Shown here: in pieces, positions 1-10,230 of the stretch | How positions within the stretch are numbered: the stretch's first letter is position 1 | How the letters are laid out: each line of letters begins with the position of its first letter | Position numbers and translations under genes: made by a program | Origin: a virus | Reading direction: 5' to 3' (one strand) | Virus genome (UHGV): UHGV-0083157 | DNA: 10,230 nt | Notes under the pieces: generated by a model | Seen by the model: only the letters and a program-made list of their open reading frames with translations | Databases searched by the model: none | What the model was told of the DNA's origin: nothing

Positions 1-66
1 TAGTTTATATGGTTAAAATTCGAGTTTTGCAAACTTGGGAACTGAGTTCAATTCTCAGTGACTCCA
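1..66 (+). tRNA. tRNA-Ala (anticodon TGC), 5' end truncated by window edge (window starts at about tRNA position 8)
   Basis: Manual fold: D-stem 3-6/16-19, anticodon stem 21-25/33-37, loop TTTGCAA (26-32), T-arm CTGAG-TTCAATT-CTCAG (42-58), 3' acceptor strand 59-65 with T at position 70 (consistent with G3:U70 Ala identity), discriminator A66, encoded CCA 67-69. Confidence 0.7.
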
Positions 67-75
67 CCAATTAGT

Positions 76-147
76 GCATCCATAGTTTAAACGGGAAAAT
101 TACAGTCTTCCAAACTGATGTTGAGGGTTCGATTCCCTCTGGATGCT
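76..147 (+). tRNA. tRNA-Gly (anticodon TCC)
   Basis: Acceptor GCATCCA (76-82) pairs perfectly with TGGATGC (140-146); T-arm GAGGG-TTCGATT-CCCTC (123-139); anticodon loop CTTCCAA (107-113); discriminator T147; CCA 148-150. D-arm pairing is weak. Confidence 0.62.
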
Positions 148-156
148 CCAAATAAT

Positions 157-230
157 GCTGCTTTCGTATAATTGGCTATTGCACATCCCTTGTAAGGATG
201 GAGATGCAGGTTCGAGTCCTGTGAGCAGCA
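157..230 (+). tRNA. tRNA-Thr (anticodon TGT)
   Basis: Acceptor GCTGCTT (157-163) pairs with GAGCAGC (223-229); anticodon stem CATCC/GGATG perfect (184-188/196-200), loop CTTGTAA (189-195); T-arm GCAGG-TTCGAGT-CCTGT (206-222); discriminator A230; CCA 231-233. Confidence 0.7.
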
Positions 231-329
231 CCAATTTTGAGGTCAAGTGAAAGACCGCTTGAGTCAACTGAAGACCGTAACAAATTCCACGGAGTTGAGT
301 TAGCGGCACAACTTCAGACTTCTTTTCAT

Positions 330-401
330 ACTCGCTTAGTTTATATGGTAAAGCCCCATCCTTACAAGTTGGTGAAGAAGGTTCAAGTCCTTCAGCGAGT
401 A
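330..401 (+). tRNA. tRNA-Val (anticodon TAC)
   Basis: Acceptor ACTCGCT (330-336) pairs with AGCGAGT (394-400); TA at positions 8-9; D-stem GTTT/AAGC; anticodon loop CTTACAA (361-367); T-arm GAAGG-TTCAAGT-CCTTC (377-393); discriminator A401; CCA 402-404. Confidence 0.62.
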
Positions 402-406
402 CCAAT

Positions 407-481
407 GTTCCAGTATCCCAATTGGCAGAGGATGCAAGCTCAAACCTTGTATTAGTGACGGTTCGAATCCGTCTTGGAACA
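407..481 (+). tRNA. tRNA-Leu-like (anticodon CAA), short variable region (type-I-like)
   Basis: Acceptor GTTCCAG (407-413) pairs with TTGGAAC (474-480); D-arm TCC-CAATTGGCAGA-GGA (3-bp stem, large loop); anticodon stem GCAAG/CTTGT (434-438/446-450), loop CTCAAAC (439-445); T-arm GACGG-TTCGAAT-CCGTC (457-473); discriminator A481 (matches Leu identity A73); CCA 482-484. Variable region only about 6 nt. Confidence 0.58.
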
Positions 482-489
482 CCAATTTT

Positions 490-494
490 AGGAG
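490..494 (+). promoter_or_regulatory. Shine-Dalgarno AGGAG for ORF 501-713
   Basis: AGGAG at 490-494, 6-nt spacer, ATG at 501. Confidence 0.4.
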
Positions 495-500
495 ATTCCT

Positions 501-713
501 ATGAAGCCTTATGGTAGACACGGTAAAGTTGAAATTGCAAGTTGTGGTTGCTGTGCTTCTCACGATGGTGAAGAAGATTACTACAAGTGGCGTATAGACC
601 ATCGTAGACGCTTTCTCAGAAGAGATAAGAAGAGAGCTAGACAGGAATCTCAAAAGAACATTGCAGAATTAGTTCAAATGGATAGAGCAGCAACCTACGA
701 AGTTGTTTGTTAG
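501..713 (+). CDS. Hypothetical small basic protein (70 aa, Cys-x-Cys-Cys motif, Arg/Lys-rich); 3' end overlaps tRNA-Arg
   Basis: ATG with strong SD at optimal spacing; open frame to TAG 711-713. The last ~50 nt of coding sequence coincide with tRNA-Arg (663-736), so this may be spurious. No recognisable domain. Confidence 0.35.
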   Translation: MKPYGRHGKVEIASCGCCASHDGEEDYYKWRIDHRRRFLRRDKKRARQESQKNIAELVQMDRAATYEVVC

Positions 714-736
714 GGGTTCGAATCCCTTATTCTGCA
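663..736 (+). tRNA. tRNA-Arg (anticodon ACG)
   Basis: Acceptor GCAGAAT (663-669) pairs perfectly with ATTCTGC (729-735); TA 670-671; D-arm GTTC-AAATGGATA-GAGC; anticodon stem GCAAC/GTTGT (690-694/702-706), loop CTACGAA (695-701); T-arm AGGGG-TTCGAAT-CCCTT (712-728); discriminator A736; CCA 737-739. Confidence 0.75.
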
Positions 737-758
737 CCAATTTAAAGAGGCTATTTAA

Positions 759-1316
759 ATGAGATATTTGAAGTATGCTTCATGGATTTTCCTAGCTTTG
801 CTAGAGCCATTTGCAGCAATCTTAGCAGTAATCTTAGCACCCTTTGTGGTTCCATTCTACAGTGAGAAGAAAGGTCACCTGCCTTTTGGATTCAGATGGA
901 TGGAAACTTATGACAACCAGATTGACGGTGACAAAGGTCACGTTGAACGATGGGCTAAGATTCGAAAGATTGGTAAGCTCGGTGTTTATATGCAGAGAGT
1001 TGGATGGCTCTGGAGAAACAAAGCTTATAACTTCTCTTACCATGTATTAGGAAGAGATGTAAAAGATGTTACTAAGTGGAAAGGTAATATCAACGTAAGT
1101 TCTAACCCTGAAGATAATCAGACAGGTTATCTACTGATGTGGAACAGTAATGCTTGGGGATTATTCGCTTTTATCCCATCAATTAAAGTCTTTGGTAAAC
1201 AGTTTTACTGGAGAATTTATGTTGGTTGGAAGCTTAAAAGTGTTGTCCCAGAAGAAAGAGCATTCTCAAGGGAAAGAATTATGTTGGCATTCTTTATTCA
1301 TCCACTAAGAAAGTAA
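759..1316 (+). CDS. Hypothetical membrane protein (185 aa; N-terminal hydrophobic segment, Trp/Tyr/Lys-rich remainder)
   Basis: ATG 759 preceded by AAGAGG (745-750, 8-nt spacer); uninterrupted frame to TAA 1314-1316; N-terminal stretch WIFLALLEPFAAILAVILAPFVVPF is a predicted TM helix. Embedded between tRNA-Arg and tRNA-Gln with 8 nt to the next tRNA. Confidence 0.6.
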   Translation: MRYLKYASWIFLALLEPFAAILAVILAPFVVPFYSEKKGHLPFGFRWMETYDNQIDGDKGHVERWAKIRKIGKLGVYMQRVGWLWRNKAYNFSYHVLGRDVKDVTKWKGNINVSSNPEDNQTGYLLMWNSNAWGLFAFIPSIKVFGKQFYWRIYVGWKLKSVVPEERAFSRERIMLAFFIHPLRK

Positions 1317-1324
1317 AGATTTAA

Positions 1325-1397
1325 AGGGGATTAGTTTACAAGGTTAAAACCTCGGTCTTTGAAATCGAAGAAGTTGGTTCAATTCCAACATCCCCCG
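1325..1397 (+). tRNA. tRNA-Gln (anticodon TTG)
   Basis: TA 1332-1333; D-stem GTTT/AAAC perfect; anticodon stem TCGGT/ATCGA (1352-1356/1364-1368), loop CTTTGAA (1357-1363); T-arm GTTGG-TTCAATT-CCAAC (1373-1389); 3' acceptor ATCCCCC (1390-1396); discriminator G1397 (Gln identity G73); CCA 1398-1400. The 1:72 pair is A/C, a weak first pair. Confidence 0.62.
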
Positions 1398-1402
1398 CCA
1401 AT

Positions 1403-1478
1403 GCTCCATTACTCCAATTGGCAGAGAGGCCAGACTTAAAATCTGTGTTATGTATCGGTTCGAATCCGATATGGAGTA
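1403..1478 (+). tRNA. tRNA-Leu-like (anticodon TAA), short variable region (type-I-like)
   Basis: Acceptor GCTCCAT (1403-1409) pairs with ATGGAGT (1471-1477); D-arm CTC-CAATTGGCAGA-GAG (same architecture as the 407-481 tRNA); anticodon loop CTTAAAA (1435-1441); T-arm ATCGG-TTCGAAT-CCGAT (1454-1470); discriminator A1478; CCA 1479-1481. Variable region about 7 nt. Confidence 0.58.
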
Positions 1479-1488
1479 CCAAATTAAT

Positions 1489-1561
1489 AGCAGTGTAGCA
1501 TAACTGGCAATGCTCCAGCCTCTGAAGCTGAAAGATTAAGGTTCAAATCCTTACGCTGCTG
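1489..1561 (+). tRNA. tRNA-Gln (anticodon CTG)
   Basis: Acceptor AGCAGTG (1489-1495) pairs with CGCTGCT (1554-1560); D-stem GCAT/ATGC perfect; anticodon loop CTCTGAA (1520-1526); T-arm TAAGG-TTCAAAT-CCTTA (1537-1553); discriminator G1561; CCA 1562-1564. Confidence 0.62.
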
Positions 1562-1595
1562 CCACTTCTAAGGGTTCTTACGAGAGTCCTTACAT

Positions 1596-1669
1596 GTGGC
1601 CTTATCATAAATGGATAATGACCCATGCTGTGAACATGGTCTATATGGGTTCGATTCCCGTAGGTCACC
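1596..1669 (+). tRNA. tRNA-His (anticodon GTG)
   Basis: Acceptor GTGGCCT (1596-1602) pairs with AGGTCAC (1662-1668); D-stem TCAT/ATGA perfect; anticodon stem CCATG/CATGG perfect (1623-1627/1635-1639), loop CTGTGAA (1628-1634); T-arm ATGGG-TTCGATT-CCCGT; discriminator C1669 (His identity C73); CCA 1670-1672. The -1 position is T, so no encoded G-1. Confidence 0.75.
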
Positions 1670-1680
1670 CCAAATTTAAT

Positions 1681-1753
1681 GGGTTAAGTAGCTTATATGG
1701 TTAAAGCGCGTGTCTGAAAAACATGAGAAGAGGGTTCAAATCCCACTAACCCG
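1681..1753 (+). tRNA. tRNA-Phe (anticodon GAA), irregular acceptor/T-arm geometry
   Basis: D-arm GCTT-ATATGGTTA-AAGC (1691-1707); anticodon stem CGTGT/ACATG (1709-1713/1721-1725), loop CTGAAAA (1714-1720); T-loop TTCAAAT (1735-1741); acceptor GGGTTA(A) pairs with (C)TAACCC; CCA 1754-1756. One extra nucleotide near positions 8-9 or a mismatched T-stem pair, so boundaries are +/-1 nt. Confidence 0.55.
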
Positions 1754-1773
1754 CCAATTTCAAAAGGTGCTTA

Positions 1774-2508
1774 ATGAAAGAGATGACAGAACAAGGTAAA
1801 GGGATTTTCAATCTCCTGAAATCCGGTAACGGGTTTTCTAACCCTCTTATTACCGGTGCAGCAATCCTTGGTGGCACAATTGCTGCTTCTACTTCATTAG
1901 TAAGCTCTCTTAGCTCGGTATCAGACCCTACTGTACAAGATAAGCTTATTGCGGCTGGTTTAACAGTAGCACTATTAAGTAGCTTTACAACAAGTCTGGG
2001 AAGCACAACCTCAACAACCAATACACTGACCAAATATGGACAGAAGTCTGTAGATGAGTTTTCACAGCGTATGCAAGTAGCTAAAGGTTACTCTAACGTT
2101 ATGGGAGCAGCAGGTGAACAGGTTGGTTGTACTCCATTTAGTGGAATCATGGGAGTTGCTACTGAGTACGGTAACAAAGCAATGGAACTGATTAACACCT
2201 CTTTAGATGCTGTGAATGACGTTCTAAGCGATTTACAAGATGCAATTGACCAAGGACTAGCAACCATCGAAGAACTCGCCTCACAAGCCGTTACAGCGAT
2301 TAATCAGGGCATTGCTAAGATTACTGCATATGCTAATGAGGTCACTCAGATGATTGCAGATGAAGCAGCGTTAATTGCTGATTACTTGAAAACGAATATT
2401 AATGGTTTCCTTGCAGGTGTCTTACCAGACTGGTTTGATGATGCTTGTAAAACTGGCGTGATTGATTCAATCGCAACTCCAGAAATGAAGGATGCCTTGA
2501 ACAAATAA
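1774..2508 (+). CDS. Hypothetical protein (244 aa; Ser/Thr/Ala/Gly-rich low-complexity N-terminal half with a hydrophobic segment, acidic helical C-terminal half)
   Basis: ATG 1774 with AAAGG/AAGGTG upstream (1763-1769); open frame to TAA 2506-2508; sits 17 nt after the CCA of tRNA-Phe and 2 nt before tRNA-Ser. No recognisable catalytic motif. Confidence 0.6.
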   Translation: MKEMTEQGKGIFNLLKSGNGFSNPLITGAAILGGTIAASTSLVSSLSSVSDPTVQDKLIAAGLTVALLSSFTTSLGSTTSTTNTLTKYGQKSVDEFSQRMQVAKGYSNVMGAAGEQVGCTPFSGIMGVATEYGNKAMELINTSLDAVNDVLSDLQDAIDQGLATIEELASQAVTAINQGIAKITAYANEVTQMIADEAALIADYLKTNINGFLAGVLPDWFDDACKTGVIDSIATPEMKDALNK

Positions 2509-2510
2509 TT

Positions 2511-2600
2511 GGAAGATTAACCCTAAAAGGTAAGGGAACAGTTTGCTAAACTGTCAGTAACCGAGAAATCGGCGTACCAGTTCAAGTCTGGTATCTTCCT
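2511..2600 (+). tRNA. tRNA-Ser (anticodon GCT), type II with long variable arm
   Basis: Acceptor GGAAGAT (2511-2517) is the perfect complement of ATCTTCC (2593-2599); anticodon stem ACAGT/ACTGT perfect (2538-2542/2550-2554), loop TTGCTAA (2543-2549); long variable arm with CCGA-GAAA-TCGG stem (2555-2575); T-arm ACCAG-TTCAAGT-CTGGT; discriminator T2600; CCA 2601-2603. Confidence 0.8.
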
Positions 2601-2610
2601 CCAATTTAAT

Positions 2611-2683
2611 GCGTCGATGACAGAAATGGCTATGTGCCTGTCTGCAAAACAGGATTATGAGGGTTCGACTCCCTTTCGACGCT
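2611..2683 (+). tRNA. tRNA-Cys (anticodon GCA)
   Basis: Acceptor GCGTCGA (2611-2617) is the perfect complement of TCGACGC (2676-2682); anticodon stem CCTGT/ACAGG perfect (2637-2641/2649-2653), loop CTGCAAA (2642-2648); T-arm GAGGG-TTCGACT-CCCTT; discriminator T2683 (Cys identity U73); CCA 2684-2686. Confidence 0.8.
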
Positions 2684-2721
2684 CCAAATTATTTTACTCT
2701 CTCTCAAAATAAAATAATAAC

Positions 2722-2780
2722 GCCCTGCTACGAGTATTCTTCCTTTCGCTACCGAAGAGTATTTTTAGACAGGGCTTTTT
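2722..2780 (+). terminator. Putative rho-independent terminator (long imperfect hairpin plus T-tract) downstream of the tRNA array
   Basis: GCCCTG (2722-2727) pairs with CAGGGC (2770-2775), with an inner TCTTC/GAAGA stem (2738-2742/2754-2758), immediately followed by TTTTT (2776-2780). Confidence 0.45.
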
Positions 2781-2794
2781 TACAGATGTATACT
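2765..2794 (+). promoter_or_regulatory. Candidate sigma70-like promoter (TTAGAC - 18 nt - TATACT)
   Basis: -35-like TTAGAC 2765-2770 and -10-like TATACT 2789-2794; AT-rich context. Weak sequence-only call; it overlaps the preceding terminator stem. Confidence 0.2.
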
Positions 2795-2846
2795 TTATAA
2801 GAAGACTTATACAGTATGTCTCTGGCATACATTGTGGTTTCTCCTT

Positions 2847-2870
2847 GACGGTCTCTGCGCCGTCTTTTTT
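2847..2870 (+). terminator. Putative rho-independent terminator/attenuator hairpin directly upstream of the packaging-head operon
   Basis: GACGG (2847-2851), 8-nt loop, CCGTC (2860-2864), followed by TTTTTT (2865-2870). Confidence 0.45.
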
Positions 2871-2908
2871 AAGGGGAGCCATTCACTTATTATTTTTGGA
2901 GAAATACA

Positions 2909-3109
2909 ATGAACGAGACTAATGTTTACAAAGAACTTTATGATGCAAACAAAAGAGCCGAACTGTTACAGAACACTATTATTAGTGTTGCTCACCGTCT
3001 GGCTAATGCAACTGGTAAAGATATTAAAGAAACCAATATGGATGAACTGTTAGATGCAGTTGATGTAAAGTTTGGTGTTAAGTCTACCGAAGAAGTTGCT
3101 GCTGAATAA
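2909..3109 (+). CDS. Hypothetical small protein (66 aa) immediately upstream of the large terminase
   Basis: ATG 2909 with GGAG (2898-2901, 7-nt spacer); stop TAA 3107-3109; acidic, helical-looking. Too short for a confident small-terminase call. Confidence 0.5.
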   Translation: MNETNVYKELYDANKRAELLQNTIISVAHRLANATGKDIKETNMDELLDAVDVKFGVKSTEEVAAE

Positions 3110-3130
3110 TTCTATTTGCGGAGGCGCTTA

Positions 3131-4732
3131 ATGGATTTGAATGCTGTTAAGCAGAAGCGAGTGGAAGATGTAAGGAGAGTCCTAGCTGGAGAGTTGGGAC
3201 TTTCTGATGAAGTTAAAGATATTATCAAGTCATTTGGTAAAGACCCCTCTAAATTCCTTCCTACTCAGATTCTGACTTTATTAAGATACACTCCAGACCA
3301 AGTAAGACTTATCTTCAAACTTATGACTGATAAGAACTATGTAGCTCCACAACCCGGCTCTCAGGAAGTATTTCTTAACACAAATGCTGACTTAGTTCTG
3401 TATGGTGGTGCTGCTGGTGCTGGTAAGACTGCTGCTTTGCTGATGGATTCACTCAGATTTATCGAAGACCCTAACTATAACGCTGTATACTTCCGTCGAA
3501 ACACGACACAGTTACAAGGTGGTTTATGGCCTGCTGCGAAGAAGCTTTTTGGTAAGTTCGGTGGTGTCCCACATGAACAGAAGATGACTATTGTATTCCC
3601 TTCTGGGGCTACTATCAAGTTTACCTACTTAGAACTTGAAAAACACGCTGAAGGTCATCAGGGTATTGAATACTCAGCAATTTACTTTGACGAAGGTACA
3701 CACTTCTCTGCGTCACAGATTTCATACCTACAAACACGTCTTCGTTCTGGTGCTGAAGGTGACTCTTACATGAAGATTTCCATGAACCCAGACAGAGACC
3801 ACTTCATTTACGATTGGGTAGAACCATTCTTAGACGAAGAAGGTTATCCAGACCCTGAGAAATGTGGTCGTATTCGTTGGTATGTGATGAGTGATGGCGT
3901 GATGGTATCTGATTGGGATAGAGACAAGATTCTTGAAATGTTTCCTCTGGAGATTCCTCAGACGTATACTTTTATCTCTGGTACGATTGATGATAACCCA
4001 ATTCTTGACTTCTTGGAACCGAAGTATCGTGGTAAGCTTGAAAACAACACTCCAGTAAACGTTGCACGTTTGAGATTTGGTAACTGGAAAGCTCGTGCAG
4101 AAGGTTCTAACTATTGGCAAAGGCAATGGTGTGAGATTGTTGATTCAGTTCCACCTGATGTATTTGATGTTAGAGCATGGGACTTAGCGGCTACTTTACC
4201 TTCTGAAGTTAACCCTAACCCTGACTGGACAGCGGGTGTTAGAATGGCTAAATCTAAAAAAGATGGTTGCTATTATGTCATGAACGTAGTAAGATTTAGA
4301 GATAGACCTTCTGGAGTCGAGACACAAATTAACTTGACTGCTGAAAGCGACGGCAAACGTACTGGTATCTTTATTCCTCAAGACCCAGGCGCTGCTGGTA
4401 AATCCTACGCAACATCTCTTATCAGAAAACTTGCCGAGAAAGGTTATCGTGCAAGAGCCAAACCAACCAATAAAGATAAAGTTACCCGTTTTGCGGGTTT
4501 CTCTGCTGCTTCTGAAGCAGGATTGGTAAAAATCGTTAGAGGTAGCTGGAACGAAGCCTATTTCCAAGAACTTGAAGGTTTTTGTGGAGATGGGAAAACC
4601 AAGGATGACCAAGTGGATGCCACAAGCGATGCTTTCAACAGTCTCAACGAAGTAAAACTATTCAAGCCGCCTTCTATGGGTACTCACACTGATTTAGTGA
4701 GAAGCAATCCTTATGAGGGGCTTAGACGTTAA
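3131..4732 (+). CDS. Terminase large subunit (533 aa from ATG 3131; ORF track uses an upstream TTG at 3116)
   Basis: GGAGG (3120-3124) 6 nt before ATG 3131; Walker A-like LVLYGGAAGAGKTAA; Walker B-like AIYFDEGTHF; C-terminal nuclease-like region with VRAWDLAAT; size and position before the portal gene are typical of TerL. Confidence 0.85.
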   Translation: MDLNAVKQKRVEDVRRVLAGELGLSDEVKDIIKSFGKDPSKFLPTQILTLLRYTPDQVRLIFKLMTDKNYVAPQPGSQEVFLNTNADLVLYGGAAGAGKTAALLMDSLRFIEDPNYNAVYFRRNTTQLQGGLWPAAKKLFGKFGGVPHEQKMTIVFPSGATIKFTYLELEKHAEGHQGIEYSAIYFDEGTHFSASQISYLQTRLRSGAEGDSYMKISMNPDRDHFIYDWVEPFLDEEGYPDPEKCGRIRWYVMSDGVMVSDWDRDKILEMFPLEIPQTYTFISGTIDDNPILDFLEPKYRGKLENNTPVNVARLRFGNWKARAEGSNYWQRQWCEIVDSVPPDVFDVRAWDLAATLPSEVNPNPDWTAGVRMAKSKKDGCYYVMNVVRFRDRPSGVETQINLTAESDGKRTGIFIPQDPGAAGKSYATSLIRKLAEKGYRARAKPTNKDKVTRFAGFSAASEAGLVKIVRGSWNEAYFQELEGFCGDGKTKDDQVDATSDAFNSLNEVKLFKPPSMGTHTDLVRSNPYEGLRR

Positions 4733-4749
4733 CAATTCAGGTGAGAAGA
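4726..4749 (+). repeat. Translation-initiation-region repeat copy 1 (ACGTTAACAATTCAGGTGA + GAAGA) abutting the portal ATG and overlapping the TerL stop codon
   Basis: 19-nt core 4726-4744 is identical to 7919-7937; contains SD-like AGGTGA (4739-4744) 5 nt before ATG 4750. Confidence 0.7.
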
Positions 4750-6216
4750 ATGGCAGAAATTACAGAAACACAAGAAAACCTACCTCCATTCAGAATGGGT
4801 GAGGTTGGGAGCCTTGGTTTAAAGGTTCGTAATGGAAGAATCTACGAAGAACCTAGACAAGCTTTAAGATTCCCAGAAAGTATTAAAACTTTCCAACTAA
4901 TGATGCGTGACCCCGCTGTAGCGGCATCTGTAAACATTATTAAGATGTTTGTTAGAAAAGTCAACTGGAGATTTGTTCCTCCGAAGGGAAAAGAACAAGA
5001 CCCTAAGATGATTGAACGGGCAGACTTCTTTAACTCTCTGATGGATGACATGGAGCATGATTGGGCTGACTTTATTAACTCTGTAATGTCATTCTGTACT
5101 TACGGATTCTGCGTGAATGAGAAAGTTTACAAGAAGCGTCAGGGTAATAAAGGGAAATACCCTTCAAGATATAATGATGGTTTAATTGGTTGGGCTAAAC
5201 TCCCTATCAGAAACCAGTCAACTCTTGATAAATGGTATTTTGATTCAGACTATCGAAAAGTAACAGGTGTTAGACAGAATCTGAGAAACGTTTCACACAT
5301 TGCTGGAGCTATTAATCTGGCTGAACAGCCACTAACAAGAAAACTTCCAAGAAGTAAATTCTTGCTGTTCAAATATGATGATGAGTACGGTAACCCAGAA
5401 GGTCGTTCACCATTACTTAATGCTTATGTACCTTGGAAATATAAAGTCCAAATTGAAGAGTACGAAGCAGTTGGTGTTTCCAGAGACTTAGTAGGTATGC
5501 CAAAGATTGGTTTACCACCTGATTATCTGGATGAGAATGCTGAACCTGAAAAGAAAGCTTTCGTAGAATACTGCAAATCTGTAGTTAATGATATGATTGC
5601 AAATGACCGAGCAGGTTTAATCTGGCCTAGATTCATCGACCCAGAAACTAAAGAGGATATCTTTGAGTTCTCATTAGTATCTAGACAGGGTGCAAAGGCT
5701 TACGATACCGGAGCTATCATTGACCGTTATTCTAAGCAGATTATGATGGCGTTTATGTCAGACGTTCTTGCAATGGGTCAGTCAAAATATGGTTCATTCT
5801 CTTTAGCAGATTCTAAGACAAGTTTACTTGCAATGTCTGTAGATATTCTTCTGAAACAAATCAGAAACGTAATTAACCGTGACCTAGTAGCACAGACTTA
5901 CGCTCTGAATATGTGGGATGATGAAGAACACGTTCAAATCGTTTATGACGACATTGAAACTCCAGACCTTGAAGCTATTGGTGCTTACATTCAGAAGACC
6001 GTTGCAGTTGGTGCTATGGAAGTTGATAAGGAACTGTCTAACAAGCTTAGAGAACACATTGGATTACCACCTGCTGATGAGTCTCAACCTGTGTCTGAAG
6101 AATTATCTCCTAACACTCAAAGTCGTTCAGGTGATGGTTATAAGACTGCCGGAGAGGGAACTGCGAAGACCCCTTCAGCAAAAGACCCAAGTACAGCGAA
6201 TAAGGCAAATAAATAA
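4750..6216 (+). CDS. Portal protein (putative; 488 aa from ATG 4750; ORF track uses GTG 4741)
   Basis: Follows TerL directly; AGGTGA SD 5 nt upstream of ATG 4750; size about 490 aa with acidic/low-complexity C-terminal tail; position between terminase and prohead protease. No direct homology check was possible. Confidence 0.65.
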   Translation: MAEITETQENLPPFRMGEVGSLGLKVRNGRIYEEPRQALRFPESIKTFQLMMRDPAVAASVNIIKMFVRKVNWRFVPPKGKEQDPKMIERADFFNSLMDDMEHDWADFINSVMSFCTYGFCVNEKVYKKRQGNKGKYPSRYNDGLIGWAKLPIRNQSTLDKWYFDSDYRKVTGVRQNLRNVSHIAGAINLAEQPLTRKLPRSKFLLFKYDDEYGNPEGRSPLLNAYVPWKYKVQIEEYEAVGVSRDLVGMPKIGLPPDYLDENAEPEKKAFVEYCKSVVNDMIANDRAGLIWPRFIDPETKEDIFEFSLVSRQGAKAYDTGAIIDRYSKQIMMAFMSDVLAMGQSKYGSFSLADSKTSLLAMSVDILLKQIRNVINRDLVAQTYALNMWDDEEHVQIVYDDIETPDLEAIGAYIQKTVAVGAMEVDKELSNKLREHIGLPPADESQPVSEELSPNTQSRSGDGYKTAGEGTAKTPSAKDPSTANKANK

Positions 6217-6584
6217 TGGCTGAAGTTATCTCTATTTCAAATGCTACACGAGTGCATTCGTATAGAGGTGTTCTGGTTATTACTGATACGTTATCTGTAG
6301 AGGCTGGCTCAAGGGTCAGCCTTTCAGGTTATGTAAGTGATGGTGGAACCTCTAACGTTTTCACTATTTGCAGGTTACTTGATGCTCCAATGAACGGAAA
6401 TTCGTTTATTTCAAACAATTGTAGCGAAATTGTTAAAATTCTATTTGACAGTTCATGCCTTTTGGGTGTAAAGTTATATAACTGTGAGAATAAACGTATA
6501 AACGTTAATAGCGTTGAAGCTGCGTTCATTACCATTGACACAGCATTTCAATCCCCAATGACAGTAAACAAGATCGGAGTCTAA
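6216..6584 (+). CDS. Hypothetical protein (122 aa, beta-rich, 4 Cys), start overlaps the portal stop (TAATG)
   Basis: ATG 6216-6218 overlaps portal TAA 6214-6216 (translational coupling); open to TAA 6582-6584; no recognisable motif. Confidence 0.5.
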   Translation: MAEVISISNATRVHSYRGVLVITDTLSVEAGSRVSLSGYVSDGGTSNVFTICRLLDAPMNGNSFISNNCSEIVKILFDSSCLLGVKLYNCENKRINVNSVEAAFITIDTAFQSPMTVNKIGV

Positions 6585-6624
6585 CAGACTTGAGTACATT
6601 TTTTCACAAAATGATTACAAAGTA

Positions 6625-6652
6625 CTTGTCAAAGGTAAAGTGTATGATATGA
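6625..6652 (+). promoter_or_regulatory. Candidate sigma70-like promoter (TTGTCA - 16 nt - TATGAT) in the 135-nt gap before ORF 6720
   Basis: -35-like TTGTCA 6625-6630 and -10-like TATGAT 6647-6652 in an AT-rich non-coding gap. Sequence-only call. Confidence 0.25.
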
Positions 6653-6719
6653 TTGTAAATGTGGTGGATGAATCTGGTAACCATTCAACAGTCCTTAAAC
6701 AGAAAGTAAGGTTCAATTA

Positions 6720-7052
6720 ATGGGAACATTAACTATTGATGGTAAGAATAAAATCCTCGCCACGCTAACCCCAACGACTATTGTTTTACACAATGTAGAC
6801 CCAACGGCAGACCCTACAGCAAATAAGGTTACTCAGCCAGTGGCTATTTATTTCTCTGAACCGAACAACGGCTTAATCGCCTCAGAAGATACAGTCAAGA
6901 TTACTGTACCAGCTTCTGCAACGGTCTCACACTATAGCCTATGGGATGCCAACGATAAATGCGTGGCAACAGGTGCTCTTAGCAGCCCTCAATTCTTTGC
7001 TGAAGAAGGTATCTATGTTATCGCTTCAGTATCGGTGGATTTAAACAAATAG
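6720..7052 (+). CDS. Hypothetical protein (110 aa, Thr/Val/Ala-rich, likely beta-rich)
   Basis: ATG 6720 with AAGG (6707-6710) upstream; stop TAG 7050-7052, 10 nt before the protease ATG; no recognisable motif. Confidence 0.5.
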   Translation: MGTLTIDGKNKILATLTPTTIVLHNVDPTADPTANKVTQPVAIYFSEPNNGLIASEDTVKITVPASATVSHYSLWDANDKCVATGALSSPQFFAEEGIYVIASVSVDLNK

Positions 7053-7062
7053 GGTGAGTAAA

Positions 7063-8406
7063 ATGAGTTCGAATATCTTCAGACTTGCTGATAGATTATT
7101 CAACCAACCTTTACTAGCCACTGAATCTCTAGCTCACTCAGCAGCGACTTATGTAAATAACCGCTTGTTAGGTGAAGTTCAAGCAGCAGTCAATTTCGAC
7201 AAACCTAAAGGTGAGGCAAGAAGTCTTTTAAAAGTTAAAGACGACATTGCTATTATCCCTATTATGGGTGGCCTAACACATCGTATGACATTTATGGATG
7301 CAATGTGTACTGGTGGTCTAAGTTCTTATGAAGGTTTACGCAGAGGCTTCGACGAAGCTTTAGCAGATGAATCTATTAAGACGATTGTACTGCACGTTGA
7401 TTCTGGTGGTGGTGAAGCTTCAGGTTGTTTTGAATTAGCACGTCACATCGTAGCCTCCAGAGGCAAAAAGAAAATTGTAGCATATGTTGATGAGTTCGCA
7501 TGTTCCGCTGCGTATGCACTTGCATGTTCTGCTGATGAAGTAATTGCATCACCAGATGCAGATGTTGGTTCAATCGGTGTAATTATGGTTCACCAAGAAT
7601 TAACTAAAGCGTTTGAAAAGAATGGCGTTACAATTAACGTTATTAAAGCTGGTGAATTTAAAGGTTTGGGTTCCCCATTCCAAGCACTCTCAGAAGAAAG
7701 CAAAACAAGACTTCAACAGAGAATTAATGACACCTATAACACCTTCACAGGTTTTGTAGCTGATTCACGTAATATCTCCGAAGAAGCTGTAAAGAATACT
7801 GAGGCGAATGTTTATTCTGCTCAGGAAGCTCTTGAACTTGGTTTAATTAATTCAATCATGTCTCAAGATGATTTCTTAAATTACTTACAAGGTTCTGATG
7901 AAGCTCCTGTAAGTTTAAACGTTAACAATTCAGGTGAAGAAATGACTGAACAAGAAAAGCAAGAACTAGAGGCTCTACGCGCTCAGGTTGCTCAGATGAA
8001 AGCAAAAGAACAGGAAAAAACTATGTCTGAACTGACTGGTAAGATTTCTGCTTCTGCTGAAGCTTTCGGGTTTGACGCAACAGAAGCTGCTCAGGCTATC
8101 TTAGGCGCTGGTCTTGACAACCCTCTGAGTGTTCTCTTTATGAATGCTATGGAAGGTGCTAACCAGAAACTAAATGAAACTATCGCGGCTCATGCTTCTG
8201 CACTGTCAGAGAAAGATTCCGAAATCACTAAGCTGAAAGAAACTGCTGGTGCTGTTCTGGAACACTCTAACGCAATGGAAGAAATGGGTAATGACGGTGA
8301 AGCAGAACTGGTTGACGAAGAAAAACCTTCTGAAAACGCATCTGATGACACCGCAGAACAACGCAAACTGGCTCTCCAGAATGCTTTGAAATCTCTTATC
8401 AAATAA
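7063..8406 (+). CDS. Prohead (head maturation) protease, S49/SppA-like, fused to a C-terminal coiled-coil scaffold-like domain (447 aa from ATG 7063; ORF track uses GTG 7054)
   Basis: GGTGA (7053-7057) 5 nt before ATG 7063; motifs IPIMGGLTH, HVDSGGGEASG and EFACSAAYALACSAD resemble the S49 (lambda gpC / SppA) Ser-Lys peptidase fold; residues from about 295 onward are acidic, Ala/Glu/Lys/Gln-rich and heptad-like, as in scaffolding proteins. Confidence 0.8.
   Translation: MSSNIFRLADRLFNQPLLATESLAHSAATYVNNRLLGEVQAAVNFDKPKGEARSLLKVKDDIAIIPIMGGLTHRMTFMDAMCTGGLSSYEGLRRGFDEALADESIKTIVLHVDSGGGEASGCFELARHIVASRGKKKIVAYVDEFACSAAYALACSADEVIASPDADVGSIGVIMVHQELTKAFEKNGVTINVIKAGEFKGLGSPFQALSEESKTRLQQRINDTYNTFTGFVADSRNISEEAVKNTEANVYSAQEALELGLINSIMSQDDFLNYLQGSDEAPVSLNVNNSGEEMTEQEKQELEALRAQVAQMKAKEQEKTMSELTGKISASAEAFGFDATEAAQAILGAGLDNPLSVLFMNAMEGANQKLNETIAAHASALSEKDSEITKLKETAGAVLEHSNAMEEMGNDGEAELVDEEKPSENASDDTAEQRKLALQNALKSLIK
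7919..7941 (+). repeat. Translation-initiation-region repeat copy 2 (ACGTTAACAATTCAGGTGA + AGAA) abutting an internal in-frame ATG of the protease gene
   Basis: 19-nt core 7919-7937 is identical to 4726-4744; SD-like AGGTGA (7932-7937) 4 nt before ATG 7942. Confidence 0.7.
7942..8406 (+). CDS. Putative nested scaffolding protein (154 aa) translated from an in-frame internal start within the protease gene (lambda C/Nu3-like arrangement)
   Basis: In-frame ATG 7942 preceded by a strong SD and the exact portal TIR repeat; it lies at the boundary between the protease domain and the coiled-coil domain; product MTEQEKQELEALRAQVAQMKAKEQEK... is helical and acidic. Confidence 0.4.
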   Translation: MTEQEKQELEALRAQVAQMKAKEQEKTMSELTGKISASAEAFGFDATEAAQAILGAGLDNPLSVLFMNAMEGANQKLNETIAAHASALSEKDSEITKLKETAGAVLEHSNAMEEMGNDGEAELVDEEKPSENASDDTAEQRKLALQNALKSLIK

Positions 8407-8418
8407 GGAACACAAATA

Positions 8419-8796
8419 ATGGCATATGAAGGTTTTACTCACTTAGGTAACAGAGAACCACTGAATGATATCATTCTTTGGGAACAGATTACACCAACAG
8501 GTCACTCTCGTAAGGAGTACGCTCCAGTCGCTTCCACAGAATACCGTGTAGGTGAAGTTCTGAAAGCTGATGGAACCAAAGTTGCAGCAGGTGAAGAAGC
8601 TCAGGCTGACTCTGTTTGCATCGTTAACTTCTACGCAGACCTGCAACTGTCTTACCACGGTCAGTTGAAAGTTGTTGGTATCTACCGTGATGCTGAACTG
8701 AAAGACCTCTTAACTCTGGCTGATGGCGTTGACGCTGCTGCTGTTAAGACTGCTCTTGCAGCGAAAGGCATTGATTTCGTACCAACTGGCCTGTAA
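8419..8796 (+). CDS. Putative head decoration/auxiliary capsid protein (125 aa), in the gpD-equivalent position
   Basis: ATG 8419 with AGGA (8406-8409) upstream; stop TAA 8794-8796; small protein between protease/scaffold and major capsid gene, as in lambda-like head modules. Function assigned from position and size only. Confidence 0.45.
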   Translation: MAYEGFTHLGNREPLNDIILWEQITPTGHSRKEYAPVASTEYRVGEVLKADGTKVAAGEEAQADSVCIVNFYADLQLSYHGQLKVVGIYRDAELKDLLTLADGVDAAAVKTALAAKGIDFVPTGL

Positions 8797-8826
8797 TAAC
8801 AATAAGACATTCTGGAGAATTTTATA

Positions 8827-9939
8827 ATGGCATTAACTAATTCTGAAAAAAGCAGATTTTTCCTTGCTGACCTGACTGGTGAAGTCCAGTCTATCCCAAA
8901 TACTTACGGTTATATTTCCGGTTTGGGTCTTTTCCGTTCTGCCCCAATTACTCAGACTACTTTCCTGATGGATTTAACTGAGTCTGACATTAGCTTACTG
9001 GATGCAGTAGACCGTACCAGCCGTAAAGCTGAGACGAGTGCTCCAGAGAGAGTTAAGCAGATTAGCTTCCCAATGATGTACTTCAAGGAAGTGGAGAGCA
9101 TTACTCCTGATGAAATTCAGGGTGTACGTCAGCCAGGCACTGCAAACGAACTGACTACTGAAGCTATCGTTCGTGCTCGTAAGCTGATGAAGATTCGCAC
9201 CAAGTTCGATATTACTCGTGAGTTCTTGTTCATGCAAGCTCTGAAGGGTAAAGTAATCGACGCTAACGGTGTTCTGTACGCTGACCTGTTCAAGCAGTTC
9301 GACGTTGAGAAGAAGACTGTTTACTTCGACCTTGACAATCCAAACGCTGATATCGACGCTGCTATCGAAGAACTTCGTATGCACATGGAAGATGAAGCTA
9401 AAGTTGGTACTGTAATCAACGGTGAAGAAATTCACATCGTTGTTGACCGTCTGTTCTTCAGCAAGCTTATCAAGCATCCGAAGATTCGTGACGCATACCT
9501 TGCACAGCAGACTCCGCTGGCTTGGCAGCAGATTACTGGCTCTCTGAGAACTGGTGGTACTGATGGCGTTCAGGCGCACATGAACACATTCTACTATGGT
9601 GGTGTGAAGTTTGTTCAGTACAATGGTAAGTTCCAAGATAAGCGTGGTAAGACTCACGTTCTGGTAAGCATCGACGGCGTAGCAAACACTGTAGGTGTTG
9701 GTCATGCGTTCCCTAACGTTTCTATGTTGGGTGAAGCTAACAACATCTTCGAAGTTGCATATGGCCCATGTCCTAAGATGGGTTACGCAAATACTCTTGG
9801 TCAGGAACTGTACGTATTCGAATACGAAAAAGACCGTGACGAAGGTATTGACTTCGAAGCTCACTCTTACATGCTGCCATACTGCACACGTCCTCAGTTG
9901 CTGGTAGACGTTCGTTCTGACGCTGCACCAGAAGGCTAA
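8827..9939 (+). CDS. Major capsid protein, lambda gpE-like family (370 aa)
   Basis: ATG 8827 with GGAG (8813-8816) upstream; stop TAA 9937-9939; several segments resemble lambda gpE as recalled from memory (ALKGKV vs VLKGKY; YYGGVKFVQYNG vs MYGDVAIVVYSGQY); position after protease-scaffold-decoration genes. Confidence 0.8.
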   Translation: MALTNSEKSRFFLADLTGEVQSIPNTYGYISGLGLFRSAPITQTTFLMDLTESDISLLDAVDRTSRKAETSAPERVKQISFPMMYFKEVESITPDEIQGVRQPGTANELTTEAIVRARKLMKIRTKFDITREFLFMQALKGKVIDANGVLYADLFKQFDVEKKTVYFDLDNPNADIDAAIEELRMHMEDEAKVGTVINGEEIHIVVDRLFFSKLIKHPKIRDAYLAQQTPLAWQQITGSLRTGGTDGVQAHMNTFYYGGVKFVQYNGKFQDKRGKTHVLVSIDGVANTVGVGHAFPNVSMLGEANNIFEVAYGPCPKMGYANTLGQELYVFEYEKDRDEGIDFEAHSYMLPYCTRPQLLVDVRSDAAPEG

Positions 9940-9959
9940 TACTTGAAAGGGGGTTATAA

Positions 9960-10230
9960 ATGTGTTATACAGGCGACCCAGCCAATAACCCTCTTGATAG
10001 AGTAAGAATCCTCTGCACCGACACCAATAATGATGAACTTCTCATTGAACAGTCGGTGCTAGAGTGGTTCTATGTGGAATCTGGTAAAGACGAAAAGAAA
10101 GCAGCCATCAAAGCTCTTAAATATTTACTCTTTCAAGTAGCCAAGATGGGAGATGAGAAAGTTGGTGGTGTTTACTTACGTAACTCTTCCAGATTCAAGT
10201 CTCTAAAAGCTGTCTACGACGACCTGATTA
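9960..10230 (+). CDS. Hypothetical head-associated protein, 3'-truncated by window end (at least 90 aa; possibly a head-tail connector or head completion protein by position)
   Basis: ATG 9960 preceded by GGGGG (9949-9953); open frame with no stop to the window end (MCYTGDPANNPLDRVRILCTDTNNDELLIEQSVLEWFYVESGKDEKK...); not in the ORF track because it has no stop in the window. Confidence 0.45.
   Translation, partial: MCYTGDPANNPLDRVRILCTDTNNDELLIEQSVLEWFYVESGKDEKKAAIKALKYLLFQVAKMGDEKVGGVYLRNSSRFKSLKAVYDDLI

Follow-up and report, generated by a model that had tools for sequence, protein, structure and literature searches.

A Felix O1-type tRNA cluster with small protein genes between its tRNAs in a Suspvirus-like coliphage

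Are the three ORFs set among the tRNA genes crowded at the start of a 10,230-nt stretch of viral DNA (the window) candidates for co-expressed accessory or anti-defence functions, as a sequence-only reading had proposed, or are they cargo between tRNAs? The array, unrecognised as such in that reading, is the known tRNA cluster of Felix O1-like (Suspvirus-type) coliphages, and it is genuine yet ordinary, since the cluster is well known and three small genes in its inter-tRNA gaps have been annotated before. Our best explanation, which we consider likely as a whole and whose mechanism we infer, is that positions 1-2686 hold the distal 13 genes of a Felix O1-type tRNA cluster of a Suspvirus-like coliphage, with an early precursor, tRNA processing and cargo ORFs. 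The features are as follows.

1..69, + strand: tRNA-Ala(UGC), about 7 nt of its 5' end removed by the window edge; CCA at 67-69
76..150, + strand: tRNA-Gly(UCC) (ARAGORN; Rfam 60.9 bits)
157..233, + strand: tRNA-Thr(UGU) (ARAGORN; Rfam 50.8 bits)
234..329, + strand: 96-nt conserved spacer, one long hairpin, non-tRNA
330..404, + strand: tRNA-Val(UAC) (ARAGORN; Rfam 56.7 bits)
407..484, + strand: tRNA-Leu(CAA), 78 nt (ARAGORN; Rfam 44 bits)
501..713, + strand: ORF1, 70-aa basic protein, 8.3 kDa, pI 9.2 (phrog_10765; AGGAG Shine-Dalgarno)
663..739, + strand: tRNA-Arg(ACG) (ARAGORN; Rfam 59.6 bits)
759..1316, + strand: ORF2, 185-aa DUF7338 protein, 22 kDa, pI 10
1325..1400, + strand: tRNA-Gln(UUG) (ARAGORN; Rfam 56.6 bits)
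1403..1481, + strand: tRNA-Leu(UAA), 79 nt, short variable region (ARAGORN; Rfam)
1489..1564, + strand: tRNA-Gln(CUG) (ARAGORN; Rfam 60.7 bits)
1565..1595, + strand: 31-nt conserved spacer with a 10-bp hairpin
1596..1672, + strand: tRNA-His(GUG), discriminator C73 (ARAGORN; Rfam 46.6 bits)
1681..1756, + strand: tRNA-Phe(GAA) (ARAGORN; Rfam 44.8 bits)
1774..2508, + strand: ORF3, 244-aa DUF7217 protein, 25.3 kDa, pI 4.3 (Pfam PF23854, E 1.6e-84; phrog_2114)
2511..2603, + strand: tRNA-Ser(GCU), 93 nt, class II, long variable arm (ARAGORN; Rfam 47.2 bits)
2611..2686, + strand: tRNA-Cys(GCA), last tRNA of the cluster (ARAGORN; Rfam 55.8 bits)
2722..2781, + strand: long hairpin (2722-2775), then U6
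2847..2870, + strand: second intrinsic-terminator-like hairpin GACGGTCTCTGCGCCGTC, then T6 (pattern scan)

ARAGORN predicted 12 tRNAs, all on the + strand between 76 and 2686, and Rfam recovered the same 12 (44-61 bits; gathering score 29) together with a 13th at 1-66, tRNA-Ala (RF00005, 40.1 bits, model positions 8-71, flagged as cut at the 5' end), which bears out the earlier count of thirteen tRNAs on one strand; the CCA said to follow each of them is indeed encoded in 13 of 13. The anticodon UGC of tRNA-Ala was read by eye from the sequence and from the annotation of relatives, and the orthologous tRNA-Ala of mistaenkt is annotated at locus 2994-3068, window position 1 being mistaenkt locus 3001. 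Few bases are inserted in the variable region of tRNA-Leu(CAA) in the tRNA-model alignment, so that it is short and class-I-like, and tRNA-Leu(UAA) has 79 nt compared with 87 nt in E. coli leuZ, while tRNA-Ser(GCU) equals E. coli serV in length. The window as a whole matches the Suspvirus phages EcSzw-2, SUSP2 and mistaenkt at about 96% identity. Over positions 1-2900 nucleotide identity to EcSzw-2, SUSP2, CHB7 and mistaenkt is 95-96%, and nucleotide comparison matched 292 phage records, 216 of them with coverage of at least 80%. In mistaenkt these tRNAs and all three CDSs are already annotated, with offsets identical to those in the window, and this type of cluster, which in Ounavirinae comprises 22-26 tRNAs, was already described in the Felix O1 paper (2010) and record. 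The packaging and head module lies directly downstream of the array.

We compared more than 30 related arrays. The tRNA order was invariant in the Felixounavirus, Suspvirus and Mooglevirus loci examined, with tRNA-Arg(ACG) undetected in three. The Leu-Arg slot measured 5, 114 or 178 nt, the Arg-Gln slot 7-9, 241, 585 or 810-823 nt, the Gly-Thr slot 6-7 nt or, with an inserted HNH endonuclease, 429 nt, and the Phe-Ser slot 752-755 nt in every case. The 96-nt spacer (MFE -27.3 kcal/mol, z -2.8) had no match in Rfam and is possibly a processed small RNA; across 31 loci of Felixounavirus, Suspvirus and Mooglevirus its length is 94-99 nt and its core almost invariant (alifold -26.6), whereas Kolesnikvirus has just 6 nt at this position. 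The 31-nt spacer is constant in length, and in the 24 loci compared its sequence has 5 variants (alifold -10.4).

The junction CCAAWTT, thought to follow every tRNA, stands directly after 8 of 13, and CCAA after 12 of 13, the sole exception being tRNA-Gln(CUG) with CCAC. Its enrichment at tRNA ends is nevertheless real: 8 of the 9 matches in the window fall at tRNA 3' ends within 2.7 kb, while one would expect about 4 over both strands of the entire 10.2-kb window. In most of the other phage arrays sampled, the majority of tRNAs likewise have an A right after CCA (Felix O1 20/24, Kolesnikvirus 21/23, Av-05 11/14, two T4-like arrays 16/18 and 10/11), but the tendency is weak for Zyzzx (4/10) and among the sampled E. 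coli tRNA genes (5/23). The coordinates given earlier for the ORFs (501-713, 759-1316 and 1774-2508) are right, but their gaps to the tRNAs are 2-19 rather than 2-17 nt, since ORF2 is separated by 19 nt from tRNA-Arg upstream and by 8 nt from tRNA-Gln downstream, and ORF3 by 17 nt from tRNA-Phe upstream and by 2 nt from tRNA-Ser downstream; ORF1, moreover, overlaps tRNA-Arg.

A consensus scan found no sigma-70-like promoter on the + strand inside 1-2700; it covered the sigma-70 consensus only, with a match count equal to chance. The ORF leaders, each with a Shine-Dalgarno sequence (AGGAG, AAGAGG and AAAGG), are 16-19 nt long and so leave no space for promoters of the ORFs' own. In mistaenkt an 11/12 sigma-70 match, equal to Felix O1 P45, precedes the window start by 1.67 kb. 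Past the last tRNA is a strongly structured region with two U-tracts (2687-2908; MFE -68.2 kcal/mol, z -6.8), which none of 200 shuffles equalled in folding; within it 2722..2781 may terminate the tRNA transcription unit or stabilise its 3' end, and the terminator-like element at 2847..2870 is also found in mistaenkt. In the Felix O1 RT-PCR, ORFs 45, 46, 48 and 49 peak at 5 min, so that the orthologues of ORF2 (ORF48) and ORF3 (ORF49) fall in the earliest class, while the downstream ORF51 and ORF53 peak at 60 min and are late; the table is noisy, capsid gene 58 appearing at 5 min as well. Our literature search found no paper on a Felixounavirus transcriptome. Because of the short leaders, the lack of an internal sigma-70-like site, the 3' hairpins with U-tracts and these RT-PCR classes, the single polycistronic precursor of the sequence-only reading is plausible, as an early tRNA-mRNA transcript that we infer to end at the 2722-2870 hairpins.

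According to our best explanation, host RNA polymerase would start upstream of the window at a sigma-70-type promoter, for which TTGACA-N17-TATAGT past tRNA-Ile in relatives is a candidate, and would make one early precursor spanning tRNAs and ORFs, stopping at the hairpin and U-tract cluster 2722-2870. Host RNase P would cleave every tRNA 5' end, and an endonuclease, probably RNase E, would cleave the A/U-rich trailer right past the CCA (CCAA↓WUU). RNase E has a cleavage preference for RN↓WUU. The cuts would free tRNAs of mature length and leave ORF2 and ORF3 on short mRNAs whose leaders, 17-19 nt long, carry a Shine-Dalgarno sequence. Such mRNAs, with a 5'-monophosphate and no 3' hairpin, could be very unstable, which speaks against this route.

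ORF3 is all-helical with two weakly hydrophobic Gly/Ser/Thr-rich segments, and its AlphaFold2 model is poor (pLDDT 61). It occupies the distal array end in every Ounavirinae array examined, always between tRNA-Phe and tRNA-Ser(GCU) in loci reaching that slot, whereas in Kolesnikvirus it follows the last tRNA; in Zyzzx a gene 137 nt past the last tRNA, annotated 'putative membrane protein', is a candidate counterpart by position. Its full-length homologue LIMEstone1 ORF129 (31% identity, E 2e-31) is annotated as 'confirmed structural protein', a virion protein confirmed by mass spectrometry, and by this homology ORF3, a conserved protein, is probably virion-associated. Whole-phage shotgun mass spectrometry of Felix O1 does not list gp49, and the '51 kDa gp49' band of the Felix O1 paper does not match a 25-kDa protein, which counts against ORF3 as a virion protein. 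To make a virion protein from an early tRNA transcript would be unusual, a point against our best explanation.

ORF1 starts 16 nt past tRNA-Leu(CAA) and its last 51 nt (663-713, stop codon included) lie inside tRNA-Arg(ACG). Processing of tRNAs had been supposed to set the mRNA ends, which cannot hold for ORF1, because the RNase P cut at the tRNA-Arg 5' end strips its last 16 codons and the stop; owing to the same overlap, full translation of ORF1 would compete with tRNA-Arg maturation. The same-strand overlap and the loss of the stop codon could also mean that ORF1 is no gene, the 178-nt Leu-Arg spacer being noncoding and structured and the ORF an annotation artefact running into tRNA-Arg; in most Felixounavirus the slot is just 5 nt long, the spacer RNA is somewhat more stably folded than its shuffled versions (z -2.8), and several GenBank records (HP1, Sf14, KMM2) leave the ORF unannotated. 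We regard this as very improbable, for ORF1 is intact in 11 of 11 relatives compared, with an in-frame 3-nt deletion as the sole indel, variable sites in codons 1-54 are distributed 4:4:15 by codon position (third position 15/23, binomial p = 0.0017), replacements are conservative (R/K, D/E, N/D, S/A/T), and 11 distinct sequences all keep the start codon and AGGAG unchanged. Felix O1, too, has in this slot an ORF, a different one of 35 aa, basic, with its own Shine-Dalgarno and likewise ending inside tRNA-Arg. Found in 42 phage records only, all named as Shigella, Citrobacter, Escherichia, Salmonella or Enterobacteria phage, with 9 of 9 carriers examined belonging to Suspvirus or Mooglevirus, ORF1 is, judged from its conservation, a real, lineage-restricted small gene. 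ORF2 has an N-terminal hydrophobic anchor (residues 6-36) followed by a globular domain that no solved fold matched. Sf13, Sf14, Moogle and Mordin lack it in its slot, and it is absent from Kolesnikvirus. In Hafnia phage Zyzzx a homologue fills another slot (Asp-Ser), Av-05 (Vequintavirinae) has one within its tRNA region together with a 75-aa partner ORF that also occurs in Citrobacter phage HP1, and RB43, JS98, Melville and other T4-like phages carry one inside or close to a tRNA cluster. By this distribution ORF2 is optional, dispensable cargo, and would be a horizontally mobile, membrane-anchored accessory protein. The label 'holin' on HP1_24 of Citrobacter phage vB_CbrM_HP1 fits a transmembrane N-terminus with a C-terminal domain, a topology loosely like that of T4 holin T, and for Felix O1 itself there are so far only holin candidates; still, we find it hardly credible that ORF2 is a holin. 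The phages without it in the slot lyse their hosts, it lies away from the endolysin (gp35 in Felix O1), none of the holin families in Pfam or PHROG matches it, and T4-like phages that presumably possess their own t holin gene carry it as well. ORF48 is not among the holin candidates of the Felix O1 authors.

Expression of the ORFs might instead be separate from that of the tRNAs and driven by middle or late promoters of a phage-specific, non-sigma-70 type lying inside upstream tRNA genes, with ORF3 in the late morphogenesis programme. The LIMEstone1 homologue of ORF3, a virion component, is annotated with its own late promoter, ORF3 sits just upstream of a small ORF and the terminase module (Felix O1, mistaenkt, HP1, Panisse), and our scan was sensitive to the sigma-70 consensus alone. 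This is distinctly unlikely: with 17-19 nt between the preceding tRNA and ORF2 or ORF3 a promoter would have to sit within a conserved tRNA gene, the hairpin and U-tract cluster lies between the terminase operon on one side and ORF3 with the final two tRNAs on the other, and the Felix O1 orthologues belong to the 5-min and not to the 60-min class. As to what the tRNAs do, TTA, GTA, ACA/ACT, GCA/GCT, CAA and GGA are enriched in the late genes of the window compared with highly expressed E. coli genes, a trend with which the Felix O1 paper agrees, and the proposed codon compensation suits about half of the 13 tRNAs but not the five (Leu-CAA, Arg-ACG, Gln-CUG, Ser-GCU and Cys) reading codons that the phage does not over-use. 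These five could point to an array that is mainly anti-defence, its tRNAs replacing those cut by anticodon nucleases and its ORFs being co-expressed anti-defence proteins. Compared with their E. coli K-12 cognates the phage tRNAs show no more than 56-71% identity, 6 of 9 anticodon loops compared differ at 32 and/or 38, and neither tRNA-Leu gene has the long variable arm seen in the tRNA-Leu of the host. Known anticodon nucleases cut within positions 33-37. None of the loops compared differs there, and those of Gly (glyT, overall identity 71%), Thr and Arg(ACG) (argV) are identical to the host's, so nuclease evasion is not clearly indicated by the loops. According to published abstracts, tRNAs of T5 and other phages rescue infection from PrrC, retron-Eco7 PtuAB, PARIS and Septu. 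The two tRNA-defence papers checked make no mention of Felix O1-like phages, and the experimentally relevant tRNAs (Lys-UUU, Tyr-GUA) are absent from the window. The anti-defence role suggested for the ORFs finds no support either, as PADLOC gave no significant match for ORF1-3 (best ZorA, E 5.7e-4, in a low-complexity coiled-coil region), ORF3 is homologous to a virion protein and ORF2 is missing in several sister phages; a mainly anti-defence array is on balance unlikely.

In the explanation that we prefer, the phage tRNAs would top up the host pool, about half of them reading A/T-ending codons over-used by the phage, and the ORFs would be cargo in the inter-tRNA slots of a fixed tRNA scaffold, forming no functional unit with the tRNAs.

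Twelve tRNA genes were called by ARAGORN on the + strand between 76 and 2686, and the same 12 scored 44-61 bits against the Rfam tRNA model (gathering score 29), which placed a 13th at 1-66 with its 5' end lost to the window edge. The anticodon loop of the cut copy, and the annotation in relatives, identify it as tRNA-Ala(UGC). Each of the 13 has its CCA encoded, and the description of this stretch in the sequence-only reading as an array of 13 + strand tRNAs is therefore confirmed, as are the coordinates given there for the three ORFs. The ORFs were also said to lie between tRNAs, which is true of ORF2 and ORF3, both flanked by tRNAs, but not of ORF1, which ends inside tRNA-Arg. The main features are the following:

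1-66, + strand, tRNA-Ala(UGC), cut at the 5' end
234-329, Thr-Val spacer, 96 nt
407-484, + strand, tRNA-Leu(CAA)
501-713, + strand, ORF1, starting 16 nt past tRNA-Leu(CAA), its final 51 nt and stop codon within tRNA-Arg(ACG)
663-739, + strand, tRNA-Arg(ACG)
759-1316, + strand, ORF2 (DUF7338), 19 nt past tRNA-Arg and 8 nt ahead of tRNA-Gln
1403-1481, + strand, tRNA-Leu(UAA)
1565-1595, spacer between tRNA-Gln(CUG) and tRNA-His
1681-1756, + strand, tRNA-Phe
1774-2508, + strand, ORF3 (DUF7217), 17 nt past tRNA-Phe and 2 nt ahead of tRNA-Ser
2722-2781, terminator-like long hairpin with U6
2847-2870, second terminator-like hairpin with U6

Nucleotide matches to 1-2900 were present in 292 phage records, and this segment is 95-96% identical over its full length to Escherichia phages EcSzw-2, SUSP2, CHB7, phiSUSP1 and mistaenkt, which are Ounavirinae, i.e. 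Felix O1-like myoviruses. In mistaenkt every one of these tRNAs and each of the three CDSs is annotated at an unchanged offset, and the CDS overlapping tRNA-Arg is among them. Downstream in the window (3116-9939), Pfam and PHROG recognize the large terminase, portal, head protease and major capsid protein, with a small ORF ahead of them, and the order of these genes matches Felix O1 ORF51-58. The small ORF (2909-3109, 66 aa, acidic, phrog_4397) corresponds to Felix O1 ORF51, which is late by RT-PCR, and lies 6 nt upstream of the large terminase gene; this group of phages is said to be without a recognizable small terminase. For Felix O1, Whichard et al. described the cluster in 2010 (PMC3185647), reporting 22 tRNAs together with codon usage and the timing of transcripts by RT-PCR; GenBank entries that annotate such clusters include NC_005282, MN850587 and KT454806. 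Because the cluster was published and the same genes are annotated in relatives, our finding is a re-observation: the feature is real and beyond chance, yet already known and already annotated, and its re-description adds little. One tRNA-Ser(GCU), between ORF49 and tRNA-Cys, is unannotated in the Felix O1 RefSeq record and missing from the 2010 table of 22 tRNAs; ARAGORN finds it at ~7009-7101 of the Felix O1 locus L003 (~30,008-30,100 of the Felix O1 record), 95% identical to the window copy.

ARAGORN was run on more than 30 related loci, and tRNA order was followed in those from Felixounavirus, Suspvirus and Mooglevirus that cover the region, 27 in number. The one-strand order Ala-Gly-Thr-Val-Leu-Arg-[ORF]-Gln-Leu-Gln-His-Phe-[ORF]-Ser-Cys is kept in these 27 loci, except that tRNA-Arg(ACG) was undetected by ARAGORN in three of them (L015, L017 and L025). 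Spacer lengths across the related loci fall into discrete classes, which correspond to what the slot holds.

Table. Length classes and contents of inter-tRNA slots in related loci
Slot; length; content in the same order
Gly-Thr; 6-7 / 429 nt; nothing / HNH endonuclease
Leu(CAA)-Arg; 5 / 114 / 178 nt; nothing / 35-aa ORF (Felix O1) / ORF1
Arg-Gln; 7-9 / 241 / 585 / 810-823 nt; empty / 75-aa ORF / DUF7338 gene alone / both
Phe-Ser(GCU); 752-755 nt; ORF3 always

The Arg-Gln slot is empty in Sf13, Sf14, Moogle and Mordin. Erwinia phage Panisse (Kolesnikvirus) has 26 packed tRNAs with no annotated genes among them, its ORF3 homologue starting 17 nt past the last tRNA, and in Hafnia phage Zyzzx the last tRNA is followed after 137 nt by a gene known only by its annotation, "putative membrane protein". 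Since slot contents vary within a fixed order, the ORFs are insertions into a tRNA scaffold and not a tRNA-linked functional unit. The window shares with the cluster of Felix O1 and other Ounavirinae the tRNA order, the strand and the site upstream of the small ORF, terminase and portal genes; the Felix O1 orthologues ORF48 (DUF7338) and ORF49 (DUF7217) sit between the same tRNAs, and nucleotide identity is 89-96%. Only slot content separates them: the Leu-Arg slot holds the 70-aa ORF1 in the window, as in Suspvirus and Mooglevirus, but the 35-aa ORF in Felix O1 and 5 nt in most Felixounavirus, while the Gly-Thr slot of the window is without the HNH endonuclease that some members of the cluster carry there.

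The 178-nt segment of ORF1 was found in only 42 phage records, named as Shigella, Citrobacter, Escherichia, Salmonella or Enterobacteria phages; the nine ORF1-bearing records examined are Suspvirus or Mooglevirus, and no homologue beyond these two genera was found among 50,697 phage records. Neither the ATG nor the AGGAG varies across 11 distinct ORF1 sequences, the frame is open in all sequences compared with an in-frame 3-nt deletion as the sole indel, and in codons 1-54, outside the tRNA, variable sites are distributed 4:4:15 over codon positions 1, 2 and 3 (binomial p = 0.0017). These several lines of comparative evidence indicate that ORF1 is coding, with a basic 8.3-kDa peptide as its predicted product. 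The final 16 codons of ORF1 coincide with the 5' half of tRNA-Arg, and an RNase P cut at tRNA-Arg would therefore deprive the ORF1 message of its stop codon. We infer that full translation of ORF1 and maturation of tRNA-Arg from one precursor molecule are mutually exclusive. The proposal that tRNA processing sets the end of the mRNA is contradicted in the case of ORF1, where RNase P cleavage would strip the stop codon. In Felix O1 the Leu-Arg slot (L003 5055-5168) is occupied by another basic ORF, of 35 aa (MSNNSIAKKFRASYLNRRKNKVCEKLYGVLVGKQD) and unannotated, which has a GAGGAG of its own and a stop codon likewise inside tRNA-Arg. It is a speculative and rather improbable idea that such micro-ORFs ending in tRNA-Arg couple translation to tRNA-Arg maturation.

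ORF2 matches Pfam DUF7338 (PF24027) at 206.3 bits (cut-off 27) over residues 1-184 of 185. Its close homologues (55-87% identity) lie within or beside tRNA clusters of other phages: in Hafnia phage Zyzzx in a different slot, from Asp to Ser(UGA); in Av-05 (Vequintavirinae) accompanied by the 75-aa partner ORF, which is also present in Citrobacter phage HP1; and in RB43, JS98, Melville and other T4-like phages in or near the tRNA clusters. Between Av-05 and the window the ORF2 protein is 79% identical and the neighboring tRNA-Gln only 67%, which argues that the DUF7338 gene moved without its flanking tRNAs, and co-transfer of tRNAs with ORF2 was rejected on this ground. In the window, the filled Arg-Gln slot (740-758, 1317-1324) opens and closes with ATTTAA, while in Sf13 and Moogle (L086 and L089) the empty slot consists of (A)ATTTAAT alone; this hexamer is also the one that normally trails CCA. 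The ATTTAA brackets suggest that the DUF7338 cassette may be inserted or deleted by microhomology at tRNA trailers. Different inter-tRNA slots are occupied by the DUF7338 gene in Felixounavirus and Suspvirus, in Zyzzx and in Av-05, and several T4-like genera carry it in or near their clusters. It is a speculative and rather improbable idea that some coliphage accessory genes, for example the DUF7338 gene (sometimes with its 75-aa partner), are specialised residents of tRNA arrays which enter different inter-tRNA slots.

A DUF7338 profile search returned 1279 clusters, and among the best 120 of these all were 117-206 aa long and all but one had DUF7338 as the sole domain; the only functional name among the same 120 was the "holin" of HP1. 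We considered a holin role, as suggested by that label, and rejected it: no holin family was matched in Pfam or PHROG, the gene is not adjacent to an endolysin, and it is absent from Sf13, Sf14, Moogle, Mordin and Kolesnikvirus. Within the stretch examined, no tRNA lies upstream of the distant homologues (at most 42% identity) or directly after them, and the function of the DUF7338 family is therefore not tied to tRNAs. One of these distant genes is chromosomal. Another, at 6001-6579 of a large phage contig (L100), comes directly after a tail-fibre gene with Collar and Peptidase_S74, and a third, at 6001-6537 of the locus L101, comes after a Gly_rich_2 protein; such a placement is typical of surface-modification or exclusion morons.

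ORF3, found in every Ounavirinae array examined, matches Pfam DUF7217 (PF23854) over residues 8-242 (E 1.6e-84, 283.8 bits, cut-off 29). The acidic 25.3-kDa protein is predicted to be all-helical in a low-confidence model, whose pLDDT of 61 is too low for a structure search. ORF3 (244 aa) aligns over its full length with the 242-aa ORF129 of Dickeya phage LIMEstone1 (31% identity, E 2e-31), a 25.0-kDa "unknown structural protein" with homologues in Ackermannviridae. ORF129 is annotated as a "confirmed structural protein" and was detected in virions by ESI-MS/MS (2 unique peptides, 18% coverage). In the two Ackermannviridae loci examined the gene lies away from tRNAs, between the capsid gene and the gp3 tail-completion gene, whereas ORF3 lies amid tRNAs; in LIMEstone1 it has an annotated late promoter. 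The most economical reading of this homology is that ORF3 would be a minor virion-associated protein. The Felix O1 paper also lists "Gp49" as structural, from a 51-kDa gel band (PMC3185647). Felix O1 ORF49 (NC_005282), the orthologue of ORF3, is 244 aa long and predicts ~25 kDa, and the whole-phage shotgun list of the same paper contains gp63 at 48.9 kDa and not gp49 (PMC3185647). The assignment of the 51-kDa band to gp49 is probably a numbering slip, and we dropped it as evidence on ORF3 because the masses are inconsistent. In an older partial record (AF071201; L094 171-623) the N-terminal 150 aa of the Felix O1 orthologue, 82% identical to ORF3, are labelled "red: complements red mutants of bacteriophage Lambda"; no recombinase likeness was found in this protein.

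How the array is expressed can be approached from its borders. No sigma-70-like promoter was found on the + strand of 1-2700 in a consensus scan whose hit numbers were at chance level, and the 16-19-nt leaders of the ORFs contain only a Shine-Dalgarno sequence. A scan of the same kind, again with hit numbers at chance level, gave an 11/12 match (TTGACA-17-TATAGT) in mistaenkt, 1.67 kb upstream of where the window starts; it equals promoter P45 as given in the Felix O1 paper (PMC3185647). RNA past tRNA-Cys is strongly structured (z -6.8) and includes the two terminator-like hairpins. By RT-PCR in Felix O1, ORFs 45, 46, 48 and 49 belong to the 5-min class and ORFs 51 and 53 to the 60-min class, in a noisy table (PMC3185647). 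The lack of sigma-70-like sites in 1-2700, the short leaders, the upstream P45-like site, the 3' hairpins and the RT-PCR classes together favor one early precursor. Such a tRNA-ORF precursor would be cut by RNase P at the tRNA 5' ends and by an endonuclease in the A/U-rich trailer. CCAA follows 12 of the 13 tRNAs, and the motif CCAAWTT, which had been ascribed to every tRNA, follows eight exactly and the other five not; as eight of its nine occurrences in the window are at tRNA ends, its enrichment is real. RNase E prefers RN|WUU, and the junction CCAA|WUU fits this preference, as far as the sequence goes. An A after CCA is found in Felix O1 (20/24), Kolesnikvirus (21/23), Av-05 (11/14) and two T4-like arrays (16/18 and 10/11), which together gives 78 of 90 tRNA genes; it is less frequent in Zyzzx (4/10) and in E. 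coli K-12 (5 of the 23 tRNA genes sampled). A search of the literature for Felixounavirus transcriptome data gave nothing usable. Processing from a single polycistronic precursor is a reasonable inference for ORF2 and ORF3 and wrong for ORF1.

Compensation of codon usage and escape from host defence had both been put forward as reasons for the array. We compared 2264 phage codons with 14,685 codons of E. coli, the latter all taken from one 49-kb region. Relative to highly expressed E. coli genes, the late genes of the window over-use TTA, GTA, ACA/ACT, GCA/GCT, CAA and GGA and do not over-use TTG, CGT, CAG, AGC and TGC. Over-used codons are thus the cognates of Leu-UAA, Val-UAC, Thr-UGU, Ala-UGC, Gln-UUG and Gly-UCC, and those of Leu-CAA, Arg-ACG, Gln-CUG, Ser-GCU and Cys are not over-used. 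Compensation would thus explain roughly half of the 13 tRNAs and leave out the latter five, which is in accordance with the Felix O1 authors, who likewise account for about half of the tRNAs (PMC3185647). As to defence, identity between the phage tRNAs and the cognate tRNAs of K-12 is 56-71%. Three of nine anticodon loops (Gly, Thr and Arg) are the same as in E. coli K-12 and six differ only at positions 32 and/or 38, none at 33-37, a pattern compatible with or without evasion of anticodon nucleases, which it neither supports nor excludes. No literature was found on Felix O1-like phages rescued on tRNA-targeting hosts. The ORFs as anti-defence candidates are unsupported, as PADLOC and NCBIfam scans gave no significant match for them.

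Both tRNA-Leu genes of the window have a short variable region and are 78-79 nt long, and so are class-I-like, while leuZ, leuW and leuT of E. coli K-12 are 85-87 nt; the phage genes retain a D-loop AAUUGGCAGA and A73. The tRNA-Leu of Kolesnikvirus is likewise 77-78 nt and that of T4-like Melville 87 nt. In the phage tRNA-Phe the discriminator is G73, where E. coli tRNA-Phe carries A73, and positions 7 and 66 form a mismatch; Rfam and ARAGORN place its 5' boundary one base apart. The 96-nt Thr-Val spacer is conserved in length and almost invariant in sequence in 31 Felixounavirus, Suspvirus and Mooglevirus loci and folds into a single long hairpin (z -2.8); the corresponding position in Kolesnikvirus has only 6 nt. 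We rejected a degenerate tRNA, as Rfam gave no match even at E <= 1. By analogy, the spacer could be a processed small stable RNA, like species 1 and 2 of the T4 tRNA cluster. The spacer between tRNA-Gln(CUG) and tRNA-His is 31 nt in every locus with both tRNAs and contains a 10-bp hairpin.

In T4, 8 tRNAs share a region with two stable small RNAs (species 1 and 2), the homing endonuclease SegB and small ORFs at the flanks, and T5 has a comparable region. Likeness to T4 extends to clustered tRNAs, in the window probably transcribed early and processed by host RNases, and to small ORFs, homing endonucleases and interspersed non-tRNA structured RNAs; the DUF7338 gene too is found in T4-like phages, within or close to tRNA clusters. 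The lineage is nevertheless unrelated, with tRNAs 56-76% identical to those of one T4-like array, and CCA is encoded in 13/13 tRNAs of the window, whereas some T4 tRNA genes are without it. Co-transcription of tRNAs with an mRNA is also known in bacteria, as in the thrU-tyrU-glyT-thrT-tufB operon of E. coli; "tRNA punctuation", as modelled for mitochondria, is comparable. In both a message is carried on a tRNA precursor and its ends are set by tRNA-processing endonucleases, as would be the case here. The gap in the tufB operon measures 114 nt, with the message on the downstream side only, while the ORFs of the window are flanked by tRNAs on both sides with gaps of 2-19 nt, one of them overlapping.

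From all these results, the new material consists of side observations only, and the cluster is chiefly useful as a clear-cut case of exchangeable ORF slots in a tRNA scaffold that stays fixed. Should DUF7338 genes be specialised array residents, conserved tRNA trailers would double as RNase processing signals and as landing pads which give a promoter-less cassette immediate expression. Four small leads emerge: a gene family, DUF7338, repeatedly lodged in tRNA arrays of unrelated phages; a gene ending inside a tRNA; a short-arm tRNA-Leu; and a conserved 96-nt hairpin RNA. If followed up, these could inform the expression and exchange of promoter-less accessory genes and the differences between phage and host tRNAs.

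Follow-up and report, generated by a model that had tools for sequence, protein, structure and literature searches.

Two phage leucine tRNA genes without the long extra arm in the tRNA cluster of a Felix O1-like phage

The window analysed here, a stretch of 10,230 nucleotides from the virus genome UHGV-0083157 read on one strand from 5′ to 3′, belongs to a Felix O1-like phage of the Ounavirinae and carries its tRNA cluster; identity to SUSP2 is about 96%, and the tRNA gene order is that of SUSP2, Sf14 and Si3. The Felix O1-like group consists of well-studied coliphages and Salmonella phages, among them therapeutic and typing phages. All tRNA genes of the cluster encode their CCA end, and the spacers between them go down to 2 nt (Val-Leu and Gln-Leu). 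Two of the genes carry leucine anticodons and are the subject of this study, since a long extra arm is a textbook trait of all bacterial and phage leucine tRNAs. In the NCBI annotation, several tRNAs of the cluster are marked as pseudo or as “tRNA-OTHER”. The features of the locus are summarized in Table 1.

Table 1. Features of the tRNA cluster and of its two leucine tRNA genes (positions in the window)
Feature	Position	Strand	Description
tRNA cluster	76..2686	+	Gly, Thr, Val, Leu(CAA), Arg, Gln, Leu(UAA), Gln, His, Phe, Ser, Cys
tRNA-Leu(CAA), type I	407..484	+	75 nt plus encoded CCA (482-484); anticodon 441-443; A73 at 481
D-arm of Leu(CAA)	416..432	+	stem TCC/GGA, C13, loop AATTGGCAG, A22; contains A14, A15, G18G19, A20a
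Variable region of Leu(CAA)	451..456	+	ATTAGT, 6 nt, no helix; last U is U48, pairing with A15
tRNA-Leu(UAA), type I	1403..1481	+	76 nt plus encoded CCA (1479-1481); anticodon 1437-1439; A73 at 1478
D-arm of Leu(UAA)	1412..1428	+	3-bp stem CTC/GAG, C13, loop AATTGGCAG, A22
Variable region of Leu(UAA)	1447..1453	+	GTTATGT, 7 nt, no helix; ends in U48
tRNA-Ser(GCT), conventional type II	2511..2603	+	93 nt, 4-bp extra arm; found by ARAGORN, Rfam and folding

An initial annotation, made from the sequence alone, had described the two genes as leucine tRNAs of 75-76 nt with a 3-bp D-stem, a large D-loop, A73 and variable regions of about 6-7 nt, and all of these features, as well as the coordinates, were recovered here. 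ARAGORN, which it had proposed as a check, gave the same Leu anticodons without a long variable arm and drew a cloverleaf for each gene (tRNA-Leu(caa), 407-484; tRNA-Leu(taa), 1403-1481), in both cases the same as that of our position-by-position parse. The Rfam model RF00005, whose gathering score is 29, matched both well above that threshold, Leu(CAA) over 407-481 with 44.0 bits (E = 7e-7) and Leu(UAA) over 1403-1478 with 47.5 bits (E = 8e-8). According to the parse, each gene has an acceptor stem of 7 bp, U8, a D-stem of 3 bp with C13 and an 11-nt D-loop (CAATTGGCAGA), and a T-stem of 5 bp with the T-loop TTCGAAT; the anticodon, CAA or UAA, occupies positions 34-36 within a loop of 7 nt, and the discriminator is A73. 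The cloverleaf, U33 and the T-loop TTCRANY expected of an RF00005 member are thus found in both. The anticodon stem of Leu(UAA) consists of 4 bp and a C27-U43 mismatch, and that of Leu(CAA) could be lengthened by a U26-A44 pair.

A class II tRNA has a stem-loop of more than 10 nt as its variable arm, and in these genes the region is 6 and 7 nt long, unpaired, with no helix possible. It has the form of the short unpaired variable loop of class I, being longer than the canonical 4-5 nt, and the 4-bp D-stem of class I with its 13-22 pair is absent, as C13 lies opposite A22 and only 3 bp are formed. With C13 facing A22, the D-arm of both genes stays class-II-like. Single-sequence minimum free energy folding did not return the cloverleaf (the stability is weak, with z of about -1.6 to -1.8), and the structure was therefore taken from ARAGORN, Rfam and comparative data. 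That the tools could detect a long arm is seen from the type II tRNA-Ser(GCT) found in the same cluster, and it is confirmed that both leucine genes truly have no long extra arm.

When aligned with E. coli leuZ and leuX and with the tRNALeu of T4 and T5, both genes are collinear with these class II tRNAs, and the sole gap is one of 8-10 columns at the arm; in Leu(CAA) it takes up 9 columns exactly at the type II extra-arm hairpin. Throughout the alignment A14, G18, G19, A20a, A22, U33, A35, A37, U48, the T-loop and A73 are invariant. The phage genes therefore share with the class II tRNAs the D-arm architecture (D-loop CAATTGGCAGA, against GAATCGGTAGA in leuZ), U48, the T-loop, A73 and the anticodons, whereas they differ from them in having 6-7 unpaired nucleotides in place of a variable arm of 13-16 nt, which brings the class II tRNAs to 85-87 nt in total (87 nt in T4, 85 nt in T5). 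The tertiary core differs as well, with G9, G12-C23 and R13 in type II against A9, C12-G23 and C13 in the window genes, a difference that holds across the viral sets.

The arm-less design is not a peculiarity of these two genes, as the initial annotation had taken it to be. In the Ounavirinae it extends to the whole subfamily, since all tRNA-Leu are arm-less (all three Leu isoacceptors, in every genus examined) and Ser and Tyr are long-armed, and the design recurs in many unrelated viral contigs. Leu(CAA) is identical to the Sf14 gene at 78 of 78 positions and Leu(UAA) at 78 of 79. Neither gene had a match in 5,426 E. coli genomes, which leaves no source in a host or prophage for comparison. 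One might still suppose that the two genes are decaying pseudogenes, that is, type II tRNALeu relics damaged by deletion, and the low predicted stability, the anticodon-stem mismatch of Leu(UAA) and the odd lengths of the variable loops would fit such a decay. Conservation makes this scarcely credible, as about 160 Ounavirinae genomes carry Leu(CAA) with 100% identity and, out to Kolesnikvirus, the gene has 4 of 7 acceptor pairs changed on both sides with the pairing intact, the anticodon and T stems also being changed with all pairs retained; the like design of the three Leu isoacceptors across the genera and the Rfam scores, well over the threshold, speak against it too.

Further evidence against decay comes from 116 distinct viral type I Leu genes, a set obtained with a viral scan that accepted the short gap only and is thus biased by design, for which reason it was used for sequence statistics alone. 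Each stem position is paired in 93-100% of these sequences and is occupied by 2-6 pair types, except for the invariant G53-C61, and identity and tertiary nucleotides do not vary: U8, U48 and A73, which were left free in the search pattern, occur in 116 of 116. The variable region measures 5 nt in 92 genes, 6 nt in 19 and 7 nt in 5. Judging from these compensatory stem changes, the cloverleaf appears to be kept by selection.

The initial annotation had also allowed that the true identity might be other than what the anticodon implies. In such a case the anticodon would mislead, and the tRNAs would be charged with another amino acid or stay uncharged as decoys, regulators or primers. In E. coli most non-leucine synthetases read the anticodon; among the exceptions, SerRS requires the long arm and AlaRS requires G3-U70, and both of these features are absent from the two genes. 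The nucleotides used by E. coli LeuRS are, on the other hand, all present in both, namely U8-A14, the A15-U48 Levitt pair, G18G19, A20a and A73, together with the T-loop partners U54, U55, C56 and A58; they follow the identity elements of E. coli tRNALeu set out in PMC9976931, a paper in which minimal tRNALeu remains a substrate for leucylation after removal of the arm. The comparison of isotype scores that the initial annotation had called for is available from published tRNAscan-SE 2.0 isotype models for the identical or near-identical genes of Sf14, and Leu comes first in both cases (49.1 against 36.1 for the next model in Leu_CAA, 60.2 against 54.2 in Leu_TAA).

Codon usage points the same way. 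Of 36 TTA codons in the window compared with Kolesnikvirus orthologues, 27 align with Leu, 18 of them as CTN, and from this comparison TTA and TTG are best read as leucine codons of the standard code. A recoding of UUR was considered and rejected, as TTA interchanges with CTN leucine codons between orthologues. TTA makes up 27% of the leucine codons in the ORFs of the window, and TTA and TTG together 37%; the Sf14 study likewise reports that TTA is used more than in the host. Because the orthologues have Leu at the positions of TTA and TTG, misinsertion at 37% of the leucine codons would be highly deleterious. What favors another identity or function is the atypical architecture, the failure of E. 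coli LeuRS to charge one bacterial type I tRNALeu, and 13 other tRNA species (14 genes) of Sf14 whose tRNAscan-SE isotype scores are at odds with the anticodon, which shows that phage tRNAs are odd in general. Set against the Leu isotype models, the determinants invariant across the 116 relatives and the full cloverleaf covariation, encoded CCA and canonical T-loop that fit a translating tRNA, we regard such a function as very improbable and the leucine identity of both genes as well supported. Charging by a LeuRS of the phage itself was also rejected, since none is encoded in this phage family.

How common such genes are was estimated from scans that take either arm length, with matches listed in scan order for one D-loop/T-loop pattern, so that the frequencies are no census. 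Among the matches listed, type I accounts for 24 of 125 viral tRNA-Leu and 3 of 119 cellular ones (Fisher p = 2e-5), and among these matches arm-less tRNALeu is thus common in phages and rare in cells. The corresponding shares of type II, about 97% in cells and about 80% in viruses among the matches listed, together with the type II tRNAs of T4 and T5, bear out the initial annotation in its premise that tRNA-Leu is of type II in bacteria and in most phages. Of the three contigs listed with a cellular type I gene, two belong to Actinobacteria and have the same D-arm, CCCAATTGGCAGAGG. Short genes in the viral sample were seen in 40 of 180 Leu, 0 of 51 Ser and 2 of 22 Tyr matches listed, and of the short Leu genes listed 36 lie in tRNA clusters, 4 have one or two neighbours and none is solitary. 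As to one origin or many, 76% of the type I sequences have a type I nearest neighbour, but the mean identity hardly differs, at 0.53 within type I against 0.51 between the classes.

Given these observations, we consider it likely that both genes are functional phage tRNALeu isoacceptors that derive from class II tRNALeu by loss of the extra-arm hairpin and are charged by the host LeuRS, which tolerated the loss. An ordinary class II ancestor would have lost the hairpin and retained the class-II-type D-arm and all the nucleotides recognized by E. coli LeuRS. The host enzyme should then charge both tRNAs with leucine, since recognition by LeuRS does not involve the anticodon or the long arm. Once charged, Leu(CAA) would decode UUG and Leu(UAA) would decode UUA and UUG, codons that the AT-rich phage uses far more heavily than the CUG-biased E. 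coli. Loss of the arm was probably tolerated without specific selection for it, and it would be open to Leu alone, since the arm is needed by SerRS and by bacterial TyrRS; this would explain why Ser and Tyr remain type II in the same genomes. Weak folding stability, the C27-U43 mismatch and variable loops of 6-7 nt, odd even for type I, sit less easily with this derivation from class II tRNALeu. That cells hardly ever lose the arm also weighs against it, as this implies that the arm is of some value and that its loss in phages may not be neutral.

The nearest bacterial parallel is the type I tRNALeu(CAA) of Streptomyces coelicolor, which likewise has a short unpaired loop, exists beside type II tRNALeu under a single LeuRS and uses U8-A14 as an identity pair (PMC6614811). 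It was not charged by E. coli LeuRS in vitro, and the leucine-specific domain of the E. coli enzyme prefers tRNAs with a large variable loop (PMC6614811). However, this negative result may not transfer to the phage genes, because the Streptomyces tRNA has C48 and not U48 and belongs to a system without use of A73; its loop is of 5 nt ending in C48, and it needs an adapted leucine-specific domain of LeuRS, whereas the viral genes keep A73 and A15-U48, have loops of 6-7 nt and would depend on an unadapted enterobacterial LeuRS. The animal mitochondrial tRNALeu(UUR) and tRNALeu(CUN) are also type I, with identity given by A73 and A14 and without the long arm (PMC9976931), but they have a dedicated mitochondrial LeuRS, degenerate D- and T-loops and another evolutionary context, whereas the phage genes have canonical G18G19 and T-loop. 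A likeness is also found in the minimalist arm-less E. coli tRNALeu (Larkin et al., 2002; Asahara et al., 1998, via PMC9976931), which E. coli LeuRS charges provided that the D/T tertiary pairs are retained along with A73. These constructs are engineered, some of them also lacking the anticodon arm, and were studied in vitro; by analogy the phage genes seem to be their natural counterpart. In the more recent open-access full texts searched, we found no account of arm-less tRNALeu in phages, and the Streptomyces tRNA was the sole bacterial exception found described in the literature searched.

Arm loss may also have had a selective cause, and the initial annotation had pointed to the escape from host anticodon nucleases or tRNA-targeting defences that has been linked to structurally atypical phage tRNAs. 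The loss could be adaptive if effectors of the host, or induced by the phage, recognize or cut the arm, as the phage tRNALeu would then go unseen and leucine decoding would outlast the inactivation of host tRNALeu. This is plausible and compatible with the derivation preferred here, to which it would add the selective cause, but we hold it to be rather unlikely. In its favor, there are real precedents: the tRNATyr of E. coli is cut in the variable-arm stem by Septu PtuAB and retron-Eco7, that of T5 reportedly resists cleavage owing to its distinctive variable loop (PMC13096335), and MenT3 is published to require the long variable loop of tRNASer; the viral enrichment among the matches listed and the confinement to clusters suggest a phage-specific cause, and the anticodon loop of Leu(CAA), with C32 and C38, is unlike that of host leuX. 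The T5 tRNATyr, in which the difference lies in the variable loop, and the anticodon-loop variants of mycobacteriophages are phage tRNAs that, as here, differ in structure from the host isoacceptor, but their resistance has been shown by experiment and concerns tRNAs for Tyr, Lys and others, with an arm that is altered rather than deleted.

Several observations argue against selection of this kind. No defence system has been shown to act on the arm of tRNALeu, nor is an effector known for its sites 32 and 38, and Retron-Kva2, the one anti-phage nuclease found to cut tRNALeu, does so in the anticodon loop. The demonstrated targets are Tyr and Ser, yet these tRNAs retain their arms in the present phages, and T4 and T5 have type II tRNALeu although they infect the same hosts. 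For this phage group, evasion of nucleases was considered unlikely in the Sf14 study, whose authors looked at anticodon loops alone. The enrichment, moreover, could equally be explained by relaxed constraint and the deletion bias of phage genomes. Tolerance of arm loss by LeuRS is simpler than escape from defence and explains the observations at least as well. A broader proposal is that arm-less tRNALeu is a widespread, unrecognised phage counter-measure against effectors of the host or of abortive infection that would recognize the long arm and disable cellular class II tRNAs, such as PtuAB-like nucleases, AbiEii/MenT-like nucleotidyltransferases or undescribed systems, in which the arm would be the one structural handle that LeuRS can do without and its deletion would preserve leucine decoding; we think this improbable.

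The Felix O1-like group thus encodes only arm-less tRNALeu, and about one fifth of the viral tRNALeu among the matches listed are alike. Such genes would be overlooked by a tRNA-Leu filter based on length. They raise the question of whether an unmodified enterobacterial LeuRS charges a natural type I tRNALeu, given the published negative result for another, and they provide a natural minimal substrate for studies of LeuRS and for the engineering of orthogonal tRNAs. If the loss of the arm was selected, it would point to unexplored defences that act on the arms of class II tRNAs.

Both tRNA-Leu genes of the window fold as type-I tRNAs, with a short unpaired variable region in place of the long extra arm of type II. 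According to ARAGORN drawings and a positional parse, which agree, the acceptor stem has 7 bp, positions 8 and 9 are U8 and A9, the D-stem has 3 bp (TCC/GGA and CTC/GAG) with C13 opposite A22, and the D-loop AATTGGCAG holds A14, A15, G18, G19 and A20a. The anticodon loop measures 7 nt and the T-stem 5 bp, the T-loop reads TTCGAAT, and A73 and CCA form the 3' end. The variable region is 6 nt in Leu(CAA) (ATTAGT, 451-456) and 7 nt in Leu(UAA) (GTTATGT, 1447-1453); no helix is possible in either, and U48 is the last nucleotide of each. This bears out the type-I fold proposed in the initial annotation. Absence of the arm is not a tool artefact, because tRNA-Ser(GCT) of the same operon shows a normal 4-bp extra arm. 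Single-sequence MFE folds gave a cloverleaf for neither Leu tRNA (z-scores only -1.6 to -1.8), and the anticodon stem of Leu(UAA) (1430-1446) starts with a C27-U43 mismatch, both consistent with the published remark that the tRNAs of Sf14, an Ounavirinae phage with a matching tRNA cluster, have lower stability than those of the host. The anticodon loop of Leu(CAA) (439-445) reads CUCAAAC, vs. UUCAAAA in host E. coli leuX (L347 906-990). According to a review, TrmL requires an A36-A37-A38 motif plus prior i6A37; Leu(UAA) retains the motif and Leu(CAA), having C38, lacks it, and Leu(CAA) may be modified differently from the host tRNALeu(CAA).

The window covers the distal tRNA cluster and the beginning of the head-morphogenesis module of a Felix O1-like myovirus, with ORFs for large terminase, portal, head protease and major head protein downstream of the cluster. 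Over its first 3 kb it matches about 290 phage records, with 95-96% identity to the Escherichia phages EcSzw-2 and SUSP2 (Ounavirinae, Suspvirus). ARAGORN found 12 tRNA genes, all on the + strand and all with encoded CCA; Rfam agreed on these and added the 3' part of one more, truncated by the window edge. The last 51 nt of the candidate phrog_10765 ORF, its final 16 codons and stop, lie in the 5' two-thirds of the tRNA-Arg(ACG) gene; the ORF is missing from Kolesnikvirus, where Leu(AAG) directly adjoins Arg(ACG). The DUF7217 gene keeps its position as far as Kolesnikvirus (46% amino-acid identity) and is elsewhere annotated as a putative membrane protein. In tRNA-Phe(GAA) the acceptor/T-stem junction is irregular, since ARAGORN draws a T-stem of 4 bp plus an additional base, and Rfam aligns the gene with a 2-nt deletion and mismatches (44.8 bits). 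Two terminator-like hairpins lie 3' of tRNA-Cys, the last tRNA, and a promoter-like site lies between the cluster and the packaging genes; all of them are no more than consensus matches, and shuffled sequence gives as many.

Coordinates of features in the window and in the surveyed contigs
Feature	Sequence	Coordinates	Strand	Remarks
Partial thirteenth tRNA, 3' part	window	1-66		Rfam 40.1 bits, model positions 8-71; tRNA-Ala(TGC) by synteny with SUSP2
tRNA-Leu(CAA)	window	407-484	+	ARAGORN; Rfam 44.0 bits (gathering score 29)
Candidate ORF, phrog_10765	window	501-713	+	70 aa; conserved; no Pfam match
tRNA-Arg(ACG)	window	663-739	+	
DUF7338 protein gene	window	759-1316		185 aa; within tRNA cluster
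tRNA-Leu(UAA)	window	1403-1481	+	ARAGORN; Rfam 47.5 bits (gathering score 29)
tRNA-Phe(GAA)	window	1681-1756	+	
DUF7217 protein gene	window	1774-2508		244 aa; within tRNA cluster
tRNA-Ser(GCT)	window	2511-2603	+	
Promoter-like site	window	2766-2794		
Terminator-like hairpins	window	2814-2830; 2847-2864		second followed by TTTTTT
Type-I tRNA-Leu(UAA)	Gordonia L249	491-566		solitary
Type-I tRNA-Leu(UAA)	Herbiconiux L283	2732-2806		solitary
Three tandem type-I Leu + Tyr gene	Planctomycetota MAG L296	3550-3794		
Short tRNAs with class-II anticodons	viral contigs L149; L177; L033	10786-10857; 3816-3893; 7294-7365		

The initial annotation allowed that the true identity might differ from what the anticodon implies, and several observations speak against this. 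When five window ORFs were compared with Kolesnikvirus orthologues (32-69% amino-acid identity), 27 of 36 TTA codons stood opposite Leu, 18 of these being CTN, and the rest mostly opposite Met or Ile; for TTG, a smaller sample, 4/11 stood opposite Leu. TTA and TTG codons mean leucine. By established identity rules, the majority of the remaining E. coli synthetases recognise the anticodon, the exceptions being SerRS, which needs a long arm, and AlaRS, which needs G3-U70; the window genes have neither, and a Ser or Ala identity does not fit. Aligned with E. coli leuZ and leuX and with T4 and T5 tRNALeu, the phage genes are collinear except for a single gap of 8-10 columns exactly at the extra-arm hairpin, with A14, G18, G19, A20a, A22, U33, A35, A37, U48, G53-U54-U55-C56, A58, C61 and A73 invariant. 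E. coli LeuRS reads A73, the Levitt pair A15-U48, G18G19, A20a and tertiary pairs of the D/T loops; neither the anticodon nor the long arm is a determinant, and a truncated tRNALeu without the arm is still active (PMC9976931); every determinant named there is found in both window genes. The isotype comparison by tRNAscan-SE that had been suggested is effectively published: in the version 2.0 scores for Sf14, Leu ranks highest with 49.1 for Leu_CAA and 60.2 for Leu_TAA, followed by Lys with 36.1 and 54.2, and the window genes match these two Sf14 genes at 78/78 and 78/79 positions. The Sf14 tRNA paper nowhere mentions the variable arm. Judged by sequence, both genes are leucine tRNAs.

Among Leu codons of the window TTA is the most used (27%; TTG 10%), and Sf14 uses TTA significantly more than Shigella does. 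No LeuRS gene is encoded in this phage family, so charging must be by the host enzyme. In the best-supported account the window tRNALeu would be working UUR decoders charged by host LeuRS, and such charging is probable. As counter-evidence, E. coli LeuRS failed to charge the Streptomyces coelicolor type-I tRNALeu(CAA), and is said to prefer large variable loops through its leucine-specific domain (PMC6614811). However, the variable loop of that tRNA is A44-C45-A46-G47-C48, so at least one E. coli determinant is missing there which the phage tRNAs keep as U48; A73, unused by Streptomyces tRNALeu, is kept by the phage tRNAs as well.

Arm-less tRNA-Leu is no peculiarity of the window's two genes. 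We re-ran ARAGORN on the whole tRNA clusters of SUSP2, Si3, Hena2 and phi63_307, in which all tRNA-Leu are type I (74-76 nt before CCA). Suspvirus/Felixounavirus has the isoacceptors CAA, UAA and UAG, Kolesnikvirus CAA, AAG and UAA; tRNA-Ser of these genomes measures 87-93 nt and tRNA-Tyr 83-88 nt (ARAGORN lengths, encoded CCA counted where present). About 160 records contain Leu(CAA) with 100% identity, and it can still be recognised in Erwinia and Cronobacter Ounavirinae. The unrelated Enterococcus herellevirus EFGrKN carries a 74-nt tRNA-Leu(UAG) with an identical D-arm sequence, UAUCCCAAUUGGCAGAGGA, whereas coliphages T4 and T5 carry conventional tRNALeu of 87 and 85 nt. The Kolesnikvirus gene with anticodon AAG (A34) has a 12-nt D-loop (Hena2 L005 7531-7608; also L006), and AAG occurs in four further viral type-I Leu genes among the survey matches listed; in E. 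coli, A34 is not otherwise known outside tRNAArg(ACG), where deamination turns it into inosine. Si3 holds a chimeric tRNA-Leu (L003 5124-5202), Leu(CAA) from the 5' end as far as the D-arm and Leu(UAA) for the remainder, with two G-U pairs and one mismatch in its acceptor stem; Si3 lacks the ~1 kb with Arg, an ORF and Gln that separates the paralogues, which points to a recombination deletion inside the D-arm sequence identical in both.

We surveyed viral contigs, and bacterial and archaeal contigs at one genome per species, with a single D-loop/T-loop pattern (AATTGGYARA, 9 N, YTNAR, 7 N, gap, GTTCRANTC). With the gap open to either arm length, type I made up 24/125 viral vs. 3/119 cellular Leu matches among those listed, which are samples and not censuses (Fisher p = 2e-5). 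The three cellular matches, all with the CCCAATTGGCAGAGG D-arm, come from the actinobacterial contigs of Gordonia and Herbiconiux and from a contig of a Planctomycetota MAG that may be viral (phage or prophage). In the viral sample listed, 40 of all 180 ARAGORN Leu genes are short. None of these stands alone; 36 have at least 3 other tRNA genes within 2 kb, and in such clusters short genes make up 36/120 of Leu genes. Short Ser (0/51) and short Tyr (2/22) are absent or rare. Arm loss is thus almost never seen in cells and often in phage clusters. The rare short tRNAs with class-II anticodons on viral contigs, two tRNA-Tyr(GTA) of 72 and 75 nt and one 72-nt 'tRNA-Ser(GGA)', could be genuine arm-less genes, remoulded from another isotype, or miscalls.

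A viral scan restricted to short gaps matched at least 120 contigs, and 116 distinct type-I Leu sequences came from these loci. Among these matches listed, U8, U48 and A73, left unconstrained by the pattern, occur in 116/116, and most variable regions (92) are 5 nt long, with 19 of 6 nt and 5 of 7 nt. Each stem position is paired in 93-100%, a figure partly enforced by our filter (at least 6/7 acceptor, 4/5 anticodon and 4/5 T-stem pairs), with 2-6 pair types per position except the invariant G53-C61. Between Leu(CAA) of the window and its Kolesnikvirus orthologue, 4/7 acceptor pairs are changed on both sides, and the anticodon stem (A30-U40 to G30-C40) and T-stem hold further compensated changes; by such covariation the window Leu genes are evidently under selection as tRNAs. 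In the matches listed from the same collections, type-I Leu has A or G at position 9, mostly C-G at 12-23 and mostly C at 13, vs. G, G-C and a purine in type-II Leu, which suggests that the tertiary core was remodelled together with arm loss. Anticodon CAA, that of the Streptomyces type-I tRNALeu (the one characterised in bacteria), is strongly over-represented in type-I viral tRNALeu (44/116 vs. 10/98 type-II, matches listed).

As to why the arm was lost, it could be dispensed with because LeuRS, unlike SerRS and bacterial TyrRS, makes no use of it, and this accounts directly for the isotype specificity of the loss. The contrast between cells and phage clusters fits a loss that was tolerated where constraint is relaxed and deletions are favoured. 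It also fits selection as counter-defence, an escape from effectors recognising the arm, which seems unlikely to us: PtuAB (Septu, retron-Eco7) does cleave the tRNATyr arm stem, with T5 tRNATyr reportedly resistant through its distinctive variable loop (PMC13096335), MenT3 requires the long loop of tRNASer, and the abortive-infection toxin AbiEii shows an apparent preference for class-II tRNAs, but no effector is known to act on the tRNALeu arm, the one anti-phage nuclease found to cut tRNALeu does so in the anticodon loop, and T4 and T5 get by in the same hosts with type-II tRNALeu. Nearest-neighbour analysis did not separate one origin of type-I viral tRNALeu from many.

To date, type-I tRNALeu is known from animal mitochondria (PMC9976931) and Streptomyces (PMC6614811). 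We found no description of it in phages in searches of open full-text literature, including the main phage tRNA and defence papers, and arm-less phage genes are routinely annotated as tRNA-Leu. The interest of these genes lies in a phage-wide, Leu-specific pattern of arm loss.

Follow-up and report, generated by a model that had tools for sequence, protein, structure and literature searches.

ORF 501–713, a small reading frame that continues into the gene for tRNA-Arg(ACG), is probably a genuine but accessory small gene, and its tRNA-encoded tail is probably accidental, a consequence of the absence of an 82-nt segment that is present in a longer allele. The window analyzed here is the whole stretch of 10,230 nt (UHGV virus genome UHGV-0083157), which, judging from sequence similarity, belongs to a Felix O1-like myovirus (Ounavirinae) and represents its tRNA cluster, with EcSzw-2 and SUSP1 as its nearest relatives. 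Region 400–1320 shows 98.6% identity to Escherichia phage EcSzw-2 and 98.2% (~98%) identity to SUSP1/SUSP2 (Suspvirus, Ounavirinae), and the 250 Felix O1-like records matching this region constitute the sample of relatives used below. The ORF is already known, being annotated in ~40 phage genomes as a hypothetical protein overlapping tRNA-Arg. The annotated orthologues with this overlap include those of SUSP1, Moogle (gp84, with an RBS feature), Sf13 (gp18), and Mordin. The present analysis suggests an explanation for this annotation oddity, which recurs in dozens of Felix O1-like genomes: a real gene with an accidental, tRNA-encoded end. The case illustrates that an overlap between a CDS and a tRNA is neither to be removed automatically as an artefact of gene calling nor to be taken for regulation.

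Architecture of the reading frame and the tRNA cluster

The features of the locus are listed below by coordinates, strand, and source.

407–484, + strand: tRNA-Leu(CAA), the upstream neighbour (ARAGORN; Rfam RF00005, 44 bits)
490–494, + strand: Shine-Dalgarno (SD) sequence AGGAG, 6 nt ahead of the ATG (sequence; alignments)
501–713, + strand: ORF with an ATG start, 70 aa (mechanical ORF list)
501–662, + strand: conserved coding core, codons 1–54, PHROG 10765 (codon-position statistics, homologues)
543–563, + strand: C15-G-C17-C18-x-x-H21 motif (four-sequence alignment)
603–641, + strand: basic stretch RRRFLRRDKKRAR (sequence)
660–665, + strand: junction ATT/GCA, at which the expected RNase P site 662/663 is also the point of the missing 82 nt (alignment with Silverhawkium; L036–L041)
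663–713, + strand: ORF tail, codons 55–70 (AELVQMDRAATYEVVC) plus TAG, read from the tRNA-Arg gene (ARAGORN, ORF list)
663–739, + strand: tRNA-Arg(ACG) with encoded CCA (ARAGORN)
759–1316, + strand: DUF7338 gene, located between tRNAs like ORF 501–713 (Pfam PF24027, E 3.8e-61; PHROG 2143)
2847–2864, + strand: terminator-like hairpin and T-run past the last tRNA of the cluster (weak, consensus scan only)

As the preliminary description of this DNA had proposed, the ORF is preceded by an AGGAG sequence at good spacing, and its 3′ 51 nt (663–713) lie inside tRNA-Arg. The description counted the last 17 codons as tRNA-encoded, which is correct for codons but not for residues, as they comprise 16 sense codons and the stop. 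The tRNA-Arg boundaries that it gave, 663–736, agree with the Rfam match (RF00005, 59.6 bits against a gathering score of 29) and extend to 739 in ARAGORN when the CCA is counted. The tRNA carries an ACG anticodon, adopts an approximately cloverleaf fold, and is kept in all relatives, whether or not an ORF lies upstream. The 5′ end of the tRNA (662/663) falls exactly between codons 54 and 55, and RNase P cleavage at this site would precede the stop codon of the ORF, so that the geometry described earlier is correct. The stop codon, TAG, corresponds to tRNA nt 49–51, comprising the last base of the variable loop and the first two bases of the T stem. A TAG is met in all three frames of tRNA-Arg within its first 51 nt (nt 49–51, 8–10, and 21–23); therefore, any ORF fused to this tRNA ends inside it.

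The window contains 12 complete tRNA genes on the + strand, and one more is cut by the window start (ARAGORN, Rfam). The cluster exhibits a tRNA-punctuated layout, in which ORFs abut tRNAs on both sides. It looks like one transcription unit, because a consensus scan, which is weak evidence, detected no sigma-70-like promoter on the + strand in 1–2700. The ATG of ORF 759–1316 is located 19 nt past the CCA of tRNA-Arg and its stop 8 nt ahead of tRNA-Gln, while ORF 1774–2508 starts 17 nt past the preceding CCA and stops 2 nt ahead of the next tRNA. The ATG of ORF 501–713 lies at a similar distance, 16 nt, from the CCA end of tRNA-Leu; no in-frame stop precedes tRNA-Arg in this ORF, and in the 80-aa allele described below the stop is placed 1 nt before the tRNA. 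Since both neighbouring ORFs stop shortly before their tRNAs, a stop ahead of the tRNA would be the native design of the cluster. ORF 501–713 looks like a damaged instance of this design.

Selection on the core and the tail, and the protein family

The codon analysis of the core was based on 13 unique sequences and covered codons 1–54. Third codon positions account for 14 of the 23 variable columns (P = 0.006), and pN/pS is 0.17 in the ORF frame versus 2.08 and 0.61 in the other two frames, a modest signal drawn from 21–23 variable columns in closely related, recombining genomes. When only the truncated alleles, which lack the 82 nt, were considered, the third position was found in 12 of 21 variable columns (P = 0.02), with a pN/pS of 0.18. 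A tblastn search revealed an intact ORF in 42 phage records from Suspvirus and Mooglevirus. No frameshifts were found in these records, and the 41 truncated ones, which span the two genera, contain neither a frameshift nor a stop. The sole indel in the core is an in-frame deletion of 3 nt in Sf14. The comparison of synonymous and non-synonymous variation that the preliminary description had called for thus bears out a conserved frame, and codons 1–54 display the properties of a protein-coding gene under selection.

The tail, inside tRNA-Arg, presents a contrasting pattern. Coding selection, assessed in the same way as for the core, was not detected on codons 55–70: of the 7 variable columns, 1 falls at the third position, with a pN/pS of 1.41. 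Among the relatives, the changes in this part leave the anticodon and T stems of the tRNA paired. Because of the contrasting pN/pS values and the stem-preserving changes, the core appears to be selected as protein and the tail as tRNA. Codons 1–54 are best regarded as a real, selected coding sequence, and the 16 tRNA-encoded residues as a passive appendage that is apparently unselected as protein. The earlier suggestion of a chance frame through a tRNA consequently survives in part. It suits codons 55–70, where the open frame running through tRNA-Arg appears to be no more than chance, but not the pre-tRNA part, which is conserved as coding sequence and seems to be more than that.

ORF 501–713 matches PHROG 10765 at E 4.6e-51, with residues 1–70 on profile positions 1–70 of 70. 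The members of this family (SUSP1 AVU07_agp135/ALH47027.1, Moogle gp84, Sf13 gp18, and Mordin_86) are the same 70-aa ORF at the same place, with 91–99% identity. The window copy differs from them by one private substitution, T32I (ACA to ATA, 594–596), and by nothing else of substance. The core of PHROG 10765 consists of ~55 residues, in which an MKPYGxxGKVEIAxCGCCxxH motif is followed by a basic helix. An exhaustive HMMER search covering 1.84 billion representatives identified two remote homologues, each with its own stop (P0005, 63 aa; P0006, 60 aa; both at E about 1e-7); two further matches, P0007 and P0008, were disregarded for low complexity. Both remote homologues reside on phage contigs amid small genes, one of them adjoining a virion structural gene, and no tRNA was found near either on these contigs. 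They align only to residues 1–56 of the window ORF (PHROG 10765 positions 1–55 and 1–51), and protein-level homologues of the core show 40–46% identity. The residues common to the window protein, P0005, and P0006 are M1, K2, P3, G5, G8, K9, E11, A13, C15, G16, C17, C18, H21, R31, K43, A46, R47, and Q48. Since the remote homologues match residues 1–56 only, the window allele keeps the whole conserved core. What is missing from it appears to be an optional C-terminal extension together with the stop codon. A word search of 5.8 billion proteins returned 4 clusters only, and when the family alignment was run against metagenome, viral, and genome contigs, it yielded only near-identical window-type loci, or nothing.

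When the window ORF is aligned with P0001, P0005, and P0006, the motif residues C15, C17, C18, and H21 do not vary. H21 is replaced by Pro in one metagenomic variant (P0004), and H34 is not conserved. Assignment as a zinc finger would call for four metal ligands that are conserved and spaced in a recognised way, or else for similarity to a family that binds zinc; no zinc-finger or nucleic-acid-binding family match was found in Pfam, NCBIfam, or the PDB. Pfam gave 0 matches at E ≤ 10 and PADLOC none, while the PDB profile search returned only eL41, at E 7.7. An NCBIfam match to PhoH (E 0.08) is sub-threshold and meaningless. As for a remnant of an HNH or homing endonuclease, no nuclease family match was obtained in Pfam, NCBIfam, or PADLOC (E ≤ 1–10). 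AlphaFold2, run with a 5-sequence alignment, predicted with low confidence (pLDDT 61, pTM 0.32) one long helix spanning residues 25–79 of the 80-aa allele, and the RRRFLRRDKKRAR basic stretch falls within it. It is a guess that the putative protein uses the Cys/His cluster and the basic helix to bind either nucleic acid or a host protein. The segment IASC resembles a lipobox; a lipoprotein signal was rejected by eye, as the hydrophobic h-region is absent.

Alleles of the Leu–Arg spacer and the missing segment

The spacer between tRNA-Leu and tRNA-Arg occurs in the following states among the relatives.

Window type: spacer of 178 nt, 70-aa ORF; stop 51 nt inside the tRNA; 41 phage records
Union type: 82 extra nt, 80-aa ORF; TAA, T, then tRNA G1; Silverhawkium gp86 and six loci fetched
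Felix O1 type: spacer of 114 nt, 35-aa ORF; TAG at tRNA nt 8–10; 34 records including Felix O1
ORF-less type: spacer of 11–12 nt, about 5 nt after the CCA; no stop; ~174 of 250 records

The alignments show that AGGAG and the ATG position are common to all three ORF-bearing types. The 80-aa allele was found in Silverhawkium and in at least 10 contigs with P0002, and six loci were fetched from the 10 contigs read. In Silverhawkium gp86 and the six fetched loci, the allele ends with TAA 1 nt before tRNA-Arg. Residues 1–54 of Silverhawkium gp86/P0002 are 93% identical to those of the window, and the SD, the flanking tRNAs, and the type of tRNA-Arg are the same. The difference lies in 82 extra nt encoding KDFRESVLSRRDTNEELKLYGVLIG and TAA; the window allele is without them and ends inside the tRNA. 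These 82 nt encode the last 25 residues and the stop of the 80-aa allele. Removing from the 80-aa form the 82 nt that lie between two TGC triplets gives the window type; the junction is AATAT[TGC]TAAAG...GGATAA[TGC]AGAATT in the 80-aa form and AACAT[TGC]AGAATT in the window, and the second TGC overlaps the first bases of tRNA-Arg. Since the missing segment contains the native stop and its 82 nt are not divisible by three, the frame runs into the tRNA.

The 35-aa ORF of the Felix O1 type shares the position of its SD and ATG with the window ORF and also terminates inside tRNA-Arg, but lacks the Cys-rich core. Its peptide, MSDKSIAKKF...KLYGVLVGKQD, aligns gap-free to residues 50–80 of the 80-aa form (...SRKNIAKDF...KLYGVLIG). 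A tblastn search gave, over residues 50–80, 52–58% identity at the syntenic Felix-type site and one weaker match outside the Ounavirinae (46%). The Felix-type ORF is frameshifted in 2 of 8 variants. In D1-2, for example, a CDS has been annotated for it (QGF20838.1), and in Felix O1 itself it is unannotated.

Under the preferred explanation, the 82 nt would most likely have been lost by deletion between the two TGC triplets. The frame, deprived of its native stop, would run on into tRNA-Arg as far as the first in-frame TAG (nt 49–51). Thereafter, the 16 tRNA-encoded residues would vary with the tRNA stems, while the core would stay under purifying selection. The direction of this change was considered in the light of the diversity among the alleles. 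The full-length alleles are 100% identical over the 82-nt segment, yet as many as 11 of 162 sites distinguish their N-terminal parts (Poisson P = 0.004). The full-length alleles nest among the truncated ones, and the indel is essentially all that separates P0002 from the truncated L018 allele. Because the 82 nt are invariant and the alleles nest in this manner, recent recombination or secondary fusion could have made the 80-aa form.

A reversed history is possible, though rather doubtful. The form ending in the tRNA would be the older one in Mooglevirus and Suspvirus, the 80-aa allele would be a later fusion, at the shared ATTGC, with a divergent Felix-type short ORF, and the tRNA-embedded stop would have been tolerated for long. 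That the 82-nt segment shows zero diversity while the 162 nt of the N-terminal part differ at up to 11 positions is consistent with this order of events, as is the presence of ATTGCA at the would-be crossover in both the window type (I54–A55) and the Felix type (I6–A7). The remote homologues, with just 60–63 aa, are about as long as the core, and the Felix type, too, ends inside the tRNA (TAG at nt 8–10). However, some earlier truncation or rearrangement would still be required to leave a core flush against the tRNA with no stop, and a donor of the 82 nt is absent from the databases searched, where the best match is 52–58% identical at the protein level. Moreover, ORFs 759–1316 and 1774–2508 both stop just ahead of their tRNAs. 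Recombination has clearly shuffled the Leu–Arg spacer locus, and possible alternative histories include repeated deletion at this microhomology and a secondary fusion at the ATTGCA that the window and Felix types share. The tRNA-encoded tail is a by-product under either direction; a reversed history makes it one that has been tolerated longer.

tRNA processing, translation, and dispensability

The processing steps considered here are those expected from what is established about RNase P, RNase E, and tmRNA. RNase P would cut at 662/663, and an RNase E-type cut is expected in the AUUUU past the CCA of tRNA-Leu. The excised 178-nt message would possess an SD and an ATG and no stop. On this stop-less message, tmRNA would rescue the ribosomes and tag the 54-aa product for degradation. 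An RNase P-cut transcript ending at 662 would represent a classical non-stop message, as predicted here from the DNA, and the locus gave no sign that the phage exploits tmRNA rescue. The full 70-aa product would arise only from uncut precursors, mainly through ribosomes close behind RNA polymerase, and trailing ribosomes would reach tRNA nt 49–51 before the T-arm is free to fold. Since the full product would require an uncut precursor, a lower protein yield is expected, and not regulation.

In tRNA-punctuated mitochondrial transcripts, the tRNA processing enzymes define the mRNA ends, and incomplete stops are completed by polyadenylation. Like the window, these transcripts and the T4 segB region have ORFs packed between tRNAs in one transcription unit. 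Whereas mitochondria complete their stops, nothing does so at the window ORF, and the overlap looks accidental. The T4 segB gene is embedded in a phage tRNA cluster, and mRNA structure is proposed to hold back its translation (PMC2330249). It encodes a GIY-YIG homing endonuclease and has its own stop, unlike the window ORF.

The preliminary description had also raised a regulatory switch, in which translation and tRNA maturation compete on one transcript. Were the coupling evolved, ribosomes reading the Arg-rich leader into tRNA-Arg would keep the tRNA from folding and from being cut by RNase P, the cut would in turn end translation prematurely, and Arg decoding and the supply of tRNA-Arg would form a feedback. 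Such a coupling is very improbable, even though the stop is inside the tRNA, the cleavage site lies between codons 54 and 55, and 9 Arg codons occur in the pre-tRNA part. Two independent spacer types (window and Felix) terminate inside the tRNA, and the arrangement persists with purifying selection on the core. Nevertheless, evidence against the switch comes from the 80-aa allele, which stops ahead of the same tRNA, from the retention of the tRNA without any ORF in most relatives, and from the RBS knock-down in SUSP1, which produced no phenotype. Remote homologues with similar basic regions are not located beside tRNAs, and CGY, the codons read by anticodon ACG, make up 3 of the 9 Arg codons, the other 6 being AGA (2 CGY and 5 AGA in the RRRFLRRDKKRAR stretch). 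The TAG of the tRNA is present even where it is unused, in the union-type tRNAs, and the tail residues show no protein-level constraint. Just as improbable is a functional overlap in which translation and RNase P cleavage exclude each other on a given transcript and the translational state of the infected cell would thereby set either the output of tRNA-Arg or a burst-limited dose of the small protein. With regard to an attenuation leader for tRNA-Arg, no run of cognate codons was found among the Arg codons (3 of 9 CGY) and no terminator-like site in 485–760, and most relatives have the tRNA but not the ORF. The related alleles, which stop before the tRNA, 10 nt inside it, and 51 nt inside it, provide a natural test case for competition between translation and RNase P.

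It is also highly implausible that the 178-nt spacer is selected as a non-coding RNA that insulates the flanking tRNAs or aids their processing, with the ORF being incidental. The spacer folds better than its shuffles (z −2.8 for the window type and −3.0 to −4.4 for the Felix type), a closing helix between the SD region and the 3′ part of the spacer is formed in both types from different sequences, and the SD pairing of the Felix type exceeds a synonymous-recoding null (p 0.003–0.02). In the window type, however, controls with synonymous recoding pair the SD just as well (p 0.3–0.6). The third-position bias, the low pN/pS in one frame, and the protein homologues with 40–46% identity argue for coding, and Rfam gives nothing at E ≤ 1 in 485–662. 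The minimum free energy (MFE) fold of the window type pairs the SD with 642–650; sequestration of the SD as a translational control was rejected for this type, as the recoded controls pair it as often. A degenerate tRNA or known RNA in the spacer was likewise rejected on the Rfam result for 485–662.

Returning to a genuine but accessory gene as the preferred explanation, the gene is dispensable. The ORF is absent from the Leu–Arg spacer in ~174 of 250 relatives, with the tRNA retained. In a CRISPRi-ART (transcriptome-wide dCas13d) screen of SUSP1, AVU07_agp135 (88136–88348, phrog_10765) was classified as "Not Fit", with a fitness of −0.18 (KS p 0.70, 6 guides), while agp134, the orthologue of the adjacent DUF7338 gene, was "Semi-Fit" (PMC11879866, supplementary files 8 and 16). 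This screen is the sole experimental data point; no transcriptome or proteome of Felix O1-like phages covering the ORF was found in the literature. The loss in most relatives and the "Not Fit" score are also compatible with a dying gene. It is unlikely, though, that the ORF is a decaying relic, a gene remnant deprived of its 3′ end, with a useless product and heading for the deletion seen in most Felix O1-like phages. Decay would agree with the lack of an own stop codon, the whole spacer missing in ~174 of 250 relatives, the frameshifts in 2 of 8 variants of the Felix-type short form, the score of the SUSP1 orthologue, and the pairing of the SD in the MFE fold. In contrast, the truncated alleles alone retain the low pN/pS (0.18) and the third-position bias (12 of 21 columns, P = 0.02), the 41 truncated records from two genera are free of frameshift or stop, and the sole indel is in frame. 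The SD and the ATG are invariant, and residues 1–56 of the core are fully retained.

ORF layout and borders of the tRNA cluster

Features of the tRNA cluster and its borders in the window
1-66, partial tRNA running off the start of the window (Rfam, 40 bits over model positions 8-71)
234-329, 96-nt gap between tRNA-Thr and tRNA-Val
501, 759 and 1774, ORF starts, each 16-19 nt past the CCA of the preceding tRNA
759-1316, DUF7338 gene (PF24027, PHROG 2143), between tRNA-Arg and tRNA-Gln
1316 and 2508, ends of the two intact cluster ORFs, 8 and 2 nt short of the next tRNA, respectively
2686, end of tRNA-Cys, the last tRNA of the cluster
2766-2794 and 2882-2910, promoter-like sites
2847-2864, terminator-like hairpin between the two promoter-like sites
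2909, start of a short ORF downstream of tRNA-Cys

The three cluster ORFs share a uniform, tRNA-punctuated layout, which suggests that their mRNAs are released by tRNA processing. In the small ORF (501-713, +), codon 32 (594-596) reads ATA (Ile) in the window versus ACA (Thr) in all the related sequences examined, a non-synonymous substitution private to the window. Among the Mooglevirus loci fetched, most (Sf13, Moogle, Sf14, Mordin, and Silverhawkium) lack the DUF7338 gene here and have tRNA-Gln directly after tRNA-Arg, while other CDSs occupy the position in HP1. The SUSP1 orthologue of the DUF7338 gene, agp134, was classified as 'Semi-Fit' in the CRISPRi-ART screen, a published dCas13d knock-down of SUSP1 genes (PMC11879866).

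At the upstream end, the partial tRNA probably corresponds, by synteny with relatives, to a tRNA that the SUSP1 and NBEco004 records list as Ala and the D1-2 record as a pseudo-tRNA. At the downstream end, the arrangement of promoter-like sites and hairpin at 2766-2910 looks like the point where the tRNA operon ends and the next transcription unit begins.

Predicted start-region helix in Felix O1-type spacers

Felix O1-type relatives carry a 114-nt spacer between tRNA-Leu and tRNA-Arg, and a 35-aa ORF ending inside tRNA-Arg. In five such loci (L002, L014, L017, L022, and L044), the spacer is predicted to form a 12-bp helix and a further 4 bp, in which the SD and AUG GGAGAACACUAU are paired with the 3' end of the ORF GUAUGGUGUUCUU. 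The fold z-scores range from -3.0 to -4.4, and the start region is more paired than in synonymously recoded controls (p 0.003-0.02). The pairing is kept in both sequence variants of this spacer, with A-U replaced by G·U, and G·U by G-C. This modeled helix could serve in translational repression or as a processing helix. The window has no counterpart of it. In two further Felix O1-type loci, L045 (SPJ41) and L046 (NBEco005), frameshifts occur within poly-A runs of the 35-aa ORF, reflecting either genuine decay or homopolymer sequencing error.

The tRNA-Thr-tRNA-Val gap and related public records

The + strand of the gap at 234-329 lacks a credible ORF: the only frames there are a 72-aa TTG frame (237-455) that extends across both tRNA-Val and tRNA-Leu, and one of 35 aa that starts at 143 and ends at 250. 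The gap yielded no Rfam match at E<=1. Its predicted fold, at -27.3 kcal/mol (z -2.8), is a single long hairpin with imperfect pairing, the MFE structure being identical to the centroid, and a gap of similar length is also found in SUSP1, D1-2, and Sf13. The gap may act as a processing element, encode a small RNA, or derive from a decayed tRNA.

Felix O1-like tRNA-cluster sequence, approximately 94% identical to the window, also occurs in MG065664.1 (Campylobacter phage A132) and GU169904.1 (Staphylococcus phage SA1). Since such a cluster is implausible for those hosts, this finding suggests contaminated records or chimeric assemblies.

Follow-up and report, generated by a model that had tools for sequence, protein, structure and literature searches.

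Two conserved accessory genes within the tRNA array of a Felix O1-like phage: a predicted inner-membrane protein of the DUF7338 family and a DUF7217 protein most likely associated with the virion

The window analyzed here, i.e., the whole stretch of 10,230 nucleotides from virus genome UHGV-0083157, comes from a Felix O1-like myovirus (Ounavirinae, Suspvirus) that shares 97.7% identity with phage CHB7 and is close to other Suspvirus members. It contains an array of 12 tRNA genes (ARAGORN), and two open reading frames, hereafter ORF1 and ORF2, lie within this array on the plus strand, just where the original prediction had placed them. The array has the same orientation as a module composed of a small ORF and the TerL, portal, and capsid genes and ends only ~400 bp upstream of it, which weakens the earlier argument that the two genes sit in an early or accessory region removed from the structural genes. 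The features of the region are listed below.

663..739, plus strand: tRNA-Arg(ACG) (ARAGORN, sequence), directly upstream of ORF1, with its 3' end 19 nt ahead of the ORF1 ATG
744..750, plus strand: Shine-Dalgarno sequence of ORF1, AAAGAGG, read from the sequence, 8 nt before the ATG
759..1316, plus strand: ORF1, 185 aa, ATG start; DUF7338 protein, corresponding to Felix O1 ORF48 and Bas63 gene 153
780..857, plus strand: ORF1 codons 8–33, conserved predicted transmembrane (TM) helix including the family-wide LAPFVVPF motif (hydropathy, alignment, AlphaFold helix 2–33, flank charge)
1325..1400, plus strand: tRNA-Gln(TTG) (ARAGORN), beginning 8 nt past the ORF1 stop codon
1681..1756, plus strand: tRNA-Phe(GAA) (ARAGORN), with its 3' end 17 nt ahead of the ORF2 ATG
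1764..1769, plus strand: Shine-Dalgarno-like sequence of ORF2, AAGGTG, read from the sequence
1774..2508, plus strand: ORF2, 244 aa, ATG start; DUF7217 protein, corresponding to Felix O1 ORF49 and Bas63 gene 159
1843..2007, plus strand: ORF2 codons 24–78, Gly/Ala/Ser/Thr-rich, weakly hydrophobic helical hairpin (hydropathy; AlphaFold helices 25–47 and 52–94)
2110..2505, plus strand: ORF2 codons 113–244, long acidic amphipathic helices ending in the LPDWF-x-D-x-CK motif (alignment, model, composition)
2511..2603, plus strand: tRNA-Ser(GCT) (ARAGORN), beginning 2 nt past the ORF2 stop codon
2766–2794: promoter-like site ahead of the packaging module (consensus scan only)
2847..2874, plus strand: terminator-like hairpin with a T-run, the first clear one past the array (consensus scan only, sequence)

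ORF1 and ORF2 are true genes and not chance reading frames; both are conserved, accessory, and non-essential. Each is preceded by a Shine-Dalgarno sequence, each has homologues in more than 580 phage records, and both are under purifying selection, with dN/dS values against relatives of 0.03–0.10 for ORF1 and 0.10–0.17 for ORF2, like those of TerL and MCP. Gene reality, family membership, distribution, and gene contexts were established in this analysis, and the virion mass spectrometry (MS) and knockout viability of homologues were taken from the literature. The accessory character proposed for both genes in the original prediction stands: knockouts of their homologues in the Felixounavirus Bas63 are viable in all E. 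coli hosts considered, four for gene 153 and three for gene 159.

No motif had been recognized in either protein, yet both belong to families already catalogued in Pfam and PHROG, and the finding is in this respect fairly ordinary. Membership required a score over the full HMM that exceeds the family's gathering cut-off (27 bits for DUF7338, 29 bits for DUF7217), as is the case for both proteins. ORF1 matches DUF7338 (PF24027) with 206.3 bits (E 3.8e-61; residues 1–184 on positions 1–176 of the 180-position model) and PHROG 2143 with E 8.8e-80. Similarly, ORF2 matches DUF7217 (PF23854) with 283.8 bits (E 1.6e-84; residues 8–242 on positions 2–237 of 238) and PHROG 2114 with E 3.5e-107. A literature search found no papers on DUF7338 or DUF7217 by name.

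ORF1 is 96–99% identical to deposited Ounavirinae proteins, whose genes likewise lie between tRNA-Arg and tRNA-Gln, and it is a plain member of its family, with no difference seen from Felix O1 ORF48 or Bas63 gene 153. Hydropathy reveals a single strong hydrophobic helix at residues ~8–33 (Kyte-Doolittle 19-residue mean of 2.38), after which comes a basic, Lys/Trp/Tyr-rich domain (net charge +13, pI 10.0), in agreement with the N-terminal TM helix and Trp/Tyr/Lys-rich domain described earlier. The AlphaFold model (pLDDT 91.9) consists of a helix spanning residues 2–33 and an alpha/beta domain. In 40 of the 48 family members compared, the TM helix has more positive charge on its N-terminal flank than on the other side, from which we infer an N-in/C-out topology; ORF1 would thus be a single-pass type II inner-membrane protein with ~7 cytoplasmic residues and a periplasmic alpha/beta domain of ~150 aa. 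A PDB sequence search with ORF1 returned no matches, nor was a PDB fold match found for the ~150-aa domain.

The gene contexts of DUF7338 are informative in distant relatives. In three or more divergent lineages clearly, and in two further cases less so, DUF7338 heads a lysis cassette in the order tail fibre, DUF7338, holin, endolysin, and spanin. In one set of six loci (Group A), a tail protein gene is followed by DUF7338 with a 4-nt overlap, a ~90-aa ORF with one TM helix, a SAR-type GH24 endolysin, and an Rz-like spanin; in a second set, also of six (Group B), DUF7338 follows a tail fibre gene and precedes a holin gene, recognized at four of these loci, and a GH108 endolysin. A prophage (L111) combines a tail fibre, DUF7338, an endolysin-like ORF, and an Rz-like spanin (E 2e-27). 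Adjacency to endolysin or spanin, expected of holin-class genes, is present in these three cases and partial in two others, namely a locus with an Rz-like spanin immediately upstream of DUF7338 (L057) and phage Melville, in which endolysin gene e lies 0.9 kb downstream. It is absent in the phage's own lineage, where ORF1 is apart from the lysis genes and the endolysin of relatives is encoded on the opposite strand at a distance of ~8 kb. No neighbor gene is kept across all DUF7338 loci, and divergent loci L052–54 as well as those of jumbo phages (L061, L063, and L064) have DUF7338 with neither tRNA nor lysis neighbors. The idea that DUF7338 is tied to one endolysin class was rejected because the enzymes beside it differ, with SAR GH24, soluble GH24, GH108, and a transglycosylase-like type all represented.

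These divergent homologues are tightly packed in late lysis cassettes, between tail-fibre and holin or endolysin genes, a placement that points to lysis and not to the early host takeover suggested in the original prediction. We infer that it is most likely an accessory factor of the lysis apparatus that tunes holin triggering or lysis timing, in an antiholin-like or second-holin role. The closest parallels are holin T and antiholin RI of T4, with which ORF1 shares a bitopic N-in/C-out topology (predicted for ORF1) and a sizeable periplasmic domain; DUF7338 also occurs in T4-like phages, is linked to the lysis cassettes of other lineages, and, like RI, is non-essential.

A rival reading, in which ORF1 is the holin itself and belongs, like T4 T, to a class that combines one TM helix with a large periplasmic domain, is quite unlikely. 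Its architecture, an N-terminal TM helix plus ~150 periplasmic aa, is indeed that of T, and at least one TM helix, as holins have, is evident by hydropathy and AlphaFold. Furthermore, the family comes first in the lysis cassette of several lineages, and the Felix O1 paper identified no holin beside the lysin. The label 'holin' is attached to an ORF1 homologue in Citrobacter phage HP1, in some GenBank records, and in the Bas63 data of the PhageMaP authors, but these labels are similarity-based, without experiment. Neither Pfam nor fold comparison relates ORF1 to T or to another holin family, and the cassettes in which DUF7338 is found already have a recognized holin adjoining it (Group B) or a holin-like one-TM ORF (Group A). 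The genetics speak in the same direction. Knockout of Bas63 gene 153 gave fitness values of +0.75 to +1.85 in four E. coli hosts, among the fittest in this phage, whereas gene 29, the other putative holin ('holin*'), is clearly needed, with values of −1.4 to −1.9 in MG1655 and DH10B and −0.18 to −0.48 in S17; the endolysin knockout scored −0.5 to −2.2. As the gene 153 knockout is fully fit, ORF1 is not an essential holin; in these literature data, it lacks the behavior expected of a holin, whose loss is deleterious unless a second holin is present. A neutral gene 153 knockout suits a lysis regulator and an exclusion- or defence-related gene equally.

The original prediction had favored superinfection exclusion, host takeover, or anti-defence for one or both proteins, for instance, with ORF1 as a periplasm-facing blocker like T4 Spackle or Imm. 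Superinfection exclusion by ORF1 is possible, and the broader proposal appears unlikely. In laboratory hosts, loss of either gene from Bas63 is neutral or close to it, as for conditionally useful genes; the predicted ORF1 topology matches Spackle-like or Imm-like proteins; and the interval between tail-fibre and lysis genes that holds DUF7338 in other phages is a classic site for exclusion morons. Moreover, ORF1 family members of Ounavirinae and of T4-like phages are ~60% identical, which suggests that a self-contained accessory function has spread horizontally. ORF1, Spackle, and Imm are all small, dispensable, envelope-located phage proteins, and Spackle also faces the periplasm, but no homology was detected, and DUF7338 in several lineages is packed in late lysis operons, not in early regions. 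Unlike typical morons, DUF7338 in Groups A and B either overlaps neighboring late genes or lies directly against them, leaving no room for its own promoter. None of the three roles gains direct support: the PADLOC and NCBIfam models gave zero matches for ORF1 and only a weak match of ORF2 to the ZorA coiled-coil (E 6e-4), PhageMaP screens did not highlight genes 153 and 159 among defence counters or triggers, and ORF2 homologues have been detected in virions.

The position of ORF1 raises the alternative that it works with the tRNAs, in their processing, their protection from host anticodon nucleases, or their regulation. A same-strand tRNA lies at most 1.2 kb upstream of DUF7338 in Ounavirinae, in a 120-kb phage (L031), in a 192-kb phage whose protein is 29% identical, and in the RB43-, Karam-, Gelderland-, and S13-like relatives of T4, so that in T4-like phages DUF7338 again follows tRNA genes. 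Even so, a tRNA-related function is very improbable. About 20 divergent DUF7338 loci have no tRNA within 10 kb, and many of them are lysis cassettes; the predicted periplasmic domain could not contact tRNA; and in T4-like genomes the tRNA region itself lies 1.4–9.5 kb upstream of endolysin gene e. tRNA arrays hold many homing endonucleases and conserved sequence for recombination, so the linkage of DUF7338 to tRNAs needs no shared function. ORF1 probably came to lie in such arrays by horizontal transfer, the region being prone to recombination.

The second protein, ORF2, has the two-part composition described in the original prediction. Its N-terminal half is rich in Gly, Ala, Ser, and Thr and includes two marginally hydrophobic helices (residues 24–50 and 56–78, Kyte-Doolittle ~1.6), and its C-terminal half is acidic and helical (net charge −14, pI 4.3). 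The invariant elements are the C-terminal LPDWF-x-D-x-CK motif, Cys119, and Cys225; with these two cysteines, the motif, and the same length, ORF2 resembles the other DUF7217 members Felix O1 ORF49, LIMEstone1 ORF129, and Sajous1 gp166. The AlphaFold model is a helical bundle (pLDDT 85), although two of the five models are poor (pLDDT 51 and 47). The C-terminal half resembles ApoLp-III and tape-measure repeats; as fold matches of helical bundles are promiscuous, the likeness to apolipophorin-III-type and HeLo/MLKL-type membrane-opening bundles, with 5–11% identity, is generic. A PDB sequence search returned only coiled-coil noise, and a scan of viral contigs for distant DUF7217 loci yielded close relatives only. 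The gene context in an Acinetobacter phage was uninformative. A 'GTP-binding domain' label (PHROG 289, kage_34) was discarded: the neighbor in question is a SLOG-family protein with no GTPase link.

ORF2 has homologues in purified virions of two Ackermannviridae phages, an outcome that falls under the refuting condition named in the original prediction, homology to known structural phage proteins. LIMEstone1 ORF129 (25.03 kDa) is annotated as a 'confirmed structural protein' by MS, with 18% coverage from two peptides, and Sajous1 gp166 gave eight spectra in CsCl-purified virions, equal to the count of tail completion protein gp168. The Sajous1 'ferritin-like operon' (gp214–217), considered as the counterpart of ORF2, is a different locus; gp166 is the true homologue. 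ORF2 is only ~30% identical to these Ackermannviridae proteins with virion MS data, and the gene contexts differ, with ORF2 in a tRNA array beside TerL and the Ackermannviridae homologues beside tail-completion gene gp3. Among closer relatives, the VpaE1 homologue is labeled only 'hypothetical', and gp49 is not included in the whole-particle shotgun list of Felix O1. A 51-kDa Felix O1 band named 'gp49', which its authors suggested to be the sheath 'by synteny and mass', was not relied on as structural evidence, given that ORF49 in the tRNA array encodes a 25-kDa protein; the band may be either a dimer or a numbering slip.

Loss of the Bas63 homologue is tolerated. Gene 159 knockout fitness ranged from −0.09 to +0.88 in three host sheets, compared with −2 to −4 for core structural genes, and Bas63 genes 4 and 5, both MS-confirmed virion proteins, are likewise dispensable. 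As the knockout is viable, ORF2 is not a core structural component, and by these literature data, it is not needed for infectious particles. ORF2 is most likely a minor, low-copy, virion-associated helical-bundle protein that is dispensable in laboratory hosts.

The same data could be read to mean that ORF2 resides in the inner membrane of the infected cell, with a role in lysis, lysis inhibition, or another process, and that its presence in virions is contamination. The two marginally hydrophobic helices, the viability of the gene 159 knockout, and the weak ZorA/MotA tail-region resemblance (E 6e-4) would fit, and several records annotate homologues as 'putative membrane protein'. In addition, MS counts are low for the homologues, gp166 included, and known non-structural proteins occur in the same datasets, e.g., RegB (31 spectra) and ParB (11 spectra) in the Sajous1 preparation. 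We nevertheless regard this reading as improbable. DUF7217 was found in two independent virion proteomes, each from a different genus, at levels no lower than those of accepted low-copy tail proteins; the LIMEstone1 gene has a predicted late promoter in front and a tail-completion gene beside it; and a hydrophobicity of ~1.6 is borderline for a TM helix, the confident models burying these helices in a soluble bundle.

What a minor virion protein of this kind might do is suggested by its likeness to ejection and pilot proteins and to the hydrophobic segments of tape measures (T5 Pb2, T7 gp14–16, P22 gp7/16/20). As in these proteins, ORF2 is helical and virion-borne in relatives, with Gly/Ala/Ser/Thr-rich, weakly hydrophobic helices and a weak profile similarity to tape-measure repeats; a weak match to PHROG 305 (E 0.002) was obtained, and TMP-containing proteins are among the distant matches. 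It is, however, unlike a tape measure in being far shorter (only 244 aa), in its dispensability in Bas63, and in its gene, which is upstream of TerL and not between tail chaperones and baseplate genes; no Pfam TMP or PhageMin_Tail domain was found. In the model, the weakly hydrophobic hairpin appears packed against the acidic amphipathic helices; at infection, this hairpin may open out and enter the host membrane, and ORF2 would then act as an ejection or tape-measure-like helper.

The arrangement of the array bears on how both genes are expressed. Only 2–19 nt separate the ORFs from the flanking tRNAs, a consensus scan of the array region saw no promoter or terminator belonging to ORF1 or ORF2, and the first terminator-like hairpins come only after tRNA-Cys. 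The hairpin at 2847..2874 probably ends a transcription unit comprising the tRNAs, ORF1, and ORF2. The two ORFs are thus probably co-transcribed with the tRNAs, whose processing would free short mRNAs. The joint explanation that fits best, which we advance tentatively, is that ORF1 is an accessory lysis-timing factor, ORF2 is a low-copy dispensable virion protein, and both are accessory genes co-transcribed with tRNAs. A more far-reaching proposal, which we consider doubtful, holds that DUF7338 is a hitherto unrecognized and widespread family of lysis regulators facing the periplasm (or a new class of single-TM holins), which works with several mutually unrelated endolysin types (SAR GH24, GH108, and transglycosylase-like), was transferred between Felix O1-like and T4-like phages via tRNA arrays, and is expressed from tRNA-punctuated mRNA.

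Felix O1-like phages serve in Salmonella typing, biocontrol, and therapy, and ~70% of their genes are without function. Current understanding is not overturned by these results, so their practical value lies in better annotation and testable hypotheses. DUF7338 is found in hundreds of Ounavirinae and T4-like genomes, and its link to lysis cassettes makes the lysis control of Felix O1-like phages testable in a concrete and cheap manner. DUF7217, as a probable minor virion protein, would be a common dispensable component of Ounavirinae and Ackermannviridae particles. The tight tRNA-ORF-tRNA packing suggests the array as a possible phage case of tRNA-punctuated mRNA processing. Lastly, the synonymous divergence of ORF2 is 2–7 times that of the flanking core genes, as expected of an exchanged, fast-evolving allele.

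Both ORFs nested in the tRNA array exist exactly as originally predicted, in coordinates and in composition. ORF1 (759-1316, + strand) encodes a protein of 185 aa (22.0 kDa, pI 10.0) in which one strongly hydrophobic helix at the N-terminus precedes a sequence rich in Lys, Trp, and Tyr. ORF2 (1774-2508, + strand) encodes 244 aa (25.3 kDa, pI 4.3), with two marginally hydrophobic helices in a Gly/Ala/Ser/Thr-rich N-terminal half and an acidic C-terminal half. Neither had been credited with a recognisable motif, yet ORF1 belongs to Pfam DUF7338 (206 bits) and PHROG 2143 (Felix O1 ORF48, gene 153 of the Felixounavirus Bas63), and ORF2 to DUF7217 (284 bits) and PHROG 2114 (Felix O1 ORF49, Bas63 gene 159). 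Comparisons with four or five relatives give dN/dS ratios of 0.03-0.10 (ORF1) and 0.10-0.17 (ORF2), close to the values for the large terminase (TerL) and major capsid protein (MCP); thus, both encode proteins under purifying selection. Given near-identical deposited sequences, curated DUF families, and sister-phage knockout data, the two ORFs are already known and fairly ordinary. What we add, at the level of annotation, is a recurrent lysis-cassette context and a likely periplasmic topology for DUF7338, its linkage to tRNA arrays in two phage families, and the appearance of DUF7217 in two virion proteomes.

The window matches Enterobacteria phage CHB7 at 97.7% identity across all 10.2 kb; identity is ~97.5% with mistaenkt and other Suspvirus members and ~88% with Felixounavirus genomes. 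Its 12 tRNA genes all lie on the + strand and are followed, in order, by a 66-aa ORF, TerL, portal, prohead protease, a decoration-like protein, and the MCP. Because the array abuts this packaging and head module in the same orientation, the earlier argument from an 'early region' is weak. Both ORFs have a Shine-Dalgarno sequence and sit close to the flanking tRNAs, with gaps of 19 nt before and 8 nt after ORF1 and of 17 nt before and 2 nt after ORF2. A consensus scan detected neither promoter nor terminator inside the array and placed the following features beyond it:

~2726-2780 and 2847-2874: terminator-like hairpins, the first after the array, 3' of tRNA-Cys
2766-2794: promoter-like site TAGACA-17-TATACT, before the packaging genes, just 5' of the 66-aa ORF and TerL

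The hairpins (2726-2874) overlap the promoter-like site (2766-2794). This arrangement suggests a boundary between transcription units, separating the tRNA array from the packaging module. On the simplest reading, ORF1 and ORF2 would be transcribed jointly with the tRNAs, and 5'/3' processing of the tRNAs would free the two mRNAs.

An alignment of 30 DUF7338 homologues revealed a conserved transmembrane (TM) motif, LAPFVVPF, and three domain motifs (W-x-ET-x-DN-x-x-DGD-x-GH-x-x-RW, WLWRN-x-x-Y, and GWKLK). AlphaFold confidently models ORF1 (pLDDT 91.9) as a helix at residues 2-33 together with a small helical region and an antiparallel sheet. Of 48 family members, 40 carry more positive charge on the N-terminal than on the C-terminal side of the TM helix, so that, by the positive-inside rule, the ~150-aa domain is predicted to be periplasmic. 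The strongly basic charge of this domain in the window phage is not conserved across the family.

Clustering the neighbours of 30 DUF7338 loci found no partner common to all and identified two groups with conserved neighbourhoods. In the first (six loci), a tail protein gene comes first and overlaps DUF7338 by 4 nt; after DUF7338 come a ~90-aa ORF that has a single TM helix and a highly charged tail, then a GH24 endolysin whose N-terminus is SAR-like, and, farther on, an Rz-like spanin. In the second (six loci), a tail fibre gene precedes DUF7338 and a GH108 endolysin, with a holin (PHROG 3427) between the latter two in four loci. An Amantichitinum prophage (L111) has the order tail fibre, DUF7338, endolysin-like ORF, and Rz-like spanin (E 2e-27), and at another compared locus (L057) an Rz-like spanin lies immediately upstream of DUF7338. 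Weaker matches place a spanin near DUF7338 in a Selenomonadaceae prophage (L114) and an endolysin at locus L075. The endolysin gene e lies 3' of DUF7338, 0.9 kb away in the T4-like phage Melville and 7-9.5 kb away in other T4-likes. Assuming that a random gene has a lysis gene no more than two genes away ~10-15% of the time, a rough estimate rather than a computed value, at least three clear (and two weak) lysis-gene neighbours among ~8 independent lineages are unlikely, if not overwhelmingly so, to arise by chance. Three different endolysin classes occur beside DUF7338, which argues for a link to the lysis locus or a membrane step rather than to one enzyme.

Knockout data come from the PhageMaP library of Bas63. 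Gene 153, which owes its 'holin*' label to BLASTp only, gave knockout fitness of +0.75 to +1.85 in S17, MG1655, DH10B, and one further host, BW25113 by elimination (PhageMaP). Knockout of gene 29, another putative holin located after the tail fibres, scored -1.4 to -1.9 in MG1655/DH10B and -0.18 to -0.48 in S17, and that of the endolysin -0.5 to -2.2 (PhageMaP). Since gene 153 knockouts are fit and those of gene 29 and the endolysin impaired, the essential holin of this group of phages is not ORF1. ORF1 fits best as a dispensable membrane protein associated with lysis, which would either influence timing in an antiholin-like way or serve as a redundant second holin. The original prediction was right that the ORFs are accessory; its proposals of host takeover, superinfection exclusion, or anti-defence are unsupported, and for ORF1 the evidence points to lysis instead, with a Spackle-like exclusion function as a possible alternative.

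DUF7338 is found in Ounavirinae and also, at ~55-61% identity, in numerous T4-like Straboviridae (RB43, Lw1, Melville, PG7, and Klebsiella, Enterobacter, and Cronobacter phages), with remoter homologues in Aeromonas and jumbo Serratia phages. In all lineages at 55% identity or more, a same-strand tRNA gene lies 20-1200 nt upstream, even where the phage has just 1-2 tRNAs. Two tRNAs flank the homologue (29% identity) of a 192-kb phage; ~20 more divergent loci lack a tRNA within 10 kb. As tRNA arrays harbour homing endonucleases and provide conserved sequence for recombination, this linkage could plausibly arise without shared function. Against a Felixounavirus (an AYO145A-like phage), the dS values of ORF1, TerL, MCP, and ORF2 are 0.31, 0.55, 0.50, and 1.29 in the same genome pair; against mistaenkt, they are 0.095, 0.077, 0.050, and 0.354. 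Such strongly uneven dS (759-1316 vs 1774-2508 vs 3116-4732) indicates mosaic exchange inside the array, and the low ORF1 dS against Felixounavirus, with its high cross-family identity, suggests horizontal exchange of ORF1. A 192-kb uncultivated contig (L074) with a distant homologue (5750-6108) carries 19 tRNAs and a tmRNA (tag ANDEVYALAA). A 178-kb contig (L109) with a homologue at 58% identity, found in an assembly of the marine flavobacterium Flagellimonas marina, looks like a contaminating T4-like enterobacterial phage rather than a prophage.

ORF2 is modelled as a bundle of long helices (pLDDT 85.4; two of five models poor), and across its family Cys119 and Cys225 are invariant and the C-terminus carries the motif LPDWF-x-D-x-CK. 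Among 1.8 billion representatives, a profile search returned 99 relatives, mostly standalone proteins of ~240 aa; a few long proteins align with the C-terminal half alone. Two of eight long proteins scanned are tape measure proteins, the remainder having ApoLp-III or Baculo_PEP_C-type repeats. Beyond Ounavirinae, homologues (~30% identity) occur throughout Ackermannviridae, where the gene adjoins a DUF7424 lipoprotein and the tail-completion gene gp3. Homology to structural phage proteins, which the original prediction had named as its refutation, applies to ORF2: homologues were detected in virion preparations of two Ackermannviridae phages. LIMEstone1 ORF129 is annotated as a 'confirmed structural protein' (25.03 kDa, 18.18% coverage, 2 unique peptides; PMC3296691), with a predicted late promoter in its record, and the syntenic 242-aa Sajous1 gp166 yielded 8 spectra in CsCl-purified phage, equalling the tail completion protein gp168 and exceeding several accepted structural proteins (PMC10892097). 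The evidence from Ounavirinae is ambiguous. In the Felix O1 paper, a 51-kDa band is attributed to 'gp49', yet 49 is missing from the shotgun list, and a 'sheath by synteny and mass', as its authors commented, is a mismatch for a 25-kDa protein encoded in the tRNA array. Bas63 gene 159 knockouts are viable (fitness -0.09 to +0.88), in two hosts somewhat under typical neutral genes. ORF2 is best read as a low-copy, dispensable virion component. Judging solely from composition and fold, its hairpin might insert into the host membrane at infection. ORF2 has 2-7 times the dS of the core genes nearby and, in the divergent Ounavirinae phage LPML1, the gene occupies the same place with merely ~27% identity, which argues that ORF2 evolves and exchanges quickly.

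Four other genes in or near this region deserve mention. A 70-aa ORF at 501-713 (PHROG 10765; hypothetical in mistaenkt) shares 51 nt with tRNA-Arg (663-739) and is doubtful as a gene; its conservation may be mere DNA conservation. Phages of this group are said to lack a recognisable small terminase; the conserved 66-aa ORF (2909-3109; PHROG 4397; Bas63 gene 1), immediately 5' of TerL, could be a TerS-like protein or a packaging accessory. A frameshift interrupts the counterpart of Felix O1 gp54 and mistaenkt_106 (166 aa), which occupies 6216-6584 and up to ~6719: relative to mistaenkt, a 4-bp GATC insertion at ~6572-6575 introduces a stop codon (6582-6584) and shortens the product to 122 aa. 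Either a genuine pseudogene or an error in sequencing could account for this. In Felix O1, MS confirmed gp54 as a virion protein, and its Bas63 homologue, gene 4, is non-essential (knockout fitness +0.9 to +1.2). Just 5' of the array, Bas63 (L079; 6320-7735) and Felix O1 (L003; ORF42) encode a 471-aa Ro60-like protein (DUF2828), reported to counter the Ppl defence system and speculated by the same authors to bind tRNA-like RNAs from the array (PhageMaP).

Follow-up and report, generated by a model that had tools for sequence, protein, structure and literature searches.

The window analysed here is the whole 10,230-nt stretch of DNA, and its source phage is a Suspvirus (Ounavirinae, Felix O1-like). 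The intergenic region at 2687–2908 is flanked by tRNA-Cys (2611–2686) and by a 66-aa ORF (2909–3109), after which come TerL, portal and other late genes. Transcripts of tRNA-Cys continue 3' into the terminator T1 described below, and the downstream late operon (packaging and morphogenesis) is about 23 kb long. Whole-genome comparisons were made with phage mistaenkt, which is 98% identical to the window, and the search for an antiterminator used the re-annotated genome of the near-identical phage SUSP1. The features of the region, all on the plus strand, are as follows.

2611–2686, plus strand: tRNA-Cys(GCA), final gene of the tRNA array (ARAGORN; Rfam tRNA, 55.8 bits)
2687–2721, plus strand: variable AU-rich spacer, GC 0.17 (alignments, GC content)
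2722–2775, plus strand: HP1, the 54-nt hairpin of terminator T1; lower stem GCCCUGCUA/UAG-A-CAGGGC, upper stem of 11 bp, 11-nt loop CUUUCGCUACC
2766–2794, plus strand: sigma-70-like promoter candidate P, TAGACA-17-TATACT, scoring 10/12, with an expected start at about 2800–2802
2776–2781, plus strand: T6 tract of T1 (direct sequence reading; invariant in alignment A3)
2783–2824, plus strand: D2, a predicted long irregular hairpin of three helices (RNAalifold consensus)
2814–2830, plus strand: HP2, GUAUGUC-UCU-GGCAUAC, mutually exclusive with D2
2830–2846, plus strand: pyrimidine-rich strand CAUUGUGGUUUCUCCUU, invariant in 30 sequences
2847–2864, plus strand: HP3, the 6-bp hairpin of terminator T2, GACGGU-CUCUGC-GCCGUC, the best-ranked terminator-like site in the window
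2865–2870, plus strand: T6 tract of T2 (direct sequence reading; invariant)
2871–2882, plus strand: Shine-Dalgarno-like purine tract AAGGGGAGCC, forming the 3' strand of helix E (RNAalifold consensus)
2898–2911, plus strand: start region of the first late gene, from its Shine-Dalgarno sequence (GGAG) to its AUG; the complement of 2830–2844
2909–3109, plus strand: 66-aa ORF, phrog_4397, function unknown, which opens the late block directly 5' of TerL

Two predicted terminators and the structured segment between them

Both of the terminator-like structures first noticed in this region are found where they were reported, T1 at 2722–2781 and T2 at 2847–2870, each with a T6 tract. The stem base of T1 is GC-rich (GCCCUG/CAGGGC), and its fold energy in a 67-nt context (2718–2784) is -25.6 kcal/mol (z = -6.1), a stability equalled by none of 200 shuffles; the counterpart in mistaenkt (-24.2 kcal/mol) is the stablest hairpin-plus-T-run found in that genome. 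T2 is weaker, at about -7.5 to -8.9 kcal/mol (z = -2.3), with four of its six pairs G-C. Across an alignment of 30 distinct sequences the stem of T1 is paired in 99% of cells, two pairs being altered on both sides (U-A to C-G and U-G to A-U), and that of T2 in 100%, with a closing pair that is U-G, U-A or C-G and a second pair that alternates between A-U and G-U. Both T6 tracts are invariant in these sequences, and each abuts its GC-rich stem base. Judged by stem stability, adjoining U tract and compensatory change, T1 and T2 are predicted intrinsic terminators; a d'Aubenton-Carafa-type score is 4.0 for T1 and about 0 for T2 (borderline).

How do these elements compare with known terminators? 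A GC-rich stem base followed by U6 on the coding strand is shared with intrinsic terminators used in tandem or as leader attenuators. So are the covarying stems and invariant U tracts, and the arrangement, with T1 at the end of an RNA-gene operon and T2 inside the leader of the next. At 54 nt, with 20 bp and a loop of 11 nt, T1 is exceptionally long for a terminator, and within three genera the loop too is conserved. Unlike a classical attenuator, T2 has no alternative antiterminator pairing, in that inspection found no upstream complement to either arm; with HP3 forming at a predicted probability of 0.97–0.98 for every assumed 5' end, a classical antiterminator switch at T2 was rejected.

Neither terminator-like sites (6, against 6.9 in shuffles) nor promoter-like sites (18, against 19.8) are raised in number in the window, so the case stands on folding z-scores (-6.8 for the whole region) and conservation rather than on pattern counts. 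In mistaenkt, at least 10 other canonical terminators abut the ribosome-binding site or Shine-Dalgarno sequence of the next gene, and the late operon contains one more internal terminator at 59074–59051. Terminators right before ribosome-binding sites being this common genome-wide, read-through must be routine, and a terminator ahead of the late operon is not special. Nor is the conservation of T1 and T2 special by itself, since these phages have other terminators that differ little from genus to genus. In a more distant lineage (L040) a terminator directly follows the final tRNA as well, and Erwinia phages have an extra third terminator immediately 5' of the ribosome-binding site and a counterpart of HP1 that lacks the U tract.

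The segment between the terminators had been described as AT-rich, which holds only modestly (GC 0.34 against 0.41 for the window), and it is no featureless spacer but conserved and structured. The truly AT-rich and variable stretch is 2687–2721, 5' of T1, which differs from other genera by indels and 60–89% identity and contains a CT-dinucleotide tract (2697–2705) whose repeat number varies between relatives. Immediately 3' of T1, D2 consists of the helices CAGA/UCUG, UAUACU/AGUAUG and UAUAAG/CUUAUA, closed by a loop AAGN whose fourth base varies freely. It is paired in 100% of cells, two pairs are altered on both sides, and its z-score is -2.8 in the window, -6.2 in a gut-metagenome lineage (L091) and -3.7 in Erwinia phages, where the topology is the same and the inner sequence different. 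HP2 is likewise paired in 100% of cells, with U-A/U-G switches at two pairs, and is kept in Erwinia phages as GUAUGU-UUCG-GCAUAC. The invariant strand at 2830–2846 has three possible partners: 2801–2811, 2871–2880, or the Shine-Dalgarno-to-AUG region at 2898–2911. Pairing with the first of these (helix C, 2801–2811 with 2832–2844) is disfavoured as a conserved structure, because one of its alignment columns, 91, coincides with the loop base of D2 that varies freely, and has no partner in 9 of the 30 sequences. Pairing with the second contributes to helix E, which surrounds T2 once the RNA extends past it and is paired in 92% of cells, the changes being mostly A/G opposite U; the segment 2834–2884 folds at -20.7 kcal/mol (z = -4.0). 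Helix E can arise only where transcription has passed T2, but the 5' strand of this helix does not vary.

A search of 2680–2915 against Rfam (Rfam 15) gave a best match at E = 1.9, with 13–19 bits against gathering scores of 35–53, and tRNAs were the sole Rfam matches in the whole window and in the Erwinia counterpart region. Neither the conserved motifs nor the complement of the strand at 2831–2846 is repeated elsewhere in the phage genome.

In T7, intergenic RNase III sites separate transcripts and stabilise the resulting ends. HP1, D2 and the combined E/HP3 structure (16–20 bp with internal loops) might similarly be RNase III-type or RNase E-protective signals that part the tRNA precursor from late mRNA, with the T tracts secondary. 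The hairpins are indeed long and irregular, at about two helical turns, read-through is evidently common in the genome, and helix E, although confined to read-through RNA, has an invariant 5' strand facing a 3' strand that changes mostly between A and G opposite U. However, neither T6 tract varies and each directly follows a GC-rich stem base, which is what a terminator needs, and an RNase reading alone does not explain the temporal boundary described below; we consider it unlikely.

Selection on a probable plus-strand RNA

The core at 2722–2870 is 93–95% identical across Suspvirus, Felixounavirus and Mooglevirus, compared with 55–73% for the third codon positions in neighbouring genes, 89–93% in tRNA genes and 60–89% in the adjacent non-coding flanks. 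By this comparison the core is under purifying selection as strong as that on the tRNA genes. Overall, 98–100% of cells are paired in the 30 distinct sequences, against 30–64% in slid controls. Three to four pairs are altered on both sides, and there are many G-U intermediates, which on the other strand are A-C mismatches. Since the stems keep their pairing through compensatory and G-U changes, the module appears to work as plus-strand RNA; the compensatory changes probably trace to just a few evolutionary events.

More distant relatives extend this pattern. An independent gut-metagenome lineage (L091/L105) keeps T1, D2, HP2 and T2 with remodelled stems; in the T1 of L091 the upper stem is remodelled, the loop is different and the base stem is unchanged. 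In Erwinia phages D2, HP2 and T2 persist although their sequences differ, T2 retaining its position with the stem GUGGCG/CGCCAC. Pattern searches with HP2 plus the adjacent strand found one copy per genome in IMG/VR and one new lineage, L091/L105, in metagenomes. Eight further metagenome matches (L086, L089, L090, L092, L095, L098, L103 and L110) look like chance and were set aside, the surrounding module being missing from them.

Could the conservation instead reflect an element that acts as DNA, such as a pac or cos site or genome end, an operator for a helix-turn-helix protein, or a replication signal? The region adjoins the terminase operon on its upstream side, conservation reaches into loops and single strands, and D2 forms an imperfect palindrome that covers the -10 and start of the promoter candidate in a phage that encodes a Cro/CI-type HTH protein. 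On the other hand, G-U pairs are tolerated in the stems and A-C pairs are not, a sign of plus-strand RNA, and the motifs occur once per genome. As to packaging, direct terminal repeats identified with PhageTerm are reported for such phages in one paper (record PP886229, vB_EcoM_E9), and headful packaging in another. A genome terminus was also discarded on position: about 16 kb separate the site from the beginning of PP886229, and it is probably internal, provided that the record starts at a physical end. We regard a DNA-level role as highly improbable.

A small protein gene would be a further source of constraint. Open reading frames of 47 aa (plus strand, 2657–2800) and 62 aa (minus strand, 2882–2694) cross the region, and the annotations of wV8, Mushroom, Silverhawkium and phiEa21-4 include similar ones. 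Their start, frame and length vary by lineage, however (62, 58, 36 and 31 aa, and different again in L091), the plus-strand frame begins within tRNA-Cys, and the substitutions track base-pairing and not codons. We give coding capacity next to no credence, and several of the "hypothetical protein" genes annotated across the region are probably spurious.

The promoter candidate and possible origins of the leader RNA

The initial annotation also listed weak promoter-like hexamers between the terminators, among them TTAGAC-18-TATACT; the pair exists, but is better registered as TAGACA-17-TATACT (10/12). Its -35 (2766–2771) lies inside the 3' arm of HP1 and its -10 at 2789–2794. It heads the list of six sites in the window that score 10/12, and the window's rate of sites at or above that score gives a chance expectation of about 0.07 per 222-nt stretch on one strand. 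The only other promoter-like site, at 2882–2910, would place the start 3' of the AUG. The candidate does not vary among the enteric-phage lineages, nor in L091, where it gains an extended -10 TG, yet both hexamers sit in conserved RNA helices. Erwinia relatives have no promoter-like site at the corresponding place, though the RNA structures and T2 are retained. Among intergenic sites of mistaenkt scoring at least 10/12, the 10 others all have a perfect TTGACA and only this one differs (TAGACA), and a search for a shared late-promoter motif found TATACTTTATAAG-like sequences nowhere else in the phage genome. Our judgement on the promoter is tentative, and falls a little short of accepting it as real. 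Because the covarying D2 spans the putative -10 and start, some functional RNA, at least, would have to start upstream of it; if D2 is the functional form, it argues against this promoter as the sole source of the RNA.

A promoter closely followed by a terminator had suggested an analogy with lambda pR'–tR', where late expression requires antitermination. On that reading a constitutive promoter at 2766–2794 would make an RNA of about 70 nt ending at T2, and a phage-encoded Q-like factor, loaded at the promoter late in infection, would confer terminator resistance across the late operon. With the lambda pR'–6S RNA–tR' arrangement the region shares a promoter-like site, a leader of about 70 nt, a terminator and then a long late operon with more terminators, such as the one at 59074–59051 in mistaenkt; the genes downstream of T2 are middle or late, and the Felix O1 paper leaves the passage of terminators unexplained. 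Closer comparison does not support the analogy. The string 'antitermin' has no match in any of the PHROGs/CD supplement files of the SUSP1 re-annotation, a negative that reflects annotation strings in a phage with many proteins of no known function, and the single transcription-class gene annotated among SUSP1 agp001–077 is a regulator whose mistaenkt counterpart is a Cro/CI-type HTH_3 protein. Unlike in lambda, the promoter is not conserved in the Erwinia relatives, its -35 departs from the TTGACA of every other intergenic candidate, and D2, the main hairpin of a leader RNA that is both structured and conserved, overlaps the promoter and requires RNA begun 5' of the supposed start. A Q-type control is in our view very unlikely.

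The same promoter and T2 could also delimit a free-standing, trans-acting small RNA of about 70 nt, whose CUCC-containing strand would target ribosome-binding sites on mRNAs of the phage or its host. Its layout, with the HP2 hairpin, a U-rich single strand and a terminator with U6, is that usual for Hfq binding; 2801–2870 folds into stem-loop, single strand and terminator, the single strand is invariant, and it pairs with several phage start regions at -15 to -18 kcal/mol. Yet the complement has no match elsewhere in the phage genome (16 nt, at most 3 mismatches), Rfam gives no match (best E = 1.9), the promoter is doubtful, and covariation backs D2, which an RNA starting at 2801 cannot form. 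The best partner, moreover, lies in cis, 55 nt 3'. We assign this possibility an outside chance.

That partner is the start region of the first late gene. The minimum free energy fold of 2776–2911 pairs the Shine-Dalgarno-to-AUG region with the upstream strand over 14 bp with one bulge. In RNAduplex calculations the strand pairs with its own start region at -17 to -21 kcal/mol throughout the enteric-phage lineages and at -18.5 kcal/mol in L091; the duplex ranks second among 132 initiation regions in the genome (z about -2.3), and none of 2000 shuffles was as good. Several other phage start regions are nearly as complementary to the leader strand (-15 to -18 kcal/mol), and in Erwinia phages the complementarity is missing (about -6 kcal/mol). 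The predicted accessibility of the start region ranges from 0.04 to 0.49 and depends strongly on the length of upstream RNA included. A promoter-dependent opening of the start region was retained only as part of the speculative sensor described below: four lineages agree in direction, but the effect is modest and a longer upstream context reverses it. Since Erwinia phages lack the promoter, the start-region complementarity and the U tract of HP1, the model proposed below would be general only in part.

A proposed module at the early-to-late boundary

RT-PCR in Felix O1 places the upstream ORFs 45, 46, 48 and 49 among the early genes, maximal at 5 min (PMC3185647, Table 3). Downstream genes are middle or late: expression of ORF 51, the homologue of the 66-aa ORF, peaks at 60 min, that of TerL (gp52) at 25 min and that of ORF 53 at 60 min (PMC3185647, Table 3). 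With ORFs 45–49 early and ORFs 51–53 middle or late, the site is a temporal boundary. According to the Felix O1 genome paper, temporal control and the passage of many terminators are not understood, and T1 and T2 are absent from its terminator table; our literature search found no transcriptome of a Felix O1-like phage.

We propose the following model. T1 (2722–2781) would be a strong intrinsic terminator that stops the tRNA-operon transcripts, which TTGACA-type promoters upstream of and within the array would drive; the more cautious reading in the initial annotation, that these signals simply end tRNA-array transcripts, suits T1 well. The following 90 nt or so (2783–2870) would then form a structured 5' leader of the late operon, ending at the weaker terminator T2. 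T2 would act as an attenuator, so that the late operon is entered only by polymerases that pass it. The leader RNA could derive from read-through of T1, from the candidate promoter overlapping T1, or from both. In read-through RNA the invariant strand at 2830–2844 may pair with the Shine-Dalgarno-to-AUG region of the first late gene, and given this complementarity such RNA is likely to be damped at translation too. That the region is a conserved early/late boundary module acting as plus-strand RNA we hold to be on balance probable, in view of its anatomy, conservation, plus-strand covariation and complementarity and of a temporal boundary taken from the literature. That transcription does terminate, how efficiently, where it starts and whether translation is affected are inferences from these. 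The parts are ordinary; the arrangement is one not described for these phages.

What might the leader contribute beyond attenuation? In T4, the start regions of e, soc, 49 and I-TevI are sequestered in read-through transcripts, and this is relieved by transcription from a late promoter (PMC3014915). As in T4 gene e, an upstream strand here has complementarity to the Shine-Dalgarno sequence and AUG of a late gene, one that could be reached by early read-through transcripts. The late promoter of T4 is embedded in the DNA for the inhibitory 5' strand, and late RNA is consequently without that strand, whereas the candidate start here, at about 2801, is upstream of the inhibitory strand at 2830–2844. 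Any relief would therefore need a relay, D2 against helix C. One can envisage a sensor of transcript origin that works at two levels, keeping early RNA silent and late-promoter RNA active for the late structural genes. RNA read in from the tRNA operon would fold D2, leaving 2830–2844 free to close the Shine-Dalgarno-to-AUG region; RNA started at the promoter could not make D2, and its 5' end (2801–2811) would capture 2830–2844 and leave the start region open. Such a device would resemble the control of T4 gene e, extended to a relay of three strands and with an attenuator added. Folding calculations support the D2/helix C relay weakly, and we think this elaboration of the boundary module fairly unlikely.

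The tRNA region of T4 gives rise to RNA C and RNA D, which are small and stable and whose role is unknown (PMC3014915). The present region resembles their source in that it encodes a structured, conserved non-coding RNA directly 3' of phage tRNA genes and on the same strand. Alternatively, by analogy, the conserved leader RNA itself might make RNA polymerase resistant to terminators. A precedent is the put RNA of HK022, a cis-acting antiterminator RNA. As with put, stem-loops precede terminators where a long operon begins, and the phage has no recognisable antiterminator protein; against this, the leader matches no Rfam family, it occurs as one element per genome, and many of the terminators lie in other operons. 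Were a put-like reading true, it would explain how many terminators are passed with no known antiterminator.

Felix O1-like phages are widely used in typing, biocontrol and therapy of Salmonella and E. coli. The vicinity of the terminase gene is a common point for insertions and for opening the genome, and engineering should spare the module. Located at the early-to-late switch seen by RT-PCR, this 150-nt module offers a defined and mutable target for studying termination, read-through, promoter use and translational gating in late-gene control.

The gap between the tRNA array and the late operon

Across 2400-3300, the window is 97-98% identical to the Escherichia phages CHB7, mistaenkt and EcSzw-2, and across 2600-2960 it is 98.6% identical to phiSUSP1, all members of Suspvirus in the subfamily Ounavirinae (Felix O1-like myoviruses). 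The 66-aa ORF that opens the late genes is followed on the same strand by genes for TerL, portal, protease and major capsid protein. In the whole mistaenkt genome this strand is unbroken from a divergent promoter region via the tRNA array to a terminal terminator, with approximately 23 kb of packaging, head, tail and lysis genes after the array. The elements discussed here are as follows.

Features of the gap and its flanks
76-2686, plus strand: tRNA array, 12 tRNA genes and two interspersed ORFs of unknown function (DUF7338, DUF7217)
2611-2686, plus strand: tRNA-Cys, last gene of the array, followed by a 222-nt gap
2722-2775, plus strand: T1, a 54-nt hairpin (HP1) with T6 at 2776-2781; -25.6 kcal/mol in its 67-nt context (2718-2784), z = -6.1
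2783-2824, plus strand: D2, a long irregular hairpin in the RNAalifold consensus
2830-2844, plus strand: invariant strand CAUUGUGGUUUCUCC, complementary to GGAGAAAUACAAUG (2898-2911)
2836-2846 with 2871-2882, plus strand: helix E, enclosing the T2 hairpin in the RNAalifold consensus
2847-2864, plus strand: T2, a 6-bp hairpin (HP3) with T6 at 2865-2870; rank 1 of the window's terminator-like sites
2909-3109, plus strand: 66-aa ORF (phrog_4397), first gene after the gap

Folding and a scan of the window confirmed that both terminator-like structures lie where the initial annotation had placed them. Our scan of both strands of mistaenkt (86.7 kb) ranks T1 as the most stable hairpin followed by a T run; by a rough d'Aubenton-Carafa-type score, T1 is positive and T2 borderline. 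The whole gap folds at -68 kcal/mol (z = -6.8). Counts of promoter- and terminator-like patterns in the window show no excess over chance, and the significance of the region thus rests on folding and conservation. The segment between the terminators, previously described as AT-rich, is modestly so (GC 0.34 versus 0.41 for the window) but is not a spacer; the truly AT-rich part, prone to indels, precedes T1 (2687-2721). There, shortly after tRNA-Cys, lies a CT-dinucleotide tract, CTCTCTCTC (2697-2705), a small hypervariable microsatellite adjoining the ultra-conserved core, whose repeat number varies in relatives (+2, +4 nt) and which is itself anti-Shine-Dalgarno-like.

We gathered homologs of the region from GenBank phages, IMG/VR and metagenomes (n = 30 distinct sequences). 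In comparisons of the window with Felixounavirus (wV8), Mooglevirus (Moogle) or a third clade (L043), the core from T1 through T2 (2722-2870) retains 93-95% identity, compared with 55-73% at third codon positions of the flanking genes, 89-93% in two tRNA genes and 60-89%, with indels, in flanking non-coding pieces; the 66-aa protein shares only 56-58% identity with that of Moogle. The core is thus subject to purifying selection, of a strength comparable to that acting on tRNA genes. Other terminators are also near-identical between Felix O1 (PMC3185647, Table 2) and mistaenkt, so what stands out is conservation of the loops and of the 65 nt separating the terminators, rather than of the terminators themselves.

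Small ORFs across the region were also considered as an explanation, but they are not conserved among relatives. Protein genes have been annotated over tRNA-Cys and T1 in wV8 (gene 55, L008 352-600), Mushroom (gp085, L009 358-585), Silverhawkium (gp84, L010 455-679, minus strand) and phiEa21-4 (gene 44, L014 1027-1215), with window counterparts at 2657-2800 (plus strand) and 2694-2882 (minus strand); since frame, start and length are not conserved, these genes are probably spurious. In phiEa21-4, a Cys-like tRNA with a GCA anticodon region (L014 980-1053; 41.8 bits with the Rfam tRNA model) occupies the position of the window's tRNA-Cys, missed by ARAGORN and unannotated in the record.

Candidate promoter and leader RNA

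The RNAalifold consensus (alignment A3) comprises three domains: HP1, D2, and HP3 within helix E. Standard pairs occupy 98-100% of alignment cells, versus 30-64% with the partners shifted by 1-3 columns. Changes on both sides are seen in three to four pairs, including U-A to C-G in Moogle-like clades and U-G to A-U in the gut-metagenome sequence L091 within HP1, and an A-U, G-U, G-C series and A-U to U-G in L091 within D2. Many changes are U-A to U-G switches, which on the other strand are A-C mismatches, and the minus strand folds more poorly than the plus strand. At the D2 apex all four bases occur at the fourth loop position, as expected of a loop. These observations indicate that the module acts as plus-strand RNA; the paired-change statistics are supportive rather than conclusive, because they probably reflect only a few independent events. 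A DNA-level site was also considered; the region lies approximately 16 kb from the sequence start in a record from a paper reporting direct terminal repeats. No Rfam family matches the region.

The initial annotation had noted weak promoter-like hexamers between the terminators. They are better read in another register, TAGACA-17-TATACT (2766-2794), which scores 10/12 with optimal spacing. The site is invariant in all enteric-phage lineages, and L091 has gained an extended -10 TG. Both hexamers lie inside conserved RNA helices, however, and their conservation is therefore not independent evidence for a promoter. Erwinia phages show no promoter-like site in the region, and the other ten intergenic sites in mistaenkt scoring at least 10/12 all carry a perfect TTGACA, three of them evidently driving the tRNA array. 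We consider a promoter at 2766-2794 plausible, with odds slightly below even. Since D2 spans the -10 element and the expected start at ~2801, RNA begun there cannot form D2 and would instead form HP2 (2814-2830), a hairpin that cannot coexist with D2, is as pair-compatible as D2 and is kept in Erwinia phages too. Because D2 needs RNA from upstream of ~2801, we conclude that RNA reading through T1 must exist and matter.

What might such a leader do? The complement of the invariant strand, GGAGAAAUACAAUG, covers the start region of the 66-aa ORF from its Shine-Dalgarno sequence to the AUG inclusive, and the predicted 14-bp pairing, with one bulge, is the minimum-free-energy pairing of RNA 2776-2911. 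The predicted duplex energy is -17 to -21 kcal/mol throughout the enteric-phage lineages and -18.5 in L091, despite differences in the Shine-Dalgarno-AUG spacer (UAC versus CAU opposite G-U-G; an A-to-U change), and none of 2000 shuffles was as good. The ORF's own start region ranks 2 of 132 genomic start regions as partner; specificity is modest (z ~ -2.3), because the strand resembles a generic anti-start-region sequence. The strand has alternative partners at 2801-2811 and in a Shine-Dalgarno-like tract after T2 (helix E, z = -4.0), and the start-region pairing is absent from Erwinia phages (~ -6 kcal/mol). Predicted start-region accessibility in four lineages is 0.04-0.23 for D2-containing RNA versus 0.14-0.45 for RNA starting at 2801, but more upstream RNA raises it to ~0.48, so that the D2-dependent effect is not robust.

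Many Felixounavirus sequences of the wV8 type (L008 ~668-706) carry an 8-codon mini-ORF after the Shine-Dalgarno-like tract (ATG GTT AAC TAT TTG GAG AAA ACA TAA), its stop overlapping the ATG of the 66-aa ORF (TAATG); its ATG is not found in all relatives and is absent from the window. Downstream, the longest TerL frame begins at TTG 3116, and related records annotate ATG 3131, with GGAGG seven bases upstream (window 3116-3131). Given the resulting gap of ~20 nt after the end of the 66-aa ORF at 3109, the two genes may be translationally linked.

Read-through, timing and known systems

At ten or more places in mistaenkt, one of them within the late operon, a short canonical terminator precedes the next gene's Shine-Dalgarno sequence by 5-15 nt on the same strand; an example is GGCTCCTTCGGGAGCC followed by T5-6, and the tail TTTTTCGTAT is often present.

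Example terminators (mistaenkt record positions)
34895-34878, 30578-30558, 23287-23272, 19177-19158, 15571-15556, 9590-9575
Further examples: 59074-51, 79533-46, 81048-63

As there is no room for a promoter between terminator and Shine-Dalgarno sequence, read-through would be routine, and read-through, or a role in stabilizing mRNA ends, seems to be a genome-wide design. According to the Felix O1 genome paper, how transcription is timed and gets past the many terminators is not understood; T1 and T2 are missing from its terminator table (PMC3185647). By RT-PCR in Felix O1, expression of ORFs 45, 46, 48 and 49 in the tRNA region is highest at 5 min, that of TerL (gp52) at 25 min and that of ORFs 51 and 53 at 60 min (PMC3185647). 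ORF 49 is the DUF7217 homolog and last real gene before the gap, ORF 51 the 66-aa homolog and ORF 53 the ORF after TerL, which places the change of expression class at the gap, in a noisy table with some structural ORFs at 5 min.

Elsewhere in mistaenkt, the 8-mers CTTTTAAG and CTTAAAAG cluster in both divergent promoter regions as well as at the left record end (50-182, 36150-36282, 78337-78408), and the repeats TCTTAACA and TGTTAAGA near the right record end (86105-86601). These may serve as binding sites for a phage regulator, for instance the HTH_3 protein gp74.

The initial annotation had likened the region to lambda pR'-tR', with late expression dependent on antitermination. Q-type antitermination is not supported: the defining Q-type protein was not found in the PHROGs/CD re-annotation of SUSP1, and the analogy relies on the doubtful promoter. 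The module is built from ordinary parts (intrinsic terminators, possibly a sigma-70 promoter, a leader RNA), and functionally it comes closest to tandem or attenuator terminators and to the T4 genes e, soc, 49 and I-TevI, where the ribosome-binding site of a late gene is hidden in early read-through RNA (PMC3014915). Unlike in T4, no late promoter lies inside the inhibitory strand. A trans-acting small RNA was also considered, as were RNase III-type processing signals; the tRNA region of T4 gives rise to two small RNAs whose role is unknown (PMC3014915), a parallel in position only.

Divergent lineages and the proposed boundary module

The gut-metagenome sequences L091 and L105 share the window's tRNA array. 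T1 keeps its base stem and U tract with a remodeled upper stem and different loop; D2 (z = -6.2), HP2 and the invariant strand are kept, as is T2, with two stem changes that preserve pairing. In Erwinia phages (Kolesnikvirus; 66-69% identity in the first 261 residues of TerL), sequence has almost wholly diverged across this region. The last tRNA is nonetheless followed by a hairpin that shares the three-helix topology of D2 (z = -3.7), an HP2 whose loop is UUCG, the strand UUGCGGUUUCCUUUG, a T2 with a different stem (GUGGCG/CGCCAC, then CU5) and an additional third canonical terminator immediately 5' of the ribosome-binding site. As the Erwinia hairpin at the HP1 position is without a U tract, two terminators before the late operon are a shared theme, although not at the same two positions. 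The whole module is absent from a more distant lineage (L040 and L041, IMG/VR 3300045988 contigs; TerL 64% identical to the Erwinia type). In L040 (378-1300), a terminator (464-483) right after the last tRNA is followed by a 211-aa ORF ending 10 nt before a 72-aa homolog of the 66-aa ORF.

Overall, the evidence best supports a boundary module, in which T1 would terminate tRNA-operon RNA, the structured leader and weaker T2 would meter entry into the late operon, and the leader would probably also damp translation of the first late gene. Previously unannotated, the feature is real and strongly conserved, and it offers a concrete handle on how Felix O1-like phages time their late genes and pass terminators.

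Follow-up and report, generated by a model that had tools for sequence, protein, structure and literature searches.

The region between positions 6216 and 7052 almost certainly encodes both parts of the neck collar-whisker complex of the Ounavirinae, with the collar gene carrying GATCG instead of a single A. The window, i.e., the whole stretch of DNA analysed, is a 10,230-nt ENA metagenome contig, the name of which gives cov_3.34 (k-mer coverage 3.3); it belongs to a Suspvirus, a Felix O1-like myophage with approximately 97.5% identity to phages CHB7, EcSzw-2, and mistaenkt. Both proteins are already known and nearly identical to solved ones, and no finding speaks against their identification. 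The two ORFs of 122 and 110 amino acids on the + strand described in an earlier note on this DNA are present, but they are not two separate inserted small genes: positions 6216-6720 form a single uninterrupted 501-nt CDS in every annotated relative inspected, compared with 505 nt in the window. The window collar is either a disrupted allele of the family gene or a copy of it that was assembled wrongly; a real frameshift and wrong base calls are about equally likely. Coordinates are given in Table 1.

Table 1 Features of the collar-whisker region and its neighbourhood in the 10,230-nt window. Positions are those of the whole window; aa, amino acids.
Feature	Position	Strand	Description
Portal gene, Mu-type	4750..6216	+	PF06074, phrog_113; start as annotated in relatives
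Collar gene, frameshift-disrupted	6216..6720	+	Homologue of Bas63 gp4 and Sf14 gp30 (FDI99_gp127); phrog_3977
Called ORF, 122 aa	6216..6584	+	Collar residues 1-119, then aberrant I-G-V; stop at 6582-6584
Frameshifting lesion	6572..6576	+	GATCG versus single A in relatives; net +4 nt
Out-of-frame collar remainder	6577..6720	+	Codons 120-166 and stop; frame +1 translation
Promoter-like hexamers	6626..6653	+	TTGTCA-16-TATGAT with upstream TG; 10/12 hexamer match; native codons L-V-K-G-K-V-Y-D-M-I
Whisker gene, intact, 110 aa	6720..7052	+	Homologue of Bas63 gp5 and Sf14 gp31 (FDI99_gp126)
Adaptor gene, 5' part	9960..10229	+	Translation begins M-C; cut by contig end

The gene order in the window is portal, collar, whisker, protease, Dec, MCP, and adaptor, which is the order of gp3-gp9 in Bas63 (PMC12609058). 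The stop codon of the portal gene, TAA at 6214-6216, and the collar ATG at 6216 overlap as TAATG (6214-6218), as the earlier note had seen, and the layout from this TAATG to a second one at the collar-whisker junction is common to SUSP1, mistaenkt, GEC_vB_B1, CHB7, EcSzw-2, PC79-13, Felix O1, and L013. The description of the head module as lambda-like holds for the S49 protease and the PF03864 capsid protein, both lambda C/E-like, but not for the portal, which is of the Mu type.

The lesion was found by alignment with SUSP1, mistaenkt, and GEC_vB_B1; the window reads AAGATCGGAGTC across it, and the wild-type counterpart is AAAGAGTC. Reversion of GATCG to A gives a 166-aa ORF of which the sole difference from the SUSP1 collar is P76L, at a proline invariant across the collar family. 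The SUSP1 collar and the restored ORF match, over residues 1-166, the PDB chains 9MT4_G ("Collar protein", E 8e-100) and 9C39_I (E 6e-102), and the in-frame residues 1-119 match phrog_3977 (E 4e-64). The same two chains, 9mt4_G and 9c39_I, were ranked top by Foldseek with an AF2 model of an intact collar homologue. Confidence of this model is moderate overall (pLDDT 64), lowered by the N-terminal rope (residues 1-49), which is disordered in the absence of whiskers; at approximately 62-86, the Ig-like domain is good enough for use, except for the low-confidence loop 61-70. Its strands span residues 51-58, 73-75, 81-88, 100-107, 111-118, 123-128, 141-150, and 155-165. The earlier view of both products as beta-rich accessory virion proteins, extra relative to lambda, stands, the structure check by AF2 and Foldseek leading, for the collar, to Ig-like collar chains. 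A Pfam search gave no family above threshold for the collar or the whisker protein; matches to TRAP_alpha, SH3_12, and Big_10 were dismissed as sub-threshold noise.

The four cysteines counted in the 122-aa product are C52, C69, C81, and C90, all of them family-invariant. They matter in view of the putative disulfides published for the complex, i.e., Cys52-Cys90 between collar subunits and collar Cys69 to adaptor Cys2 (PMC12609058). The adaptor ORF in the window supplies, with its second residue, the putative partner for Cys69.

The whisker gene, located between the collar and the S49 protease genes, is intact. Over its full length (residues 1-110) the product matches the solved whisker chains 9MT4_I (E 1e-66) and 9C39_K (E 4e-65), and it also matches phrog_240 "head protein" (E 1e-27). 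An SD-like TAAGG is found upstream of its start (6707-6711), and the only window-specific change in the gene is synonymous.

Both components are known from cryo-EM structures of virion necks, in two studies dating from 2025: Bas63 (Escherichia phage JohannRWettstein; PDB 9MT4; PMC12609058) and Shigella phage Sf14 (PDB 9C39; PMC11821841). Bas63 gp4 and gp5 align over their full length with the window collar and whisker, and Bas63 shares with the window the order portal-collar-whisker-protease-Dec-MCP-adaptor, Cys52, Cys69, and Cys90 of the collar, and Cys2 of the adaptor. Bas63 differs in that it belongs to Felixounavirus, whereas the window is Suspvirus, and the window collar ORF is, unlike that of Bas63, cut after residue 119 by the +4 frameshift and carries P76L. 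The E values given above for the 9C39 chains refer to Sf14 gp30 and gp31, both detected in virions by mass spectrometry; the Sf14 collar gene is intact. The Sf14 paper names both proteins "whisker", and "collar" is there another protein (PMC11821841).

Sequence likeness to Fiber-1 of the Ralstonia podophage GP4 (gp80, PF23140) is lower. The window whisker scores 22.9 bits against PF23140 (Gp80), below the gathering cut-off of 27; nine of the 11 whisker family members reach E ≤ 0.01 (best E 5e-9), and a PDB search with a whisker family profile (E ≤ 1) gave no chain from GP4. The relationship between the whisker and GP4 is supported by structure in the literature and not by sequence here. GP4 differs further in having separate rope and Ig-like collar proteins and a longer rope that binds five dimers. 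T4 Wac (fibritin) and XM1 gp40 hold an analogous neck position with an up/down whisker arrangement, but they are trimeric coiled-coil fibres for which no relationship by sequence to the window proteins was detected, and the likeness is one of functional analogy only; XM1 gp40 has an Ig-like N-terminal domain (PMC12609058).

According to the literature on Bas63 and Sf14 (cryo-EM and mass spectrometry), twelve copies of the 166-aa collar form an Ig-like ring around the adaptor/head-completion interface, stapled by the putative disulfides described above. The N-terminal rope of each copy (approximately 47 residues) threads two dimers of the 110-aa whisker protein, and the whiskers alternate between an upward position, towards the capsid decoration proteins, and a downward position, towards the terminator and sheath. 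The papers speculate that the complex stabilises the joint between head and tail and perhaps also touches LPS.

In the window the intact 166-aa collar frame with its full Ig-like ring domain is absent, since the net +4 nt ends the collar ORF at 6584, after K119-I-G-V. The 122-aa ORF holds the N-terminal rope (approximately residues 1-49) and strands one to five of the Ig-like domain; strands 123-128, 141-150, and 155-165 of the AF2 model of the intact homologue fall past the premature stop. Translation of the collar in the contig would end at residue 119 plus three aberrant residues, the remaining 47 codons being out of frame. Provided that the base calls are correct, the product would lack three of the eight Ig-like strands and should not form the ring, which would leave the whisker protein, the TAAGG ribosome-binding site of which is kept, without an anchor. 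With incorrect base calls, the phage would be an ordinary Suspvirus.

There is close to an even chance that the lesion is a real mutation and that it belongs to a phage, whether viable or defective, whose collar is truncated at the C terminus and probably does not function. Outside the collar gene, terL, portal, whisker, protease, Dec, and MCP together have 26 window-specific substitutions, 22 of them synonymous, so that the contig reflects true divergence and not random error, and these six genes contain no second frameshift. P76L, located in the same gene, is as expected under relaxed constraint, and the identical 122-aa product was retrieved by exact-protein look-up from two ENA contigs (10,230 and 10,288 nt), although these may share the same reads. 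Against a real mutation, the lesion is unique: megablast with 81 nt across the site found the insertion in 0 of 72 matching phage records (best identity 95.1%), it is carried by none of the 300 records having the collar gene, and the exact 28-mer with the insertion had no match in IMG/VR and none in the JGI metagenomes. In addition, the downstream sequence is without further decay (one synonymous change only), and the change is a complex one, an indel plus a substitution.

A slightly less than even chance falls to a sequencing or assembly artefact of a contig with low coverage (cov_3.34), the real phage having an intact 166-aa collar gene. The lesion creates the 8-mer AGATCGGA at 6571-6578, which is the 8-nt prefix of the Illumina adapter AGATCGGAAGAGC; it occurs once in the window, at the lesion, with 0.14 occurrences expected per window. 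The match is, however, limited to 8 nt, the next 5 nt being different (the 13-mer is not matched), and an adapter remnant should end a read rather than rejoin the genome in register. An artefact agrees with the intact collar gene in every sequenced isolate examined, but the accuracy of the contig at the level of substitutions looks good, and P76L in the collar gene would need a separate explanation. Other shortened collar calls were found only in raw assemblies (P0005, P0006) or in an old partial record (P0004, the Felix O1 entry O80228), which fits an artefact too. These calls were considered as a recurrent natural truncation of the collar and rejected as such: they result from different frameshifts or contig ends, and they give no sign of recurrence because the collar gene is intact in the complete genome of Felix O1.

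A real frameshift would be a natural collar-null allele, useful for testing the need for the complex in head-tail stability or adsorption. That it also marks a naturally circulating Suspvirus lineage, with a collar lacking the last three Ig-like strands and carrying P76L, and with virions lacking the collar-whisker complex, is unlikely. The T4 wac whiskers are dispensable, which by analogy favours a real mutation, and if such a lineage circulates, phages in nature would be able to do without the collar-whisker complex, just as T4 can do without wac in the laboratory.

Very improbable is the original proposal, in which two small genes, coding for morons or accessory capsid proteins, are independent of each other and have between them a true intergenic region with a sigma-70 promoter for the second gene. 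In the contig, ribosomes do stop 135 nt before the whisker start, and no ORF is called between 6585 and 6719 in the frame of the first ORF; judged by its codons, this gap is not intergenic but is the end of the collar gene, its last 47 codons out of frame. Its frame +1 translation, ESNRLEYIFSQNDYKVLVKGKVYDMIVNVVDESGNHSTVLKQKVRFN followed by a stop, is identical to residues 120-166 of the SUSP1 collar; it reads E-S-N-R-L-E-Y to K-V-R-F-N, and the stop overlaps the whisker ATG as the second TAATG (6718-6722). In relatives the gap is coding sequence subject to purifying selection: between the window and GEC_vB_B1, codons 119-166 show seven synonymous codon differences and one nonsynonymous, with eight of the nine base differences at the third position, and 25 of the last 48 collar columns are invariant across homologues down to 59% identity to the first sequence.

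The sigma-70-like site proposed as a promoter does exist, one base further downstream than the 6625-6652 first given, and its hexamers and upstream TG favour the two-gene proposal. It lies inside collar codons, however, and such sites occur at chance frequency (11 observed in 4700-8500 versus 8.3 ± 3.0 in shuffles). The hexamer sequences are identical in SUSP1, mistaenkt, and GEC_vB_B1, in keeping with their place in a conserved coding sequence. No terminator-like site was found within 6216-7052. The AT-richness noted for the gap was not borne out as a distinctive feature: its GC of 0.34 is the bottom of the 0.34-0.45 found locally (the next-lowest windows having 0.36-0.38), and its composition is not atypical.

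The synteny comparison placed the collar and whisker genes each in 300 of 300 matching phage records, and they are therefore not morons. Their presence is not sporadic, and in terms of sequence neither an own promoter or terminator nor an atypical composition sets them apart; the moron reading was rejected on this conservation, on the coding constraint in the gap, and on the chance-level promoter count. Both proteins are conserved in the relatives as core components with known function, which is the first half of the outcome that the earlier note had set against its own proposal; as to the second half, the absence of an independent start in the gap, nothing supports the candidate promoter. Its alternative label, accessory capsid proteins, is correct in that both are virion components of Bas63 and Sf14 by mass spectrometry and cryo-EM, but these are placed in the neck and not in the capsid shell. 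A single indel in a low-coverage contig has made a conserved gene look like a small ORF plus a promoter-bearing gap.

Programmed +1 ribosomal frameshifting, or another form of recoding, yielding a full-length collar from both frames is the least credible explanation: nothing is missing from the downstream frame, which runs into the native TAATG overlap, but the mechanism was rejected because relatives have one ORF and need no frameshift, and because neither a slippery nor a hungry-codon motif is present in the overlap in which both frames are open (approximately five codons, 6568-6584). A T6 run is located at 6600-6605, downstream of the 0-frame stop.

Coverage of the collar is at least 80% in all 300 records, and the gene is in a single piece in 30 of 30 among the matches listed. 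Phages carrying both genes are named for Escherichia, Salmonella, Shigella, Citrobacter, Erwinia, Hafnia, and Pectobacterium, and the order portal, collar, whisker, S49 protease, Dec, and MCP is kept in L013, with 60% collar identity. In most genome records listed, the two products are still labelled "hypothetical protein" or "head protein", and the practical use of the present result is for annotation. In far relatives (L010) the gene order is the same and the collar gene encodes 657 aa (positions 4028-6001 of L010).

The window was placed in the Ounavirinae, genus Suspvirus, by megablast, with 97.4–97.7% identity over its full length to phages CHB7, EcSzw-2, PC79-13 and mistaenkt, and about 88–89% to Felixounavirus genomes. 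Its sequence is that of ENA metagenome contig ERZ772937 NODE_2878 (coverage 3.342408).

Gene content of the window (empty cells, coordinates not given)
Feature	Coordinates	Remarks
tRNA cluster		12 tRNAs called (ARAGORN)
Large terminase		
Portal		Mu-type, PF06074
Collar ORF	6216–6584	122 aa; after portal, before protease/scaffold
Whisker ORF	6720–7052	110 aa; after portal, before protease/scaffold
Protease/scaffold		S49
Beta-tulip decoration protein	8419–8796	125 aa
Major capsid protein (MCP)		E-type
Adaptor gene		start only within window; ORF begins M-C

Both ORFs described in the earlier note are present, and the stop codon of the portal gene shares a TAATG with the start of the 122-aa ORF; the 135-nt intergenic gap reported between them is coding sequence instead. 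Read in frame +1, this stretch gives ESNRLEYIFSQNDYKVLVKGKVYDMIVNVVDESGNHSTVLKQKVRFN*, its stop overlapping the ATG of the 110-aa ORF as a second TAATG, and one 501-nt CDS (166 aa) spans it in SUSP1, mistaenkt, GEC_vB_B1, CHB7, EcSzw-2, PC79-13, Felix O1, and L013 (a relative with 60% collar identity). GATCG at 6572–6576 in the window replaces A in every aligned relative (net +4 nt) and is the single cause of the frame break; on reverting it to A, the 166-aa ORF is regained, identical to that of SUSP1 save P76L. Because codon differences between the out-of-frame part and GEC_vB_B1 are mostly synonymous (7 synonymous, 1 non-synonymous), with 8 of 9 base differences at third positions, and 25 of 48 residues are invariant (homologues down to 59% identity to the first sequence), this part is, from its substitution pattern, clearly coding sequence in relatives.

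The candidate promoter proposed for the gap, TTGTCA-16-TATGAT, exists at 6626–6653 but lies within conserved codons for L-V-K-G-K-V-Y-D-M-I; the same hexamers are aligned in SUSP1, mistaenkt, and GEC_vB_B1, and promoter-like matches numbered 11 in 3.8 kb versus 8.3 ± 3.0 in shuffles. The supposed AT-richness holds insofar as the GC content of the gap falls among the lowest local values, though still inside their range. No terminator-like site was found in 6216–7052.

The two ORFs correspond to Bas63 gp4/gp5 and Sf14 gp30/gp31, which are known and structurally solved proteins. Once restored, the 166-aa protein aligns end to end with the chain named "Collar protein" of Bas63 (PDB 9MT4 chain G, E 8e-100) and its Sf14 counterpart (9C39 chain I, E 6e-102); the 110-aa protein matches 9MT4_I (E 1e-66) and 9C39_K (E 4e-65). 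In an AF2 model of an intact collar homologue, residues 1–49 are disordered and 50–166 form an eight-strand Ig-like domain; its top Foldseek matches are the same two collar chains. The whisker protein scored 22.9 bits against PF23140 (GP4 gp80), under the cut-off of 27, its link to this family being made via more distant homologues and a published structure comparison. The Bas63 collar is a dodecameric Ig-like ring at the adaptor/head-completion interface, with two whisker dimers threaded on an N-terminal "rope"; the whiskers point alternately upward, to Dec and Hex-Dec of the capsid, and downward, to the terminator and sheath, and podophage GP4 has a related assembly, its Fiber-1/rope/collar system (PMC12609058). 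Both proteins were detected by mass spectrometry of Sf14 virions (PMC11821841). The four cysteines noted in the 122-aa protein (C52, C69, C81, C90) are invariant across the family; in Bas63, a putative Cys52–Cys90 disulfide joins collar subunits to each other and a second putative one joins Cys69 of the collar to Cys2 of the adaptor (PMC12609058), and no published role covers Cys81.

Collar and whisker genes were each found in 300 phage records (tblastn), in phages named for Escherichia, Salmonella, Shigella, Citrobacter, Erwinia, Hafnia, and Pectobacterium, with collar coverage of at least 80% in 300/300 and a single piece in 30/30 among the matches listed. The order portal-collar-whisker-S49 protease-Dec-MCP is kept in distant metagenomic relatives. 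Judged by this distribution, both are conserved structural genes and not the morons suspected earlier. The window collar gene agrees with its family in sequence, position, and cysteines and lacks its intact ORF; the whisker gene agrees on all features tested.

As written, the collar product comprises residues 1–119 followed by I-G-V and lacks Ig-like strands 123–128, 141–150, and 155–165 (AF2 positions); such a product would probably be unable to build the ring. With an intact gene whose own TAAGG lies 8 nt ahead of the ATG, whisker protein would continue to be produced but would lack an anchor.

A real mutation and an artefact are about equally probable as the origin of this lesion. Head genes outside the collar carry no other frameshifts, and 22 of 26 window-specific substitutions in them are synonymous, so the contig shows genuine divergence and not random error; P76L affects an invariant proline of the same collar gene, and the identical 122-aa product is recorded on two ENA contigs. 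Against a real mutation, no other record or collection searched contains the lesion and no decay is seen downstream of it. An artefact would fit the contig coverage of 3.3x and the new bases, which spell AGATCGGA, an 8-mer found nowhere else in the window and with which the Illumina adapter begins; the match ends after 8 nt, however, and a leftover piece of adapter would not usually be followed by in-register genomic sequence. Recoding to a full-length collar is not plausible, given one frame in relatives and a two-frame overlap of ~5 codons, in which no slippery motif was found. The main lesson concerns annotation and assembly quality.

The sole other window-specific indel in the contig is a single-base deletion at 9950 versus five close relatives, in the MCP-adaptor intergenic spacer. 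Aberrant collar C-termini were also seen in P0004 (UniRef O80228, Felix O1, 143 aa), P0006 (143 aa, Logan), and P0005 (150 aa, ENA), whose tails come from reading the same DNA in a different frame (...DYKYLSKAKYMI and ...IFHKMITKYLSKVKYMI) and so imply 1-nt differences near AAAG and T6 runs, window ~6600–6625. For Felix O1 at least, the aberrant call goes back to an old sequencing error, as the 501-nt gene is uninterrupted in that phage's complete genome.

Between the portal gene and a PF23140 whisker gene, distant relatives encode much longer proteins (224–728 aa) whose C-terminal ~165 aa are a collar module comprising the rope end and the Ig-like domain (L010 4028–6001, Logan SRR14611563_249; P0036, P0037, P0039, P0040, P0043, P0046). 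The 657-aa protein of L010 aligns with the whole collar at 32% identity (E 5e-22), and disulfide cysteines are missing from some long homologues. The rope-like motif [VIL]x[NAS]G[AS]x[VI] occurs twice in the window collar (residues 7 and 28) and up to 11 times in the N-terminal extensions (~18–21-aa spacing), which points to wide variation in the length of the rope and, with it, in the number of dimers per whisker.

The product of 8419–8796 is the capsid decoration protein Dec, by synteny with Bas63 gp7; it matches phrog_4146 "tail protease", also the RefSeq label in SUSP1 and Felix O1, and most Felixounavirus genomes wrongly list Dec as a tail component (PMC12609058). Within the gene at 1774–2508 (DUF7217, "putative membrane protein"), ~48 window-specific substitutions fall in ~470 nt (1802–2274) when counted against five Suspvirus relatives, with 0–12 per gene elsewhere, a pattern resembling a mosaic or recombinant patch. 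Fourteen window-specific differences lie at the very start of the contig (19–61), inside a tRNA-Ala of the relatives that is cut by the contig end and absent from the ARAGORN calls; either misassembly at the contig end or divergence of the tRNA could account for them.

Follow-up and report, generated by a model that had tools for sequence, protein, structure and literature searches.

Why should the same 19 nucleotides stand just ahead of the portal gene and again inside the head-protease gene of a Felix O1-like phage? The window analysed here, a 10,230-nt stretch of the virus genome UHGV-0083157, is the head module of a Suspvirus, a Felix O1-like myovirus. An earlier note on this DNA had drawn attention to the pair and had proposed both a scaffold gene nested in the protease gene and a shared control of translation. 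We read the two copies as differing in history and in job, the internal copy being the ancestral donor and the portal-side copy the derived recipient. Comparison of related sequences suggests that a conserved internal start inside the head-protease gene probably supplies the capsid scaffold, as in phage lambda.

A 19-nt repeat ahead of two ATG codons

Exact matching placed ACGTTAACAATTCAGGTGA at exactly two + strand positions in the window, 4726–4744 and 7919–7937, with an ATG 5 nt after the portal copy (4750) and 4 nt after the internal copy (7942). The arrangement described earlier was thus borne out. No third match appeared in the window even at 3 mismatches, and two matches were found in 0 of 200 dinucleotide shuffles. 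The repeat grows to 23 nt if one mismatch is permitted (TTAG or TTAA, then the 19-mer). In the 86.7-kb genome of the relative EcSzw-2, the 19-mer is the longest dispersed exact repeat when early-region families, tRNA genes and tail-fibre repeats are excluded; first-order Markov shuffles of that genome (n = 10) gave longest repeats of just 15–17 nt. Up to 3 mismatches, EcSzw-2 holds two sites and no more, and in a whole-genome scan allowing up to 5 mismatches none of the next-best sites (4–5 mismatches) lay at a gene start. The two copies are not due to chance.

Chance convergence would mean that, in an AT-rich genome, two strong ribosome-binding sites happened to coincide over 19 nt. The SD, on which such sites converge for functional reasons, makes up 6 of the 19 nt, and the portal junction of Felixounavirus had ACGTT and AGGTGA in common with the internal site, yet carries no copy. 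These points lend the idea some footing; the shuffles of both the window and EcSzw-2 speak against it, as do five clustered changes at the portal junction that all run toward the internal site (probability ≤0.003 by a rough estimate). Such convergence is already disfavoured, and we regard it as very improbable.

The looser version of the motif that had been seen at the protease start (7039–7065) did not hold up: it comes down to TTTAAAC plus an SD, which is compatible with chance on a rough post-hoc estimate. Among the 31 TTTAAAC sites in EcSzw-2, only those at the protease and internal starts are accompanied by an SD and ATG, and TTAAAC also lies ahead of the 110-aa gene. Since some 6-mer common to three of eight translation-initiation regions (TIRs) is expected about half the time (a post-hoc estimate), we rejected the sharing of TTTAAAC as evidence.

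An in-frame ATG at the end of the protease domain

The gene at 7063–8406 (+ strand) encodes an S49/SppA-like head maturation protease with a putative scaffold-like domain at its C-terminus. Its likely start is ATG 7063 (SD AGGGTGA) rather than GTG 7054, and the gene is 1344 nt long in annotated relatives. Judged by sequence, the protein is a homologue of lambda gpC. It matched Pfam PF01343 (E 4.6e-38), phrog_53 (E 2e-115), TIGR00706 (above the family cut-off), lambda C by BLASTP (32% over 254 aa, E 3e-36) and SppA in the PDB (E 6e-21), the matches to the last stopping at residue 275–276. The records examined name the gene only 'head maturation protease', and a scaffold gene is nowhere named in them.

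Within this gene, the internal 19-mer (7919–7937, + strand) covers the protease codons N-V-N-N-S-G-E and holds AGGTGA, the SD of the proposed scaffold start. ATG 7942 is in the protease frame, as codon 297 counted from GTG 7054 or codon 294 from the likelier start ATG 7063. Since the match to S49/SppA runs to about residue 276–278, the Met at 7942 lies just past the protease domain, at the boundary where the earlier note had put it. Initiation there would define a nested gene at 7942–8406 (+ strand), co-terminal with the protease, whose predicted product of 154 aa (16.5 kDa, pI 4.5) begins (M)TEQEKQELEALR, is Ala/Glu-rich and predicted helical, and has a composition akin to that of lambda Nu3. 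A single-sequence structure model gave coil at 277–295 and long helices from 296; its mean pLDDT was only 46 and it conveys secondary-structure trends only. The product ends in a conserved tail, RKLALQNALKSLIK, and R437, A440, L441 and A444 are invariant across six divergent protease sequences.

The SD at 7942 matches those of the portal and protease starts in strength. Its SD–antiSD energy, –8.4 kcal/mol, is the same as that of the portal and ranks 8–9 among 242 ATGs. Predicted accessibility was high, with an unpaired probability of 0.66 across the SD and AUG (96th percentile). Folding of the internal TIR was no better than that of shuffled sequences (z = 0.64), and the surrounding block, being invariant, offers no covariation. 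A consensus scan of the invariant block (7781–7940) for an internal sigma-70 promoter gave none.

Conservation is concentrated around the internal start

In an alignment of 28 related loci, the internal site was the same in Suspvirus and Felixounavirus, and Mooglevirus departed from it only by ACGTT to ACACA. The internal site is kept in three genera, and each of 24 non-Suspvirus IMG/VR contigs carried one internal copy. The record of Salmonella phage GE_vB_B3 was left out as unverified, with no ORF of at least 200 aa in the three forward frames scanned.

The longest run of codons without synonymous variation in the protease gene was at 7903–7968 (+ strand), from –39 to +26 about ATG 7942. It spans 21 eligible codons in 29 unique sequences (permutation P = 0.0012, which is optimistic for related sequences). 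It overlaps a near-invariant nucleotide block common to the three genera, at about 7781–7960 (+ strand), with 93–98% invariant columns, that ends at the internal start. Synonymous variation affected 5 of 59 codons in the block and 181 of 376 elsewhere (Fisher P = 1.4e-9, again optimistic because all 29 sequences are related). The block reaches about 160 nt upstream of the ATG, beyond the needs of a ribosome-binding site, and another nucleotide-level function or a recombinational sweep could therefore contribute to it.

More distant relatives keep an SD-like motif and an ATG at the same boundary: CAGGAGAcagaaATG in Yersinia phage P778, GAGGAAttagaaATG in Erwinia phage phiEa21-4 and cAGGTactgaaATG in Hafnia phage SarahDanielle. 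In all three the codons and residues there differ though the motif and ATG are kept. The SD-like motif of the Hafnia phage is weak (AGGT). Taken with the constraint around 7942, this pattern indicates that a nested, C-terminal scaffold product is probably initiated at ATG 7942 with this SD.

No other candidate scaffold gene in the head module

A dedicated scaffold gene elsewhere would weigh against a nested one; none was present among the scanned head-module ORFs of the window or in the annotations of relatives. Between TerL and the major capsid protein lie genes for the portal, for a 166-aa product of phrog_3977 (function unknown), for a 'head protein' of 110 aa, for the protease and for a decoration-like protein of 125 aa. 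The 154-aa domain gave no sequence match to known scaffold families. Two large protein searches for standalone homologues of the domain returned 2 hits each, among them a complete protease of 455 aa; fragments of 85 and 69 aa made up the rest. A 152-aa "standalone" protein proved to be an artefact of an N-gap in a metagenome contig; the gene caller chooses the same ATG when an N-gap interrupts the long ORF.

The Felix O1 genome paper (2010) identified no scaffold gene, and gp56 was undetected in virions. The absence of gp56 from Felix O1 virions fits removal of a scaffold and is silent on initiation. The original Felix O1 record draws two CDS over this gene; they differ in their N-terminal start, and neither is the nested gene.

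Comparison with lambda C/Nu3

The nesting of nu3 in C of lambda is described in PMC8508860, with citation of Shaw and Murialdo 1980, and the lambda record annotates it. The likeness to our locus lies in the homologous protease domains, in the gene order (portal, protease with a C-terminal extension, small D-like protein, E-type major capsid protein) and in an in-frame internal ATG that would yield an acidic, C-terminally co-terminal product of ~16–21 kDa. The two differ in the position of the start: as annotated, lambda Nu3 begins within the S49 domain, at residue 239 of C, whereas the start here, a candidate known from sequence, follows the domain at residue 294 and aligns with another lambda Met, in SGGRMTKE. 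The C-terminal domains have no detectable sequence similarity, and this phage, a virulent myovirus, has a TerL of T4 type and a portal of Mu type. The proposal of a scaffold nested as Nu3 is in C is supported. Boundary position, nucleotide conservation, SD and ATG in distant relatives, predicted accessibility, the lack of another scaffold gene in the head module and gpC homology all favour it; the start is not at the Nu3-homologous position.

Readings of the internal site without a nested start or with recoding

The internal site could also be read without any internal initiation. The gene would then give the full-length protease–scaffold fusion only, with autoproteolysis to free its scaffold domain. 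An acidic linker would incidentally have produced the SD-like string and the Met, and something else would explain the nucleotide conservation. The model for such an arrangement is P2 gpO, a single self-cleaving polypeptide of a different protease family. According to PMC8508860, gpO is a protease–scaffold fusion that works without internal initiation, its single ORF carrying the protease at the N-terminus and the scaffold domain at the C-terminus. Several points count against a nested start: in an acidic linker, purine-rich codons for Glu and Gly make SD-like strings on their own, the invariant block exceeds the length of a ribosome-binding site, and a nested gene is annotated in none of the records examined. 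Our locus differs from P2 in having a conserved SD and ATG at the domain boundary. Synonymous constraint peaks on that SD and ATG, the Met and SD-like motif persist in four lineages despite changing neighbour residues, the SD is as strong as those of real starts and predicted unpaired, and the lambda homologue has a nested start in use. We therefore consider a fusion-only gene unlikely, while giving it real weight.

A more speculative alternative is recoding. The heptamer T_TTA_AAC (7914–7920, + strand), immediately 5′ of the 19-mer, has TTA and AAC as its zero-frame codons by inspection of the sequence and its three-frame translation, the frame that suits a –1 slippery site. Ribosomes shifted there would stop at the –1 frame TAA within the 19-mer (7923–7925) to give a protease-only product, with possible reinitiation at ATG 7942. 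This stop is the same CGT-TAA that terminates TerL at the other copy. The heptamer is correctly framed and invariant in three genera, the –1 frame terminates after two codons, and a stop followed by an SD, with an ATG 14–18 nt downstream, is the layout of the TerL–portal junction. Since the whole block is invariant, conservation of the heptamer is not specifically informative. The downstream stimulatory structure is not strong, being a 5-bp AU-rich stem in a region whose folding does not exceed that of shuffled sequences; in E. coli, UUUAAAC slips poorly; and the Yersinia, Erwinia and Hafnia relatives lack the heptamer. We think recoding extremely improbable.

The portal-side copy is derived

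The portal-side 19-mer (4726–4744, + strand) takes in the final codon of TerL (CGT), its stop TAA (4730–4732), the intergenic spacer and the portal SD AGGTGA, ahead of a Mu gp29-like portal gene at 4750–6216 (+ strand; Pfam PF06074, E 2.9e-27; annotated as 1467 nt in relatives). Its distribution is narrow. It was present only in 10 Suspvirus records, representing 8 genomes, and in IMG/VR in only two Suspvirus contigs; the search at the portal position found it nowhere outside Suspvirus. In other genera the TerL–portal junction is the module's most variable TIR.

The Felixounavirus junction reads ACGTT-GATAGCT-AGGTGA (ACGTTGATAGCT-AGGTGA) and differs from that of Suspvirus in one 8-nt patch only, AACAATTC at 4731–4738 (+ strand). 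The flanks ACGTT and AGGTGA are common to both genera across the 28 aligned loci. GATAGCT is separated from AACAATTC by four substitutions and one insertion, and 5 of these 5 changes agree with the internal site. The donor is older than the recipient state, the internal site being found in three genera and the portal-side sequence in one. The clustered changes thus match the donor and are bracketed by pre-existing microhomology (ACGTT and AGGTGA), as conversion would leave them. Our reading of these comparisons is that the portal copy arose when the ancestral internal site templated the conversion of a short stretch. What the Suspvirus junction looked like beforehand is itself inferred, and conversion accounts for the origin of the patch, not its fixation.

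Templated mutagenesis, or short-patch conversion, between imperfect direct repeats has reportedly been described for phage T4 (Schultz and Drake 2008). The likeness is an 8-nt cluster of changes that matches an ectopic sequence, with microhomology on both sides; the difference is that the event here is drawn from comparative genomics over evolutionary time, with donor and recipient 3.2 kb apart. Repeated start regions do exist in this genome type, as the early region of EcSzw-2 has many exact repeats of 20–50 nt with an SD and ATG (reverse complement TCCTAAACTGGAGATTCAAAATG). These Felix O1-like early promoter/TIR cassettes are multi-copy, intergenic and clustered among early genes, whereas the 19-mer occurs just twice, in the late head module, and once within a coding region.

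The earlier note had taken the identical sites as a sign of co-regulated translation or of a shared regulator. A translational operator of this kind would be bound by a phage or host factor, or would give matched initiation rates, and so coordinate portal and scaffold synthesis. The SD and its upstream context are identical in both TIRs at a near-equal distance from the ATG, the portal copy is fixed in 8 of 8 Suspvirus genomes, and portal and scaffold interact in procapsid nucleation of other phages. The suggestion nevertheless found no support in the distribution of the repeat: only one genus (8 genomes) has the portal copy, other genera vary most at the portal TIR, and Felixounavirus, Mooglevirus and distant relatives build the same head without the copy. 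No third copy exists in the 86.7 kb of EcSzw-2, which leaves the idea of a shared regulator unsupported. Compared with a regulon such as that of T4 RegA, the motif is neither at several TIRs nor conserved at each target. Portal is needed in 12 copies and scaffold in hundreds, so that equal TIRs would bring no obvious advantage. We judge a shared operator quite improbable. A broader version, in which the Suspvirus 19-mer is a functional cis-element at both places, is distinctly improbable to us. It would act either as an operator for an RNA-binding factor that couples portal to scaffold synthesis, or as a recoding and reinitiation cassette (T_TTA_AAC slip, CGT-TAA stop, restart at the ATG 14–18 nt downstream); if the cassette were real, protease-only, fusion and scaffold-only products would come from one gene. 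To us the copied patch has the look of an accident of evolution, not of a control element common to both genes.

A joint account of the two copies

Our preferred account, to which we assign a probability of about 0.6, is that the ancestral internal site is the ribosome-binding site of a nested scaffold gene and that the portal patch was copied from it in the Suspvirus ancestor. Ribosomes loading on AGGTGA would initiate at Met 294/297 and make the 154-aa acidic, helical protein, identical to the S49 head protease in its C-terminal domain. We propose that this protein serves as the capsid scaffold and is produced in larger amounts than the full-length protease–scaffold fusion. The conserved C-terminal tail, common to scaffold and fusion, may target both to the procapsid, as with lambda Nu3 relative to gpC. 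The portal copy would have a single origin. The TerL–portal junction presumably already resembled the internal site (ACGTT ... AGGTGA, GAAGAATG), and the internal site, 3.2 kb away, may have templated the overwriting of the 8-nt patch, by ectopic template switching or by short-patch gene conversion between imperfect direct repeats. The outcome would be an ordinary portal ribosome-binding site that also contains the TerL stop codon.

Significance

About 300 Felix O1-like phages have been sequenced, and they are used in Salmonella typing, biocontrol and therapy. A nested scaffold arrangement is of a kind already known from lambda C/Nu3, here unannotated in the records examined, and the copied patch is a minor evolutionary curiosity. 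As read here, the patch is a clear case from nature in which an ectopic template has overwritten a ribosome-binding site, and shared regulation is not a necessary inference from exact repeats at gene starts. If the nested start is real, the arrangement known from lambda C/Nu3 also occurs in a lineage of virulent myoviruses. Recognition of such a conserved start would close the scaffold gap left by the 2010 Felix O1 genome paper, and it provides a testable model of assembly from a gpC-like fusion and an excess of Nu3-like scaffold.

Gene content of the head module

The window matched Felix O1-like myoviruses (Ounavirinae), most closely Suspvirus (CHB7, EcSzw-1/2, mistaenkt, phiSUSP1, SUSP2; ~97-98% identity), with ~88% identity to ~250 Felixounavirus and Mooglevirus genomes. 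Twelve tRNA genes (76-2686; Gly, Thr, Val, Leu x2, Arg, Gln x2, His, Phe, Ser, Cys) precede the terminase gene and have small ORFs (DUF7338, DUF7217) among them. From TerL, a large terminase of T4 type (3116/3131-4732), the head module continues with a portal of Mu type (4750-6216), two small genes, an S49 protease that carries a C-terminal extension (7054/7063-8406), a decoration-like protein of 125 aa (8419-8796) and a major capsid protein of the lambda gpE type (8827-9939). GTG 7054 and TTG 3116 are mechanical ORF starts and probably not the real ones; strong Shine-Dalgarno (SD) sequences precede ATG 7063 (AGGGTGA) and ATG 3131 (GGAGG), both of which fit the lengths annotated in relatives.

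At 6572-6584 the window reads GATCGGAG versus AGAG in phiSUSP1, EcSzw-2 and AYO145A. The net gain of 4 nt frameshifts a conserved 166-aa head-module gene (phrog_3977), whose ORF now ends at 6582-6584 with 122 aa, so that 6585-6719 holds no ORF. This reflects either a real pseudogene or a sequencing or assembly error. From its end to the start of a 110-aa head-protein gene runs a 240-nt block (6581-6820) that is 90-95% invariant across genera. Inside it, a good sigma-70-like promoter match (6626-6653; TTGTCA, 16 nt, TATGAT with extended TG) may be an internal promoter of the downstream head genes. The longest imperfect direct repeat within 4400-9000 (32 nt, 78% identity, common ATGATATGATTG-AAATG) has one copy in the portal gene (5574-5605) and another overlapping this promoter-like site (6630-6661).

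An exact repeat precedes two ATGs

As the earlier note had claimed, ACGTTAACAATTCAGGTGA occurred exactly twice in the window, at 4726-4744 and 7919-7937, followed after 5 nt by ATG 4750 and after 4 nt by ATG 7942, respectively; no further match with up to three mismatches was found there. The repeat, which grows to 23 nt if one mismatch is allowed, is not due to chance. Two matches appeared in 0 of 200 shuffles, and in the 86.7-kb relative EcSzw-2 the 19-mer was the longest dispersed exact repeat (excluding early-region repeat families, tRNA genes and tail-fibre repeats), when Markov shuffles of that genome gave longest repeats of only 15-17 nt. The first copy takes in the end of TerL (its final codon CGT and its stop TAA, 4730-4732), a spacer and the portal SD, and the second is wholly coding, reading N-V-N-N-S-G-E in the protease frame. 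Because the reading frames of the two copies differ, shared protein coding cannot explain their identity. The early region of EcSzw-2 (1-7500) holds multi-copy exact repeats of 20-50 nt (reverse complement ...TCCTAAACTGGAGATTCAAAATG), and many early genes thus share promoter/terminator and start-region cassettes.

Evidence for an internal start in the protease gene

ATG 7942 had been proposed to start a scaffold gene nested in frame in the protease gene (7942-8406). Matches to S49/SppA ended at residues 275-278, and the internal Met is residue 294 from ATG 7063; a low-confidence single-sequence structure model placed coil at 277-295, then long helices. Predicted SD pairing with the 16S tail at ATG 7942 (-8.4 kcal/mol; rank 8-9 of 242 ATGs) equalled that of the portal, was near that of the protease start (-8.5) and was stronger than that of the major capsid gene (-6.4). 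The SD-AUG segment had a predicted unpaired probability of 0.66 (96th percentile of background positions), and the stretch from -30 to +19 was predicted to be among the least structured (88th percentile).

When 29 unique protease sequences, drawn from three genera, were compared, the longest stretch free of synonymous variation was 21 codons (7903-7968, -39 to +26 of the ATG; permutation P = 0.0012). In the block 7780-7960 such variation affected 5 of 59 codons, compared with 181 of the 376 codons outside it (Fisher P = 1.4e-9); both P values are optimistic because the sequences are related. The protease and capsid-gene starts carry similar invariant blocks. Distant relatives with 45-53% protein identity, which have no detected nucleotide similarity to this phage, still had an ATG preceded by an SD-like motif at this domain boundary, amid different residues: CAGGAGAcagaaATG in Yersinia P778 (SQETEM), GAGGAAttagaaATG in Erwinia phiEa21-4 (EELEM, shifted by two residues) and cAGGTactgaaATG in Hafnia SarahDanielle (TGTEM).

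The predicted product (154 aa, 16.5 kDa, pI 4.5, Ala- and Glu-rich) has a C-terminal tail conserved in all lineages. In a metagenome contig (L067) whose protease ORF is broken by an N-gap (569-578), the gene caller picked the internal ATG, giving a 152-aa gene (632-1090). No separate dedicated scaffold gene, whose presence would argue against nesting, could be seen in the head module. The published Felix O1 genome came with no identified scaffold, and its authors did not detect gp56 in virions.

Several observations weigh against a nested start. Acidic linkers yield SD-like strings by themselves, and the invariant block runs ~160 nt upstream of the ATG (7781-7900), beyond what a ribosome-binding site needs; neither a sigma-70-like promoter nor significant RNA structure was found in this upstream part. 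P2 gpO suffices as a fusion protein without a nested start, and standalone homologues of the C-terminal domain were not detectable. A speculative alternative reading is a -1 frameshift at T_TTA_AAC (7914-7920), a heptamer of -1 slippery form that is in zero frame with the protease gene and stands immediately 5' of the internal 19-mer. After the heptamer the -1 frame reads CGT TAA, the ending codons of TerL in the other copy, and so stops two codons on (TAA 7923-7925), inside the 19-mer, with SD and ATG just downstream. We consider frameshifting very improbable: in E. coli ribosomes slip poorly on T_TTA_AAC, no convincing stimulatory structure was found, and distant relatives do without the heptamer. 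Position, SD strength, accessibility, synonymous constraint, the distant relatives, the gene-caller choice, the apparent lack of another scaffold gene in the head module and homology to lambda gpC are independent lines that support ATG 7942 as a probable real start of a putative nested scaffold gene.

The portal copy is confined to Suspvirus

Both sites were aligned in 28 related IMG/VR loci. The internal site was identical in Suspvirus and Felixounavirus (TTTAAACGTTAACAATTCAGGTGAAGAAATG), and that of Mooglevirus (AACACAAAC...) differed at three bases and nowhere else. The L067 contig has ACGTTGACAATTC (Asn to Asp), and the 19-mer is thus not absolutely invariant in nature. No start region in the module varied more than the TerL-portal junction: ACGTT-GATAGCT-AGGTGAGAAGAATG in Felixounavirus, ACGCTAATGAAGCGGTGAGATGAATG in a fourth lineage, ACGATAAT-AGGTAGAAAGAATG in Mooglevirus, and almost no spacer in the Yersinia and Erwinia relatives. 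In the phage collection, the junction 19-mer was limited to Suspvirus genomes (10 records, 8 genomes), and among IMG/VR contigs with the 19-mer only the two Suspvirus contigs had it at the junction. Conservation in related phages thus held for the internal site across three genera and failed for the portal site.

The earlier note took the identical initiation regions to suggest that portal and scaffold translation are co-regulated, or that a translational regulator binds both. Co-regulation would predict that the shared sequence is conserved at both genes, or that extra sites exist. Neither is true: the portal copy belongs to a single genus, no third site turned up in EcSzw-2 at up to three mismatches, and in other genera the portal start regions are unrelated although the head they build is the same. 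Co-regulation is therefore not supported. A looser version of the motif at the protease start carries no weight as evidence either. It consists of TTTAAAC plus an SD, and of 31 TTTAAAC sites only these two starts (protease and internal) show the pattern, but by a post-hoc estimate it is not out of the ordinary for 6-7-mers to be shared within a set of eight start regions.

A second look-alike pair of start regions, 19/22 nt alike, precedes the gene after the portal (AATAAGGCAAATAAATAATGGC, 6199-6220) and the gene after the protease/scaffold (AATAAGGAACACAAATAATGGC, 8402-8423). Unlike the 19-mer, it is present in all three genera. Portal and scaffold genes therefore each have look-alike junctions on both sides.

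Discussion

The sole difference between the Suspvirus and Felixounavirus junctions is an 8-nt patch (GATAGCT to AACAATTC), comprising four substitutions and one insertion that all match the internal site; the flanking ACGTT and AGGTGA are already common to both sites. Since the internal site is conserved across genera and the junction copy is confined to Suspvirus, the internal site is likely the older of the two and the donor sequence. The best explanation of the portal copy is a derived, genus-specific patch, for which the ancestral ribosome-binding site inside the protease gene would have been the template. We infer that the simplest mechanism would be either ectopic template switching or gene conversion of a short patch, acting between imperfect direct repeats that lie 3.2 kb from each other. 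Schultz and Drake are said to have described such an event for phage T4 in 2008.

The protease is homologous to lambda gpC (32% over 254 aa, E 3e-36), and the lambda record annotates nu3 as nested in frame in C. Nu3 (20.8 kDa, pI 4.5) resembles the product predicted here in pI. The annotated Nu3 start, however, is C residue 239, at a position not homologous to ATG 7942. In the alignment, gpC SGGRMTKE (C residues 303-314) pairs with SGEEMTEQ, which puts a Met at the same post-domain position; the annotated nu3 start lies 69 residues upstream of this aligned Met. Judged from sequence comparison, the nested scaffold gene of these phages would be a so far unannotated example of the classical lambda C/Nu3 arrangement.
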